Assembly (NCBI GenBank): GCA_040752395.1
Contig: JBFMHD010000037.1
Span: 5,404 to 16,593 of the forward strand
Direction of reading: 5' to 3'
Source of the DNA: Candidatus Hydrogenedentota bacterium
Lineage (GTDB): Bacteria > JBFMHD01
DNA length: 11,190 nucleotides
Shown here: in pieces, positions 1 through 11,190 of the stretch
How positions within the stretch are numbered: position 1 is the first letter of the stretch
How the letters are laid out: each line of letters opens with the position of its first letter
Notes under the pieces: model-generated
The model's database searches: none
What the model saw: the letters and a program-made list of their open reading frames with translations, nothing else
What the model was told of the DNA's origin: nothing
Translations under genes and position numbers: made by a program

Positions 1-78
1 ATTAAAAGATACGGCAAGGAAGTGTATATTTTCGCTTTCTTTACTTTTAACTTTTGACTTTTTACTTTTAACTTGTCA

Positions 79-145
79 TAGGAGTTAGAAGTTAGGAGTT
101 CGTAATAATAGCTCCGAGCTCCGAACTTTTTCGAAGGAGTCAACA
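79..145 (+). promoter_or_regulatory. Repeated leader element: (GGAGTTA)n ... (GCTCCGA)n hairpin, then a T-run and GAAGGAG Shine-Dalgarno. Copy A sits upstream of a 29-aa sORF
   Basis: AGTTCG(97-102) pairs with CGAACT(122-127), with G-U extensions. TTTTT(128-132) and AGGAG(135-139) follow. Near-identical to 1873-1941. Confidence 0.4.
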
Positions 146-235
146 TGAGCGCGTTTGCGCTCTACACTATTGGGTTCTTGGGTTCTTGCGTTATTGCGTT
201 CTACACAAAGGATGAAAAACTAAAGATGATATGAA
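146..235 (+). CDS. Candidate small ORF (29 aa, hydrophobic: MSAFALYTIGFLGSCVIAFYTKDEKLKMI)
   Basis: ATG lies 6 nt after GAAGGAG, the same leader as the downstream genes. The ORF overlaps a GAGCGC-gttt-GCGCTC hairpin and the GGGTTCTT octamer repeats, so it may be fortuitous. Confidence 0.15.
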
Positions 236-455
236 AAGAGTCACAAGTCGCAAGTCGTGAGTCAAAACAGGACTCAGGACTCAAGACTCAAGACTTTTCA
301 GCCGGCTCCGGGCCTCGGGCTCCAGCCGGCTGTAGTCCGTAGCCTGTAGCCTGTAGCCTGTACTGATACCTCTTACTTCTTCCGTTATCTTGCTTCTTGC
401 TTCTTGCTTCTACTTGATATTATTATAGTTACAATGTTTTTCGAAGGAGAGCCCC
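200..455 (+). repeat. Mosaic intergenic repeat cassette, copy 1. It is a chain of heptamer tandem tracts, then a GC-rich core, then the ATTATTAkAGTTACA-GTTTTTC-AGGAG tail
   Basis: Heptamer tracts: (GTCRYRA)x3, (AGGACTC/AAGACTC)x4, the GGCTCCGGGCCTCGGGCTCCAGCCGGCTG core, (TAGCCTG)x4 and (CTTGCTT)x3. Homologous to 6122-6305 and 10787-11027, with different tandem unit counts. Confidence 0.7.
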
Positions 456-462
456 CATAGAT

Positions 463-1863
463 ATGTATATTAATGAATCCCAGATGCAAAAGATTGTTGA
501 GAAAGTTATAGAGCGACTGAAAGATGCAGGTGAAATCATTATTGATGTTAATAGAGGTGATGGAATATTCGAGGATATAGAATCAGCGATTACAGCTGCT
601 AAAAATGCTCAAAAAACTCTGCTTGAATTATCACTTGAGAAAAGAATAGAGATAATCGAAAGTATGCGTAAATTTGCTCGAACACAGGTTCATCGATTCG
701 CAGTAATGGGCGTTGAAGAGACGGGTATGGGTAGAGTAGAAGATAAGATTGCTAAAAATTTGCTTGCTATAAATAAGACACCAGGTGTTGAAGACCTTAT
801 CCCATGGGTCTGTAGCGGCGACCACGGTCTTACCCTTGAAGAAAAAGCACCGTTTGGTGTTATTGGTTCCATTACTCCGTCCACAAATATTACTGAAACT
901 GTTATTGGCAATGCTATCTGTATGATAGCAGCAGGGAACAGCGTGGTGTTTAATCCTCACCCATCTGCTAAAAGAACAGCACAGGCTGCAATGGTGGTAC
1001 TGAATCAGGCTATAATAAAAGCAGCCGGACCAGCTAACCTTATAACCACAGTAAGAGAGCCAACCTTAAAATCAGCTGAGACTATTTTCACGCATCCTGA
1101 AGTTAAACTCGTACTTGTAACTGGCGGACCTGCTGTTGTTGAAGCAGCTATGAAATATCCTAAACGTTGCATCTGTGCAGGACCAGGAAACCCGCCTGTT
1201 GTTGTAGATGAAACAGCTGATATAAAAAAAGCAGCTAAAGATATAATTTTAGGTGCTACGCTGGATAATAATATTCTGTGCATCGCAGAAAAAGAGATAT
1301 TTGTTGTTGAGCCTGTATGTGATGTGCTTAACTCTGAATTAAAACGTGCCGGTGGATATCAATTGTCAGGGTATCAAATGGACCAATTAATGAAACATAT
1401 TGTTGTTAAAGAGGAAGTGGTGAACAGAGAACTTGTTGGCAGGAATGCTAATGTTATAGCTAAATATATAGGGTTAACTATACCTCAAGAAGTGAGACTA
1501 CTTTTTGCCGAGGTCTCAAAGGAGCATCCGCTTATTTATTTAGAACAGCTTATGCCCGTGATACCTGTTGTCAGAATTAAAAACGTAGAAGAAGGTATAG
1601 AACTATCTCTCAAAGCAGAGCACGGATACAAACACACAGCTATTATGCACTCTAAGAATATCGAGCGGTTATCAAGGATGGCACGTATTATGGATGTATC
1701 TATATTTGTTAAGAATGGGCCTTCCTGTGCAGGTCTTGGTTATGGTGGAGAAGGCTACACTACCTTTTCAATCGCAGGTACAACAGGTGAGGGCTTGACT
1801 ACACCAAAAACATTTACCCGACCCAGACGCTGTACACTGGTAGATTATTTTAGAATCGTATAA
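463..1863 (+). CDS. CoA-acylating aldehyde dehydrogenase, PduP/EutE-type BMC core enzyme, with an N-terminal encapsulation-peptide-like amphipathic helix
   Basis: 466 aa. ICAGPGNPP and NNILCIAEKEIFVVE motifs are typical of acylating ALDH. The N-terminus SQMQKIVEKVIERLKD is amphipathic and precedes the catalytic domain. Confidence 0.88.
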   Translation: MYINESQMQKIVEKVIERLKDAGEIIIDVNRGDGIFEDIESAITAAKNAQKTLLELSLEKRIEIIESMRKFARTQVHRFAVMGVEETGMGRVEDKIAKNLLAINKTPGVEDLIPWVCSGDHGLTLEEKAPFGVIGSITPSTNITETVIGNAICMIAAGNSVVFNPHPSAKRTAQAAMVVLNQAIIKAAGPANLITTVREPTLKSAETIFTHPEVKLVLVTGGPAVVEAAMKYPKRCICAGPGNPPVVVDETADIKKAAKDIILGATLDNNILCIAEKEIFVVEPVCDVLNSELKRAGGYQLSGYQMDQLMKHIVVKEEVVNRELVGRNANVIAKYIGLTIPQEVRLLFAEVSKEHPLIYLEQLMPVIPVVRIKNVEEGIELSLKAEHGYKHTAIMHSKNIERLSRMARIMDVSIFVKNGPSCAGLGYGGEGYTTFSIAGTTGEGLTTPKTFTRPRRCTLVDYFRIV

Positions 1864-1872
1864 GATGAAAAA

Positions 1873-1941
1873 GATAGGAGTTAGGAGTTCGTAATAATAG
1901 ATCCGAGCTCCGAACTCCGAACTCCGAAGTTTTTCGCAGGA
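1873..1941 (+). promoter_or_regulatory. Leader element copy B, a terminator-like hairpin immediately upstream of the SD of the pduS-like gene
   Basis: GGAGTTAGGAGTTCG(1877-1891) pairs with CGAACTCCGAACTCC(1911-1925), 15 bp with one mismatch. Then gaag, TTTTT(1930-1934) and GCAGGAG. Confidence 0.45.
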
Positions 1942-3282
1942 GTGATGGAATACTATATGGTAGAGAAAAAAAGAGATTTAATTGATATAATTAAAGAAGC
2001 AGGGGTTGTGGGCGCTGGCGGTGCTGGATTCCCTACACATATTAAATACAGCACAGAGGTTGAATATGTAATAGCAAATGGTGCCGAGTGCGAACCACTT
2101 CTACGTGTCGATCAACAATTAATGGATAAATATGCAAATGAGATAATACAGGCGTTACTTGCTGTAAAAGAAAGAGTAAAAGCAAAAGAAGCTATGGTGG
2201 GATTAAAATCTAAATATAAAGATGCTATTCGCTCCCTTAAAAAAGCTTCAAAAGATAGAGTAAGATTACATCTTCTTGAGAATGTGTATCCTGCCGGCGA
2301 TGAACATATTCTTCTTTATGATATGACAAAAAGAATCGTTCCAGAAGGTGGCATACCATTGCAGGTCGGCGCTGTTGTCTCTAATGTTGCCACACTTCTG
2401 TGGGTATATGAAGCAATGAATGGTAAACCTGTTACTGATAGGTGGCTGACAGTAACAGGTGAGGTTAATAAACCACAGACTATAAAGGTTCCGATTGGTA
2501 CCACAGTCAGAGATGTGCTGGAGTTTTGTGGCAGAGTAAAGATAAAAGATTTTAAAGTTATTGTTGGTGGACCAATAATGGGGGGTCTGGCTGAGAGTAT
2601 AGATCAAGGGATATTAAAGACTACAAGCGCCATTATTGTTTTACCAAAAGACCATTATGCTGTGTCTTACAAATATTTTGATTTAAATCTACATATCAAA
2701 ACGTCTAAAGCAGCGTGTTGTCAGTGTACATTCTGCACCAGTATTTGTCCGCGCAATTTAATAGGTCATTCAATAGAGCCTCATAAAATAATGAGGGGGA
2801 TATCATTTGGTGTTAATACAGCGGTCAAGGATGCTACGTTAGCTTTTTTATGTTGTGAATGCCAGTTGTGTTATTTCGCCTGTCCGATGAATTTAGCACC
2901 AGGAAGAATTAATGCTCTATTAAAACAGGAATTGACAAAAAAAGGCATAAAGAATCCGCATAATTTGAAACATAACAGGGCCCATATAATAAGAGAATAC
3001 AGGCTTCAACCTCTTAAAAGATTGATTGTTAAACTCGGGTTAACAGACTATGATGTTGATGCTCCTATATCTGATGAAACTTTTTTGCCAAAAAGGGTAA
3101 AAATATCATTGAAACAACATTTTGGCAAAAGTGCTGTTTGTGTGGTAAAAGAAGGGGCTAAAATTAAAAGAGGCGATGTTATAGGTGAAGCTGCTGAGGG
3201 TATATCAGCACGGGTTCATAGCTCTATAGATGGAATTGTAAAGAGTACACAGGGTGATGAGGTTATAATAAGTAGTGGATAA
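1942..3282 (+). CDS. PduS/RnfC-family flavoprotein with two [4Fe-4S] ferredoxin motifs
   Basis: AGVVGAGGAGFPTHIKY and NGAECEP motifs (RnfC/Nqo1-like NADH/FMN domain). Two CxxCxxCxxxCP motifs (CCQCTFCTSICP, CCECQLCYFACP). C-terminal barrel-sandwich-like segment. Start is ambiguous: GTG 1942, ATG 1945 or ATG 1957. Confidence 0.85.
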   Translation: MMEYYMVEKKRDLIDIIKEAGVVGAGGAGFPTHIKYSTEVEYVIANGAECEPLLRVDQQLMDKYANEIIQALLAVKERVKAKEAMVGLKSKYKDAIRSLKKASKDRVRLHLLENVYPAGDEHILLYDMTKRIVPEGGIPLQVGAVVSNVATLLWVYEAMNGKPVTDRWLTVTGEVNKPQTIKVPIGTTVRDVLEFCGRVKIKDFKVIVGGPIMGGLAESIDQGILKTTSAIIVLPKDHYAVSYKYFDLNLHIKTSKAACCQCTFCTSICPRNLIGHSIEPHKIMRGISFGVNTAVKDATLAFLCCECQLCYFACPMNLAPGRINALLKQELTKKGIKNPHNLKHNRAHIIREYRLQPLKRLIVKLGLTDYDVDAPISDETFLPKRVKISLKQHFGKSAVCVVKEGAKIKRGDVIGEAAEGISARVHSSIDGIVKSTQGDEVIISSG

Positions 3283-3298
3283 TCCATTGGTTATAGTT

Positions 3299-3326
3299 AG
3301 AAGCAAGAGGCAAGAAGCAAGATAAC
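3299..3326 (+). repeat. AGAAGCAAGAGGCAAGAAGCAAGATAAC tract, an inverted copy of 384-411
   Basis: Reverse complement of 384-411 with one mismatch. Related tracts at 6128-6150 and 10789-10800. Confidence 0.7.
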
Positions 3327-3361
3327 AGAAGAAGTGAGAAGTAAAGACCAAGGAGAGAACA

Positions 3362-3910
3362 ATGGAACAGGCTTTAGGGTTACTCGAGACAACGAGTGTC
3401 GCGTTAGGTGTTCAGGGTTGTGATGCGATGCTGAAATCAGGTAATGTTATATTGTTGGAGTCACGACCCACGTGTCCGGGTAAGCACTTTACATTAATTT
3501 CAGGTGAGGTCGGTGCTGTAAGAACAGCTATCGCAGCTGGTGAATTAGCTGCCTTCCCATCTGTGGTTCAGACAATGATTATCCCGAATGTTCACCCTTG
3601 TGTTATACCTGCGTTTACAGGTTCTAATATAGTAGAAGAGATAGAGGCTTTAGGTGTGATTGAGACCTATTCTTTAGCAGCCTGTGTTGAGATGGCTGAT
3701 GCAGCAGTAAAAGCTGCTGAAATTAAACTTATTGAAGTGCGATTAGGTTCAGGGCTTGCTGGTAAGTCATTTATATATTTAACAGGTACGGTGGGAGCTG
3801 TGAGGTCTGCTGTTTCTGCTTGTTTATCGCTTGAACATCATAAAGGATTGGTTCACTCAAGTATCATTATACCTTCACCGCATCCTGATTTAATCAAAGC
3901 GATTTTATAA
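3362..3910 (+). CDS. Tandem-BMC-domain shell protein (BMC-T), PduT-like, with the conserved Fe-S ligand Cys38
   Basis: Two BMC (PF00936-like) repeats (ALGLLET...GEVGAVRTAI and ALGVIETYSLAA...GTVGAVRSAV). The PTCPGKHF motif aligns with PduT TICPGKF. The Cys38 codon is tgt at 3473-3475. Confidence 0.88.
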   Translation: MEQALGLLETTSVALGVQGCDAMLKSGNVILLESRPTCPGKHFTLISGEVGAVRTAIAAGELAAFPSVVQTMIIPNVHPCVIPAFTGSNIVEEIEALGVIETYSLAACVEMADAAVKAAEIKLIEVRLGSGLAGKSFIYLTGTVGAVRSAVSACLSLEHHKGLVHSSIIIPSPHPDLIKAIL

Positions 3911-3932
3911 GAATGTCAGTCGACATTCTTTT
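3911..3932 (+). terminator. Intrinsic terminator-like hairpin GAATGTC-agtc-GACATTC followed by TTTT
   Basis: 7-bp perfect stem, 4-nt loop, T-run at 3929-3932, immediately after the pduT-like stop codon. Confidence 0.55.
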
Positions 3933-3971
3933 GGATACGGAACGATATCAGCTTTGCAGGATTAAGGAGTT

Positions 3972-4214
3972 ATGGATAAAGAATATATAGCTTCTGTGAT
4001 AACAGAAGTTATAAATGAAGAGATAAAGATAAAAGATAAACTTACATATCCAGCGAAAGAAGTCGTAAGAGTTGATGAGGTTATCGATGAAAGGATTATA
4101 AGAGATTTAATAAAAGGGAAAGCAGATGTTGTGAAAATAAAAAGTAGCGCAAAGATTACACCGCTTGCAATGGATAGAATAAAAGAGTCTAAAATTAAAG
4201 TTGTGAGAACATAA
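3972..4214 (+). CDS. Small (80 aa) BMC-locus protein of unknown function, with SAF/beta-grasp-like resemblance
   Basis: Strong RBS (AAGGAG, 5 nt before the ATG). The segment IIRDLIKGKADVVKI...AKITPLAMDRIKESKIKVV resembles the SAF-domain pattern xDIxKGxxVxKY...IGxAxxDIxxGExV (as in UxaA_N, FlgA, CpaB). This resemblance comes from memory only. Confidence 0.6.
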   Translation: MDKEYIASVITEVINEEIKIKDKLTYPAKEVVRVDEVIDERIIRDLIKGKADVVKIKSSAKITPLAMDRIKESKIKVVRT

Positions 4215-4215
4215 C

Positions 4216-4509
4216 GTGTTTTTTGCAAAAGTGATAGGTAATGTAGTTGCAACAAAAAAAAACGAAAATCTAAAAGGAAGAAGATTACTTCTTGTTCAGC
4301 CTGTAGACGAAAATATGAAACCCAGGGGGGACCCTGTTATTGCACTTGATTGGCTTGGCACAGATGAAGATGAATTAGTTTTTATAGTTCAGGGGAGAGA
4401 AGCTGTATATGAGGAATCTATGAAAGTAATGATACCAGCTGATGCTGGTATATTTGGTATTATTGATTCAGTGGATACAAAAGATAAGAACCTTTATAGA
4501 AAGCATTAG
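4216..4509 (+). CDS. BMC vertex protein (BMC-P), EutN/PduN/CcmL family, copy 1
   Basis: MFFAKVIGNVVATKK... is the classic EutN N-terminus. 97 aa. GTG start directly follows the upstream TAA stop. Confidence 0.85.
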   Translation: MFFAKVIGNVVATKKNENLKGRRLLLVQPVDENMKPRGDPVIALDWLGTDEDELVFIVQGREAVYEESMKVMIPADAGIFGIIDSVDTKDKNLYRKH

Positions 4510-4522
4510 GCTCGGGGGATGT

Positions 4523-4798
4523 ATGATCCTTTGTAAAGTTGTTGGTGTGGTTGTATCAACACAAAAAAATAAAAAGTTCGAGGGTGTTAAAATTTTTGTT
4601 GTACAGCCGATTAATCCCTCAGGCGAACCTATAGGAAATACTTTAATCTCTGCAGAATATGAGAATGATGCAGGCATCGGAGATACTGTATTAGTATTTA
4701 CTAAAGGGAATGCATCAAGATTAGTTGTAAGGGACCTTTCTTCACCAGTAGATTATGCTATCTGTGGTATTGTTGACAGAATAGAGATGAGTCATTAG
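4523..4798 (+). CDS. BMC vertex protein (BMC-P), EutN/PduN family, copy 2
   Basis: MILCKVVGVVVSTQKN... 91 aa. GGGGGA RBS 5 nt upstream. The 4442 start given in the ORF track is an upstream read-through extension. Confidence 0.85.
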   Translation: MILCKVVGVVVSTQKNKKFEGVKIFVVQPINPSGEPIGNTLISAEYENDAGIGDTVLVFTKGNASRLVVRDLSSPVDYAICGIVDRIEMSH

Positions 4799-4802
4799 TG
4801 GT

Positions 4803-5720
4803 TTACCATCTTTTGCGTTTCCAGAAAAGCATAAACCATACCATCGCAAGCAGAGCTATTAACATTATAATCCAGAAAGAAGAAAGACGCTCTTGAGAAA
4901 TAGGTAGCGGTACATTCATTGAGAAGATACTAACAACAAGTGTGGGAACCATAATTGAGATGGTAATAATATTCAAGGTTTTCATCAAAATATTAAGATT
5001 ATTATTTACGATTGAGGCACGGGCATCCATTAATCCTGCTAAAATATTTGAATATATTTCAGCTTGTTTATAACATTGAGAGTTTTCAATTGCTATATCA
5101 TCAAGTAGTTCAAGATTTTCCTGCGTGAGAACAATTTTGGTTGCATTATGTCTTATTTTTTCAATCAGCATAGAATTGGAATTAATAGAATTTAGATAAT
5201 AAACAAGACTCTTTTCAAGAGTGAATAAATTAAGGAGGTATTTATTTTCCATAGCATGAATTAATTTTTTTTCAAGTGAATCTGATACCATATTTATGAC
5301 CTTTAAATGTTCAAGATAATGATGGATTGAGCGATAGATAAGTCTGAGTAATAAATCCTGTAAAGACGTTATACGATTAAAGAGTTTTCCATCAAATAAT
5401 AAAGTGTTATCGGGTAAAATAACGATTAAATGTTCTTTAAAAAGAAAGAGTCCGACAGAATAGACCTTGAATAAAAATTTATCACTTGATGAATAGTTTT
5501 TAGGTTTTTTATAGATTATAGCGATATGCTCAGGCTCGAACTCCAATCGTGATAGCTCATCAGGGTCCAGAGCGGAATTAAGAGTGTGTTCATCGAGCTC
5601 GAATTCATCTAATAGATATTTTCTTTCAGCTTCATCAGGATTGACAAAGACTAAAATTTTAGCATCACCATCCGGGGCTTCTACGATTTTATCACCGAGT
5701 ATAAGATACTTTCTTAACAT
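4803..5720 (-). CDS. CorA-family divalent-cation transporter with an SMN motif in place of the canonical GMN
   Basis: 305 aa. C-terminal TM1-loop-TM2-KRKRW topology. The loop reads VVSIFSMNVPLP; the codon TCA=Ser was confirmed on the reverse strand at 4920-4946. Confidence 0.82.
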   Translation of the reverse strand: MLRKYLILGDKIVEAPDGDAKILVFVNPDEAERKYLLDEFELDEHTLNSALDPDELSRLEFEPEHIAIIYKKPKNYSSSDKFLFKVYSVGLFLFKEHLIVILPDNTLLFDGKLFNRITSLQDLLLRLIYRSIHHYLEHLKVINMVSDSLEKKLIHAMENKYLLNLFTLEKSLVYYLNSINSNSMLIEKIRHNATKIVLTQENLELLDDIAIENSQCYKQAEIYSNILAGLMDARASIVNNNLNILMKTLNIITISIMVPTLVVSIFSMNVPLPISQERLSSFWIIMLIALLAMVWFMLFWKRKRW

Positions 5721-5753
5721 TTTCTTATCTTCTCCACATTCTCTGAAGGTTAC

Positions 5754-6050
5754 TCACATTCTACGTTTAACAAGATGCGGTACCTCACGTTTTAGTATGC
5801 CGTTTAAAATACCATAAAGAGCTCTCTCGATATTTGGACGGTCAGTATTTGGAGGCAACGTAAGATCAAGTTTAATACGCGCTGAATCAATCAACATATT
5901 GTGAACCTTAATACCCATAATAATTATGTTTCTTTCTAACTGTTTTCTAATCCGATGTTTTAATCCCTCTGAGAGCCGTGAACGGCTCGCACGATCAGGC
6001 ATACTAAATGAAAGCTTAAGCTCAATGTTAACCCTTCGAATTACTTGCAT
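5754..6050 (-). CDS. Small hypothetical protein with a weak RbfA-like (ribosome-binding factor A) pattern
   Basis: 98 aa. Immediately upstream and co-oriented with the CorA gene. The patterns MPDRASRSRLSEGLKHRIRKQLE and ERALYGILNGILKREVPHL loosely match the RbfA N- and C-terminal motifs. An internal ATG at 6002 is an alternative start. Confidence 0.4.
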   Translation of the reverse strand: MQVIRRVNIELKLSFSMPDRASRSRLSEGLKHRIRKQLERNIIIMGIKVHNMLIDSARIKLDLTLPPNTDRPNIERALYGILNGILKREVPHLVKRRM

Positions 6051-6121
6051 AAATAATATCTTAACATATATGAAAATATTGTCTATAATTTATTTGACAT
6101 AATTCCCTCGCTTATAGGTTG

Positions 6122-6305
6122 TAAGAAGTAAGAAGCAAGAGGCAAGAAGTAGATAATATGTTGGCTCCGGGCTTGGGGTTCCAGACTCCAGCCGGCTGTA
6201 GTCCGTAGCCTGAAGCCTGTAGCCCGAAGAGATGTTTTTTTAATTTTTCATAGTAGGAGGTTATCAGTAAACAGAAAACCGAAAACCAAACACCGAACTT
6301 AAGAA
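6122..6305 (+). repeat. Mosaic intergenic repeat cassette, copy 2 (partial)
   Basis: It contains AGAAGCAAGAGGCAAGAAG, the GGCTCCGGGCTTGGGG...CAGCCGGCTGTAGTCCGTAGCC core, a T-run plus AGGAGG, (AAACCGA)n and ACACCGAACTTAAGAA (6290-6305). The last box matches 11012-11027. Confidence 0.65.
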
Positions 6306-6332
6306 TTTTACCGAAGACTGAAGGAATACTAG

Positions 6333-6367
6333 TTGACTTTGTAAAAAAATTAGTTATTATATAATCA
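6333..6367 (+). promoter_or_regulatory. Putative sigma70-like promoter for smpB (TTGACT ... TTATATAAT), which may give a leaderless mRNA
   Basis: TTGACT at 6333-6338. A TATATAAT-like -10 ends about 4 nt before the smpB ATG. No SD is present. Confidence 0.35.
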
Positions 6368-6811
6368 ATGAAAGTTATAACAGTTAATAAGAAAGCTGGG
6401 TTTAATTATCAAATATTTGAAAGGTTTGAAGCTGGTATAGTTCTTAAAGGTAGTGAGGTAAAATCAATAAGAGAAGGTAATATAAATTTAAAAGATGGTT
6501 ATTGTATAATGAAGGCAGATGAATTATATCTTATAAATGTGCATATATCAAGGTATAAGCCATCAGGAGTATTGAATCATGAACCTGAACGGGCACGAAA
6601 AATGCTCCTTCATAAAAGAGAATTAAAAAGATTGACAGGAAAGATCAATGAGAGAGGGTTAAGTATTATACCATTAAAGGTTTATATAAATCAAAAAGGC
6701 AGAATCAAAGTTGAGATAGGTTTAGCTAAGGGGAAAAGTAAGATTGATAAACGTGAGGATTTAAGAAAAAGAGCTATTGATAGAGAGATTGAGAGAGAGT
6801 TAAAGTATTGA
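6368..6811 (+). CDS. smpB: SsrA-binding protein SmpB
   Basis: 147 aa. KKAGFNYQIFERFEAGIVLKGSEVKSIREGNINLKDGY matches the SmpB signature. A basic C-terminal tail is present. The tmRNA gene follows on the same strand. Confidence 0.95.
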   Translation: MKVITVNKKAGFNYQIFERFEAGIVLKGSEVKSIREGNINLKDGYCIMKADELYLINVHISRYKPSGVLNHEPERARKMLLHKRELKRLTGKINERGLSIIPLKVYINQKGRIKVEIGLAKGKSKIDKREDLRKRAIDREIERELKY

Positions 6812-6850
6812 CGAATCTAAAGTATTATAGTAATATATAAAATTATAGGA

Positions 6851-6969
6851 GACAGAAGACAGAAGTTAAAAAGATACAAAGATTGAAAGATTCAAATGCA
6901 TTTTAACTTTTAATAGGAGGGTAAATAAATTTGCAATTTGCAATTTACAATGGAGCAAAGCGACAAGAA
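6851..6969 (+). repeat. Phase-coherent chain of heptamer tandem tracts upstream of the tmRNA
   Basis: (GACAGAA)x2, AAGATTG/AAAGATT, ATTTTAA/CTTTTAA, (AATTTGC)x3 and a GGAGCAAAGCGACA box (6952-6965). Confidence 0.6.
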
Positions 6970-6971
6970 AG

Positions 6972-7370
<399 letters not shown>

Positions 7371-7472
7371 GCTGACCTTATGGGAGGAAGAGTTCACAAG
7401 GATGTGAATAGAAGAAAATCACCGTGCCTGGAGCGAAGCGACAGCCGGAGTCGAACGAGAGTGAGCTAAAAG

Positions 7473-8177
7473 ATGAAGAATAAACCATCAGTTATAGGTG
7501 TTGTTCTGATTTTTTGCCTGCTACTTTTTAGTAACACTGATTGTATAAAAGCTCAGACTGCAAAAATATTGAGAGTTTGCATAGACCCGGGGCATGGTGG
7601 CGAAGATAGCGGCGTACCTGGTATGGCCGAACTCTTGGAAAAAGATGTTACTTTACAGATAGCAAAAAGAGTAAAGGAACAATTATCAGGTTATCCGAAT
7701 GTTGATATCGTGCTTACAAGAACGCTTGATATAACGTTAAACGATAAAGAAAGAATAAAAAGAATCTTTAACTCTCAACCCTCTCTGGTTATTTCATTAC
7801 ATACAGATGCTTCTTTAGATACAACTCTATCAGGAATAACAATATATAGTCTTGAAAACATAGTATCACCAATTTTAGGAAATGAACAAAAACAAGAAAT
7901 AATTAATAAAACATATAATGCTGCTGAAATAATTTACCAGATTTTTATTAAAAATATAATTTCTTTTGGCGTGAGCAAGCCGATAAAAGCGGATTTAGCG
8001 ACATATAGGAAGATAGGTCTCCCTGTAATTATGATTAATGCTGGATTTATAACTAATGCTGCTGATGAACTTATTATTTCAAAACCCGAGGGTTTAGAAG
8101 AGATAGCAAATAGTATCTCACAGGCAATTATTGGTTTAGAATCCCTCTTTATGGAATCTGTGCAATCAGAAAATTGA
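7473..8177 (+). CDS. N-acetylmuramoyl-L-alanine amidase (Amidase_3 family), secreted
   Basis: 234 aa. N-terminal signal peptide. The CIDPGHGGEDSG and SLHTDAS motifs are the Amidase_3 zinc-ligand signatures. Confidence 0.85.
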   Translation: MKNKPSVIGVVLIFCLLLFSNTDCIKAQTAKILRVCIDPGHGGEDSGVPGMAELLEKDVTLQIAKRVKEQLSGYPNVDIVLTRTLDITLNDKERIKRIFNSQPSLVISLHTDASLDTTLSGITIYSLENIVSPILGNEQKQEIINKTYNAAEIIYQIFIKNIISFGVSKPIKADLATYRKIGLPVIMINAGFITNAADELIISKPEGLEEIANSISQAIIGLESLFMESVQSEN

Positions 8178-8185
8178 TTTTTATT

Positions 8186-8420
8186 CAAGGGTTGAGGCAC
8201 TGCCAGAGAAGAATCTTATCTGCGGAATTTTTGCAATTCGTACAGAATTTTTGCTTTCGAGTCTGGCGTCTGAAGCATACGAATGGAGAATGGGTTGAGG
8301 CACTGCCTCATCCGTCTCTTTGCCAACAAAATTTCGCTTTTTGCATAGAGAATTCGCTTTTGCTGTATGGCATAGCAGATACCGAATGGTAGAATGGGTT
8401 GAGGCACTGCCTCATAATAC
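8186..8420. repeat. Three diverged ~104-bp tandem units, each carrying the palindrome TGAGGCA-c-TGCCTCA
   Basis: Palindromes at 8193-8207 (imperfect, right arm TGCCAGA), 8296-8310 and 8400-8414 (both perfect). Spacing is 103 and 104 bp. The units also share CGAATGG(T)AGAATGGG and GAATTTTTGC-like subrepeats. The period is not divisible by 3. Confidence 0.75.
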
Positions 8421-8469
8421 AATGAAAGCTGTACCTGAAAGTAAACGAGAAAAAAAAAGAGGTAAATCA

Positions 8470-9033
8470 ATGAGAAGAGTAGTATATATAATTATATTTT
8501 TAGCCGGGGTGATAGGTTTACTTTTAACAATAAAAACAAATTTCAATAAAATAAAAAGGGTTAATGAAATAAAAGGAGTTGCAGCATCTCAAACTCCGCT
8601 ACAAACCGAGAATGTGAGTATATATTTTGCTATTAAACAGCGAATGGAGTTACGCCAGGAAATAAGAATAGTTGAAAAAAGTAACACCATAGCTGGTAAA
8701 ATAAAAAGAATTATAGATGAAATGAAAAAGGGACCCCTGGATCCACAACTGAACAGAACCATACCTGCTGATATAGAAATTATGGATATATTCTTATCTT
8801 GTGACAGGGTATTTATTAATTTAGGGACCCACAATTTAGAAGAAATATTTATAAGCTTATCACAGGAGAGGATATTTATTAATTCTATTGTATTTTCTAT
8901 TCTGAAGAATATAGGGTATACCTATGATTCTGTAAGAATACTTATCAATGGGAAGGAGACAGAGGGAGTTCATATATATTTAGGAAGAGACTATAAAATA
9001 AGCGATTTTGAATCAGAAGAAGAAAGTCTATGA
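8470..9033 (+). CDS. GerMN-domain membrane-anchored protein
   Basis: 187 aa. N-terminal TM segment (VVYIIIFLAGVIGLLLTI). The body follows the GerMN pattern (VSIYFAIKQ...IRIVEK...IIDEMKKGP...IPADIEI...ILINGKE). AGAGGT RBS. The 8320 start in the ORF track is an extension through the repeat region. Confidence 0.65.
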   Translation: MRRVVYIIIFLAGVIGLLLTIKTNFNKIKRVNEIKGVAASQTPLQTENVSIYFAIKQRMELRQEIRIVEKSNTIAGKIKRIIDEMKKGPLDPQLNRTIPADIEIMDIFLSCDRVFINLGTHNLEEIFISLSQERIFINSIVFSILKNIGYTYDSVRILINGKETEGVHIYLGRDYKISDFESEEESL

Positions 9034-9602
9034 ATACTAAACCGGGGCAGATTATTTTAAGCAGTCTGTTTTTTATCTTTATTGGATATATAATTTACTG
9101 GGCGTTTTATTCAAAAATTGAAGAACCCAAAATCTTTAATAAAGCCATAGAAAAAAATGTTAAAAATTTAATTACAGGTGGTAAATATATTCGTGCATCA
9201 GAAGGTAAAATTCACTGGGAGATTACTGCAGATGAAACACAAGAAAAGGGCTCAGGCGAGATTAATTTAAAAAGAGTTTATTTAAAATTTTATGATATCG
9301 AGGCCGATACACCGATAATAGTAAATGCACTCGAGGCTATTTATAGCCCCAATAATAAAATCATTAAATTAAAAGATAATGTTGTTATAAAATACGGAGA
9401 TTTATTAATATTAACAGATGAACTTAATTATGAAGAAGAGAACGGATTTTTATTTAGTAAAAGTAATGTGGAGATAAGAGCCAATGAGAGCGTGATATAT
9501 GCCAGAGGATTGAAGGCTTATACAAGAGAAAAAAAATTGAAACTTTTTAATGTAAAAGGCAATTTAAGACCAGAAGATATAGAGGGGTTGAATAATTTAT
9601 GA
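9030..9602 (+). CDS. lptC: LPS export protein LptC
   Basis: 190 aa. N-terminal TM anchor. The C-terminal LKAYTREKKLKLFNVKGNLRPED matches the LptC end motif. ATGA overlap with the upstream gene. lptA and lptB follow. Confidence 0.78.
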   Translation: MNTKPGQIILSSLFFIFIGYIIYWAFYSKIEEPKIFNKAIEKNVKNLITGGKYIRASEGKIHWEITADETQEKGSGEINLKRVYLKFYDIEADTPIIVNALEAIYSPNNKIIKLKDNVVIKYGDLLILTDELNYEEENGFLFSKSNVEIRANESVIYARGLKAYTREKKLKLFNVKGNLRPEDIEGLNNL

Positions 9603-10081
9603 GAAAATTACTGCTGATATCAGTTGTATTTTTATTGTTAGGTAATACCGGGATAGCTTTAGAGGTAGAGAAGATACAGATCAATCATTCCGATGAGATG
9701 ATTTACGACGGGATTAAACATACGCTGGAATATACCGGCAGCGTGGATGTTACAAGCGACCAGATGGAATTAAAAGGTGAGAGAGTCATACTCTATTTTA
9801 ATGAGAAAGAAGATGAGATAATAAAAGCAGAGGCGTTCGGTAATGTATATATGAAAAAGGATGAATTCACTGCTGAAGCAGGTAAAGTAATTTATGAAAC
9901 CCAAAACGGGAAAATTACATTAGAAGAAAAACCAGTTGTTTATGGCGAGGGGAAAAAACTTAAGGCAGATTTTATAATCTACTTTGTTAAAGAGAAACGG
10001 ATTGATGCAAAGGGTAATGTATCGGGATTCTTTATACCACAGAAAAAAAAGAAGAAAGAAGATGAGTCAACTAAAAGCTGA
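9599..10081 (+). CDS. lptA: LPS transport periplasmic protein LptA (OstA-like)
   Basis: 160 aa. Signal peptide. OstA_N-like beta-jellyroll pattern. Lys-rich C-terminal tail. Position in the lptC-A-B operon. Confidence 0.75.
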   Translation: MRKLLLISVVFLLLGNTGIALEVEKIQINHSDEMIYDGIKHTLEYTGSVDVTSDQMELKGERVILYFNEKEDEIIKAEAFGNVYMKKDEFTAEAGKVIYETQNGKITLEEKPVVYGEGKKLKADFIIYFVKEKRIDAKGNVSGFFIPQKKKKKEDESTKS

Positions 10082-10784
10082 AAAAATATCAAAGAGGTTT
10101 GGGAATATAATCGCTGTTAATAATATAAGTCTTGAATTTAGTTGCAGCGAAGTTATTGGTCTGCTTGGACCAAACGGCGCAGGTAAAACAACAACGTTTT
10201 ATATTCTTATAGGATTGATAAAATCTGATACCGGCGATGTTTATATTGACGAACAGAAAATTACAGATTTTCCTATCCATAAAAGAGCACAATTAGGCAT
10301 CGCGTATCTTCCACAGGAACCATCAATATTCCGCAACCTTACTGTTAGAAATAATTTATTAGCGATACTTGAGTATCTCCCTCTTATAGAAGAGGAACGT
10401 GAAAAAAGAATTAATGAAATTTTACTCGATTTTAATCTCGGAAAGATTGTAGATTCTATGGGTTATAGTTTGAGCGGCGGTGAGAGAAGACGAGTTGAAA
10501 TAGCACGAACTTTGCTTCGTAAACCGAGATTCCTTTTGCTCGATGAACCTTTCTCCGGTATCGATCCCATTAAAGTTGATGAACTAAAAAAAGAGATAAT
10601 AAGACTTAAAGAAAAAAATATCGGCATAGTTATAACAGACCATAATGTTAGAGAATTACTTGAGATAACTGATAGAGCTTACATAATTAACAATGGTGAG
10701 GTATTGATAGAGGGAAATTCAAAAGATATAATCGAGAGTGAAGAGGCACGAAATATTTATCTGGGTGAGAATTTTAAATTGTGA
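10062..10784 (+). CDS. lptB: LPS export ABC transporter ATP-binding protein LptB
   Basis: 240 aa from the ATG at 10062. Walker A GPNGAGKTT. ABC signature LSGGERRRVEIAR. Walker B LLLDEPFSGID. Overlaps the lptA end by 20 nt. The 9984 start in the ORF track is an extension. Confidence 0.9.
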   Translation: MSQLKAEKISKRFGNIIAVNNISLEFSCSEVIGLLGPNGAGKTTTFYILIGLIKSDTGDVYIDEQKITDFPIHKRAQLGIAYLPQEPSIFRNLTVRNNLLAILEYLPLIEEEREKRINEILLDFNLGKIVDSMGYSLSGGERRRVEIARTLLRKPRFLLLDEPFSGIDPIKVDELKKEIIRLKEKNIGIVITDHNVRELLEITDRAYIINNGEVLIEGNSKDIIESEEARNIYLGENFKL

Positions 10785-10786
10785 CT

Positions 10787-11027
10787 TAGAAGCAAGAGGC
10801 ACAAAGGCACAGAGGCACAAAGTATGAAAAGAGTCGTGAGTCAAAACAGGACTCGAGACTCAAGACTCAAGACTTTTTAGCAGGCTCCGGGCTTCGGGCT
10901 CCAGCCGGCTGTAGTCCGTAGCCCGTAGCCTGTACCCCGAATTATTAGAGTTACAGCGTTTTTCAGAGGAGCGAAGCGACAATTAGGTTATCGGTGAACT
11001 GACCACCTAACACCGAACTTAAGAAAC
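10787..11027 (+). repeat. Mosaic intergenic repeat cassette, copy 3
   Basis: AGAAGCAAGAGGCAC, (GAGGCAC/AAGGCAC)x3, ATGAAAAGAGTC...(GACTCAA)n...GGCTCCGGGCTTCGGGCTCCAGCCGGCTGTAGTCCGTAGCC, ATTATTAGAGTTACAGCGTTTTTCAGAGGAG, GGAGCGAAGCGACA and ACACCGAACTTAAGAA. Collinear with copy 1 but with fewer tandem units. Confidence 0.7.
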
Positions 11028-11151
11028 TCTATCGATAAAATAGACATAAAATTGACGGTAATATATTAAAATATTGACAAATATAATTTTTTTTAAAAGA
11101 TTTTTAATGAAAAAATACTTTAAAATAAAGAAATTATATTTTAAAAAAAGA

Positions 11152-11186
11152 CTTGACAAAATGGTATAAAGCTTGCTATATATTTT
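11152..11186 (+). promoter_or_regulatory. Putative sigma70 promoter (TTGACA, ~18 nt spacer, TATATA) reading out of the window
   Basis: TTGACA at 11152-11157. TATATA about 18 nt downstream. Sits in an AT-rich tract. Confidence 0.35.
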
Positions 11187-11190
11187 TATG

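Follow-up and report, generated by a model that had tools for sequence, protein, structure and literature searches.

BIMEs combine REP elements with other short conserved motifs into variable mosaics, and the SDRs of Nostoc punctiforme were reportedly described by Elhai et al. in 2008 as very small hairpin-forming mobile units residing inside other repeats, heptamer arrays included. Among simple-sequence repeats, heptamers are over-represented the most in many bacterial genomes, and polymerase slippage has been put forward as the cause (Mrazek 2007, as relayed in PMC4679880 and PMC4692102). Known heptamers include GGGAATC in Xanthomonas, where some arrays are inverted pairs able to form stem-loops, TAACTGA in Beggiatoaceae and the STRR of heterocystous cyanobacteria (PMC4692102, PMC4679880). 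REPs are for the most part transcribed and have been regarded as RNA elements (PMC3733652), mRNA stabilisation and termination being proposed roles for REP/BIME (PMC3733652, PMC3116915), and the stoichiometry of protein complexes is governed by stem-loops between cistrons (PMC4423207). Hydrogenedentota is not among the repeat-rich lineages in PMC4679880 and PMC4692102, and a literature search on Hydrogenedentes intergenic repeats retrieved nothing relevant.

In the stretch of DNA analysed here (11,190 nt of the MAG of an uncultured Hydrogenedentota bacterium, hereafter the window), the 23-mer CCAGCCGGCTGTAGTCCGTAGCC was found at positions 322, 6188 and 10901, always on the + strand, whereas 200 shuffles contained no match. 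The palindrome CAGCCGGCTG, assigned to the core of three repeat cassettes by the original prediction, indeed sits within this 23-mer; likewise, the core is GC-rich as claimed (64-68% GC vs 36% for the window) and both the (GACTCAA)n and the (CTGTAGC)n tracts are present. On the contrary, the proposed three collinear copies with all blocks in one order were not recovered, since each pair of copies has a different block subset in common. Copies 1 and 3, 93% identical across 106 nt, are the only cassettes carrying ATGAAAAGAGTC, the GACTCAA tract and the block ATTATTAKAGTTACA..GTTTTTC..AGGAG. ACACCGAACTTAAGAA is confined to cassette copies 2 and 3, and GGAGCGAAGCGACA, among the cassettes, to copy 3, its other two occurrences (6952 and 7430) flanking the tmRNA gene. 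Copy 1 holds an extra module corresponding to the reverse complement of 3298-3343, and its surplus, previously read as one CAAGTCG unit, amounts to two heptamers (14 nt). The cassettes are differing combinations of at least nine short module types (M1-M9, Table 1), too complex to be called collinear copies, with each module made of 2-5 tandem heptanucleotide, occasionally octanucleotide, copies. Copies differ in length by 7, 14 or 21 nt, always whole units as anticipated, which matches the expectation for slipped-strand mispairing and supports the suggested length polymorphism.

Table 1. Modules and arrays mapped in the window (dG and z values are fold predictions)
Feature	Position	Strand	Composition and context	dG; z
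(ACTTTTA)x4.6 array	43-84	+	Tandem Repeats Finder; overlaps M9	
M9	66-84	+	TTTTAACTTGTCATAGGAG; within (ACTTTTA) array region	
M8 copy a	79-139	+	(TAGGAGT)x3, loop TCGTAATAATAG, (GCTCCGA)x2, then CTTTTTCGAAGGAG	-16.5; -3.3
M1	152-233	+	TTTGCGCTCTACAC ... GATGAAAAACTAAAGATGATATG, inside it (TTGCGTTC)x4 octamer array	
M2 copy 1	231-298	+	four GAGTC-type heptamers, loop AAAACAG, four GACTCAA-type heptamers	-26.7; -5.7
M3 (GC core) copy 1	299-362	+	(GGCTCCG)x3, centre AGCCGGCT, (GTAGCCT)x4.4; hairpin, 68% GC	-30.8; -1.6
M4 inverted	367-412	-	91% reverse complement of 3298-3343; pyrimidine-rich (TTGCTTC)n array	
M5 copy 1	419-449	+	ATTATTATAGTTACAATGTTTTTCGAAGGAG	
M8 copy b	1872-1942	+	(TAGGAGT)x2, loop, (CTCCGAA)x4, then GTTTTTCGCAGGAG; microcompartment operon, aldehyde dehydrogenase/RnfC-like gene spacer	-22.3; -4.0
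M4 forward	3298-3343	+	purine-rich (AGAAGCA)n array; RnfC-like gene/BMC shell gene spacer	
M4 forward	6121-6152	+	5' end of cassette copy 2	
M3 copy 2	6160-6229	+	4+4 heptamers, hairpin	-34.3; -2.8
M9-like block, array, M7	6238-6305	+	M9-like block 6238-6256, then (AAACCGA)x4 array, then M7 ACACCGAACTTAAGAA 6290-6305	
smpB-tmRNA spacer	6850-6965	+	(AGACAGA)n, (AAAGATTC)n, M9, (AATTTGC)x3.4, M6-like GGAGCAAAGCGACA; lag-7 z 2.9	
M6	7430-7443	+	GGAGCGAAGCGACA; upstream of amidase gene	
M4 variant	10786-10822	+	leads into (AGGCACAA)x3 octamer array; 5' end of cassette copy 3	
M2 copy 3	10824-10878	+	5' arm 2 heptamers vs 3' arm 4	-19.1; -3.4
M3 copy 3	10880-10942	+		-38.4; -5.8
Cassette copy 3 tail	10941-11025	+	M5 10941-10971, M6 10968-10981, M7 10997-11025	

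The heptameric signature is not limited to the cassettes. Identity at lag 7 was 0.43-0.54 in 6 of the 10 intergenic stretches of at least 60 nt (z 2.9-10.7), compared with ~0.26-0.33 in shuffles, and was also significant in nt 1-147 of contig L001 from a second MAG (see below). At lags 7, 14 and 21, identity was 0.40, 0.35 and 0.32 in intergenic DNA vs 0.27, 0.28 and 0.29 in coding DNA, no strong 7-nt periodicity being found in the coding DNA of the window; Tandem Repeats Finder detected 22 arrays of period 7-8 in the window, nearly all intergenic. The three cassettes first described are real, but the scale was understated, as the periodicity spans most of the window's intergenic DNA and the cassettes are the most visible portion of this wider pattern.

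In M2, M3 and M8, 5'-arm heptamers nearly complement those of the 3' arm, and stem-loops are therefore predicted, with 6-bp helices and one mismatch per 7 nt. In M3 copy 3, for instance, helices of 7, 6, 6 and 3 bp are separated by C-U, U-U and C-U mismatches recurring every 7 nt. The previous reading had overlooked that these heptamer tracts form the opposing arms of hairpins. The predicted hairpins, able to pair in several registers (as in M2 copy 1, whose feet are an A-tract and a U-tract), showed z values of -2.8 to -6.4, with the exception of M3 copy 1 (z -1.6), and the + strand fold resulted more stable in 7 of 8 strand comparisons; cassette copy 2, folded as a whole, was not better than shuffles (z -0.5). 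In M8 copy a, a hairpin of 8+7 bp precedes U5 and a Shine-Dalgarno-like GGAG, and in copy b folding predicts that the surplus CUCC unit pairs with the GGAG downstream of it, while RNA of the (ACTTTTA)x4.6 array can, according to fold prediction, pair with the next (UAGGAGU)n array through G-U pairs. Covariation had been proposed as a check for a conserved fold: in the four M3 copies, 94% of cells are paired. Compensatory changes were not seen, with 0 double-sided changes at 25 pairs, the copies being too few and too alike. Arms of M2 and M8 are unequal in some copies (2 vs 4 units), an imbalance that speaks against full-length hairpins being strongly selected.

All eight repeat-bearing spacers are oriented as their adjacent genes, and all 39 intergenic module matches lie on the gene-sense strand except two inverted M4 matches at 386-411. 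The GC skew is positive over the entire window, so that the sense strand is probably the leading strand; the sense bias is confounded, since a strand-specific insertion mechanism would yield an identical one. Placement upstream of operon starts, claimed for the family, is true of copy 1 and of the one in contig L001. Copy 3 begins 2 nt past the lptB stop, ahead of the next AT-rich, promoter-like region, and related modules are found inside the microcompartment operon (1872-1942 and 3298-3343).

Further copies outside the window, whose search had been suggested by the original prediction, were indeed found: a fourth core copy in contig L001 of the second MAG (AB1567), which breaks within the cassette, and a fifth, P0131, on a different contig of the MAG that contains the window (AB1765), seen as a read-through ORF and mis-annotated as a 79-aa protein. 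The family is therefore not unique to this window, nor does it look like an artefact of assembly. On the whole, modules recur at at least five loci in two MAGs, in varied combinations and with one module also inverted, these counts being drawn from ~13 kb of lineage sequence. Both M2 and the inverted M4 of copy 1 are missing from L001; the latter is missing from copy 3 too, and is present but 21 nt longer in P0131. The closest relative, whose aldehyde dehydrogenase shows 82% aa identity, has repeat-free orthologous spacers of 70 nt and 20 nt, as opposed to >460 nt and 93 nt in the window.

Taken as a whole, with its inferred steps, the explanation to which we give somewhat better than even credit is that the cassettes are the largest assemblies within a lineage-specific system of short non-coding modules, interspersed in a Hydrogenedentota genome that is AT-rich. 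Their identity as a family of non-coding, dispersed, heptamer-built hairpin repeats is well supported and is held with high confidence. Unit number would change through replication slippage, the periodic mismatch would be a by-product of the amplification of one imperfectly complementary seed unit per arm, and modules may have spread by recombination or by a factor acting in trans. Judging from their sense-strand position in leaders, intercistronic spacers and 3' UTRs, the modules are probably transcribed as stem-loops, which, by analogy with REP/BIME elements and intercistronic stem-loops elsewhere, would modulate termination, 3'-to-5' decay or ribosome access in cis. Such a function in cis as RNA is a bet we place a little below even.

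Many of these observations could also be accommodated by purely selfish or neutral DNA without host function, a reading that we consider rather unlikely. The modules might be miniature non-autonomous elements, with ssDNA hairpins copied by a transposase in trans (RAYT/IS200-IS605-like or other), or slippage-made filler dispersed by gene conversion. Near-identical modules at unrelated loci in two MAGs, clean presence or absence of M2 and inverted M4 between copy 1 and L001, the repeat-free spacers of the relative and the unequal M2 and M8 arms are all in accordance with it, as are the L001 contig break, typical of high-copy repeats, and a strand bias matching the positive GC skew, as for ssDNA insertion on one replication strand. 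However, the cassettes have neither terminal inverted repeats nor target-site duplications, the REPIN architecture is lacking, no transposase lies within the window, and nine module families, mostly non-hairpin, would demand one very permissive mechanism. A selfish origin would be compatible with a secondary RNA function.

Much less probable is that the arrays are bound by a regulator recognising specific RNA or DNA sequences, with heptamer number setting occupancy. CsrA recognises an A(N)GGA core, which is present in the UAGGAGU units; tandem heptamers stand directly upstream of start codons, and GGAG and CTCC are 4.2x and 4.5x denser in intergenic than in coding DNA. A precedent has been published for the TAACTGA repeats of Beggiatoaceae, for which S1, Csp or CsrA-like proteins were proposed (PMC4679880). 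On the other hand, at least a dozen unrelated heptamers go beyond any single site-specific protein, many arrays are paired inside hairpins and no candidate regulator was found.

Even more doubtful is the reading of each cassette as a discrete small-RNA or small-protein gene. A strong promoter-like TTAACA-17-TATAAT (6061-6089) precedes copy 2, whose M3 hairpin is followed by a T8 run, but both are missing from copies 1 and 3; without a consistent promoter/terminator pair, with a module content varying among copies and with no family matched in the Rfam search, the sRNA originally envisaged is not supported. As for coding capacity, an unannotated 29-codon ORF (145-233) with a well-spaced Shine-Dalgarno sequence overlaps M1, and PGAP (the NCBI annotation pipeline) called the 79-aa ORF over one copy. 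Nevertheless, the former is not conserved in the other copies, ORF frame, length and stop position vary by copy, whole-heptamer indels shift the frame, all + frames of the cassettes are closed by the TAG in GTAGCC units, and the Pfam search gave no matches for the family; with no reading frame conserved across copies, the family is non-coding, as first proposed. A mobile promoter also finds no support, the consensus scan having returned 40 sites vs 38.7 expected and none promoter-like common to the cassettes. A mobile RBS is partly plausible, given that the terminal block GTTTTTCRRAGGAG precedes an ATG by 2-14 nt in four of five occurrences, but at the two real annotated starts, 463 and 1957, the gap is a poor 13-14 nt; the GGAG of M5 copy 1 precedes the ATG of the aldehyde dehydrogenase gene (463) by 13 nt. 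Finally, a collapsed or chimeric repeat is practically negligible, since, despite short MAG contigs and one ending within a cassette, five copies have distinct unique flanks and module content in two independently assembled MAGs and are surrounded by intact conserved genes.

When compared with the described systems, the modules resemble STRR and other heptameric repeats in being 2-5-unit heptanucleotide arrays confined to intergenic DNA, with several unrelated heptamers per genome, many just upstream of starts or between cistrons, with a unit number that varies from copy to copy, and in being lineage-specific and attributed to slippage. They differ in being systematically arranged as complementary hairpin arms, in being joined with non-repetitive blocks into recurring multi-module cassettes and in their host, a Hydrogenedentota MAG; none of the published heptamers searched for in the window was present in tandem. 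M2, which behaves like a clean ~65-nt hairpin insertion between M1 and M3, resembles in this the SDRs of Nostoc punctiforme, which are set apart by being 21-27 nt long and not heptamer-built, and are not known to share sequence similarity with it.

Like REP/BIME/REPIN elements, the modules are imperfect palindromes outside genes, richer in GC than the DNA around them (PMC3733652, PMC3116915), and lie in spacers, also intra-operon, whose transcription is here predicted from position. The REP-like nature originally suggested is thus a fair functional analogy with REP/BIME mosaics, but strict REP membership fails: the hairpins span 48-66 nt vs 20-40 bp and have arms of tandem heptamers, GTAG is repeated within the paired 3' arm, neither GTAG nor CGTC stands as an unpaired tag, and inverted doublets are absent, the core copies being all in one orientation. 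The cip-cel operon of Clostridium cellulolyticum also has a stable stem-loop between cistrons of a multi-subunit-complex operon (PMC4423207), and M8 in the aldehyde dehydrogenase/RnfC-like spacer of the microcompartment operon (predicted dG -22 kcal/mol) may be its counterpart, in functional analogy only, as the cip-cel stem-loops, acting in selective RNA processing and stabilisation, are no dispersed repeat family. Altogether, the repeats resemble STRR/LSSR heptamer arrays as well as BIME mosaics; they are a new, lineage-specific example of a kind of intergenic repeat already known in bacteria.

The GC-rich core 23-mer CCAGCCGGCTGTAGTCCGTAGCC was found three times in the window, on the + strand each time, with no match in 200 shuffled sequences, and its GC content (64–68%) is far above the 36% of the window, both in agreement with the original prediction. 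Copies 1 and 3, the repeat assemblies around the first and the last core, share 93% identity across 106 nt. Full collinearity of the three copies, as had been proposed, was not observed: the short modules composing them (M1–M9, with M4inv for the inverted M4) differ in content and order from copy to copy. Single modules also stand outside the cassettes, as shown in the table; in particular, M6 flanks the tmRNA, lying 7 nt 5' of its 5' end and 97 nt 3' of its 3' end.

Modules, cassettes and genes of the window, with the two cassettes outside it. Window genes carry AB1765_ locus tags (MEW5692360-73; 10 of 10 looked-up proteins exact).
Feature	Position (nt)	Description
M1		TTTGCGCTCTACAC...GATGAAAAACTAAAGATGATATG
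M2		GAGTC/GACTC hairpin
M3		GC core
M4	solitary at 3298-3343	AGAAGCA array, purine-rich
M5		ATTATTAKAGTTACA..GTTTTTCRRAGGAG
M6	6952-6965, 7430-7443, 10968-10981	GGAGCGAAGCGACA; last site in cassette 3
M7		ACACCGAACTTAAGAA
M8	alone at 79-139 and 1872-1942	TAGGAGT / CTCCGAA hairpin
M9		TTTTAACTTNTNATAGGAG
Copy 1	core at 322	M1-M2-M3-M4(inverted)-M5
Copy 2	core at 6188	M4-M3-M9'-M7
Copy 3	core at 10901	M4-M2-M3-M5-M6-M7
L001 cassette		M1-M3-M5
P0131 cassette		M1-M3-M4inv-M5
Aldehyde dehydrogenase	463-1863	microcompartment locus
RnfC-like 4Fe-4S protein	1957-3282	microcompartment locus
BMC shell protein	3362-3910	microcompartment locus
Hypothetical	3972-4214	microcompartment locus
Two EutN genes	4216-4509 and 4523-4798	microcompartment locus
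CorA	4803-5720	- strand
Hypothetical gene	5754-6050	- strand
smpB	6368-6811	
tmRNA	6972-7333	Rfam match, E 4e-71
Amidase	7473-8177	
Germane-domain protein	8470-9033	
lptC, lptA, lptB	9030-10784	

A genome scan for the core retrieved at least one locus outside the window, contig JBFMDD010000128.1 of a second MAG (L001), which begins within a cassette nearly identical to copy 3; the protein encoded downstream (AB1567_04380, of that other MAG) had itself as the sole match in a homology search. When the protein database was searched with core translations, a match was obtained with AB1765_03905 (P0131), a 79-aa protein annotated on another contig (16.4 kb) of the window's MAG. Because it aligns with the frame translations of copy 1 and L001, P0131 is the read-through of a fifth cassette, with one TAG replaced by TGG, and its annotation as a 'hypothetical protein' is very likely an artefact. 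The copies in L001 and P0131 therefore indicate that the family is neither confined to the window nor an assembly artefact, the two outcomes against which the original prediction had been set. Scans of JGI metagenomes with the core 23-mer and an M8 33-mer, and of IMG/VR, gave no match, and neither did plasmid and phage sequences searched by blastn with cassette 3. The sequence of the lineage examined amounts to about 13 kb (11.2 kb + 2.2 kb).

Comparison of the five cassettes showed that whole modules are cleanly present or missing. M2, which in copy 1 sits between ...GATGATATG and GGCTCC, is missing there in L001 and P0131, and M4inv separates M3 from M5 in copy 1 and P0131 but is absent from copy 3 and L001. 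Within modules, the 5' arm of M2 has two extra heptamers in copy 1, the M3 arms count three or four units, and the M4inv of P0131 has 7 extra residues, namely 21 nt or three heptamers. An exception to this whole-unit rule is a 39-nt M1 indel between direct repeats CTACAC, which deletes an octamer array.

The 7-nt periodicity was seen only in intergenic DNA. Tandem Repeats Finder reported 22 arrays with units of 7 or 8 nt, nearly all within spacers, and intergenic DNA (2.0 kb) had identities of 0.40, 0.35 and 0.32 at lags 7, 14 and 21 over a background of ≈0.26–0.30; no autocorrelation peak at these lags was seen in coding DNA (9.2 kb), the highest lag-7 identity among 67 coding windows being 0.36. 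Lag-7 identity was significant (z 2.9 to 10.7) in 1-462, 1864-1956, 3283-3361, 6051-6367, 6812-6971 and 10785-11030, namely in six of the ten window spacers, and also in L001 (1-147), with no signal in 3911-3971, 7334-7472, 8178-8470 and 11031-11190. The arrays draw on a dozen or more unrelated heptamers. On the + strand, the intergenic density of the anti-Shine-Dalgarno-like CTCC is 4.5 times, and that of GGAG 4.2 times, the coding one; 10 of 12 CTCC sites fall within heptamer arrays. The spacer 8178-8470, between the amidase and Germane-domain genes, contains ≈2.7 tandem repeats of a ≈103-nt unit opening with GGGTTGAGGCACTGCCTCAT, a small GAGGC/GCCTC hairpin; lacking 7-nt periodicity and any Rfam match, it represents another kind of repeat.

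In M2, M3 and M8 the units of the 5' arm are near-complementary to those of the 3' arm. M3 of copy 3 folds into helices of 7, 6, 6 and 3 bp, with single C-U, U-U and C-U mismatches each 7 nt (dG −38.4, z −5.8), and further values were obtained for M3 of L001 (dG −43.8, z −6.4), M2 (dG −26.7, z −5.7) and M8 (dG −16.5 and −22.3, z −3.3 and −4.0), M3 of copy 1 being the exception (z −1.6). The arms can also pair in several registers, offset by 7 or 14 nt. The sense strand was the more stable in seven of eight comparisons, owing to G-U pairs. Folding of whole spacers gave z −3.8 (+ strand) and −3.3 (− strand) for 1-462 and z −3.5 and −2.3 for 10785-11030, and was significant on neither strand for copy 2 (6100-6330). 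Pairing holds for 94% of cells over the four copies of M3, where four one-sided wobble changes and no compensatory (double-sided) change occur; the M3 fold is therefore conserved, although covariation does not prove it. The arms of M3 are balanced or nearly so (4/4, 4/4, 3/3 and 3/4 units) and those of M2 and M8 unbalanced. M3 has no adjacent U-tract; a U5 lies directly 3' of M8 and a U4 ends M2 of copy 1, neither being called by a consensus terminator scan.

All but two of 39 intergenic module matches follow the strand of the neighbouring gene, the two being overlapping inverted-M4 matches (386-411), and this orientation recurs in eight separate spacers, L001 among them. GC skew is positive (0.11–0.27) in each 2-kb window, also across the stretch with two minus-strand genes, which suggests that the + strand of the window is the leading strand; as the skew is positive window-wide, the orientation bias does not tell whether transcription or the replication strand is behind it. 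Among the sites are a long leader 5' of the aldehyde dehydrogenase gene, two spacers within operons, a divergent promoter region, the spacer between smpB and tmRNA, and the 3' end of lptCAB. In four of five cases GTTTTTCRRAGGAG is found 2–14 nt 5' of an ATG, but its distance of 13–14 nt from the annotated starts (463 and 1957) would make it a weak ribosome-binding site at best. The 46-nt segments 367-412 and 3298-3343 are 91% reverse-complementary and lie on either side of the aldehyde dehydrogenase and RnfC-like genes, probably on one transcript; a long-range pairing is conceivable. The smpB start has no Shine-Dalgarno sequence, and a promoter-like TTGACT-16-TATTAT, overlapping TATATAAT (6333-6370), stops few bases 5' of its ATG; the smpB mRNA may be leaderless.

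No ORF is conserved in the family, as originally noted: frames and stops vary between copies, the + frames over M3 are all closed by TAG, and cassettes as small-protein genes were accordingly rejected. An unannotated 29-codon ORF (145-233, MSAFALYTIGFLGSCVIAFYTKDEKLKMI), preceded by a well-spaced GAAGGAG, overlaps M1; at this position L001 and P0131 have a 39-nt in-frame deletion and miss the stop, thus the ORF is probably no gene. Neither this ORF nor P0131 had a match in Pfam. With Rfam 15 (E up to 1) no match was found over any cassette, and a known sRNA or riboswitch was therefore rejected; the matches were confined to the tmRNA gene region, namely the tmRNA itself and a sub-threshold 'permuted tmRNA' at 7275-7396 (27.9 bits, gathering score 47). 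The best + strand promoter-like site, TTAACA-17-TATAAT (11/12 matches; 6061-6089), lies just 5' of copy 2, and a T8 run (6236-6243) lies 11 nt 3' of its M3 hairpin; judging from these motifs, copy 2 could be a separate ≈145-nt transcript.

In the closest relative available of the microcompartment locus, the Logan SRR22388273 contig (82% aa identity in the aldehyde dehydrogenase), the orthologous spacers are plain, repeat-free and measure 70 nt and 20 nt, indicating that the modules are lineage-specific additions. This contig is much GC-richer than the window, and its spacers are compact, indicating that the lineage of the window has turned AT-rich as well as repeat-rich. Taken together, the results fit interspersed non-coding modules made of tandem heptamers, a family specific to this lineage. 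Its anatomy is shown by the sequences: units in tandem, complementary arms, modules recombined as mosaics, polymorphism by whole units, a bias to the sense strand and absence in the relative. Replication slippage, the accepted mechanism for simple-sequence repeats, among which heptamers are the most over-represented in bacteria (Mrazek 2007, as quoted in PMC4679880 and PMC4692102), would alter the unit number, and the periodic mismatches would derive from amplification of an imperfectly complementary seed, one per arm. The modules would be transcribed in mRNAs, where their stem-loops may affect termination, decay or ribosome access, by analogy with the RNA stem-loop role proposed for REPs (PMC3733652) and with intercistronic stem-loops shown to act in this way in another multi-subunit operon (PMC4423207).

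The leading alternative, itself compatible with a stem-loop role in mRNAs, is a selfish spread of single-stranded DNA hairpins moved by a transposase in trans, according to the REPIN/RAYT model (PMC3116915). Five copies are known; the modules lie outside genes, recur and are imperfect palindromes, with hairpins of 48–66 nt against the 20–40 bp of REPs. The defining REP features that were tested are not found: GTAG occurs 3–5 times inside the paired 3' arm of M3, no unpaired 5' GTAG or CGTC lies beside the stem on either strand of the four M3 copies, and M3, M2 and M8 are single and in one orientation, without inverted doublets of REPIN type. REP or REPIN membership was thus rejected; of the REP-like family originally suggested, what survives is a mosaic of BIME type, with a palindromic unit in variable combinations with short conserved motifs (five copies), a likeness of architecture only, with no homology to the enterobacterial elements. 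A MITE was rejected as well, since the cassette ends have no terminal inverted repeats, the inverted repeats being internal hairpin arms only.

It is very improbable, in our opinion, that the heptamer arrays form a slippage-tunable post-transcriptional code, in which UAGGAGU (Shine-Dalgarno-like), CUCCGAA / GGCUCCG (anti-Shine-Dalgarno-like) and ACUUUUA (G-U-compatible) units of leaders and intercistronic spacers would pair into hairpins that exclude one another, the gain or loss of one 7-nt unit shifting the balance among terminator-like, anti-terminator-like and Shine-Dalgarno-sequestering folds. Pointing toward it, a surplus CUCC unit in spacer 1864-1956 is predicted to pair with a downstream GGAG, and the middle array of 43-131 can pair with either neighbour; if true, such a code would provide a heritable, reversible, gene-by-gene tuning of expression genome-wide. 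Also rejected were clustered sites for methylation or restriction (M2 is dense in GANTC, yet its frequency in coding DNA is normal, 3.4 per kb), HutP-like UAG-N4 periodic sites (fitting only two of about a dozen heptamers) and an integron attC site (housekeeping gene context).

With most of its intergenic DNA in period 7, this genome is an unusually dense and structured case of heptanucleotide repeats, a class to which the cyanobacterial STRRs described in 1990 belong. It bears on whether heptamer arrays reflect a property of the polymerase or the selection of multi-register hairpins, on unit number as an expression tuner, and on the spread of sub-100-nt modules without recognisable transposon ends. 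In practice, heptamer repeats break up MAG assemblies and yield spurious 'hypothetical proteins', such as AB1765_03905.

A literature search found no report of such repeats in Hydrogenedentota. Known heptameric repeats include GGGAATC of Xanthomonas, also in inverted pairs, and TAACTGA of Beggiatoaceae (PMC4692102, PMC4679880). As in STRRs and long heptameric simple-sequence repeats, 7-nt units are arranged here head-to-tail, in non-coding DNA, dispersed over six of the ten window spacers and L001; the repeat kind is the same but the unit sequences differ, no tandem occurrence of the published CCCCAGT, TTGGTCA, CAACAGT, TAACTGA, GGGAATC and GGGGAYT being detected. The closest known systems are thus the cyanobacterial STRR heptamers, other heptameric repeats and the REP/BIME mosaics, from which the present family differs in its systematic period-7 hairpin pairing, in how many distinct units it employs and in the way these recur as shuffled modules.

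Follow-up and report, generated by a model that had tools for sequence, protein, structure and literature searches.

Intergenic heptamer repeats in a Hydrogenedentota bacterium: probably products of slippage that are purged from genes, organised as dispersed mosaics with hairpin potential

Intergenic DNA in an 11,190-nt stretch of a Candidatus Hydrogenedentota genome (contig JBFMHD010000037.1; hereafter the window) carries a 7-nt periodicity that is missing from its genes. The explanation we favour, and regard as probable, is that these are heptamer simple-sequence repeats driven by slippage and purged from genes, which in this genome are organised as dispersed, hairpin-forming mosaics.

TRF identified 27 arrays in the window; without overlaps, 19 have period 7 and 3 have period 8, nearly all in spacers. 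Period-7/8 arrays account for 495 of the 2045 non-coding nucleotides (24%; tmRNA excluded), compared to 35 of the 9145 nucleotides in genes plus tmRNA (0.4%). Pooled identity at lag 7 is 0.383 in non-coding DNA versus 0.275 in coding DNA, and non-coding identity at lag 14 is 0.342. Relative to dinucleotide-preserving shuffles, lag-7 identity is elevated in five spacers, with z values of 10.9 (1-462), 5.8 (1864-1941), 4.2 (3283-3361), 7.7 (6051-6367) and 5.1 (10785-11190). The first-pass annotation had proposed a heptamer periodicity of intergenic DNA, to be judged against shuffled controls, and in the window this periodicity is real. Its extension to parts of every other spacer holds for these five, but no period-7 signal was detected by lag-7 identity with shuffle controls in spacers 3911-3971, 5721-5753, 7334-7472 and 8178-8469. 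A ∼103-nt repeat at 8178-8469, which folds weakly and has no 7-nt periodicity, is treated as a separate item. In genes, codon shuffles gave |z| < 1.4 for all 14 coding sequences, in agreement with the earlier statement that genes show none of the pattern. These tests of periodicity cover the window; one further contig of the lineage, 2.2 kb in length (JBFMDD010000128.1, or L002), was also read.

Region 239-415 parses cleanly onto one 7-nt lattice of 25 units, with units drifting gradually and in phase along it. At about five junctions, neighbouring units are no more alike than expected by chance, and in-phase identity is not significant past lag 21 (lag 28, z = 1.2). The single phase described at first pass is hence a property of blocks such as this one and fades by lag 28. 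A phase shared across unlike motifs was also considered as a finding in its own right and rejected, since phase is undefined between unlike motifs. The heptamers quoted earlier were found where they had been placed, although several of the reported three- and fourfold repeats include units with one mismatch, and TRF confirmed the 8-mer tracts (170-202, 6870-6896 and 10797-10822).

The spacers can be read as combinations of modules, which would comprise three hairpins (AB, CD and F), two arrays (E and G), and a tail consisting of a U-run plus AGGAG (Table 1).

Table 1. Repeat modules and arrays in the window
Position	Feature	Strand	Composition	Remarks
35..74	Array	+	(ACTTTTA)~4.6	TRF
76..139	F1 module	+	(TAGGAGT)3, 12-nt loop, (GCTCCGA)2, then TTTTTCGAAGGAG	TRF
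170..202	Period-8 tract	+	GGGTTCTT x2, GCGTTATT-like x2	TRF; inside 29-codon ORF 145-234
236..298	AB hairpin	+	(AGTCRYR)3.5, loop AAAACAG, (GACTCAR)4, then TTTT	
301..362	CD hairpin	+	(GGCTYCR)3, centre GCCGGC, (GTAGYCY)4	
367..412	E module	-	(AAGCAAG)n	Matches 3298-3343 in inverted orientation (46 nt, 91%)
437..449	Tail motif	+	TTTTTCGAAGGAG	13 nt upstream of aldehyde dehydrogenase start codon
1871..1942	F2 module	+	(TAGGAGT)2, loop, (RCTCCGA)4, then TTTTTCGCAGGAG	TRF
3297..3345	E module	+	AGAAGCA/AGAGGCA units	TRF, repeat families
6117..6152	E module copy	+		TRF; divergent promoter spacer
6163..6226	CD hairpin copy	+	Four units per arm	Fold -34.3 kcal/mol
6244..6305	Tail motif, then G array	+	TTTTTCATAGTAGGAG, then AAACMGA units	TRF, motif scan
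6846..6958	Arrays ahead of tmRNA	+	(AGACAGA)2.3, period-8 (AAAGATTC)3.4, (AATTTGC)3.4	TRF
10786..10822	Partial E module into period-8 tract	+	(AGGCACAR)3	TRF
10831..10877	AB hairpin copy, short A arm	+		Fold -16.7 kcal/mol, z = -3.8; paralogue of 236..298
10880..10939	CD hairpin copy	+		72% GC; fold -38.4 kcal/mol, z = -5.6
10959..11025	Tail motif, then G' module	+	TTTTTCAGAGGAG, then GGAGCGAAGCGACA, then G' module	No ORF behind

In three of the module types, the arms are complementary heptamer arrays, which could form long hairpins in DNA or in the transcript, with a mismatch or internal loop predicted every 7 nt. The pairing of arrays into hairpins was not part of the first-pass annotation. 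Predicted energies range from -17 to -44 kcal/mol, with z as low as -6.4, and are similar for the two strands. The AB hairpin at 236..298 consists of 4-6 bp helices, between which 3x3 loops recur at period 7. It folds at -26.7 kcal/mol (z = -6.4) on the + strand and -27.0 on the - strand. In the CD hairpin at 301..362, helices of 6 bp alternate with Y.U mismatches at 7-nt intervals. Its GC content is 69%, in a window of 36% GC. Three CD copies occur in the window and a fourth on L002; together they span 67-72% GC and -31 to -44 kcal/mol, and their MFE folds show periodic C.U and U.U mismatches. By hand count over the four copies, 13 of 14 opposed unit pairs have kept the Y.U mismatch in place.

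The F hairpins have 14-bp stems and a 12-nt loop, followed by U5, and their arms hold unequal numbers of units (3 vs 2 in F1, 2 vs 4 in F2). F1 folds at -16.8 kcal/mol (z = -2.5) and is 93% identical to 1872-1916. F2 lies inside an operon, between the aldehyde dehydrogenase and PduS/RnfC-like genes, and folds at -22.4 kcal/mol (z = -4.2). In the predicted fold, RNA of the (ACTTTTA) array can also pair with the (TAGGAGT) array that follows it, through G.U pairs. The sequence TTTTTCGAAGGAG, found after the F1 hairpin and again ahead of the aldehyde dehydrogenase gene, combines a U-run with a Shine-Dalgarno-like sequence; the general form TTTTTC-N2-5-AGGAG occurs 5 times in the window, compared to 0.06 expected.

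The E module is present in four copies and in both orientations. Its copy at 367..412 does not fold (dG about -1 kcal/mol) and, in the alignment of copies, is the only one to lie between a CD hairpin and a tail, while that at 3297..3345 lies directly 5' of the ribosome-binding site of a BMC shell gene. No significant fold was found for the arrays at 6846..6958. At E <= 1, an Rfam 15 search of the window matched only the tmRNA (6972-7333), and a consensus promoter scan found promoter-like sites in this AT-rich DNA no more often than in shuffles.

Modules recur at a distance. Segments 253-358 and 10832-10937, which lie 10.6 kb apart, form a 106-nt composite with 93% identity, and further modules are repeated 2-4 times in either orientation, one of them on another contig. 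The presence of the same composite modules at three or more window sites and on a second MAG contig indicates that they are dispersed mosaic elements. Inside the arrays, paralogous copies differ by whole units: the A arm is 14 nt longer at 236..298 than in its paralogue at 10831-10877, the right arm of F2 is 14 nt longer than that of F1, the CD left arms differ by 7 and 7 nt (the copy at 6163..6226 and that on L002 show 7-nt unit differences), and the G array at 6244..6305, which matches 10997-11025, is 7 nt longer than that paralogue. The stretch containing the period-8 tract at 170..202 measures 46 nt here versus 7 nt in L002, a 39-nt difference. We considered the 29-codon ORF at 145-234 as a leader peptide, but the L002 copy lacks both these 39 nt and the stop codon, and the ORF is probably not a gene.

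Among 5.8 billion clusters, the proteins of this organism had no relatives at 90% identity or more, and the best relatives reached no more than 60% identity for LptB and 82% for the aldehyde dehydrogenase. At the two junctions of the aldehyde dehydrogenase gene, its nearest relative has repeat-free spacers of 70 and 20 nt, suggesting that the repeats there may be a recent gain, which we count in support of the slippage explanation. The first-pass proposal of an iterated short tandem duplication thus draws support from the 7- and 14-nt steps and from these short spacers. A purely local process does not account for the whole pattern, given the 106-nt composite and the other modules repeated elsewhere.

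We envisage that strand slippage during replication would cause arrays to gain or lose whole units. Point mutation would create unit variants, whose amplification could yield runs of 2-5 near-identical units, with the motif changing along the spacer. Arms pairing out of register by 7 nt might themselves favour gains and losses of 7 nt. Modules may then have been copied to many spacers in varying combinations, giving rise to a family of dispersed mosaic repeats. As 7 is not divisible by 3, unit changes in genes would cause frameshifts and be removed, which may account for the confinement of the signal to non-coding DNA. Such selection explains the restriction better, in our view, than the process targeted to non-coding DNA that had been suggested at first pass. 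If the modules do influence expression, the likeliest effects would be on mRNA ends, mRNA stability or ribosome access, because the modules lie in 5' leaders and between cistrons. The evidence for slippage in this organism comes from paralogues, and we infer the mechanism from their differences. One caveat is that slippage is usually infrequent in arrays as short as these (2-5 units). Moreover, slippage alone leaves unexplained the complementarity of the arms, the fixed position of the Y.U mismatch, the ∼70% GC of the CD hairpins against a 36% GC background, and the movement of modules.

Related repeats occur in other bacteria. A scan of a genome collection for the CD core 21-mer returned at least one contig (L002) among the matches listed, and the same 21-mer had no match in JGI metagenomes. 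The simpler array (GTAGCCN)3 was found in at least 120 metagenome contigs. With the query motif excluded, period 7 is the commonest non-triplet period in these contigs (115 arrays of 88 motifs, versus 40 of period 8). Among the metagenome contigs listed, triplet-multiple periods dominate within ORFs, and period-7 arrays are about four-fold enriched outside them; approximately one quarter have a complementary arm within 300 nt, and in one fifth a further heptamer array lies no more than 60 nt away. In a Bacteroidota population carrying the GTAGCCT motif, variants of a single spacer differ by exactly one ATCCAGG unit and also by two CAGTCTTA units (octamers, 16 nt). This polymorphism in unit count, seen directly between samples, likewise supports growth in whole units and the slippage explanation. 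Bacteroidota, and probably GC-rich soil bacteria, share these units with the window, which suggests that they are widespread across phyla, and finding both GTAGCC and GTAGTC units in distant phyla hints at more than random birth of motifs.

An alternative that we consider possible but unlikely is that the modules are primarily RNA-level cis-regulatory cassettes kept by selection, with the heptamers a mere by-product of cassette growth. Hairpins in leaders and between cistrons would then act as attenuators, terminators or 3'-end stabilisers, and the access of ribosomes would be adjusted by heptamers that resemble Shine-Dalgarno (TAGGAGT) or anti-Shine-Dalgarno (ACTCCGA, GGCTCC) sequences. A role of this kind has been proposed by MacGregor for TAACTGA repeats just upstream of start codons, namely translational regulation (PMC4679880). 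All oriented modules lie on the + strand, as do the flanking genes (tail 5/5, AB-CD 3/3 plus L002, F 2/2), but these counts come from paralogues and are not independent, 12 of the 14 window genes are on the + strand, and the E module is found either way round. Behind the F hairpins come U5 and AGGAG, right ahead of start codons; yet the U-run of F2 lies 4-11 nt beyond the end of the stem, a consensus terminator scan called no module on the + strand (F1 and F2 included), the tail copies at 6244 and 10959 have no ORF start behind their Shine-Dalgarno-like sites, and no module matched Rfam. Folding energies also favour the + strand, by 10 kcal/mol for the G.U-dependent (ACTTTTA)/(TAGGAGT) pairing in F1 (-27.0 vs -16.9 kcal/mol) and by 3-7 kcal/mol for all four CD copies. 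We considered strand asymmetry as a sign of RNA-level selection and rejected it as unconvincing: 14 G.U pairs versus 6 A.C oppositions is not a significant difference, and it comes from copies that are not independent of one another. When the four CD copies were compared by hand, no compensatory changes were seen.

Less probable still is that the hairpin modules, and CD especially, are REP/REPIN-like or MITE-like selfish elements in which heptamer slippage is secondary. Mobilisation would depend on a transposase encoded elsewhere, such as a REP-associated tyrosine transposase recognising GTAG beside a GC-rich hairpin, possibly with exchange of modules between phyla. GTAG is a hallmark of REP elements, and it recurs in the right arm of CD. 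The CD modules are, in addition, GC-rich imperfect palindromes in AT-rich DNA, multi-copy, strictly extragenic and set in BIME-like mosaics with other modules. GGCTNC/GTAGCC arms are also present in unrelated GC-rich and Bacteroidota contigs, and at the Bacteroidota sister locus some population variants have a 38-nt hairpin inserted inside an array. On the other hand, the window encodes no transposase, we recognised neither terminal inverted repeats nor target-site duplications, we know of no REP elements with internal 7-nt periodicity, and most metagenome (GTAGCCN) arrays, among the contigs listed, are single and without a partner arm. More speculatively, and at lower odds in our estimation, the (GGCTNCN)n/(GTAGCCN)n hairpins could constitute an actively mobile cross-phylum family, a GC-rich 'heptad lattice' spread by an unrecognised transposase of the REP-associated type or by horizontal transfer. 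In favour of this are their GC content of ∼70% despite a 36% GC host, and the presence of the same units in Bacteroidota and, probably, many GC-rich bacteria of soil and sediment. Such hairpins would have been recruited in this lineage, with U-run/Shine-Dalgarno tails, as leader and intercistronic cassettes, and the Y.U mismatch would be a recognition feature rather than decay.

We find it very improbable that the arrays are platforms for a heptamer-reading DNA- or RNA-binding protein, or contingency loci that switch neighbouring genes. Arrays do lie in promoter and leader regions and do differ in repeat number among copies. Precedents include the Haemophilus influenzae hmw genes, where heptanucleotide repeats located upstream are reported to control hmw1A expression (PMC8262952), and S1, Csp and CsrA, proposed as binders of TAACTGA repeats (PMC4679880). 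However, the presence of at least 13 motifs in 2 kb argues against a single reader protein, and contingency loci are hard to reconcile with arrays of such modest length beside housekeeping genes (smpB, tmRNA, lptB, microcompartment genes) rather than surface or contingency genes. An artefact of assembly or sequencing is scarcely credible: tandem repeats are a known source of MAG assembly problems, but these arrays are short compared with the reads, are flanked by intact genes and an intact tmRNA, reappear at several loci, and on a second contig, with point differences, and have the same architecture in many independent assemblies.

The reason for a 7-nt unit and the role of tandem heptamers are open questions for the commonest class of long simple-sequence repeats in bacteria. 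The window represents an extreme case, in that a quarter of its non-coding DNA resides in such arrays, and it adds a deep-branching uncultured phylum to the hosts. It also gives a clear view of how arrays can be arranged, both in complementary pairs that can form hairpins with a mismatch recurring every 7 nt and as modules that are used repeatedly. Should a shared mechanism or mobile element, rather than independent slippage, be responsible for the same units in several phyla, this would be a general and so far overlooked influence on the intergenic DNA of bacteria. Otherwise, the result is mainly a useful warning for annotation: sequences in these spacers that resemble ribosome-binding sites and terminators stem from repeats, and heptamer repeats will fragment assemblies.

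Several known systems resemble these repeats. The STRR sequences of cyanobacteria such as Calothrix and Anabaena (cited in PMC4692102) are heptanucleotide repeats. Like the arrays in the window, STRR and the mixed heptamer repeats of Microcystis (PMC4679880) bring together, within a single genome, several different heptamers repeated in tandem between genes, and the mixed assemblages differ by 7-nt indels between strains. Unlike in those systems, the host here is a member of the Hydrogenedentota rather than a (heterocystous) cyanobacterium, and the STRR consensus units (CCCCAGT, TTGGTCA and CAACAGT) are absent, whether single or tandem; for STRR, we found no description in the literature of an organisation into periodic-mismatch hairpins. 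TAACTGA repeats of Beggiatoaceae, Cyanobacteria and Bacteroidetes (MacGregor 2015, PMC4679880) are likewise mostly intergenic, with 2-6 heptamer copies, often placed immediately ahead of a start codon. In that study, near-identical spacers of Bacteroidetes combine several heptamers, and the close relatives that it examined have shorter, repeat-free intergenic regions. The TAACTGA family, however, has one dominant motif and 1 indirect repeat versus 169 direct sets, whereas the window contains many motifs and frequent complementary pairs; TAACTGA itself is present there as two single copies and in no tandem copy. The GGGAATC and GGGGAYT repeats of Xanthomonas and Nostoc (Rehm et al. 2015, PMC4692102) are also intergenic heptamer arrays, some of them inverted pairs that can form stem-loops, and vary in length among close relatives, but their units are G-rich and quadruplex-forming. 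Units in the window are neither, and GGGAATC is not tandem there. More generally, none of the known heptamer families considered (STRR1-3, TAACTGA, GGGAATC, GGGGAYT and hmw ATCTTTC) occurs in tandem in the window.

The CD modules are comparable to REP, BIME and REPIN sequences of Proteobacteria (PMC3116915), which are multi-copy, extragenic, GC-rich imperfect palindromes that form mosaics with other motifs and lie between operon genes. They differ from REP in being built of tandem heptamers, in a form known from three window copies plus L002. They differ from REPIN in that all copies are single and in one orientation, with no inverted doublets, and in that no RAYT gene is present in the window. 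Our literature search on GTAGCC arrays and on Hydrogenedentes repeats found nothing relevant.

The first-pass annotation had called the pattern undescribed for typical bacterial genomes, but intergenic heptanucleotide repeats are already in the literature (PMC4679880, PMC4692102). Heptanucleotides are the commonest class of long simple-sequence repeats, with polymerase slippage as the proposed origin, as cited from Mrázek et al. 2007 in PMC4679880; in some bacteria, intergenic DNA holds more of them than expected (PMC4692102). By tandem excess and non-coding bias, the arrays in the window belong to this intergenic class. As represented in PMC4679880 and PMC4692102, the long repeats of Mrázek et al. 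are, like ours, head-to-tail heptamers above chance, biased toward intergenic DNA, sporadic across phylogeny and ascribed to slippage, a likeness drawn irrespective of whether individual arrays here would count as 'long'. Relative to the long repeats as described there, the arrays of the window are very short and very numerous, many motifs abut, and arrays form hairpin pairs and dispersed composite modules. The type of repeat is therefore known, from cyanobacteria, Xanthomonas, Beggiatoaceae and Bacteroidetes, and the window provides an unusually dense example from a new phylum.

The 7-nt periodicity that the first-pass annotation had described for the intergenic DNA is borne out, and the feature is real and striking, with strong statistics. 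Lag-7 identity (the share of bases matching the base 7 nt away), pooled over the window, is 0.275 in coding versus 0.383 in non-coding sequence, with an echo of 0.342 at lag 14 and no further peak. Five spacers lie far above shuffles preserving dinucleotides (z values in the table), whereas all 14 coding sequences stay within the range of codon-shuffled controls (absolute z < 1.4), in line with the claim that genes lack the pattern. Tandem Repeats Finder returned 27 arrays, including, once overlaps were removed, 19 of period 7 and three of period 8. Nearly all of these period-7/8 arrays are intergenic, covering 24% of non-coding but only 0.4% of coding bases, and all 13 lag-7 runs in a sliding-window map fall in spacers.

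The pattern is less uniform than had been proposed. Rather than occurring in every other spacer, it is absent by the shuffle test from 3911-3971, 5721-5753, 7334-7472 and 8178-8469. The quoted motifs and 8-mer tracts were found where the annotation placed them, although several of the threefold and fourfold counts take in variant units. A single phase holds within blocks, with 239-415 forming 25 heptamers end to end on one lattice, but not across ~5 junctions at which, as read from the lattice, neighbouring units are no more alike than random ones; in-phase identity past lag 21 is not significant.

Genes, periodic spacers and hairpin modules, in window coordinates
Feature	Position	Strand	Remarks
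Spacer	1-462		lag-7 z = 10.9
Aldehyde dehydrogenase (microcompartment gene set)	463-1863	+	MEW5692360.1, 100% identical
Spacer	1864-1941		lag-7 z = 5.8
PduS/RnfC-like flavoprotein	1942-3282	+	
Spacer	3283-3361		lag-7 z = 4.2
Shell protein with tandem BMC domains	3362-3910	+	
80-aa ORF	3972-4214	+	
EutN pentamer proteins (n = 2)	4216-4798	+	
CorA	4803-5720	-	
98-aa ORF	5754-6050	-	
Spacer	6051-6367		lag-7 z = 7.7
smpB	6368-6811	+	
tmRNA	6972-7333	+	
Amidase_3	7473-8177	+	
Germane-domain protein	8470-9033	+	
lptC, lptA, lptB	9030-10784	+	lptC and lptA by position and gene order only
LptB	10065-10784	+	MEW5692373.1, 100% identical
Spacer	10785-11190		lag-7 z = 5.1
CD hairpin	301-362, 6163-6226, 10880-10939		(GGCTYCR)3-4, centre GCCGGC, (GTAGYCY)4; 6-bp helices with one C.U or U.U mismatch between them; dG -31 to -44 kcal/mol
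AB hairpin			(AGTCRYR)n, loop AAAACAG, (GACTCAR)n; 4-6 bp helices with 3x3 loops in between; dG -27 kcal/mol, z = -6.4
F hairpin	from 76, from 1871		(TAGGAGT)n, 12-nt loop, (RCTCCGA)n, then U5 and AGGAG; 14 pairs, one A.G mismatch; dG -16 to -22 kcal/mol

The aldehyde dehydrogenase and LptB share 100% identity with proteins from a 16.6-kb contig of an NCBI MAG entered as Candidatus Hydrogenedentota bacterium. Judging by the relatives of LptB and the aldehyde dehydrogenase, the host lineage is isolated. In a search of 5.8 billion protein clusters, LptB had no relative above 60% identity apart from its own MAG, and the aldehyde dehydrogenase reached at most 82% identity, with a protein from a GC-rich Logan contig (L001) that has conserved gene order. 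This contrast (82% versus 60%) reflects either horizontal transfer of the microcompartment locus or very poor sampling of the lineage. At the corresponding junctions, the spacers of L001 are repeat-free and measure 70 and 20 nt, compared to >460 and 78 nt here, so the repeats are a lineage-specific gain. Upstream of smpB, a promoter-like TTGACT-16-TATTAT with an overlapping TATAAT (6333-6370) ends ~5 nt 5' of the ATG; no Shine-Dalgarno sequence was found from this site to the ATG, and the smpB mRNA may be leaderless.

The earlier proposal of tandem duplication missed that many arrays of the window are complementary pairs, and all of the resulting structures have a period of 7. In CD, a pyrimidine-pyrimidine mismatch occupies a fixed position in 13 of 14 unit pairs (hand count from the sequence), and the periodic C.U and U.U mismatches are present in the MFE folds. 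GC content of the CD hairpins is 67-72%, versus 36% window-wide, a sharp local contrast. The E tracts, (AAGCAAG)n, the G tracts, (AAACCGA)n, and the arrays ahead of tmRNA gave no predicted fold, and the modules match no Rfam family. From their position and orientation, the modules could plausibly regulate at the RNA level, through attenuation, protection of 3' ends or ribosome access. Hairpin energies are much alike on both strands, with the + strand better by 0-10 kcal/mol, and opposed positions hold 14 G.U pairs versus 6 A.C oppositions, which leaves selection for a single RNA strand without firm support.

The modules are also dispersed, again a feature missed earlier. Positions 253-358 recur at 10832-10937 with 93% identity, and the window holds four copies of the E tract, one of them inverted, and two of the G tract. 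A tail, TTTTTC-N2-5-AGGAG, occurs five times (0.06 expected), always on the + strand, with no ORF downstream of two copies. The 14-mer GGAGCRAAGCGACA is found three times (6952-6965, 7430-7443 and 10968-10981; 0 expected), likewise all on the + strand; one copy stops 7 nt 5' of the tmRNA start and another lies 30 nt 5' of the amidase start codon. Comparison of sequences placed the CD hairpin and its tail, 88 nt differing at a single position, on JBFMDD010000128.1, a 2.2-kb contig of another MAG record that may come from the same or a sister genome; its left neighbour there differs from that in the window. The modules are thus joined in different combinations at each site and in this resemble BIME mosaics. 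A mobile origin of the REP/RAYT type is a candidate explanation. Between the Amidase_3 and Germane-domain genes (8178-8469), a ~103-nt unit is repeated ~2.8 times. The copies of its 25-nt core, AGAATGGGTTGAGGCACTGCCTCAT, at 8287 and 8391 match exactly, and that at 8184 shares 72% identity. This repeat shows no 7-nt periodicity and no Rfam match, and its fold is weak (z = -1.35). A 29-codon ORF, MSAFALYTIGFLGSCVIAFYTKDEKLKMI (145-234), has AAGGAG 6 nt 5' and 8-mer tracts inside; it is probably no gene, since the copy on JBFMDD010000128.1 lacks 39 nt (in frame) and also the stop codon, though it could conceivably encode a leader peptide.

The best-supported account is that the arrays of the window are heptanucleotide simple-sequence repeats. 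The tandem duplication originally proposed is partly right: paralogous copies differ within arrays by unit steps (14 nt in the A arm and in the right arm of F, 7 nt twice in the left arm of CD, and 7 nt in G), and other gap lengths are confined to module junctions. Lattice units change stepwise by one or two substitutions (e.g. CTGTAGC, CTGTACT, CTTACTT, CTTCCGT, CTTCTTG), as expected if units mutate and the variants are then amplified. Arrays would lengthen and shorten by whole units, most likely via slippage, and would survive only where a frameshift is harmless. In this lineage they have come to make up a set of modules, some forming hairpins and some not, that would have spread between spacers. 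Periodic arms could pair 7 nt out of register, which would favour 7-nt indels.

Similar repeats are found in metagenomes, where (GTAGCCN)3 occurs in at least 120 contigs (GC 0.38-0.74 among the matches listed). In these listed contigs (565 kb), with the query motif excluded, the commonest non-triplet period is 7 (115 arrays, 88 motifs), compared with 40 and 32 arrays for periods 8 and 10. Sequence outside stop-to-stop ORFs makes up 11.6% of the total and contains 42% of period-7 arrays, versus only ~10% of arrays of period 6, 9 or 12. A complementary GGCTAC array lies within 300 nt of about one-quarter of internal arrays, and another heptamer array within 60 nt of one-fifth. GTAGTC units often adjoin GTAGCC units, as in the window; GGCTTC and GGCTCC left-arm variants are common to the window and some of these contigs; and, among the matches listed, the same heptamer units recur in distant phyla. 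In several GC-rich contigs (L098, L019 and L108), (GTAGCCN)n arms stand beside, or directly adjoin, terminator hairpins of the classic kind with their U-runs, and the array often starts at the TAG stop codon of the preceding gene. With its 7-nt period, (GTAGCCN)n puts TAG in all three frames within 21 nt.

The unit-count polymorphism anticipated earlier was seen in a Bacteroidota sister system rather than in the window's own organism. Contig L050 (40% GC) carries three repeats of composite (GTAGCCT)n and (GACTGYAA)n modules, and its nearest named protein relatives are from the Bacteroidota Marinigracilibium, Mangrovivirga and Saccharicrinis. Four further contigs encode the identical protein, and we compared the spacer 5' of this 354-aa outer-membrane-like gene among them and L050. 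The differences between variants amount to exactly one ATCCAGG unit, two CAGTCTTA units, and a 38-nt hairpin inserted in an array. This inverted-repeat element (GCCTGCCTGCC...GGCAGGCAG) lies in an octamer array in three of the five variants (L123, L124 and L126, as against L050); a fourth variant differs again. The arrays seem to serve as sites where small hairpin elements insert.

The tandem heptanucleotides of Calothrix form the STRR family. The feature is not undescribed, contrary to what had been supposed: intergenic heptamer repeats are already reported in PMC4679880 and PMC4692102. As relayed in PMC4679880, Mrázek et al. (2007) reported that, across the majority of repeat-rich genomes, heptanucleotides outnumber every other class of long simple-sequence repeat, and put forward polymerase slippage as the mechanism. 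MacGregor (PMC4679880) documents arrays with 2-6 copies of TAACTGA, mostly directly 5' of start codons, 'a range of repeating heptamers' in Microcystis, 'indels in 7 nt increments' between Cyanothece strains, and 'larger assemblages of heptamer repeats' in Bacteroidetes spacers that are shorter and repeat-free in close relatives. Rehm et al. (PMC4692102), who cite three tandem heptanucleotides from Calothrix, found intergenic heptamers strongly over-represented in Xanthomonas and Nostoc, and also report inverted pairs with stem-loop potential and lengths that vary among close relatives. In the window, the published units never occur in tandem, and our literature search found no paper on GTAGCC arrays or Hydrogenedentes repeats. 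While intergenic heptamer repeats themselves are known, what is new here is the host phylum, the exceptional array density and the organisation into hairpins with periodic mismatches.

Follow-up and report, generated by a model that had tools for sequence, protein, structure and literature searches.

The locus analysed here raises the question of whether six consecutive microcompartment (BMC) genes without a BMC-H hexamer constitute a compartment type of their own, a satellite of a main locus elsewhere or the visible part of a longer operon. The genes are located within a window of 11,190 nt, i.e., the whole stretch of DNA that was analysed. Based on gene order in relatives, the window appears to be the 3' part of a longer operon of a known type, which in these relatives is not preceded by a canonical PDU or EUT locus. 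Eight proteins of the window are recorded at NCBI under Candidatus Hydrogenedentota. We consider it probable that in this bacterium the window encodes two vertex proteins together with the core enzyme and the redox components of a metabolosome for aldehyde oxidation, of the split FRAG7/SPU-like kind, with phosphotransacylase (PTAC) and BMC-H genes positioned just upstream.

The six genes at 463-4798 are co-oriented, and five of them matched families far beyond chance in Pfam and NCBIfam searches, the exception being the 80-aa ORF (Table 1). The original prediction of six co-oriented BMC genes, comprising an aldehyde dehydrogenase (ALDH) with an encapsulation-peptide-like helix, shell proteins with genuine BMC domains and a small protein of no assignable family, was thereby confirmed. 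Searches by tblastn with PduA and with BMC-H, PTAC, RpiB and DERA of a relative detected none of BMC-H, PTAC, RpiB and DERA in the window, the sole matches falling on either half of the tandem-BMC gene. Neither an alcohol dehydrogenase nor a signature enzyme was present among the annotated ORFs of the window, and the absence of these functions, as of BMC-H and phosphotransacylase, had been anticipated correctly. The remaining ORFs and genes are CorA, a 98-aa hypothetical protein, SmpB, tmRNA, an amidase, a GerM-like protein and LptC/A/B.

Table 1. Features of the microcompartment locus and supporting evidence.
Feature	Positions	Strand	Evidence
Non-coding spacer 5' of ALDH	1-462	.	7-8-nt tandem arrays (TRF) pairing into long hairpins
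ALDH, CoA-acylating, PduP/EutE type	463-1863	+	PF00171, E=1e-32; NCBIfam NF011927; NCBI MEW5692360.1
Heptamer-array hairpin between ALDH and PduS	1866-1941	+	dG -25.7 kcal/mol, z -4.0
PduS-like metabolosome NADH dehydrogenase (MNdh)	1942-3282	+	Complex1_51K 6e-43, SLBB, Fer4 dicluster, RnfC_N
PduT-like tandem-BMC trimer protein (BMC-T^SE)	3362-3910	+	PF00936 x2, E=5e-43
80-aa protein, no named family	3972-4214	+	NCBI MEW5692363.1, locus tag AB1765_03600
BMC-P (EutN/CcmL) vertex pentamer paralog 1	4216-4509	+	PF03319, 3e-25
BMC-P vertex pentamer paralog 2	4520-4798	+	PF03319, 4e-21

The ALDH scored 646 bits against NF011927, the profile of EutE-type acylating ALDHs (cut-off 403), and its catalytic cysteine is situated in the sequence NILCIAEKE. 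The core shared with PduP-type enzymes of known crystal structure starts at residue 32-34, and residues 1-33 therefore represent an N-terminal extension, which carries an amphipathic helix resembling an encapsulation peptide (EP; muH 0.70). In a neighbour-joining tree of 143 ALDHs, calculated without support values, the enzyme was placed inside a 17-member SPU/HO-type clade; of the 11 loci in the sample that have RpiB or DERA, 10 belong to this clade.

The PduS-like protein comprises, according to Pfam, an FMN/NADH-binding Complex1_51K domain, an SLBB domain, two [4Fe-4S] motifs and a C-terminal RnfC_N barrel; two CxxCxxCxxxCP motifs are visible directly in the translation, and RnfC structures were the best PDB relatives. 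Its start is ambiguous (GTG 1942, ATG 1945 or ATG 1957), the NCBI start being different from 1942. The best PDB matches of the PduT-like protein were the PduT-type structures 3nwg, 3pac and 3n79, with whose pores its 'CPGK' aligns, and the pore cysteine lies in 'PTCPGKH', which fits the motif CP(G/S)K by which BMC-T^SE pores are defined (PMC11626177). Outside of PDU loci, PduS and PduT have been described as the MNdh/BMC-T^SE electron conduit for NAD+ recycling, which is associated with loci that contain AldDh and lack an alcohol dehydrogenase (Sutter et al., 2024, PNAS; PMC11626177). The window resembles this module both in the architecture of the PduS-like protein, with FMN/NADH, SLBB and twice [4Fe-4S], adjoining a CP(G/S)K-bearing PduT homolog, and in being an AldDh locus that lacks both alcohol dehydrogenase and B12 enzymes. 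A structural difference was not found, although the activity was shown for the pair of Clostridium botulinum GRM1, which belongs to another lineage. The interpretation of PduS-PduT as an Fe-S relay unrelated to B12 was right, and it had already been published as the MNdh/BMC-T^SE module for NAD+ regeneration (PMC11626177).

For the 80-aa protein, no family was found in Pfam or NCBIfam profile searches. A predicted helix at its N-terminus is followed by a disordered linker and a beta-alpha module of about 45 aa with an invariant 'ITPxA', which module alignment showed to be shared with PduM/TIGR02536-like BMC proteins of relatives. Among 1.84 billion representatives only one true homolog was detected (P0258, 35% identity), occupying the same place after PduT in one of the closest relatives. 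The AF2 model (pLDDT 67.6) gave no significant fold match. The protein, a shortened positional counterpart of the PduM/TIGR02536-like proteins, is probably an assembly or adaptor protein.

Gene order was compared first with that of the closest relatives, whose proteins share about 77-84% identity with those of the window. One of their contigs (L161) carries BMC-H, a spacer of 70 nt, ALDH (82% identity) and a PduS fragment (77%), a second (L162) the C-terminus of PTAC, BMC-H and ALDH (84%), and a third (L163) PduT (80%) and an 83-aa homolog of the small protein followed by an unrelated gene; DERA and RpiB were seen neither in the window nor on these three short contigs. The plain 70-nt spacer between BMC-H and ALDH contrasts with the 460-nt repeat spacer of the window. 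In a Hydrogenedentes CG07 genome (L017), the order is PTAC, BMC-H, ALDH, PduS, PduT and a PduM-like protein with two ITPLARD modules. The loci of the next-nearest ALDHs (L081, L003, L005 and L008; 53-58% identity) are arranged as PTAC, BMC-H, PduM-like, ALDH, PduS and PduT, and carry BMC-H, RpiB and DERA 0.1-4 kb further on. The relatives' loci begin at PTAC, and the genes upstream of it are unrelated: L003 has a response regulator, Era, Lpt and an S41 peptidase there, and L017 has a divergent alpha/beta hydrolase. The window differs from every relative examined in its gene order: here the BMC-P pair follows the small protein, whereas the relatives examined lack BMC-P within up to 10 kb.

This gene set is not without precedent. 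FRAG7 has been described as a split type of Hydrogenedentes, with BMC-H, PTAC, AldDh and PduS-T together and a BMC-P triplet elsewhere, without an assigned signature enzyme and without a B12 or glycyl-radical enzyme; split loci are the rule in FRAG6 and FRAG7, and CG07_land_8_20_14_0_80_42_17, i.e., L017, is one of the two FRAG7 genomes, its AldDh bearing an N-terminal EP (Sutter 2021 supplement, PMC8217296). The window shares with FRAG7 the phylum, an EP-bearing AldDh beside PduS-PduT, surroundings in which an alcohol dehydrogenase and an obvious signature enzyme are lacking, and the fragmentation, and with L017 in particular the order of ALDH, PduS, PduT and small ITPLARD protein. However, its ALDH is only 49% identical to that of L017 and groups nearer to ALDHs of SPU loci, a BMC-P pair comes directly after the block, where FRAG7 has a triplet lying apart, and the window lacks the BMC-H, PTAC and pfam02441 flavoprotein that FRAG7 possesses. 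The sugar-phosphate utilising (SPU) pathway belongs to a DERA/RPI-bearing type, all subtypes of which except SPU6 possess PduS (Dwyer, Sutter & Kerfeld, 2024; PMC11585597). The window ALDH belongs to the clade with DERA- and RpiB-bearing loci, the order of PTAC, BMC-H, ALDH, PduS and BMC-T^S in the four next-nearest loci matches that of the window and its closest relatives combined, and several BMC-P paralogs and PduS are present; by contrast, the defining DERA (pfam01791) and RPI (pfam02502) are absent from the window, which has two BMC-P instead of the usual three. With the PDU locus of Salmonella the window has in common homologs of PduP, PduS (corrin-reductase-type flavoprotein), PduT (Fe-S BMC-T) and PduN (vertex) and the PduP/PduD style of the EP, but it lacks the diol dehydratase, the B12 recycling genes, PduQ, PduL and PduA-type genes, and both ALDH phylogeny and the synteny of relatives point elsewhere. 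The original prediction was correct in that the locus is neither PDU nor EUT, ALDH clade and synteny pointing to a FRAG7/SPU-like kind, but its view of the gene set as an unusual or minimal type was not supported, since the same set is catalogued for the phylum as FRAG7 (PMC8217296) and, with DERA/RPI, as SPU (PMC11585597).

The two ends of the locus differ in character. The stop codons of BMC-P paralog 2 and the convergent CorA gene are 4 nt apart, which places the 3' end of the locus there, as had been proposed. For paralog 2, which shares 29% identity with paralog 1, the most likely start is ATG 4520 and not the first ATG of its ORF (4442), because the Pfam match begins at residue 2 and AGGAGG precedes this codon by 6 nt. 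At the 5' end, the roughly 460 bp of repeats noticed before contain no convincing gene and no Rfam family. They fold with z = -4.3 on the + strand (36-130, z = -3.5; 225-300, z = -4.95) and terminate in the Shine-Dalgarno context UUUUUCGAAGGAG (437-449). Their mosaic modules recur elsewhere in the window; the hairpin between ALDH and PduS matches the module at 83-127 with 93% identity and precedes UUUUUCGCAGGAG and the start of PduS. Assemblies classically break at repeat-rich spacers, and the spacer 5' of ALDH is probably also the place of an assembly or window break.

Since the nearest relatives have PTAC and BMC-H immediately upstream of ALDH, the lack of BMC-H and phosphotransacylase is most probably an edge effect, and the genes that seem to be missing most likely lie just past the edge of the sequence and are not absent from the genome. 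Alternatively, the block of ALDH, MNdh and BMC-T^SE may have been detached from PTAC and BMC-H and placed beside two BMC-P genes, forming a true satellite that contributes to one organelle with a distant main locus encoding BMC-H and the other enzymes, which we regard as possible but rather doubtful. Satellite loci have been discussed before (PMC8217296), and the split state of FRAG6 and FRAG7 would agree with one, as would the altered gene order relative to L163, L017 and L003 with appended BMC-P genes and the mosaic repeats 5' of ALDH, which recur in the window and could therefore mediate rearrangement. Blocks of ALDH and two BMC-P do exist as satellites: in the HO/ACI-like L010 of Latescibacterota, with no BMC-H within 10 kb, an ALDH of 52% identity is followed by two BMC-P, although this locus lacks PduS/PduT and has a class II aldolase-like gene after the pair. 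BMC-P 1 of the window, whose nearest database relative is 49% identical, shares 52% identity with the first of them and with the BMC-P after ALDH in L085. Moreover, a protein search with a relative's BMC-H retrieved none from the source contig among the best 120 matches, so that this contig probably does not carry BMC-H. However, absence from the contig does not amount to absence from the neighbourhood, because a break at the repeat-rich spacer could account for it, and in all relatives whose flank is long enough, at ALDH identities between 82% and 49%, BMC-H lies at most about 1.3 kb upstream of ALDH.

A reading in which the window closes, on the 3' side, a classic operon of the PDU, EUT or glycyl-radical (GRM) type with signature enzymes upstream of position 1 would be in line with the co-occurrence of a PduP/EutE-type ALDH, PduS, PduT and a BMC-P in PDU and GRM loci and with the Eut/Pdu names of the NCBIfam families; it is nevertheless very unlikely, given that the ALDH groups with SPU/HO-type enzymes apart from the sampled Clostridia-type loci, that the relatives' loci begin at PTAC and that B12 and glycyl-radical enzymes are missing from the type catalogued for the phylum. 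Hardly credible, too, is a self-sufficient minimal compartment whose shell would consist of BMC-T and BMC-P alone, without BMC-H, or the decaying remains of an organelle that has been lost: while the window has no BMC-H and the best 120 protein matches included no close BMC-H of the source MAG, this MAG is a draft of short contigs, the facets of described BMC shells consist of BMC-H (summarised in PMC8217296), and all six ORFs are intact with conserved catalytic cysteine, Fe-S motifs and pore motif.

Following the reading as part of a split FRAG7/SPU-like metabolosome, and with the chemistry taken from characterised homologs of the observed domains and motifs, we propose that BMC-H, phosphotransacylase and the aldehyde-generating signature enzyme are encoded outside the window, PTAC and BMC-H most probably just 5' of the repeat spacer and cut off where the assembly or window breaks. 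A DERA/RpiB pair elsewhere in the genome would probably serve as signature enzyme, converting deoxyribose-5-phosphate to acetaldehyde and GAP; this substrate is deduced from ALDH phylogeny only, because FRAG7 has no assigned signature enzyme and neither DERA nor RpiB was seen in the window or on the three short contigs of the closest relatives. The shell vertices would be capped by the two BMC-P paralogs, and the 80-aa protein would probably aid assembly. Carried into the shell by its EP, the ALDH would convert a volatile aldehyde, most likely acetaldehyde, with CoA and NAD+ to acyl-CoA and NADH. In place of an alcohol dehydrogenase, electrons from NADH would pass via the FMN and two 4Fe-4S clusters of MNdh to the 4Fe-4S cluster in the BMC-T^SE pore, so that they would exit the shell and NAD+ would be regenerated inside.

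The BMC (bacterial microcompartment) block of the window is a fragment of a real BMC locus, namely the aldehyde dehydrogenase (ALDH)/redox part of a metabolosome resembling two types of the 2021 catalogue of BMC loci, the split Hydrogenedentes type FRAG7 and the sugar-phosphate utilizing type SPU. ORF listing and profile searches bore out six co-oriented BMC genes on the plus strand, and the gene coordinates of the original prediction were correct in general; the second gene for a vertex pentamer protein (BMC-P) starts at 4520 and not at 4442, and the start of the PduS-like gene is ambiguous. The window ALDH is 100% identical to NCBI MEW5692360.1, a MAG protein of a Candidatus Hydrogenedentota bacterium from a contig of 16,593 nt, with consecutive accessions for the neighbouring genes. 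The window was also said to lack the shell hexamer protein BMC-H and phosphotransacylase (PTAC), which was confirmed by tblastn, since queries for BMC-H, PTAC, ribose-5-phosphate isomerase (RpiB) and deoxyribose-5-phosphate aldolase (DERA) gave no further match in the window. The B12-dependent signature enzyme of a PDU or EUT metabolosome is absent from the window as well: no ORF for diol dehydratase (PduCDE) or ethanolamine ammonia-lyase (EutBC) was found there, nor did the annotated portions of the flanks of related loci show either enzyme.

At the downstream end, the last BMC-P gene and the convergent CorA gene have their stops 4 nt apart (window 4795-4806), which leaves no space for separate terminators, so that both transcripts must overlap at their 3' ends. 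Between CorA and the stretch rich in repeats upstream of smpB is a 98-aa ORF without Pfam or NCBIfam family, and smpB is directly followed by the tmRNA gene, forming an ordinary housekeeping pair.

Features of the window with their positions, strands and supporting evidence
Feature	Position	Strand	Evidence or remarks
ALDH, CoA-acylating	463-1863	+	PF00171; NCBIfam NF011927, 646 bits (cut-off 403)
PduS-like protein	1942-3282	+	Complex1_51K, SLBB, Fer4 dicluster (Fer4_17), C-terminal RnfC_N
Tandem-BMC protein	3362-3910	+	best solved relatives PduT-type; pore motif aligned
80-aa protein	3972-4214	+	no family; NCBI locus tag AB1765_03600
BMC-P 1	4216-4509	+	profile searches
BMC-P 2	4520-4798	+	profile searches
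CorA			convergent to the BMC block
98-aa hypothetical protein	5754-6050	-	NCBI MEW5692367.1, AB1765_03620
SmpB	6368-6811		beyond CorA
tmRNA	6972-7333		Rfam RF00023, 177 bits; tag peptide ANTELALAA
Amidase			beyond CorA
GerM-like protein			beyond CorA
LptC/A/B			beyond CorA
Mini-ORF, 29 codons	145-234		MSAFALYTIGFLGSCVIAFYTKDEKLKMI; region 126-234
16-nt motif, three copies	8190-8415		GGGTTGAGGCACTGCC
Repeat array	36-412
Repeat array	1866-1941
Repeat array	3298-3343
Repeat array	6121-6297
Repeat array	6850-6951
Repeat array	10797-10946

PduS homologs outside PDU loci are consistently encoded beside PduT homologs with a CP(G/S)K pore motif, and such pairs, renamed MNdh and BMC-T^SE, occur in loci containing an aldehyde dehydrogenase, 361 of which have no alcohol dehydrogenase (Sutter et al., 2024, PMC11626177). 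The pair conducts electrons from NADH through three 4Fe-4S clusters out of the shell, and transfer of electrons from NADH to the BMC-T cluster was shown for a C. botulinum pair (PMC11626177). The proteins predicted here match this module feature for feature. The PduS homolog, whose closest solved relative is RnfC, combines an FMN/NADH domain with two 4Fe-4S motifs, found as two CxxCxxCxxxCP motifs in its translation. The adjoining tandem-BMC gene begins 79 nt past the PduS stop and encodes the pore cysteine of a CP(G/S)K-type BMC-T^S, its PTCPGKH being aligned with PVCPGKY of 3nwg. The original prediction of an Fe-S relay for chemistry independent of B12 was probably right, and such a relay has already been published as MNdh/BMC-T^SE (PMC11626177).

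Homology of the window ALDH to the crystallized PduP-type enzymes 4c3s and 5jfl begins at residue 32-34, and residues 1-33 therefore form an N-terminal extension, within which an amphipathic helix, KIVEKVIERLKDAG, is found (muH 0.70). Encapsulation peptides usually have this form. The context of the catalytic cysteine, CIAEKE, is conserved. Scanning GTDB representative genomes and a metagenome collection with this ALDH gave 58% as the best identity, and close relatives were confined to three short contigs. The first (L161; Logan SRR22388273) carries a BMC-H gene represented by its 3' part, then 70 nt of plain spacer, and then an ALDH and a PduS with 82% and 77% identity to their window counterparts; the second (L162; JGI) encodes the C-terminus of a PTAC, a BMC-H and an ALDH of 84% identity; the third (L163), from the same sample as L161, encodes a PduT of 80% identity, an 83-aa homolog of the 80-aa protein and an unrelated nuclease-like gene. 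Taken together, these gene orders give PTAC - BMC-H - ALDH - PduS - PduT - small protein as the ancestral order of the lineage. The same order is present in the Hydrogenedentes genome CG07_land_8_20_14_0_80_42_17 (L017), in which a 161-aa PduM/TIGR02536-like protein takes the last position and a divergent hydrolase lies upstream of PTAC. The gene set had been called unusual, and for this phylum it is not. In L017, a same-strand gene for a 5'-nucleotidase/metallophosphoesterase (6232-7809) follows the BMC block, which would fit a nucleotide/deoxyribose-scavenging role of FRAG7.

The next-nearest ALDHs (53-58% identity; L081, L001, L003-L006, L083 and L008) come from loci with the order PTAC - BMC-H - PduM-like - ALDH - PduS - PduT and, in all cases with sufficient flank, a further block BMC-H - RpiB - DERA 0.1-4 kb downstream, DERA being 1.4-4 kb away in L081, L003, L005 and L008. 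A neighbour-joining tree was calculated for 143 ALDHs of the fetched loci, without bootstrap and without catalogue reference sequences. In it, the window ALDH fell on the SPU branch, in a 17-member clade in which it groups with L161, L082 and L001/L003-6/L083. This clade holds 10 of the 11 sampled loci bearing RpiB/DERA, and the remaining 113 ALDHs of the tree, mostly from Clostridia, belong to other locus layouts. We infer from the clade of its ALDH that the signature enzymes of the organelle would be DERA and RpiB.

SPU is a widespread type defined by DERA (pfam01791) and RpiB (pfam02502) (Sutter et al., 2021, PMC8217296). All SPU loci contain an aldehyde dehydrogenase, a PduS homolog is present in all subtypes but SPU6, PTAC in SPU1/4/7, and BMC-P triplets are the rule; in the proposed pathway, DERA cleaves deoxyribose-5-phosphate to acetaldehyde and GAP, and the aldehyde dehydrogenase yields acetyl-CoA (Dwyer et al., 2024, PMC11585597). 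The two defining features of SPU do not occur within the window: the universal signature enzyme DERA was detected neither by tblastn (E>0.5) nor by Pfam searches of all ORFs, and the same searches found no RpiB-type isomerase. Instead of a BMC-P triplet the window has two genes, and a third could be encoded at another place of the genome. FRAG7 is represented in the supplementary locus descriptions by two loci, both from Candidatus Hydrogenedentes and one of them from the L017 genome, and its aldehyde dehydrogenase with N-terminal encapsulation peptide is closest to those of HO and SPU3 (PMC8217296). No substrate is assigned to FRAG7. According to the NCBI names of eight window proteins, given as 'Candidatus Hydrogenedentota bacterium', the window too derives from Candidatus Hydrogenedentes, and an aldehyde dehydrogenase of this kind adjoins the PduS-PduT pair in an order like that of L017. 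None of the three further members of the FRAG7 block, BMC-H, PTAC and a pfam02441 flavoprotein, is found in the window, and the BMC-P genes, which in FRAG7 form a triplet at a separate place, are here two and adjoin the ALDH block.

This contiguity is unlike all relatives examined, since in the flanks of the close relatives no BMC-P gene was found even at relaxed thresholds. The two window BMC-P proteins are 29% identical to each other, and a search with BMC-P 1 gave only six matches of at most 49% identity, the contexts of which belong to other BMC types and are uninformative. In a Latescibacterota locus (L010, 10001-13256), an ALDH of 52% identity precedes a pair of BMC-P genes and a gene resembling class II aldolases, with no BMC-H, PduS or PTAC within 10 kb on either side, a clear satellite arrangement of ALDH and two BMC-P.

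The 80-aa protein encoded between PduT and the BMC-P genes had no Pfam or NCBIfam match even at E<=10, and exhaustive HMMER searches of 1.84 billion representatives returned one real homolog, the 83-aa protein of L163, and two low-complexity matches. The homolog also follows PduT, and this conserved position argues for a real, fast-evolving BMC accessory protein. A module of about 45 aa with invariant I-T-P-x-A, of the form '...V.i....IITPLARD....gI.i', is common to the 80-aa protein and several BMC-associated proteins, occurring twice in the 161-aa protein of L017, at the C-terminus of a 273-aa protein of L003 and at the N-terminus of EutQ; the proteins sharing it are weak TIGR02536/PduM matches. 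An AlphaFold2 model built from two input sequences was of moderate quality (pLDDT 67.6) and comprised an N-terminal helix (residues 3-16), a disordered linker and a small beta-alpha-beta-alpha-beta domain (pLDDT 72-84), for which Foldseek found no significant solved match in the PDB (nothing below E = 0.015). The N-terminus can only tentatively be described as an encapsulation peptide, because it was not clearly singled out in a hydrophobic-moment test, and the protein might act in assembly or as an adaptor.

As originally predicted, the approximately 460 bp upstream of the ALDH gene are repeats and not a gene: positions 1-462 are non-coding sequence that consists of tandem arrays with units of 7-8 nt. 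Rfam matched the tmRNA alone, and no riboswitch or known RNA was found in this spacer. Tandem arrays of differing 7-8-nt units occupy nearly all intergenic regions, including both intra-operon spacers. Many of them have an approximately complementary partner array, with which they fold into long hairpins whose 6-bp segments are separated by a mismatch at each seventh nucleotide (z -3.5 to -5.4), and the hairpins are followed by a common UUUUUCG(A/C)AGGAG ribosome-binding context. Repeat modules recur at 81-93% identity (253-358 in 10832-10937; 83-127 in 1872-1916; 304-367 in 6170-6233 and 10883-10946), and 367-412 is an inverted copy of 3298-3343. The arrays are absent from L017 and L161-L163, and the closest parallel found in published work is the intergenic heptamer direct repeats of Beggiatoaceae and cyanobacteria (PMC4679880). 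A function of the hairpins in RNA stability, processing or attenuation can be guessed at. Upstream of the mini-ORF in the spacer are the hairpin module and the ribosome-binding context UUUUUCGAAGGAG that also precede the ALDH and PduS genes; since the mini-ORF consists mostly of the 8-nt array TTGCGTTC, it may be no genuine gene. Promoter-like sites were no commoner than in shuffled sequence, and terminator-like sites were slightly above it (7 versus 4.1 ± 1.9), none of them marking an operon boundary. The copies of the 16-nt motif between the amidase and GerM-like genes are spaced at 103-104 nt with poorly conserved sequence between them, and the motif could serve as the binding site of a regulator or be what is left of a repeated element. 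GC content is 36% in the window and 39% in its BMC genes as compared to 54-58% in the contigs of L161, L162 and L163, a shift of about 20 points despite 77-84% protein identity and thus at modest protein divergence.

By definition, a main locus contains both BMC-H and BMC-P, and all else is a satellite (PMC8217296). The lack of BMC-H and PTAC in the window is best explained as an edge effect, since relatives at 49-84% ALDH identity keep both immediately upstream, with the two genes directly preceding the ALDH in L161, L162 and L017. An assembly break in the repeat-laden spacer appears the likeliest reason for the missing BMC-H, because modules of this spacer recur elsewhere in the window. When a relative's BMC-H was used as protein-database query, no match from the window's contig was among the best 120, where the BMC-H of this lineage would be expected, and the gene is therefore probably not on this contig. 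Bases 1-57 were considered as the tail of an upstream BMC-H gene and rejected, their translations being unlike the C-termini of the relatives' BMC-H.

Alternatively, the block might truly have been relocated, which would make the window locus a true satellite; this is conceivable, and the two BMC-P genes do adjoin the ALDH block here. A further reading appears rather improbable to us: that the ALDH-MNdh-BMC-T^SE block was cut from PTAC/BMC-H at the heptamer-repeat mosaic and fused to vertex-protein genes, serving a FRAG7-type organelle with a signature enzyme other than DERA, and that the 80-aa ITPxA protein is a new minimal assembly factor.

With the edge effect as the preferred reading, the oddity of a locus without BMC-H and companion enzymes is best explained by the position of the cut, and the understanding of microcompartments is unchanged. 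[quoted passage not shown] Moreover, FRAG7 is tied to the SPU clade of ALDHs, which supports a role in the scavenging of nucleic acids or deoxyribose.

Follow-up and report, generated by a model that had tools for sequence, protein, structure and literature searches.

The hairpin, T-run and GGAG tail located between the genes of an acylating-type aldehyde dehydrogenase (ALDH) and an RnfC/PduS-like flavin iron-sulfur protein (pduS-like) in a Candidatus Hydrogenedentota bacterium belong, in our moderately confident reading, to a family of palindromic repeats that is specific to the lineage and intergenic, and of which they form one copy; the copy would act as a barrier to mRNA decay or as a weak attenuator. 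The hairpin is probably neither a dedicated terminator nor a purpose-built expression cassette. The DNA originates from a 16,593-nt contig of a metagenome-assembled genome (MAG) at NCBI, and all repeat analyses cover the window, i.e. the whole 11-kb stretch of 11,190 nucleotides (G+C = 36%), whose features are listed in Table 1.

Table 1. Genes and repeat features of the window
Feature	Position	Strand	Remarks
Copy A1 of the hairpin repeat	78..140	+	covariance model R1, 89 bits
29-aa ORF after copy A1	145..234	+	octamer array TTGCGTTC x4 at 170-202 (Tandem Repeats Finder)
Sister modules B1 and C1	236..364	+	B1 with AGTCGCA/GACTCAA arms, then TTTT; C1 with GGCTCCG/GTAGCCT arms
Tail-only copy GTTTTTCGAAGGAG	436..449	+	13 nt before ALDH ATG 463; closes copy 1 of the composite repeat
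ALDH, acylating type	463-1863	+	start ATG 463; stop TAA 1861-1863
Copy A2 of the hairpin repeat	1873..1943	+	from ATAGGAGT to the closing AGGAGT; covariance model R1, 107 bits
A2 stem-loop	1877..1918	+	left arm of (GGAGTTA)2-type units
A2 right-arm heptamer array TCCGAAC x3.9	1902..1928	+	Tandem Repeats Finder
A2 tail GTTTTTCGCAGGAG	1929..1942	+	T5 1930-1934, then CGCA, then GGAG 1939-1942; motif search
pduS-like, RnfC/PduS-like flavin iron-sulfur protein	1957-3282	+	MEW5692361.1
Tandem-BMC-domain shell protein	3362-3910		MEW5692362.1
80-aa ORF, then two EutN/CcmL-family pentamer genes			after the BMC gene
98-aa gene and CorA		opposite
Repeat block	6119..6305	+	AGAAGCA array, hairpin C2, T-run/GGAG junction, AAACCGA array; between two divergent promoter-like sites
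SmpB	6368-6811		MEW5692368.1
tmRNA gene	6972-7333		after SmpB
Amidase_3 gene, Germane-domain gene, lptC, lptA, lptB			after the tmRNA gene
Sister modules B3 and C3	10826..10945	+	downstream of lptB
Tail-only copy GTTTTTCAGAGGAG	10958..10971	+	closes copy 3 of the composite repeat; fused to GGAGCGAAGCGACA; no ORF after it

The reported hairpin and its copies

Among the 14 protein-coding genes of the window, 12 matched Pfam families unrelated to the REP-associated tyrosine transposase (RAYT, IS200-like), and the 80-aa and 98-aa genes gave no family match. The spacer that harbours the reported hairpin (copy A2) is truly intergenic, with the ALDH gene ending at its TAA codon and the ALDH C-terminus (TLVDYFRIV-stop) being identical in the nearest ALDH homologue locus. 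At the other end of the spacer, three in-frame start codons of the pduS-like gene were found (GTG 1942, ATG 1945 and ATG 1957); of these, ATG 1957 (the NCBI start) is the probable start codon, since it gave the best fit to the N-termini when nine homologues were aligned. A2 therefore lies 13 nt past the ALDH stop codon and 14 nt ahead of the pduS-like start.

In A2, the left arm GGAGTTAGGAGTTCG (1877-1891) and the right arm CGAGCTCCGAACTCC (1904-1918) enclose a 12-nt loop, TAATAATAGATC (1892-1903), and form a stem of 15 positions, of which one is an A·G mismatch (A1883·G1912) and another a G·U pair. For the core (1877-1935) the folding energy was −22.6 kcal/mol (z = −4.1), a stability that none of 200 shuffles reached. 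A previous reading of this stretch from the letters alone (hereafter the sequence-only reading) had described a 15-bp hairpin with one mismatch in front of the pduS-like gene, and this hairpin is indeed present, apart from the additional G·U pair. The same reading had put TTTTT directly after the hairpin and the hairpin about 10 nt before the SD, whereas the T-run of A2 starts 11 nt past the stem, from which it is separated by GAACTCCGAAG (more CTCCGAA heptamers), and GGAG follows about 3–4 nt past the T-run. Since the right arm is a tandem array, which holds two units more than that of copy A1, pairing is possible in more than one register, with steps of 7 nt; the alternative register slipped by 7 nt was obtained in the fold of 1864-1936.

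The second full copy, A1, precedes a 29-aa ORF, as had been proposed. It consists of a left array of three units (79-100), a stem (87-102/115-130), T5 (127-131) and GGAG (136-139), followed by the ATG at 145. Its 45-nt core (83-127) is 93% identical to 1872-1916 of A2 and folded at −16.8 kcal/mol (z = −4.1). The two copies differ in the number of arm units, three left and two right in A1 vs two left and four right in A2. In the consensus fold of the two sequences 14 pairs were kept, with one two-sided change (A-U to G-C) and one one-sided change. When a covariance model (R1) was built from the two full copies and run over the window, the matches were A1, A2 and their own palindromic reverse strands, with no further copy in the window. 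The 29-aa ORF itself showed no Pfam or NCBIfam match and partly consists of octamer repeats; judged from its sequence, it is probably not a gene.

The tail was more widespread than the hairpin. Searching the window for the 14-mer GTTTTTCGAAGGAG with ≤2 mismatches gave four matches, all on the + strand, vs 0.07 expected, and 0 of 200 shuffles reached four. Two of the matches belong to hairpin A (126-139 in A1 and 1929-1942 in A2) and two to the composite B-C repeat (436-449 and 10958-10971), so that the tail motif is joined to two types of module. The latter two had been recognized as truncated tails before the ALDH gene and at the end of copy 3, and are confirmed here at slightly corrected coordinates. 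Related junctions composed of a T-run, a few bases and AGGAG were also found at 66-84, 6238-6256 and 6901-6919. In both full copies the tail ends with AGGAGT, which agrees with the left-arm unit TAGGAGT at 6 of 7 bases, indicating that the presumed SD is most simply another repeat unit.

Heptamer arrays across the intergenic spacers

Both arms of hairpin A are heptamer arrays, TAGGAGT on the left (x2.1–3.1) and TCCGAAC on the right (x3.9), as detected by Tandem Repeats Finder. This periodicity is a general property of the intergenic DNA in the window: lag-7 identity amounted to 0.404 as against a shuffled value of 0.272 ± 0.010 (z = 13.1), harmonics were seen at lags 14 and 21, and coding DNA gave no signal (0.274). 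The lag-7 signal was observed in 6 of the 9 larger spacers, and 20 arrays with a period of 7 or 8 covered about 495 of the 2061 intergenic nucleotides, i.e. about a quarter. The sister hairpins B and C follow the same heptamer-array plan, their stems consisting of helical segments of about 4–8 bp broken by 1x1 mismatches or small internal loops, the interruptions in C3 falling at approximately every 7 nt; the periodic stem mismatches are purine·purine in hairpins A and B and C·U in hairpin C.

The modules recur as blocks of 81–93% identity (236-364, 6160-6232 and 10826-10945), and a 46-nt module bearing AGAAGCA is present in both orientations. The stretches 365-413 and 3296-3345 could pair into a long-range duplex of 46 bp. 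They occupy the region upstream of the operon (1-462), the spacers between cistrons (1864-1956 and 3283-3361), the spacer between the divergent promoter-like sites (6119-6305), the spacer between smpB and the tmRNA gene (6812-6971) and the region after lptB (10785-11030). Because the modules are found in all kinds of spacers and the AGAAGCA module in both orientations, they are more suggestive of a dispersed repeat family than of a dedicated expression device. As to how they might have been mobilised, no transposase or other mobilising gene was found within the window, nor a RAYT gene, and the combination that marks a MITE, terminal inverted repeats plus a clear target-site duplication, was not identified. 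Both full copies are bounded by AGGAGT...AGGAGT, but, as the arm unit consists of this very hexamer, a duplication is indistinguishable from the array structure.

The repeats are a feature of this genome. The nearest homologues were 51% (pduS-like) and 58% (LptB) identical, and the nearest homologous locus, which carries the 51% identical pduS-like gene, has the same gene order of ALDH, pduS-like and BMC-domain genes. Its 84-nt spacer between ALDH and pduS contains an unrelated small hairpin, with no heptamer arrays, no copy of the repeat and no T-run (lag-7 identity = 0.27), indicating that the element is a property of the present genome and is not conserved in this type of operon. Searches for exact protein matches to ALDH, pduS-like and SmpB found none, these proteins being known only as single NCBI MAG entries, and a scan of species-representative genomes yielded only Clostridia-like loci at 35–36% identity. 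A metagenome scan for a 23-mer shared by the three C modules gave 0 matches, plasmid blastn gave no match, and Rfam at E ≤ 1 reported the tmRNA alone, with no family for the hairpin element. One metagenome match to the hairpin-tail junction was discarded as a chance match, lacking both hairpin and heptamers, as were two 17-mer matches in viral contigs. The TTCGAA palindromic core of the tail was also considered as a protein-binding dyad and rejected, being broken in 2 of the 4 tails.

These observations could be read as pointing to functionless filler, which slippage and duplication would have left behind, as a neutral or selfish by-product, in a genome prone to heptamer repeats, and which would have no measurable effect on the expression of the ALDH or pduS-like genes. 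Spacers are filled whatever their context, even where divergent promoter-like sites flank the block, one module is found in both orientations, unit numbers differ freely from copy to copy, and the nearest homologous locus, whose genes are in the same order and whose spacer is of similar length, has none of the repeats. We nevertheless regard pure filler as unlikely. If transcribed, a stem-loop of −23 to −26 kcal/mol near a stop and a start codon would hardly be inert, and the pairing has been maintained through the two-sided change between the copies. In addition, all seven hairpins had lower folding energy on the + strand, the sense strand; the difference was slight and hints at selection at the RNA level, which the G·U counts, not consistently higher on that strand, do not confirm.

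Terminator and ribosome-binding features

The sequence-only reading had interpreted the element as an intrinsic terminator or attenuator, and a dedicated terminator of this sort, in which the hairpin and T5 set the stoichiometry of ALDH and pduS-like in the microcompartment operon, was evaluated by a d'Aubenton-Carafa-type score combining hairpin energy per nucleotide with a weighted U-tail (threshold 0). Like Rho-independent terminators, the element has a stable, GC-containing stem-loop near a T-run, and in A1, where the U-run lies directly at the stem base, the score was borderline (d = −1.9). Hairpin B likewise precedes T4–T5, and one copy of B is located after lptB, where a terminator is expected. 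A2, the copy reported in front of the pduS-like gene, scored far below the threshold in both registers (d = −42 in register 0 and −40 in register +7), with the U-run 11 nt or 4 nt away from the stem; a U-tract within about 0–2 nt of the stem base was thus found in A1 only. Also unlike the compact GC-rich hairpins of such terminators, whose loops are about 3–8 nt, the loop here has 12 nt in register 0 and 19 nt in register +7, and the element is repeated and stands immediately before start codons. Neither A1 nor A2 was listed in a consensus terminator scan of the window. The most stable folds pair the U-run with purines further upstream (the run AGAA in A1, GAAAAA in A2), indicating that the T-run is the outer part of a longer palindrome. 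Furthermore, A1, B1 and C1 are arranged in series upstream of ALDH (78-364), and no promoter-like site was detected between them and ALDH, so that efficient termination at these three hairpins would silence the operon unless a promoter followed. On balance, a dedicated terminator or attenuator is quite unlikely.

ANTAR (EutV-type) antiterminator sites, which in microcompartment loci consist of two small hairpins with hexanucleotide loops and overlap a terminator, were considered separately. The element was rejected as such a site, being a single hairpin with a 12-nt loop, i.e. of the wrong geometry, and giving no Rfam match.

The element had further been described as a portable module with a consensus SD leader. 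This would be an expression module composed of a 5'-stabilising hairpin, a U-rich enhancer and a consensus SD, placed by selection to boost translation. A U-rich tract upstream of the SD can enhance translation via ribosomal protein S1. The four tails all share the strand of the genes that they precede or point towards, and two of them lie 13 and 14 nt from the real starts of ALDH and pduS-like, so a selected leader would also fit. The modular nature of the piece was borne out, with two full copies and two tails oriented in the direction of the downstream genes, but the fixed leader was not: the distance from GGAG to the start codon was 5 nt for the 29-aa ORF, 13 nt for ALDH and 14 nt for pduS-like (2 nt if ATG 1945 is the start), and one tail has no ORF behind it. 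The distances of 13–14 nt exceed the usual SD optimum of about 5–9 nt, which was not conserved from copy to copy, and the best-spaced ORF is the doubtful 29-aa one. The variable spacing and the ORF-less tail do not support a fixed portable ribosome-binding cassette. Moreover, the GGAG of the tail was predicted to be mostly paired, with unpaired probabilities of 0.25, 0.03 and 0.015 in the three leaders. An SD is absent from many genes in the window, and in both SmpB and the 98-aa gene the ATG follows 7 nt after the end of a −10-like box, suggesting leaderless mRNAs. An expression module placed by selection is accordingly very unlikely, and GGAG may instead be used opportunistically as a distant SD.

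In another conceivable type of function, the heptamer arrays would serve as a riboregulator or a protein-binding site, either as SD and anti-SD mimics or through a repeat-binding protein, and the number of units would tune access to the pduS-like ribosome-binding region. In silico, GGAG 1939-1942 was unpaired with a probability of 0.25 in the native sequence, a value that rose to about 0.55 when CUCCGAA units were removed and dropped to 0.002 when at least one was added, and the unit numbers of the arms do vary between A1 and A2. All of this comes from computation, with noisy estimates of accessibility, and other leaders also gave low values; besides, GGAG is 14 nt from the likely start and may not be an SD, and no candidate binding protein emerged from the analysis. 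Regulatory roles have been proposed for heptamer arrays near start codons in Beggiatoaceae and Nostoc (PMC4679880; bioRxiv 10.1101/2022.06.06.494920), but these proposals are themselves speculative. A riboregulator or protein-binding site of this general kind is, in our estimate, highly improbable. Also very unlikely is its more specific version, a slippage-tunable riboregulator in which GGAG units on the left would mimic the SD, CUCC units on the right would mimic the anti-SD, and the CUCC units left over once the stem has formed would gate the GGAG and ribosome-binding region of pduS-like. If it were true, replication that added or dropped a single 7-nt unit would reset the expression of the microcompartment genes, and the principle, a contingency-locus mechanism acting on metabolic operons, could apply to many operons of the lineage.

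Relation to known repeats and likely role

Heptamer arrays concentrated in intergenic DNA are known from other lineages, e.g. the STRR (short tandemly repeated repetitive sequences) of heterocystous cyanobacteria, TAACTGA in marine Beggiatoaceae and GGGAATC in Xanthomonas and Nostoc (PMC4679880, PMC4692102). As a general explanation for heptamer repeats, polymerase slippage has been proposed (PMC4679880 and PMC4692102, both citing Mrázek et al. 2007). The present arrays resemble the STRR and other heptanucleotide repeats in that they are 7-nt tandem arrays of 2–5 copies, with several unit families in one genome, are concentrated in intergenic DNA, often near start or stop codons, and vary in length between copies. 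Unlike the STRR, complementary arrays pair here into hairpins, which are assembled into longer mosaic modules that recur with 88–93% identity; the host is annotated as Candidatus Hydrogenedentota, neither a cyanobacterium nor a proteobacterium, and the unit sequences are unrelated to the published ones.

The resulting hairpins can in turn be compared with the palindromic repeats of other bacteria. Hairpin-forming doublets of extragenic repeats have been described, and the present modules share with the REP (repetitive extragenic palindromic), BIME (mosaic clusters of REP units) and REPIN elements of Proteobacteria that they are extragenic imperfect palindromes, foldable in single-stranded DNA or mRNA, and form mosaic clusters in or between operons (PMC3116915). 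In the 11 kb analysed here, the two full copies of A constitute such extragenic inverted repeat doublets forming a hairpin; REP and REPIN typically number tens to hundreds of dispersed copies per genome, with a RAYT gene flanked by the repeats. They differ from REP in that the sequences are dissimilar, the window has no RAYT gene and the arms are internally repetitive heptamer arrays. ERIC/IRU of enterobacteria, Correia elements of Neisseria, and BOX and RUP of pneumococci are likewise modular and inserted between cistrons, and fold into mRNA hairpins that alter the stability or processing of flanking cistrons; to these the present element shows no sequence similarity, and it has no Rfam match and no clear target-site duplication. 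The present case differs from both groups in the use of complementary arrays as hairpin arms, the occurrence of several such families in recurring modules and the host lineage, a combination for which a full-text literature search found no report.

On these grounds, we envisage the following scenario for the palindromic repeat family. Its arms would be complementary 7-nt arrays, GGAGTTA-type on the left and CTCCGAA-type on the right; the family would spread via duplication, and the arms would lengthen or shorten through replication slippage, which would explain how a core of 93% identity comes to be flanked by differing numbers of units (3+2 vs 2+4). The T-run and GGAG would then belong to the repeat and would not have evolved at the pduS-like site. 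Since 13 nt separate it from the ALDH stop codon and 14 nt from the next start, A2 is most likely transcribed as part of the microcompartment operon mRNA, where a stem-loop of about −23 to −26 kcal/mol would form. In REP and BIME, such structures stabilise the mRNA upstream of them and can weakly attenuate transcription. By analogy with REP, BIME and ERIC-type elements, the stem-loop of A2 would act as a barrier to 3'-exonucleases and at most as a weak, leaky attenuator, and would thereby uncouple the level of the ALDH mRNA from that of the downstream genes.

For annotation, the present results mean that the hairpin should not be called a terminator, nor the 29-aa ORF a gene. More generally, nearly every spacer in the window is built from several families of 7-nt arrays, in a barely sampled lineage. 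The occurrence of such arrays as palindromes in an unrelated lineage provides an independent case for asking whether slippage alone accounts for their origin and whether they are put to use at the RNA level. Should the repeats act at the mRNA level, the balance in expression between the microcompartment enzymes and shell proteins of this bacterium would depend on them.

Gene content and putative RNA signals of the microcompartment region

The microcompartment genes at 1-4800 encode an aldehyde dehydrogenase (ALDH), a pduS-like protein, a shell protein with tandem BMC domains and two pentamer proteins, and neither a gene for a single-domain hexamer shell protein nor one for a signature enzyme was found in this set; both are presumably located upstream of the window. 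In L004, the nearest homologous locus, genes for RpiB and DeoC lie downstream of the shell gene.

Both copies of the reported hairpin element, which carries a T-run and a GGAG tail, have the same loop sequence, TAATAATAG (1892-1900 and 103-111), consisting of three stop codons in succession in a single frame, which differs from the frame of ALDH. The BMC-domain shell gene is followed at 3911-3932, beginning 1 nt past its stop codon, by a hairpin that is compact and not repeated, GAATGTCAGTCGACATTC, and then by TTTT. Compared with the reported element, this hairpin comes closer to a conventional terminator or attenuator, with a d'Aubenton-Carafa-type terminator score of d = −3.4 (threshold 0). 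Further downstream, eutN2 (+ strand) and corA (− strand) are convergent, with only 4 nt between their ends (4798-4803), a gap too small to hold a terminator.

An inverted pair of 46-nt modules, 91% reverse complementary, was also observed at 365-413, upstream of ALDH, and at 3296-3345, in the spacer between the pduS-like and BMC-domain genes. With both modules on one transcript, the RNA duplex was predicted at −70.7 kcal/mol, versus −26±4 kcal/mol for shuffled sequences. If formed, this duplex would enclose the stretch from ALDH through the hairpin to the pduS-like gene; it could serve as a substrate for RNase III or as a looping element.

Promoter-like sites and direct repeats

Pairs of −35/−10-like boxes were located at 6333-6368 before SmpB (+ strand) and at 6050-6085 before a 98-aa gene (− strand). 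For both genes the −10 box ends exactly 7 nt upstream of the ATG, which suggests that their mRNAs are leaderless; given these two sites, the repeat block at 6119-6305 probably lies in an untranscribed gap. Upstream of the Germane-domain gene, three direct repeats spaced by 103-104 nt occupy 8184-8415, each with the hairpin-forming core GGGTTGAGGCACTGCCTCA. They had no match in Rfam, and heptamer periodicity was absent from the spacer that holds them.

A possible small repeat near the tmRNA gene and in composite copy 3

Copies of GGAGCGAAGCGACA in the window
Position	Strand	Location
6952-6965	+	ends 6 nt upstream of tmRNA 5' end
7430-7443	+	96 nt downstream of tmRNA 3' end
10968-10981	+	joined to tail motif of composite copy 3

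GGAGCGAAGCGACA was observed three times, the copy at 6952 reading GGAGCAAAGCGACA with one mismatch and the other two being exact. Both exact copies contain GCGAAGC, which is known as a very stable mini-hairpin. Judged against composite copy 2, one of the hairpin mosaics in the spacers, the copy beside composite copy 3 looks like an insertion of ~15 nt. GGAGCGAAGCGACA may represent a dispersed repeat of very small size.

Follow-up and report, generated by a model that had tools for sequence, protein, structure and literature searches.

Citrobacter freundii PduS was described by Parsons et al. in 2010 as an FMN protein that carries two [4Fe-4S] clusters and co-purifies with PduT, and it was proposed at that time that electrons leave the compartment via PduS and PduT (PMC2982820). 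C38 of PduT binds a [4Fe-4S] cluster, and the reported potentials are about -150 to -262 mV for the PduS cofactors and +99 mV for the PduT cluster (PMC6325248; PMC2982820). A 2019 review of GRM loci noted PduT genes with the conserved Cys beside PduS outside PDU loci (PMC6325248). In PNAS in 2024, Sutter et al. reported the metabolosome NADH dehydrogenase, MNdh, in 2,172 of >7,000 BMC loci, many of which are of non-B12 types (PMC11626177). BMC-T^SE adjoins MNdh in 97%, and the CP(G/S)K motif is universal only in those neighbours; AldDH always co-occurs with MNdh, and an alcohol dehydrogenase is missing from 361 loci (PMC11626177). [quoted passage not shown] In that model, NAD+ is regenerated for AldDH by the export of electrons through the shell (PMC11626177).

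PduS-T pairs have also been catalogued in Candidatus Hydrogenedentes, as FRAG6 and FRAG7 (Sutter et al. 2021, PMC8217296 supplement). The BMC loci of this phylum were classed as fragmented (FRAG), the missing shell genes being located at other sites of the genome (PMC8217296 supplement). In FRAG7, the PduS-T pair occurs with BMC-H, an EP-bearing AldDH, PTAC and a PF02441 flavoprotein, and a BMC-P triplet is present at a second site (PMC8217296 supplement).

The stretch of DNA analyzed here (the window) comprises 11.2 kb of a 16,593-bp contig from a Candidatus Hydrogenedentota MAG, with approximately 5.4 kb of the contig lying outside it. Genes for AldDH (463-1863), MNdh (1942-3282) and a tandem-BMC protein (3362-3910) follow one another in this order on the + strand and belong to a cluster with the following features:

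463..1863, + strand: CoA-acylating aldehyde dehydrogenase, EutE/PduP-like AldDH (PF00171, E 1e-32)
1942..3282, + strand: PduS-like flavo-iron-sulfur protein, MNdh (Pfam domains, RnfC match)
3362..3910, + strand: PduT-type tandem-BMC shell protein, BMC-T^S subtype BMC-T^SE, 182 aa (Pfam, PDB alignment, AlphaFold2)
3473..3475, + strand: TGT codon of Cys38 in the motif C38-P-G-K-H; each subunit would contribute this one Cys as ligand to a [4Fe-4S] cluster predicted on the trimer axis
3972..4214, + strand: 80-aa protein, MEW5692363.1, annotated as hypothetical
4216..4509, + strand: BMC-P pentamer (vertex) shell protein 1, 97 aa, GTG start (PF03319 EutN_CcmL, E 3e-25)
4523..4798, + strand: BMC-P pentamer (vertex) shell protein 2, 91 aa, start at ATG 4523 (PF03319, E 8e-21; NCBIfam)

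Because the window matches the MNdh/BMC-T^SE template point by point, we favor, with a probability of roughly 75%, the reading that 463-4798 is part of a metabolosome in which the PduT-like/MNdh pair would regenerate NAD+ by electron export.

The translation of 3362-3910 opens with MEQALGLLETTSVALGVQGCDAMLKSGNVILLESRPTCPGKHF, and the 182-aa product is identical to MEW5692362.1 (NCBI). No ORF of at least 60 aa overlaps the gene on the opposite strand. Analysis using Pfam revealed two PF00936 BMC stretches in the protein (E 4.7e-43). In a PDB sequence search, the top match was 3NWG (E 4.2e-47, gapless), while PduT from C. freundii, 3PAC, aligned without gaps over residues 1-177 (E 3.9e-44) and the C38S mutant of Salmonella PduT, 3N79, was likewise gapless (E 3.1e-41). 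With two tandem, non-permuted BMC domains and alignment to PduT structures over its full length, the protein has the build and the size of a BMC-T^SE (~180 aa). The gene also has the context by which BMC-T^SE is recognized, as it lies beside MNdh/PduS and the locus includes an acylating AldDH. A single-chain AlphaFold2 model based on a 20-sequence alignment had a mean pLDDT of 91.8; using Foldseek, it matched 3NWG with a TM score of 0.94 (rmsd 1.4 Å) and 3PAC with a TM score of 0.87. The score against the eut_PduT equivalog of NCBIfam, TIGR02526, was 123.4 bits (E 8e-36), which is below the curated cutoff of 250.3 bits. The protein should thus be named a BMC-T^SE/PduT-family protein and not PduT: judged by its sequence, it is a relative of enterobacterial PduT and not an equivalog. 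Its closest other relative shares at most 53% identity. From homology to 3PAC and 3N79 and from the literature, we infer a trimer in which one [4Fe-4S] cluster is held by three symmetry-related Cys.

The original prediction had located Cys38 within PTCPGKHF, with its codon at 3473-3475, and had equated it with the cluster ligand of PduT. Indeed, the codon reads TGT and the gapless PDB alignments put C38 on the pore Cys. Specifically, it aligned with the Cys of ICPGK in 3PAC, the Ser of ISPGK in 3N79 and the Cys of VCPGK in 3NWG. In the AlphaFold2 model, residues 37-41 form a loop between strands 29-36 and 42-48 and, as modelled, this loop is the canonical β2-β3 pore loop of BMC domain 1. The CP(G/S)K pore-loop motif of BMC-T^SE is present as C38-P39-G40-K41.

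The conservation of these residues was evaluated in an alignment of 121 sequences, consisting of the best 120 matches and Salmonella PduT. C38 and G40 were kept in 121/121 of the aligned homologues and K41 in 118/121; the curated 20-sequence alignment gave an identical set of invariant positions. Chance is ruled out for Cys38 because it is invariant throughout the 121 homologues. As all relatives share at most 53% identity with the window protein, the loss of the Cys from close orthologues, which had been named beforehand as evidence against the cluster assignment, could be looked for in distant homologues only, and every one of these had kept it. A second sample was obtained from 80 metagenomic loci fetched via AldDH similarity, in which every tandem-BMC match was scored. 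All 30 of the tandem-BMC genes adjoining MNdh encode a Cys at the C38 position, in the motifs CPGKY (26), CCGKF (2), CSGKY (1) and CSGKF (1). Among the matches in these loci that do not adjoin MNdh, the Cys occurred in only 1/22, many of the 22 being adjacent BMC-H gene pairs or other classes of BMC-T. Where a true PduT-like gene has no MNdh beside it, the residue at this position is Ser (L010) or Thr (L019). It had been suggested that the window protein "retains" Cys38. The Cys is certainly there, but special retention was rejected: beside PduS, the residue is invariant across the family. Being found in all relatives, Cys38 is a defining feature of the subfamily and not a notable retention.

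The residue that follows the motif is less usual. Residue 42 (codon 3485-3487) is His in the window protein, as compared with Tyr in 111 of the 121 homologues, Phe in seven and His in one other. The published PduT motif is C-P/S/A-G-K/R/S-Y/F (PMC6325248). It is unlikely that His42 serves as a fourth ligand of the cluster.

The partner gene, MNdh, lies 79 nt upstream of the tandem-BMC gene. The ORF finder placed its start at GTG 1942. Comparison with the homologue in locus L006 points instead to ATG 1957 (MVEKKRDLIDII), which is the probable start. In order, the Pfam domains of MNdh are Complex1_51K (E 6e-43), SLBB, Fer4_17 and a C-terminal RnfC_N. The RnfC structure 7ZC6 was matched at E 1e-56; relative to RnfC, the RnfC_N domain of the protein is permuted and lies at the C-terminus. 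Two CxxCxxCxxxCP motifs are present, CCQCTFCTSICP at 259-270 and CCECQLCYFACP at 304-315, and their cluster Cys residues (259, 262, 265, 269, 304, 307, 310 and 314) are all invariant in 25/25 homologues. The glycine-rich NADH/FMN motif, GVVGAGGAGFPT, occupies residues 21-32; within G(V/I)(V/I)GAGGAGFPT, the Gly, Ala, Phe and Pro positions are invariant in the same 25 homologues and Thr32 is kept in 24. The domain architecture and the motifs are both those of MNdh/PduS. The claim that the shell protein gene is directly downstream of a PduS-like gene encoding two such clusters is thus borne out.

Short repeats occupy many of the gaps between the genes of the window. Most of the longer intergenic spacers, at 43-412, 1872-1930, 3298-3343, 6121-6305, 6850-6951 and 10797-11025, are filled by short arrays (2-5 copies) of varied heptamers, the units of which include ACTTTTA, TAGGAGT, TCCGAAC, GACTCAA, CTGTAGC, AGAAGCA and AAACCGA. 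The pattern resembles the STRR heptamer repeats of cyanobacteria or REP-like elements, and we know of no report of such heptamer repeats for Hydrogenedentota. A composite block at 253-358 matches 10832-10937 (93% over 106 nt), and the block at 304-367 has further copies at 6170-6233 and 10883-10946. Where units in neighbouring arrays are complementary, hairpins are predicted, namely at 236-300 (z -5.3) and 1868-1938 (z -3.6). The hairpin and the sequence TTTTTCG(A/C)AGGAG that precede the MNdh start (1872-1960) recur at 83-140, where they precede only a 29-aa ORF (145-233) that had no database match. This recurrence indicates that the ribosome-binding-site-like sequence belongs to the repeat unit. 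In the AldDH leader, the pyrimidine-rich segment 367-412 (46 nt) is 91% reverse-complementary to the purine-rich segment 3298-3343, which is found 2.9 kb farther along the same strand, in the spacer immediately before the PduT-like gene; a related copy is found at 6123-6152. The complementarity could be a chance result of dispersed repeats or could reflect long-range pairing in an operon transcript. Finally, the spacer after the amidase gene (8184-8415) contains three copies of AGAATGGGTTGAGGCACTGCCTCAT, two identical and one at 72%, approximately 104 nt apart, which points to a ~104-nt tandem repeat or a repeated structured element.

The gene upstream of MNdh encodes the AldDH, which scored 646.5 bits against NCBIfam NF011927 (cutoff 403). 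Its N-terminus is an amphipathic helix resembling an encapsulation peptide (MYINESQMQKIVEKVIERLKD), and the enzyme is presumed to be the source of NADH in the lumen. At the other end, BMC-P protein 2 closes the cluster, and a convergent gene for CorA (4803-5720, PF01544) follows on the opposite strand. The remaining genes of the window are smpB, tmRNA and those for an amidase, a protein with a Germane domain (PF10646) and LptC/A/B. The smpB gene (6368-6811) and, 160 nt downstream, the full-length tmRNA (6972-7333; Rfam RF00023, 177 bits) are ordinary and confirm a bacterial chromosomal context.

The original prediction stated that the pair was kept here without a diol dehydratase. Among the ORFs of the 11.2-kb window, we found no diol dehydratase, PduCDE, EutBC (ethanolamine lyase), PduO or PduGH; the set that characterizes PDU loci, PduCDE with a reactivase and an adenosyltransferase, is therefore not in this window of the 16.6-kb contig. 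Also not found among the window ORFs were BMC-H, PTAC, an alcohol dehydrogenase, and a glycyl-radical enzyme or its activase. The statement about diol dehydratase holds for the window, but the implied exception does not, as a non-PDU setting is common and describes many of the 2,172 known MNdh loci.

This gene content bears on the role that PduS and PduT play in classical PDU systems. By analogy, the PduS-like protein would act as a corrin (cobalamin) reductase and regenerate adenosyl-B12 for a B12-dependent dehydratase whose gene lies beyond the window, and the PduT-like tile would do no more than hold it in place or carry off excess electrons. The 5.4 kb of contig beyond the window could hold a B12 enzyme. 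Nevertheless, the SPU-type loci in which the nearest relatives of the AldDH reside contain RpiB and DeoC and no B12 enzymes, and none are listed for FRAG6 or FRAG7 of Hydrogenedentes in the 2021 catalog (PMC8217296 supplement). The 2024 study further makes the case that there is little room for cobalamin in MNdh and that the protein functions without B12 (PMC11626177). With no B12 enzymes in the window, in the SPU-type relatives or in FRAG6/7, a role in B12 recycling was judged highly unlikely.

Under the favored reading, NAD+ regeneration by electron export, the genes at 463-4798 would be part of a catabolic BMC (metabolosome) locus. The PduT-like protein would assemble into a pseudo-hexameric trimer tile in the shell, with three Cys38 residues, one from each subunit, holding a [4Fe-4S] cluster in the central pore. 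MNdh would dock on the luminal face of the tile and oxidize the NADH produced by the encapsulated acylating AldDH. The electrons would then pass from FMN through the two [4Fe-4S] clusters of MNdh to the pore cluster and on to a cytosolic acceptor. NAD+ would in this way be regenerated inside the shell with neither an alcohol dehydrogenase nor a role for B12. That the pore binds a cluster, that MNdh forms a complex with the shell, that electrons flow outward, and that the enzymes are encapsulated and lie in the lumen are all points modelled on the characterized homologues. The electron conduit across the shell that had been predicted is supported by homology and would correspond to the MNdh/BMC-T^SE model; what had been predicted at the level of sequence, namely the pore position, the conservation, the PduS signature and the AldDH upstream, was found throughout. 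Three points weigh against export: the eut_PduT score that falls under its cutoff, His42, and a window with no BMC-H, PTAC or signature enzyme.

The same components might serve a reverse or other purpose. Electrons could be imported, for example for the activase of a radical enzyme; the pore could be redox-gated; or the pair could supply or repair Fe-S clusters for luminal enzymes. A supply of electrons to activating enzymes has been proposed for GRM loci (PMC6325248), and mutation of the pore Cys alters shell permeability, as cited in PMC11626177. Against import, the window encodes neither a glycyl-radical enzyme nor an activase, the reported potentials of PduS and PduT run downhill in the outward direction (PMC6325248; PMC2982820), and export is in keeping with the strict linkage of the module to an AldDH that produces NADH (PMC11626177). 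We consider such alternative purposes unlikely, and export remains the favored reading.

To place the cluster among its relatives, loci with similar AldDH genes were compared. The nearest AldDH relatives, at 55-58% identity, occur in loci of the SPU type, a type defined in PMC8217296. The order of genes in these loci is PTAC, BMC-H, a 261-aa EP protein, AldDH, MNdh, T^SE, BMC-H, RpiB and DeoC. The DeoC-type aldolase (PF01791) and RpiB (PF02502) of these loci are not in the window. The order AldDH-MNdh-T is shared with loci L004, L005, L007, L009, L017, L018 and L023. The metagenome scan via AldDH gave no match above 58% identity, and a scan of genome contigs returned two distant loci only.

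These comparisons also bear on whether the cluster is functional. It could be a remnant or orphan fragment from which no shell is made, with Cys38 conserved by descent only. A BMC-H gene is not found in the window, the AldDH is preceded by 462 nt of repeat-filled non-coding DNA, and the BMC loci of the phylum are classed as fragmented. Nevertheless, none of the six ORFs of the cluster is disrupted, their catalytic and ligand residues are conserved, and they are tightly spaced on one strand. Genomes of the FRAG type hold their missing shell genes elsewhere, as noted above. Moreover, L006, a 2.2-kb contig, encodes an AldDH that is 82% identical to that of the window, with BMC-H immediately upstream and MNdh downstream. 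A non-functional remnant is thus very unlikely.

Between the tandem-BMC gene and the BMC-P genes lies the ORF for the 80-aa protein, for which no match was found in Pfam or NCBIfam. Its N-terminus is an encapsulation-peptide-like helix (DKEYIASVITEVINEEIK), and its C-terminus is a domain of ~45 residues with an invariant ITP-A motif. An exhaustive HMMER search retrieved a single small homologue, the 83-aa P0243 (E 1e-5). The two ends of the protein match those of a 261-aa protein whose gene directly precedes AldDH in L004, L007 and L009, as well as those of a 106-aa protein in L003. The 261-aa protein of the SPU loci has no significant Pfam match, and the relative from L004 gave no match in a PDB sequence search. 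The ITP-A motif shows a weak resemblance to E3_binding (peripheral-subunit-binding; E 0.004 for the 261-aa protein). Based on these terminal similarities, the 80-aa ORF is a putative minimal form of a BMC-associated family without a Pfam match. Its product probably serves as a small accessory protein in the lumen or at the shell.

A more specific interpretation is that AldDH, MNdh, BMC-T^SE, the 80-aa protein of the EP and ITPLA type, and the two BMC-P proteins would constitute a distinct, compact, separately regulated unit of Hydrogenedentota with no ADH, PTAC or BMC-H nearby, in which the rare His42 (CPGKH in place of CPGKY/F) would adjust either the potential of the pore cluster or its gating, and the 80-aa protein would act as an adaptor of the module. 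We regard this elaboration as doubtful.

Overall, the PduT-type shell protein with its PduS-type neighbour matches an already published electron-export module, and the finding is correct but ordinary. The pair described here adds a further case of a module that has been surveyed in >2,000 loci and characterized biochemically, this one in a candidate phylum for which sampling is poor. It supports MNdh/BMC-T^SE as a portable housekeeping unit for the recycling of NAD+ in aldehyde-oxidising microcompartments. It also allows better annotation of MEW5692362.1 and of its upstream neighbour, both of which now bear generic names. The pair opens no new question and adds little to what is known of the module.

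Among the described systems, the BMC-T of Haliangium ochraceum (5DIH) and the version of it that was engineered to carry a [4Fe-4S] cluster (5DII) have the same BMC-T^S fold as the window protein (TM about 0.82), but the natural protein has neither the pore Cys nor an MNdh partner. The closest solved structure is 3NWG of Desulfitobacterium hafniense, at 43% identity and with the pore motif VCPGKY; it differs in being a structural-genomics entry from a Firmicute locus. PduT of C. freundii and Salmonella enterica (3PAC, 3N79) is similar in length (184 aa as compared with 182 aa, aligned without gaps), in the Cys38 position, in fold (TM 0.85-0.87) and in having a PduS neighbour. The identity is 39-42%, and the window is without the diol dehydratase or B12-recycling context of those proteins.

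The SPU loci have the AldDH-MNdh-T^SE order and a protein whose ends are like those of the 80-aa ORF. They continue downstream with BMC-H, RpiB and DeoC, whereas the window continues with the 80-aa ORF and two BMC-P genes. The window resembles the catalog description of FRAG7, which is of the same phylum and combines a PduS-T pair with an AldDH that bears an N-terminal EP; in the window AldDH, the N-terminus is EP-like. It differs in that BMC-H, PTAC and the flavoprotein are not found in the window, where two BMC-P genes accompany the pair. The pair is thus already catalogued in the phylum, as FRAG6 and FRAG7 (PMC8217296 supplement).

As compared with other members of the MNdh/BMC-T^SE module (Sutter et al. 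2024), the window pair is only about 45-50% identical and has His in place of Tyr or Phe after CPGK. In other respects the two agree: a PduS-like gene adjoins a PduT-like tandem-BMC gene with CP(G/S)K, an acylating AldDH is present, there is no B12 enzyme or alcohol dehydrogenase nearby, and the domains and cofactor motifs are the same. An electron conduit without a diol dehydratase is, in fact, the published MNdh/BMC-T^SE model (PMC11626177; earlier PMC2982820, PMC6325248).

Follow-up and report, generated by a model that had tools for sequence, protein, structure and literature searches.

We suggest that the short gene at positions 3972-4214 (+), which lies between two shell genes of a microcompartment (BMC) cluster, encodes a minimal structural adaptor, in which an encapsulation-peptide-type helix, a linker and a PduM/EutQ-like module would together tether the enzyme core to the shell; we consider this reading moderately probable. 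Judged from sequence comparisons, the 80-aa product (here called the mini protein) is best read as having the layout of PduM and the TIGR02536 proteins (helix, middle, module) minus the middle domain. As a minimal variant it belongs to a class that is already known, if poorly understood, and does not establish a new one. Throughout, the window is the whole stretch of 11,190 nucleotides of DNA that was analysed.

A genuine gene between shell genes

The mini PduM-like protein gene runs from an ATG at 3972 through 80 codons to a TAA at 4212-4214, and appears in the list of open reading frames of the window as well as in the NCBI record of this Candidatus Hydrogenedentota MAG, as hypothetical protein AB1765_03600 (MEW5692363.1). 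Using the other genes of the window as a reference, its in-frame codon-usage log-odds is 0.43 bit/codon, compared to 0.23-0.35 for the 11 neighbouring genes, making it the most gene-like sequence in the window; its other two frames score -1.3 and -0.9 bit/codon, and an antisense ORF of 97 codons 0.02. By chance, 80 or more open codons in a row would arise with a p of about 0.0015 at 36% G+C. Codon usage and open-frame statistics thus support its coding status, and together with a homologue described below they show that the ORF is a genuine gene, beyond chance. A preliminary description had placed a real ORF between shell genes here, and this was borne out: the gene is flanked by BMC-T and BMC-P. 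The description had also credited it with a strong Shine-Dalgarno sequence. The AAGGAG at 3964-3969 (+), read from the sequence, is indeed a good core, but it stands only 2 nt 5' of the ATG, a short and atypical spacing.

Only 1 nt separates the stop of the ORF (4214) from the GTG start of BMC-P (4216), suggesting translational coupling of the two genes. On the other side, RNA folding of 3905-3975 gives a 9-bp hairpin followed by UUU (3909-3930, +) between the BMC-T stop and the ORF; the hairpin and its U-run end 40 nt 5' of the ORF, immediately after the BMC-T stop codon. This is possibly an attenuator or an mRNA-stability element, and it could reduce the expression of low-abundance genes downstream; the segment 3905-3975 as a whole is no more stable than its own shuffles (z -1.4).

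The microcompartment cluster and the rest of the window

The genes on the same strand are, in order, aldehyde dehydrogenase, PduS-like, BMC-T, the 80-codon ORF, BMC-P and BMC-P again, after which a convergent CorA gene is found. The acylating aldehyde dehydrogenase (463-1863, +; PRK15398, E 2e-194) is a likely cargo and starts with an encapsulation-peptide-like helix, SQMQKIVEKVIERL, with a hydrophobic moment of 0.70 (shuffle p 0.007). The PduS/RnfC-like flavin and Fe-S protein that follows (1942-3282, +; Complex1_51K, SLBB, Fer4_17 and RnfC_N) has no recognisable terminal encapsulation peptide. The PduT-like tandem-domain BMC-T (3362-3910, +; PF00936 twice, E 4.7e-43; TIGR02526) has the PduT-type Cys38 and is a candidate docking partner of the mini protein, with the first BMC-P, a pentamer protein (4216-4509, +; PF03319, E 3e-25), as the alternative; the second BMC-P lies at 4523-4798 (+; PF03319, E 3.5e-21). 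By gene order, the nearest loci are of the sugar-phosphate type.

There is no BMC-H gene within the window, which weakens the case for a full shell in this organism. Positions 1-462, 5' of the aldehyde dehydrogenase, are non-coding except for one ORF of 29 codons, and a truncated gene running on upstream was ruled out on these grounds. Satellite or fragmented BMC loci are categories in the 2021 catalogue (PMC8217296), and given the lack of BMC-H and the non-coding 5' end, the cluster may be one of these. The 29-codon ORF itself (145-234, +) is hydrophobic, MSAFALYTIGFLGSCVIAFYTKDEKLKMI. It is preceded at 127-139 by 13 nt, TTTTTCGAAGGAG, that recur identically at 437-449, before the start of the aldehyde dehydrogenase; it may encode a small membrane or leader peptide, or it may represent a duplicated ribosome-binding region.

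Tandem heptanucleotide repeats in 2-5 copies fill nearly every longer intergenic spacer of the window (43-362, 1875-1928, 3299-3322, 6121-6297, 6850-6951 and 10797-10939). Some units recur between spacers: GACTCAA is found at 271-295 and 10850-10874, and TAGGAGT at 79-100 and 1875-1889. They are reminiscent of the STRR heptamers of heterocystous cyanobacteria, although the genome here is a putative member of the Hydrogenedentota. A unit of ~103-104 nt with the core GGGTTGAGGCACTGCC is present in three copies, two of them identical over 25 nt, in the spacer that follows the amidase gene (8184-8415). The end of the BMC cluster region is marked by ordinary housekeeping genes, smpB (6368-6811) and then tmRNA (6972-7333; Rfam 177 bits, tag peptide ANTELALAA), while an ORF of 98 aa upstream of CorA (5754-6050, -) has only a faint match to a tape-measure family (E 0.016).

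A single homologue in a second genome

The mini protein is extremely rare. A full phmmer scan of 1.84 billion representative proteins returned one true homologue, P0003, and two further matches, P0002 and P0004, which were discarded as repeat-protein artefacts; with either the mini protein or the two-sequence profile as query, a word-indexed search of 5.8 billion clustered proteins found only the two mini proteins. Genome and metagenome contigs scanned with the mini-protein profile and a BMC-T profile gave no confirmed further locus.

P0003 has 83 aa and is 35% identical to the 80-aa protein across its full length. It is encoded on L001, a Logan contig of 1.3 kb that ends within the BMC-T gene and covers nothing 5' of it. 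The start of P0003 lies 5 nt 3' of this BMC-T, so both known mini genes (2/2) directly follow a PduT-like BMC-T. The BMC-T of L001 is 80% identical to that of the window, while the next-nearest BMC-T proteins reach at most 53%. The pairing is therefore conserved, and its smaller partner, with 35% identity between the mini proteins, changes far more quickly than the shell protein does. Both mini genes have an intact reading frame, in genomes of strongly different base composition. The ORF is therefore conserved within a BMC shell cluster, as expected from the preliminary description, in the one comparison that a family of two known members provides.

In the position 3' of BMC-T, the remaining related loci that we fetched have either a BMC-H or an unrelated gene. 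BMC-H fills this position in L002, L003, L008, L009 and L010, and the order of secondary structure elements in the mini protein is superficially similar, so that one could imagine a highly degenerate BMC-H. We regard this as scarcely conceivable and effectively refuted: there is no PF00936 Pfam match, and the hhalign probability is 0.04%.

N-terminal helix and linker

AlphaFold2 models of the mini protein, computed from one and from two sequences (mean pLDDT 67), begin with a helix of moderate amphipathicity at residues 3-18 (3978-4025, +; pLDDT about 50), YIASVITEVINEEI. Its hydrophobic residues are spaced at i, i+3, i+4, i+7 and i+8, a pattern common to the N-termini of the aldehyde dehydrogenase of the window, PduM, and the PTAC, DERA-like and TIGR02536-like proteins of related loci. 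I6, I10, V13, E16 and E17 are invariant between the mini protein and P0003, and I6, I10 and V13 make up the hydrophobic face of the helix. When the mini N-terminus was compared by hhalign to 15 N-terminal peptides of BMC proteins, the score of 15.0 was reached by 4 of 200 shuffles. The hydrophobic moment is 0.72 for P0003 (p 0.004) and 0.50 for the window protein, the latter not significant (shuffle p 0.17). The likeness of the N-terminus to an encapsulation peptide is thus supported, but not strongly for the window sequence alone. Several features of an encapsulation peptide come together here, namely the helix at 3-18, a linker predicted with low confidence by AlphaFold2 (residues 15-27), the BMC locus context and the peptide similarity.

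Residues 19-28 (4026-4055, +) form a Lys/Asp-rich linker containing K-L-(T/S)-(Y/F)-P, with a pLDDT below 50 over residues 15-27; K23, L24 and P27 are invariant between the window protein and P0003. Residues 17-23 (EIKIKDK), where the helix passes into the Lys-rich linker, are encoded by three copies of AGATAAA at 4021-4040 (found with TRF). The presence of this repeat within the coding sequence suggests that the length of the linker can change by slippage.

The C-terminal module

The rest of the protein, residues 29-80 (4056-4211, +), is a small alpha/beta domain with an ITPLA motif, recognised by hhalign and by hmmscan against TIGR02536, which we propose as the shell-docking module. In the AlphaFold2 model the order is strand 29-32, helix 40-48, strand 51-56, helix 64-73 and strand 76-79, with pLDDT values of 71-84. 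The ITPLA motif (residues 62-66, nt 4155-4169) is invariant with P0003. Two beta-beta-alpha-like units had been described for this protein; the model does have two helix-containing half-units, but they are of the order strand-helix-strand.

That description had further likened the two units to SAF, beta-grasp or SLBB domains, the last as found in RnfC/PduS. The likeness came from visual resemblance of the two strand-helix units, with no tool result behind it, and it did not hold up: there is no SAF (PF08666) or SLBB (PF10531) Pfam match at E<=1, and hhalign against the SLBB-containing PduS of the window finds nothing. A SAF/beta-grasp (SLBB-like) domain protein therefore appears to us a very improbable reading.

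Instead, the sole curated match for both mini proteins is TIGR02536, on whose last ~60 positions they both fall. The window protein matches positions 142-206 with E 0.06, and P0003 has E 0.0017; the window protein's 13 bits compare to a cut-off of 152.6 for the full family. Profile comparisons by hhalign are stronger. The two-sequence mini profile matches the C-termini of four TIGR02536-like proteins with E 3.3e-5, and a pooled module alignment of 10-12 sequences (TIGR02536-like, PduM, EutQ, EutT and a PTAC fusion) with a probability of 93%, E 2.7e-7 to 4.4e-7 and a score of 35-36. In 500 column shuffles of the latter comparison the mean score was about 9 and the maxima 14.8-18.7, while the reversed sequence scored 8. 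Even the window sequence alone scores 27.0 against the pooled alignment (E 2.5e-5). Against five PduM sequences the mini profile aligns in register over columns 119-161 of 163 (E 0.0084), and against EutQ alone the match is weak (E 0.037 over 10 columns). Because the direct EutQ match is weak and that to PduM alone is modest, a functional link to EutQ H1/H2 is transitive. Taken together, the profiles indicate that the module of residues 29-80 is homologous to the C-termini of PduM and TIGR02536 proteins and to the N-termini of EutQ and EutT.

This relation is visible to profile methods only: BLASTP of the ORF against the 266-aa TIGR02536-like protein of L002 gives no alignment. As a whole, the mini protein has no Pfam match at E<=1, nothing in PHROGs or PADLOC, and in NCBIfam only the weak match to the tail of TIGR02536; Pfam has no model for the isolated module. 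The PduM and PDU_like models do not match the window protein or P0003 at E<=1, and the EutQ cupin models (PF06249/PRK15457) do not match the mini protein, which ends at residue 80. A PDB sequence search with the ORF found nothing; with the L002 relative it gave only a chance match (E 0.84). The earlier statement that the protein belongs to no familiar accessory family, being neither BMC-H, BMC-P nor a cupin EutQ, is thus correct for the protein as a whole. Its proposal as a new BMC accessory was overstated: no curated family covers the whole protein, but the C-terminal module already occurs in PduM, TIGR02536 proteins, EutQ and EutT, and the N-terminus also looks like the encapsulation peptides of its relatives.

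Larger proteins that carry the module

We fetched loci around BMC-T homologues that share the core order of the window, aldehyde dehydrogenase, PduS and BMC-T. Four of them encode TIGR02536-like proteins of 200-270 aa (L002 4289-5089, L007 1128-1898, L009 6222-6890 and L010 6293-6901), with matches to TIGR02536 of E down to 2e-10 and a flavoprotein-like middle domain (PF02441, E down to 1.6e-9). Their C-termini read ...ITxxDI...(I/V)TPLAR...I.I. In three of the four (L002, L009 and L010), as in PduM, the protein starts with an encapsulation-peptide-like helix and ends with the module. In L010, a helix at residues 183-198, ITPLARDRASEKGIEI, gives a sub-threshold match to PF02817 (E3-binding, peripheral subunit-binding; E 0.0014-0.0055) and may be a convergent docking helix. 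L002 encodes another protein of 161 aa between RpiB and DERA (9444-9929) that has an encapsulation-peptide-like N-terminus, no family match and no module.

The same module can be followed into better known proteins, using PduM sequences from five enterobacterial records and EutQ and EutT from E. coli. The curated PduM models match the C-termini of the TIGR02536-like proteins at positions 114-159 of about 160 (E 0.004-0.008), and positions 3-45 of the curated EutQ model match the same C-terminal segment (E 0.015). Profile against profile, the TIGR02536-like proteins match PduM with E 8e-5 over 112 columns and EutQ residues 3-46 with E 8.3e-5, while PduM and EutQ match each other only weakly. 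According to the module HMM, the PduL-type phosphotransacylase of L008 (7459-8364) carries the module as a C-terminal extension. There the module follows a Cys-rich linker (CKGTCLTGACTCGNH), and a BMC-P gene lies directly 3'. The N-terminus of EutT is a weak match to the module HMM (E 0.044); in E. coli eutT (L004 13503-14306, -) the N-terminal ~50 residues, FITEAWL...RLTPSARELLESRHLRIKFI, align in register with the module. There is thus provisional evidence that a single small module recurs at the ends of PduM, the TIGR02536 proteins, EutQ, EutT and some PTACs. In the literature searched, we found no statement of one terminal module common to PduM, TIGR02536, EutQ, EutT and PTACs.

The module-bearing gene often has the same neighbour. 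It lies directly 5' of a BMC-P gene in pduM-pduN, in L007, L008, L009 and L010, and in the window with its gap of 1 nt. The mini protein might then be a vertex-associated factor whose module binds the BMC-P pentamer and not the facet proteins. This is improbable in our view, since the gene downstream of P0003 in L001 is a PD-(D/E)XK-like nuclease and no BMC-P, and published work locates EutQ at the EutL/EutM interface.

The other neighbour invites a different explanation, a dedicated accessory of the PduS/PduT electron-transfer pair that might, for example, hold PduS at the Fe-S BMC-T or control the pore of the latter, instead of serving as a general tether between core and shell. Consistent with this, the order in the window is PduS, BMC-T, ORF; the mini gene directly follows a PduT-like BMC-T in both known cases; the PduS of the window is without a recognisable terminal peptide of its own; and for a TIGR02536 protein of Listeria, stacking on a BMC-T trimer, that of EutL, has been predicted (PMC13181095). 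Against it, PduS-BMC-T pairs occur without such a gene in L002, L003 and L005-L010, and the module is also found on EutQ, EutT, PduM and PTAC, which are unrelated to PduS. We therefore hold this role to be rather unlikely, if the least so of the alternatives considered here. In L005 (8688-10552) and L006 (8164-10055), the PduS-like and BMC-T pair is accompanied by no other BMC gene in the DNA fetched; one of these two genomes is an Acidobacteriota MAG.

A candidate tether between core and shell

The members of the module family differ in what they add to the module. TIGR02536 ('eut_hyp') is the closest sequence relative of the mini C-terminal module and has the same helix-first, module-last layout; its proteins occur in eut and in sugar-phosphate-type BMC loci, with the locus type of the window in the order aldehyde dehydrogenase, PduS, BMC-T, and contain a Rossmann/flavoprotein-like middle domain that the mini protein lacks. 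PduM (TIGR04493/PRK15428/PF15953) has an N-terminal amphipathic signal helix, to which the predicted N-terminal helix of the mini protein is a candidate counterpart (moment in the window protein 0.50, at a non-significant p of 0.17), and its C-terminal module of ~45 residues, with an (I/V)T(P/A)xA motif in an xxITAxAR-like context, aligns in register with that of the mini protein. Both pduM and the mini gene stand directly 5' of BMC-P. PduM is however about 160 aa long, with a middle region of ~90 residues where the mini protein has only its linker of ~10 residues, and the locus of the window, unlike pdu, is not a propanediol locus.

An architecture equal to that of larger relatives without their middle domain could also be that of a decaying remnant, a TIGR02536/PduM-like gene from which an internal deletion removed the middle domain, leaving a product that has no function or just travels into the compartment as a passenger. 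The extreme rarity of the family, two sequences in 1.8 and 5.8 billion proteins searched, fits such an origin, as does the slippage-prone AGATAAA repeat that encodes part of the linker. What speaks against decay is that both modules and the KL(T/S)(Y/F)P linker were kept in two genomes of differing base composition at 35% protein identity, that the two lengths are nearly equal (80 and 83 aa) with intact frames, and that no other gene of the window has a more gene-like codon usage. Retention of both modules across two divergent genomes, together with the strong codon usage, leads us to disfavour the remnant and to consider it unlikely.

Within the module family, experiments have assigned a role only to H1/H2 of EutQ (residues ~1-46), which belong to it by the transitive profile match. 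Salmonella EutQ(1-99) bridges shell and cargo, with H1/H2 binding the EutL/EutM interface and H3/H4 the cargo peptides; when residues 9-99 are deleted, shell and cargo separate (PMC12487888). Pull-down of EutM also needs the EutQ N-terminus (PMC4827028). The cargo-binding helices of EutQ adjoin the module, which makes for a two-part tether, albeit in reversed order compared to the mini protein, with the module first and the helices second. EutQ also carries a C-terminal cupin/acetate-kinase domain through which it dimerises, and the mini protein has no such domain. For PduM, residues 1-23 are a core-targeting signal, and loss of the protein leads to partial separation of core and shell; the 2025 paper reports no known homology of PduM outside Pdu compartments (PMC12108088). 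CcmN, CsoS2 and the PduB N-terminus provide an analogy in function only, in that one part binds cargo and another the shell (PMC12487888).

Based on shell binding by EutQ H1/H2 and core targeting by the PduM N-terminus, a minimal shell-to-core tether is the best reading of the mini protein. On the cargo side, for instance at the aldehyde dehydrogenase of the cluster, the N-terminal helix would join the encapsulation peptides in their bundle or condensate. On the shell side, the module would dock from within, using either the PduT-like BMC-T trimer or a BMC-T/BMC-H or BMC-P interface as its site. During assembly the protein would in this way hold the enzyme core to the shell, a role demonstrated for EutQ(1-99) and suggested in the case of PduM. 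We infer these binding partners and the tethering role from the relatives described above. Should the idea of a tether fail, the mini protein gene would still be a correctly annotated small accessory gene from a rare lineage.

The attachment of core to shell is a question under active study, so far pursued one system at a time (EutQ in 2025; PduM and PduB in 2025). We speculate, with less confidence than we have in the tether itself, that the ITPxA module of ~45 residues is a general, portable shell dock on otherwise unrelated proteins of Pdu, Eut and sugar-phosphate-type compartments, of which the 80-aa protein, an encapsulation peptide plus a dock, would be the natural minimal form. In that case it would be the smallest known core-shell linker, and PduM would be explained by the same mechanism as EutQ. 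A common dock would provide a testable mechanism for PduM and for the uncharacterised TIGR02536 proteins, would explain the N-terminal extensions of EutT and of some PTACs, and would make the 80-residue 'peptide plus dock' a compact part for the engineering of cargo loading.

Follow-up and report, generated by a model that had tools for sequence, protein, structure and literature searches.

Repressors that act through several operators at tandem promoters are well known in Escherichia coli. In deo, DeoR operators lie at P1 and P2 and a third lies upstream; lac (O1/O3) and gal (OE/OI) are organized on comparable lines. Palindromic repeats of intergenic regions form another group, which includes REP/BIME of E. 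coli, the Correia elements of Neisseria and RUP/BOX of Streptococcus pneumoniae; REP and MITE families are defined by their many dispersed genomic copies. Short tandemly repeated heptamers (STRR) are known in cyanobacteria.

Here we analyzed an 11.19-kb stretch of DNA (the window) from a 16.6-kb contig of a metagenome-assembled genome (MAG) of Candidatus Hydrogenedentota, in which the spacer between an amidase gene and the GerMN-lptCAB genes carries a repeated palindrome. Like deo, lac and gal, the spacer has dyad sites, one of them overlapping a putative promoter start, with further copies at distances of ~100 and ~200 bp on the 5′ side, close to whole numbers of helical turns, and its apparent duplicated promoter-plus-operator design resembles deo P1/P2. 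Unlike these systems, its sites would stem from duplication of a whole promoter region, with inherited phasing; the upstream sites are partly decayed, and the dyad arms are 7 bp long around a single central base. With REP/BIME and MITE elements it shares a G+C-rich imperfect palindrome of 20–35 nt, the clustering of copies within an operon spacer, a unit length of ~100 bp and what looks like a lineage-specific insertion between genes that are contiguous in a relative. However, all its copies in the window are in direct orientation at one locus, the interiors are far more diverged than the conserved block, and there is no MITE-type signature of terminal inverted repeat and target duplication beyond that of any repeated palindrome.

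Genes around the spacer

The gene upstream of the spacer (7473–8177, + strand; MEW5692369.1) encodes an N-acetylmuramoyl-L-alanine amidase (Amidase_3, PF01520, E=6.5e-33), and the one downstream (8470–9033, + strand; MEW5692370.1, 230 aa as deposited) a GerMN-domain (Germane) protein (PF10646, E=6.6e-8). It is followed on the + strand by lptC (9030–9602), lptA (9599–10081) and lptB (10062–10784). Since the start of each lpt gene overlaps the preceding stop, these genes form, together with GerMN, one translationally coupled operon. A terminator scan of both strands of 8178–8469 revealed no terminator-like site, and none was found after the amidase gene, so read-through into GerMN is likely. Among the window ORFs, no regulator gene was assigned by the family search.

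Three in-frame starts can be considered for GerMN: ATG 8470, ATG 8422 and the deposited TTG 8341. At ATG 8470, a good Shine–Dalgarno (SD) motif (GAGG, 8459–8462) stands 7 nt upstream, and the protein opens immediately with its membrane anchor. ATG 8422 has no SD, and the TTG 8341 model would translate repeat unit 2 and the third palindrome. Thus, the deposited start is probably too far upstream, and ATG 8470 is the best supported one. The last palindrome had been placed ~55–70 bp before GerMN, and this distance (56–70 bp) applies to the SD-supported ATG 8470 but not to the starts at 8422 or 8341.

On the other side, the amidase gene is preceded by smpB and tmRNA and, further out, by a microcompartment cluster. 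The smpB gene lies directly 5′ of a one-piece tmRNA (177 bits, 6972–7333; region 6368–7333) with the tag peptide ANTELALAA; downstream in the window we saw no direct repetition, of the island type, of the 3′ end of this RNA. The microcompartment cluster (463–4798) comprises genes for an acylating aldehyde dehydrogenase-like protein, a PduS/RnfC-like flavoprotein with Fe-S domains and a shell protein with tandem BMC domains, two EutN/CcmL pentamer genes, and an unassigned 305-bp stretch (3911–4215) with an 80-aa ORF (3972–4214). A 98-aa ORF of no family (5754–6050, – strand) is located downstream of a corA-like gene, and a perfect 16-bp G+C-rich palindrome, GAGCCGTGAACGGCTC, lies inside it (5973–5988).

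Two further short repeats were revealed in the window. The element GGAGC(G/A)AAGCGACA occurs three times on the + strand (0 expected), namely 7 nt 5′ of tmRNA (6952–6965), 30 nt before the amidase ATG (7430–7443) and in the spacer after lptB (10968–10981), and may represent a leader, processing or promoter-proximal element. A 29-nt repeat (6277–6305 and 10997–11025, 86% identical) ends in ACACCGAACTTAAGAA; we take its GAACTT to resemble the –35 of ECF/sigma-E-type promoters.

The tandem repeat and its palindrome

The repeat in the spacer occupies 8188–8415 and amounts to ~2.2 copies of a ~104-bp unit. A previous reading of the sequence alone (the sequence-only reading) had described a triplicated, diverged unit of this length. 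It was right as regards the diverged tandem repeat, whose interiors are in register, but there are ~2.2 units and not three full ones.

The 15-bp palindrome TGAGGCAcTGCCTCA (that is, TGAGGCACTGCCTCA), with arms of 7 bp around a single central base, has exact matches at 8296–8310 (copy 2) and 8400–8414 (copy 3, 56 bp 5′ of ATG 8470). The remaining copy (copy 1, 8193–8207) reads TGAGGCACTGCCAGA and has two mismatches, both in the outer right arm. Start-to-start distances are 103 and 104 bp. At ≤3 mismatches we found six strand-matches (three sites) against 0.17 expected in the 11.19-kb window, which contains no other such site, and none of 200 dinucleotide shuffles equalled this count. The recurrence of the palindrome at ~104 bp before GerMN-lptCAB was thus confirmed, as were its two perfect copies and one degenerate copy. 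Perfect palindromes of any kind are not in excess in the window (4 vs. 4.1 expected); the non-random part is the recurrence of one G+C-rich 15-mer and not palindromes as such.

The two unit interiors (8209–8278 and 8312–8381) are each exactly 70 nt long. Their ungapped alignment gives 32 identities of 70 (46%), best at offset 0, as compared with 18.7 ± 3.7 in shuffles; one shuffle of 5000 reached this value, so the interiors are homologous in register. The score of a gapped global alignment was reached by six of 2000 shuffles. The unit ends are much more alike, with 29 of 31 positions identical vs. 45 of 80 for the interior (Fisher p=1e-4), and this argues for constraint in more than one copy. 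On this evidence the spacer arose by an apparently old duplication in tandem, and all that survives intact is a 30-nt block, CGAATGG(T)AGAATGGGTTGAGGCACTGCC(TCAT). The junction block CGAATGG(T)AGAATGGGTTGAGGCACTGCC is either constrained or homogenised.

Each interior contains two T-tract sub-repeats 20–21 bp apart. In unit 1 (+ strand) they are two copies of GAATTTTTGC (8225–8234 and 8245–8254, 20 bp apart), and in unit 2 (+ strand) they are AAAATTTCGCTTTTTGC (8328–8344) and GAATTCGCTTTTGC (8350–8363), of the form AATT(T)CGCTTTT(T)GC. Sub-repeats of one unit are 74% identical, whereas those of different units are 52–61% identical. It follows that local homogenisation acts here, and it could alone explain the conserved block.

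The copies differ in what precedes the palindrome. The box CGAATGG(T)AGAATGG occurs twice, without the T at 8280–8293 and with it at 8383–8397; on the + strand it reads CGAATGGAGAATGG before copy 2, where GAATGGA-GAATGGG is itself a 7-nt tandem, and CGAATGGTAGAATGGG (8383–8398) before copy 3. Copy 1 follows the amidase stop codon (8175–8177) and shares only GGG with the box, which disagrees with the claim of a box in each unit. In the block of copy 1 (8188–8208, + strand) GGGTTGAGGCACTGCC is intact (16 of 16), no –10 box lies upstream and the right arm is degenerate; divergence sets in abruptly after the 16 nt, in the middle of the palindrome.

A promoter-like block at the third palindrome

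In a promoter scan, the only + strand promoter-like match inside the spacer was ATGGCA-17-TAGAAT with TG, which agrees with the consensus at 9 of 12 positions (4 of 6 in the –35) and ends 4 nt before palindrome copy 3. Its –35-like hexamer lies in the interior of unit 2 (8367–8372), and the block of copy 3 supplies the TG (8387–8388), TAGAAT (8390–8395) and a GGG discriminator (8396–8398), with the palindrome beginning 1 nt later. The exact pattern TGNTANAATGGG has matches in the box of copy 3 only. In copy 2 the corresponding hexamer is GAGAAT (8286–8291), which has no –12 T; its TG is out of register, and the –35-like CTGGCG in the interior of unit 1 (8263–8268) is weaker. It should be mentioned that promoter-like consensus matches in the A+T-rich window occur overall at chance frequency (8 vs. 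6.3 expected). Sigma-70-type hexamers are also present elsewhere in it, for example TTGACA-17-TATATA near 11150–11180. Sigma-54 (–24/–12) and sigma-E (GAAC) readings of the block were rejected by eye, as neither the spacing nor the bases fit.

If transcription starts ~7 nt after the –10, the dyad of copy 3 would cover about –2 to +13, which is a classical position for a repressor. The T tracts would then lie at about –41 to –44 and –60 to –64. These are UP-element-like positions, and together with the two –10-like boxes ~104 bp apart in the same direction they are reminiscent of the rrn P1-P2 tandem promoters and of promoter-region duplications, although the upstream copy in our spacer has lost the –12 T. 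The centre of the dyad also bears on its mode of recognition. In both perfect copies, the bases on either side of the single central one, A and T, are complementary to each other. A hairpin needs a loop of at least 3 nt, and this pair cannot form in it. Thus, the symmetric pair fits recognition of a dyad on DNA better than an RNA stem, and mildly favours the former.

We directly observe the repeat, a non-random pattern of conservation, a promoter-like match to the consensus and no terminator. From these we tentatively take the spacer for a promoter/operator module in iterated form that would feed GerMN-lptCAB; this is the reading we prefer, at somewhat less than even odds. An entire promoter region would have been duplicated in tandem to give the 2.2 copies. 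Each unit would have at its transcription start a 15-bp G+C-rich dyad, preceded by a –10 extended with TG, a weak –35 and phased sub-repeats with T tracts. Copy 3 would be the working internal promoter for GerMN-lptC-lptA-lptB, and a putative dimeric DNA-binding protein that occupies the dyad at its presumed start would stand in the way of RNA polymerase. Copy 2 (about –99) would serve as a second, weakened promoter/operator, and copy 1 (about –202, half degenerate) as an accessory site of low affinity; cooperative binding or looping could be contributed by both.

Several observations speak against the promoter/operator module. Copy 2 lacks the –12 T. Copy 1 lacks the box and an intact dyad, yet its left 16 nt are perfect, which more readily suggests the edge of a conversion or duplication than selection for symmetry. 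Besides, the closest homologous locus has no spacer, and the intergenic DNA of this genome is unusually repeat-prone. Our confidence in the module therefore stays below even, given the chance-level number of promoter matches, the homogenisation within units and the repeat-prone genome.

The sequence-only reading had proposed an operator array for a dimeric regulator. The diverged tandem repeat, the better conservation of the palindrome block and the operator-like location of palindrome 3 just 3′ of a promoter-like site speak for it, but neither the third box nor the phasing was borne out. The spacings do correspond to 9.8 (103/10.5) and 9.9 (104/10.5) helical turns; however, both come from one duplication unit, and by our estimate ~40% of arbitrary unit lengths fall within 0.2 turn of an integer, so that the ~10-turn phasing loses its value as independent evidence. 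A more far-reaching possibility, which we consider quite improbable, is that a dedicated repressor of this deep-branching uncultured lineage occupies a phased set of three dyads as operators, two of which go with iterated promoters of the extended –10 type, and controls GerMN and lptCAB by looping; it would act as a specific transcriptional switch on the operon.

Competing readings and biological meaning

A neutral or selfish lineage-specific repeat is the first alternative. It supposes that DNA was inserted and tandemly amplified, that short-patch gene conversion, slippage or membership in a REP/MITE-like family kept the block alike, and that the resemblance to a –10 is incidental. We regard this as somewhat unlikely, yet much in the genome agrees with it. 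Almost every other intergenic region consists of tandem 7–8-mers and dispersed elements, with copies 81–93% identical. The homogenisation of sub-repeats within units and the abrupt end of conservation after 16 nt of copy 1, in mid-palindrome, fit as well.

The repeats themselves deserve description. Tandem arrays of 7–8-mers occur in nearly all other intergenic regions (43–362, 1872–1930, 3297–3334, 6121–6297, 6850–6951 and 10797–10939), and the heptamer types include ACTTTTA, TAGGAGT, AGCTCCG, GACTCAA and CTGTAGC. Many arrays are inverted pairs whose predicted hairpins are long, bulged at intervals of 7 nt and, on the + strand, make use of G-U pairs (10880–10945, –38.1 kcal/mol, z=–6.2; 1866–1938, z=–4.8), and several of these are followed by T runs in a terminator-like manner. 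Among the dispersed elements, 253–358 and 10832–10937 are 93% identical, and a third copy is located at 6170–6233. Arrays of single heptamers have been reported for Beggiatoaceae (TAACTGA), Cyanobacteria and Bacteroidetes (PMC4679880), and inverted-pair hairpin arrays are not described there for the TAACTGA repeats. Our literature search yielded no account of hairpins formed by paired arrays, nor any of repeats of this type from the phylum. The likeness of our spacer to the STRR and to the TAACTGA repeats (PMC4679880) lies in the richness of the same genome in intergenic heptamer arrays and in the 7-nt tandem of the box before copy 2, whereas the 104-bp unit and its palindrome are not heptamer arrays.

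One of these arrays accounts for the half-site GAGGCAC, which had been noticed to recur after lptB. It is indeed present at 10796 and 10812, but within a tandem array of AGGCACAA (×3.2), a separate array class and not half-sites of the palindrome. We rejected a link to the palindrome, as the array represents a variant form of a heptamer element, AGAAGCA/AGAGGCA, that is also found at 3297 and 6129, where the homologous elements read AGAGGCAAGAAG.

Comparison with relatives also bears on the neutral repeat. At the protein level, identity to the best homologue is 40% for the amidase and 58% for LptB, and for the GerMN protein there was no detectable homologue besides itself. At the closest amidase locus the next gene, whose product has a membrane anchor and a basic stretch at its N terminus, overlaps the stop codon of the amidase gene and leaves no spacer. 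This suggests that the 292-bp spacer is lineage-specific, and speaks for the neutral repeat. The more distant loci lack synteny, so that all the loci compared have either no spacer or no synteny. The sequence-only reading had named a spacer not conserved in relatives as grounds for rejecting its proposal; formally this is what we found, but relatives at 40–58% identity are too distant for a fair test.

The exact 18-mer GGTTGAGGCACTGCCTCA has 18 matches in genome contigs, 32 in metagenome contigs and one in viral contigs, in collections that do not include the source genome. These matches are single-copy, have unrelated flanks, come from unrelated taxa and occur at about random expectation; none carries the AGAATGG box. 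Their contexts include termite-gut contigs, one eukaryote-like contig and a conserved coding stretch in Methanosarcinales. The last is found in eight ANME/Methanosarcinales contigs, which share one conserved context with the flanks ...ggtgcatcttcatt... and ...gtttgcgcttccgc... and are unrelated to the window. In the viral contigs, neither a 21-mer with the box nor a 25-mer from the dispersed heptamer element had a match. BLASTN of the spacer against plasmids and phages gave no match, and a literature search on the palindrome sequence found no papers.

Against the neutral repeat stands first the absence of the block elsewhere in the ~2.4 kb of intergenic DNA of the window, where other repeat families recur two to three times. 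The 18-mer with the same flanks was likewise unmatched in the collections; as these exclude the source genome, they are uninformative on its copy number there. The interiors, near saturation (46%), are nevertheless each exactly 70 nt long in a slippage-prone genome, which suggests a constraint on spacing. Finally, conversion confined to ~30 nt at both unit ends would be an ad hoc assumption.

An element acting at the RNA level is the second alternative, and we consider it unlikely. Amidase and GerMN-lptCAB would be co-transcribed, and the palindromes would form intercistronic hairpins serving as a REP-like barrier to 3′-exonucleases, as a processing site or, at the 5′ end of the GerMN mRNA, as a stem-loop that protects it. 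The lack of a terminator after the amidase gene and the overlap and coupling of the gene pair in the nearest relative make the read-through that it needs likely. Copy 2 with its flanks (8286–8320) could form a longer hairpin (–17.4 kcal/mol, z=–4.5), and copies 2 and 3 pair over ~18 nt in the minimum-free-energy fold. However, the hairpin of copy 3 has just 6 bp (–8.2 kcal/mol, z=–1.7), and copy 1 cannot form one, although its left half is intact. On the + strand, predicted folds of the spacer and of its units taken singly do not surpass those of shuffles (z=–0.75, +0.39 and –1.26), and folding of the spacer and the units on both strands against shuffles showed nothing significant beyond the local hairpin (z from –0.75 to –1.4 for the units). 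There is no covariation and no use of G-U pairs, unlike in the heptamer hairpins of the same genome. The conserved block also runs 17 nt 5′ of the stem into the –10-like box, and a hairpin role leaves this part unexplained. With Rfam covariance models only tmRNA (6972–7333) scored in the whole window; for the spacer alone the best E-values were 2–6, with scores far below gathering thresholds. Two other readings were discarded. An intrinsic terminator is contradicted by the lack of a T run after any stem (the tails are TCCGTCTC and TAATACAA), and a coding spacer by ORFs without a Pfam family and a unit length that is not a multiple of three.

Tandem small-RNA genes (NsiR1-like, with a promoter per unit) or a minimal CRISPR-like array (33-nt repeat, 70-nt spacers) are largely refuted and highly improbable: the regular ~33-nt block with its palindromic core, the two equal 70-nt intervals, the degenerate terminal copy and the –10 box heading two units would suit them, but the two would-be CRISPR spacers show in-register homology (1 of 5000 shuffles), which true CRISPR spacers do not, all ORFs of the 11-kb window belong to other families or lack a cas-like match, and for small RNAs no terminator closes any unit on either strand, conservation is lowest in the interiors, the expected place of seed and terminator, and Rfam gives no match.

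Returning to the promoter/operator module, the spacer is a real, non-random and apparently lineage-specific feature whose conservation pattern suggests a function, and it is most simply accounted for as a duplicated promoter/operator region, which is plausible but ordinary. On present evidence the feature is confined to one MAG, and we do not generalise beyond it. If it is a lineage-specific repeat only, it would be one more sign of unusually active local duplication in the intergenic DNA of this organism. Constitutive expression or tuning by sigma-E is the usual view of the lpt genes. Should the dyad be a real operator, it would represent a rare case of specific repressor control of genes for Lpt (lipopolysaccharide transport), and of their coupling to an amidase/GerMN cell-wall pair, in a phylum without a cultured model. 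It would also provide a motif by which an envelope regulon could be defined in this lineage.
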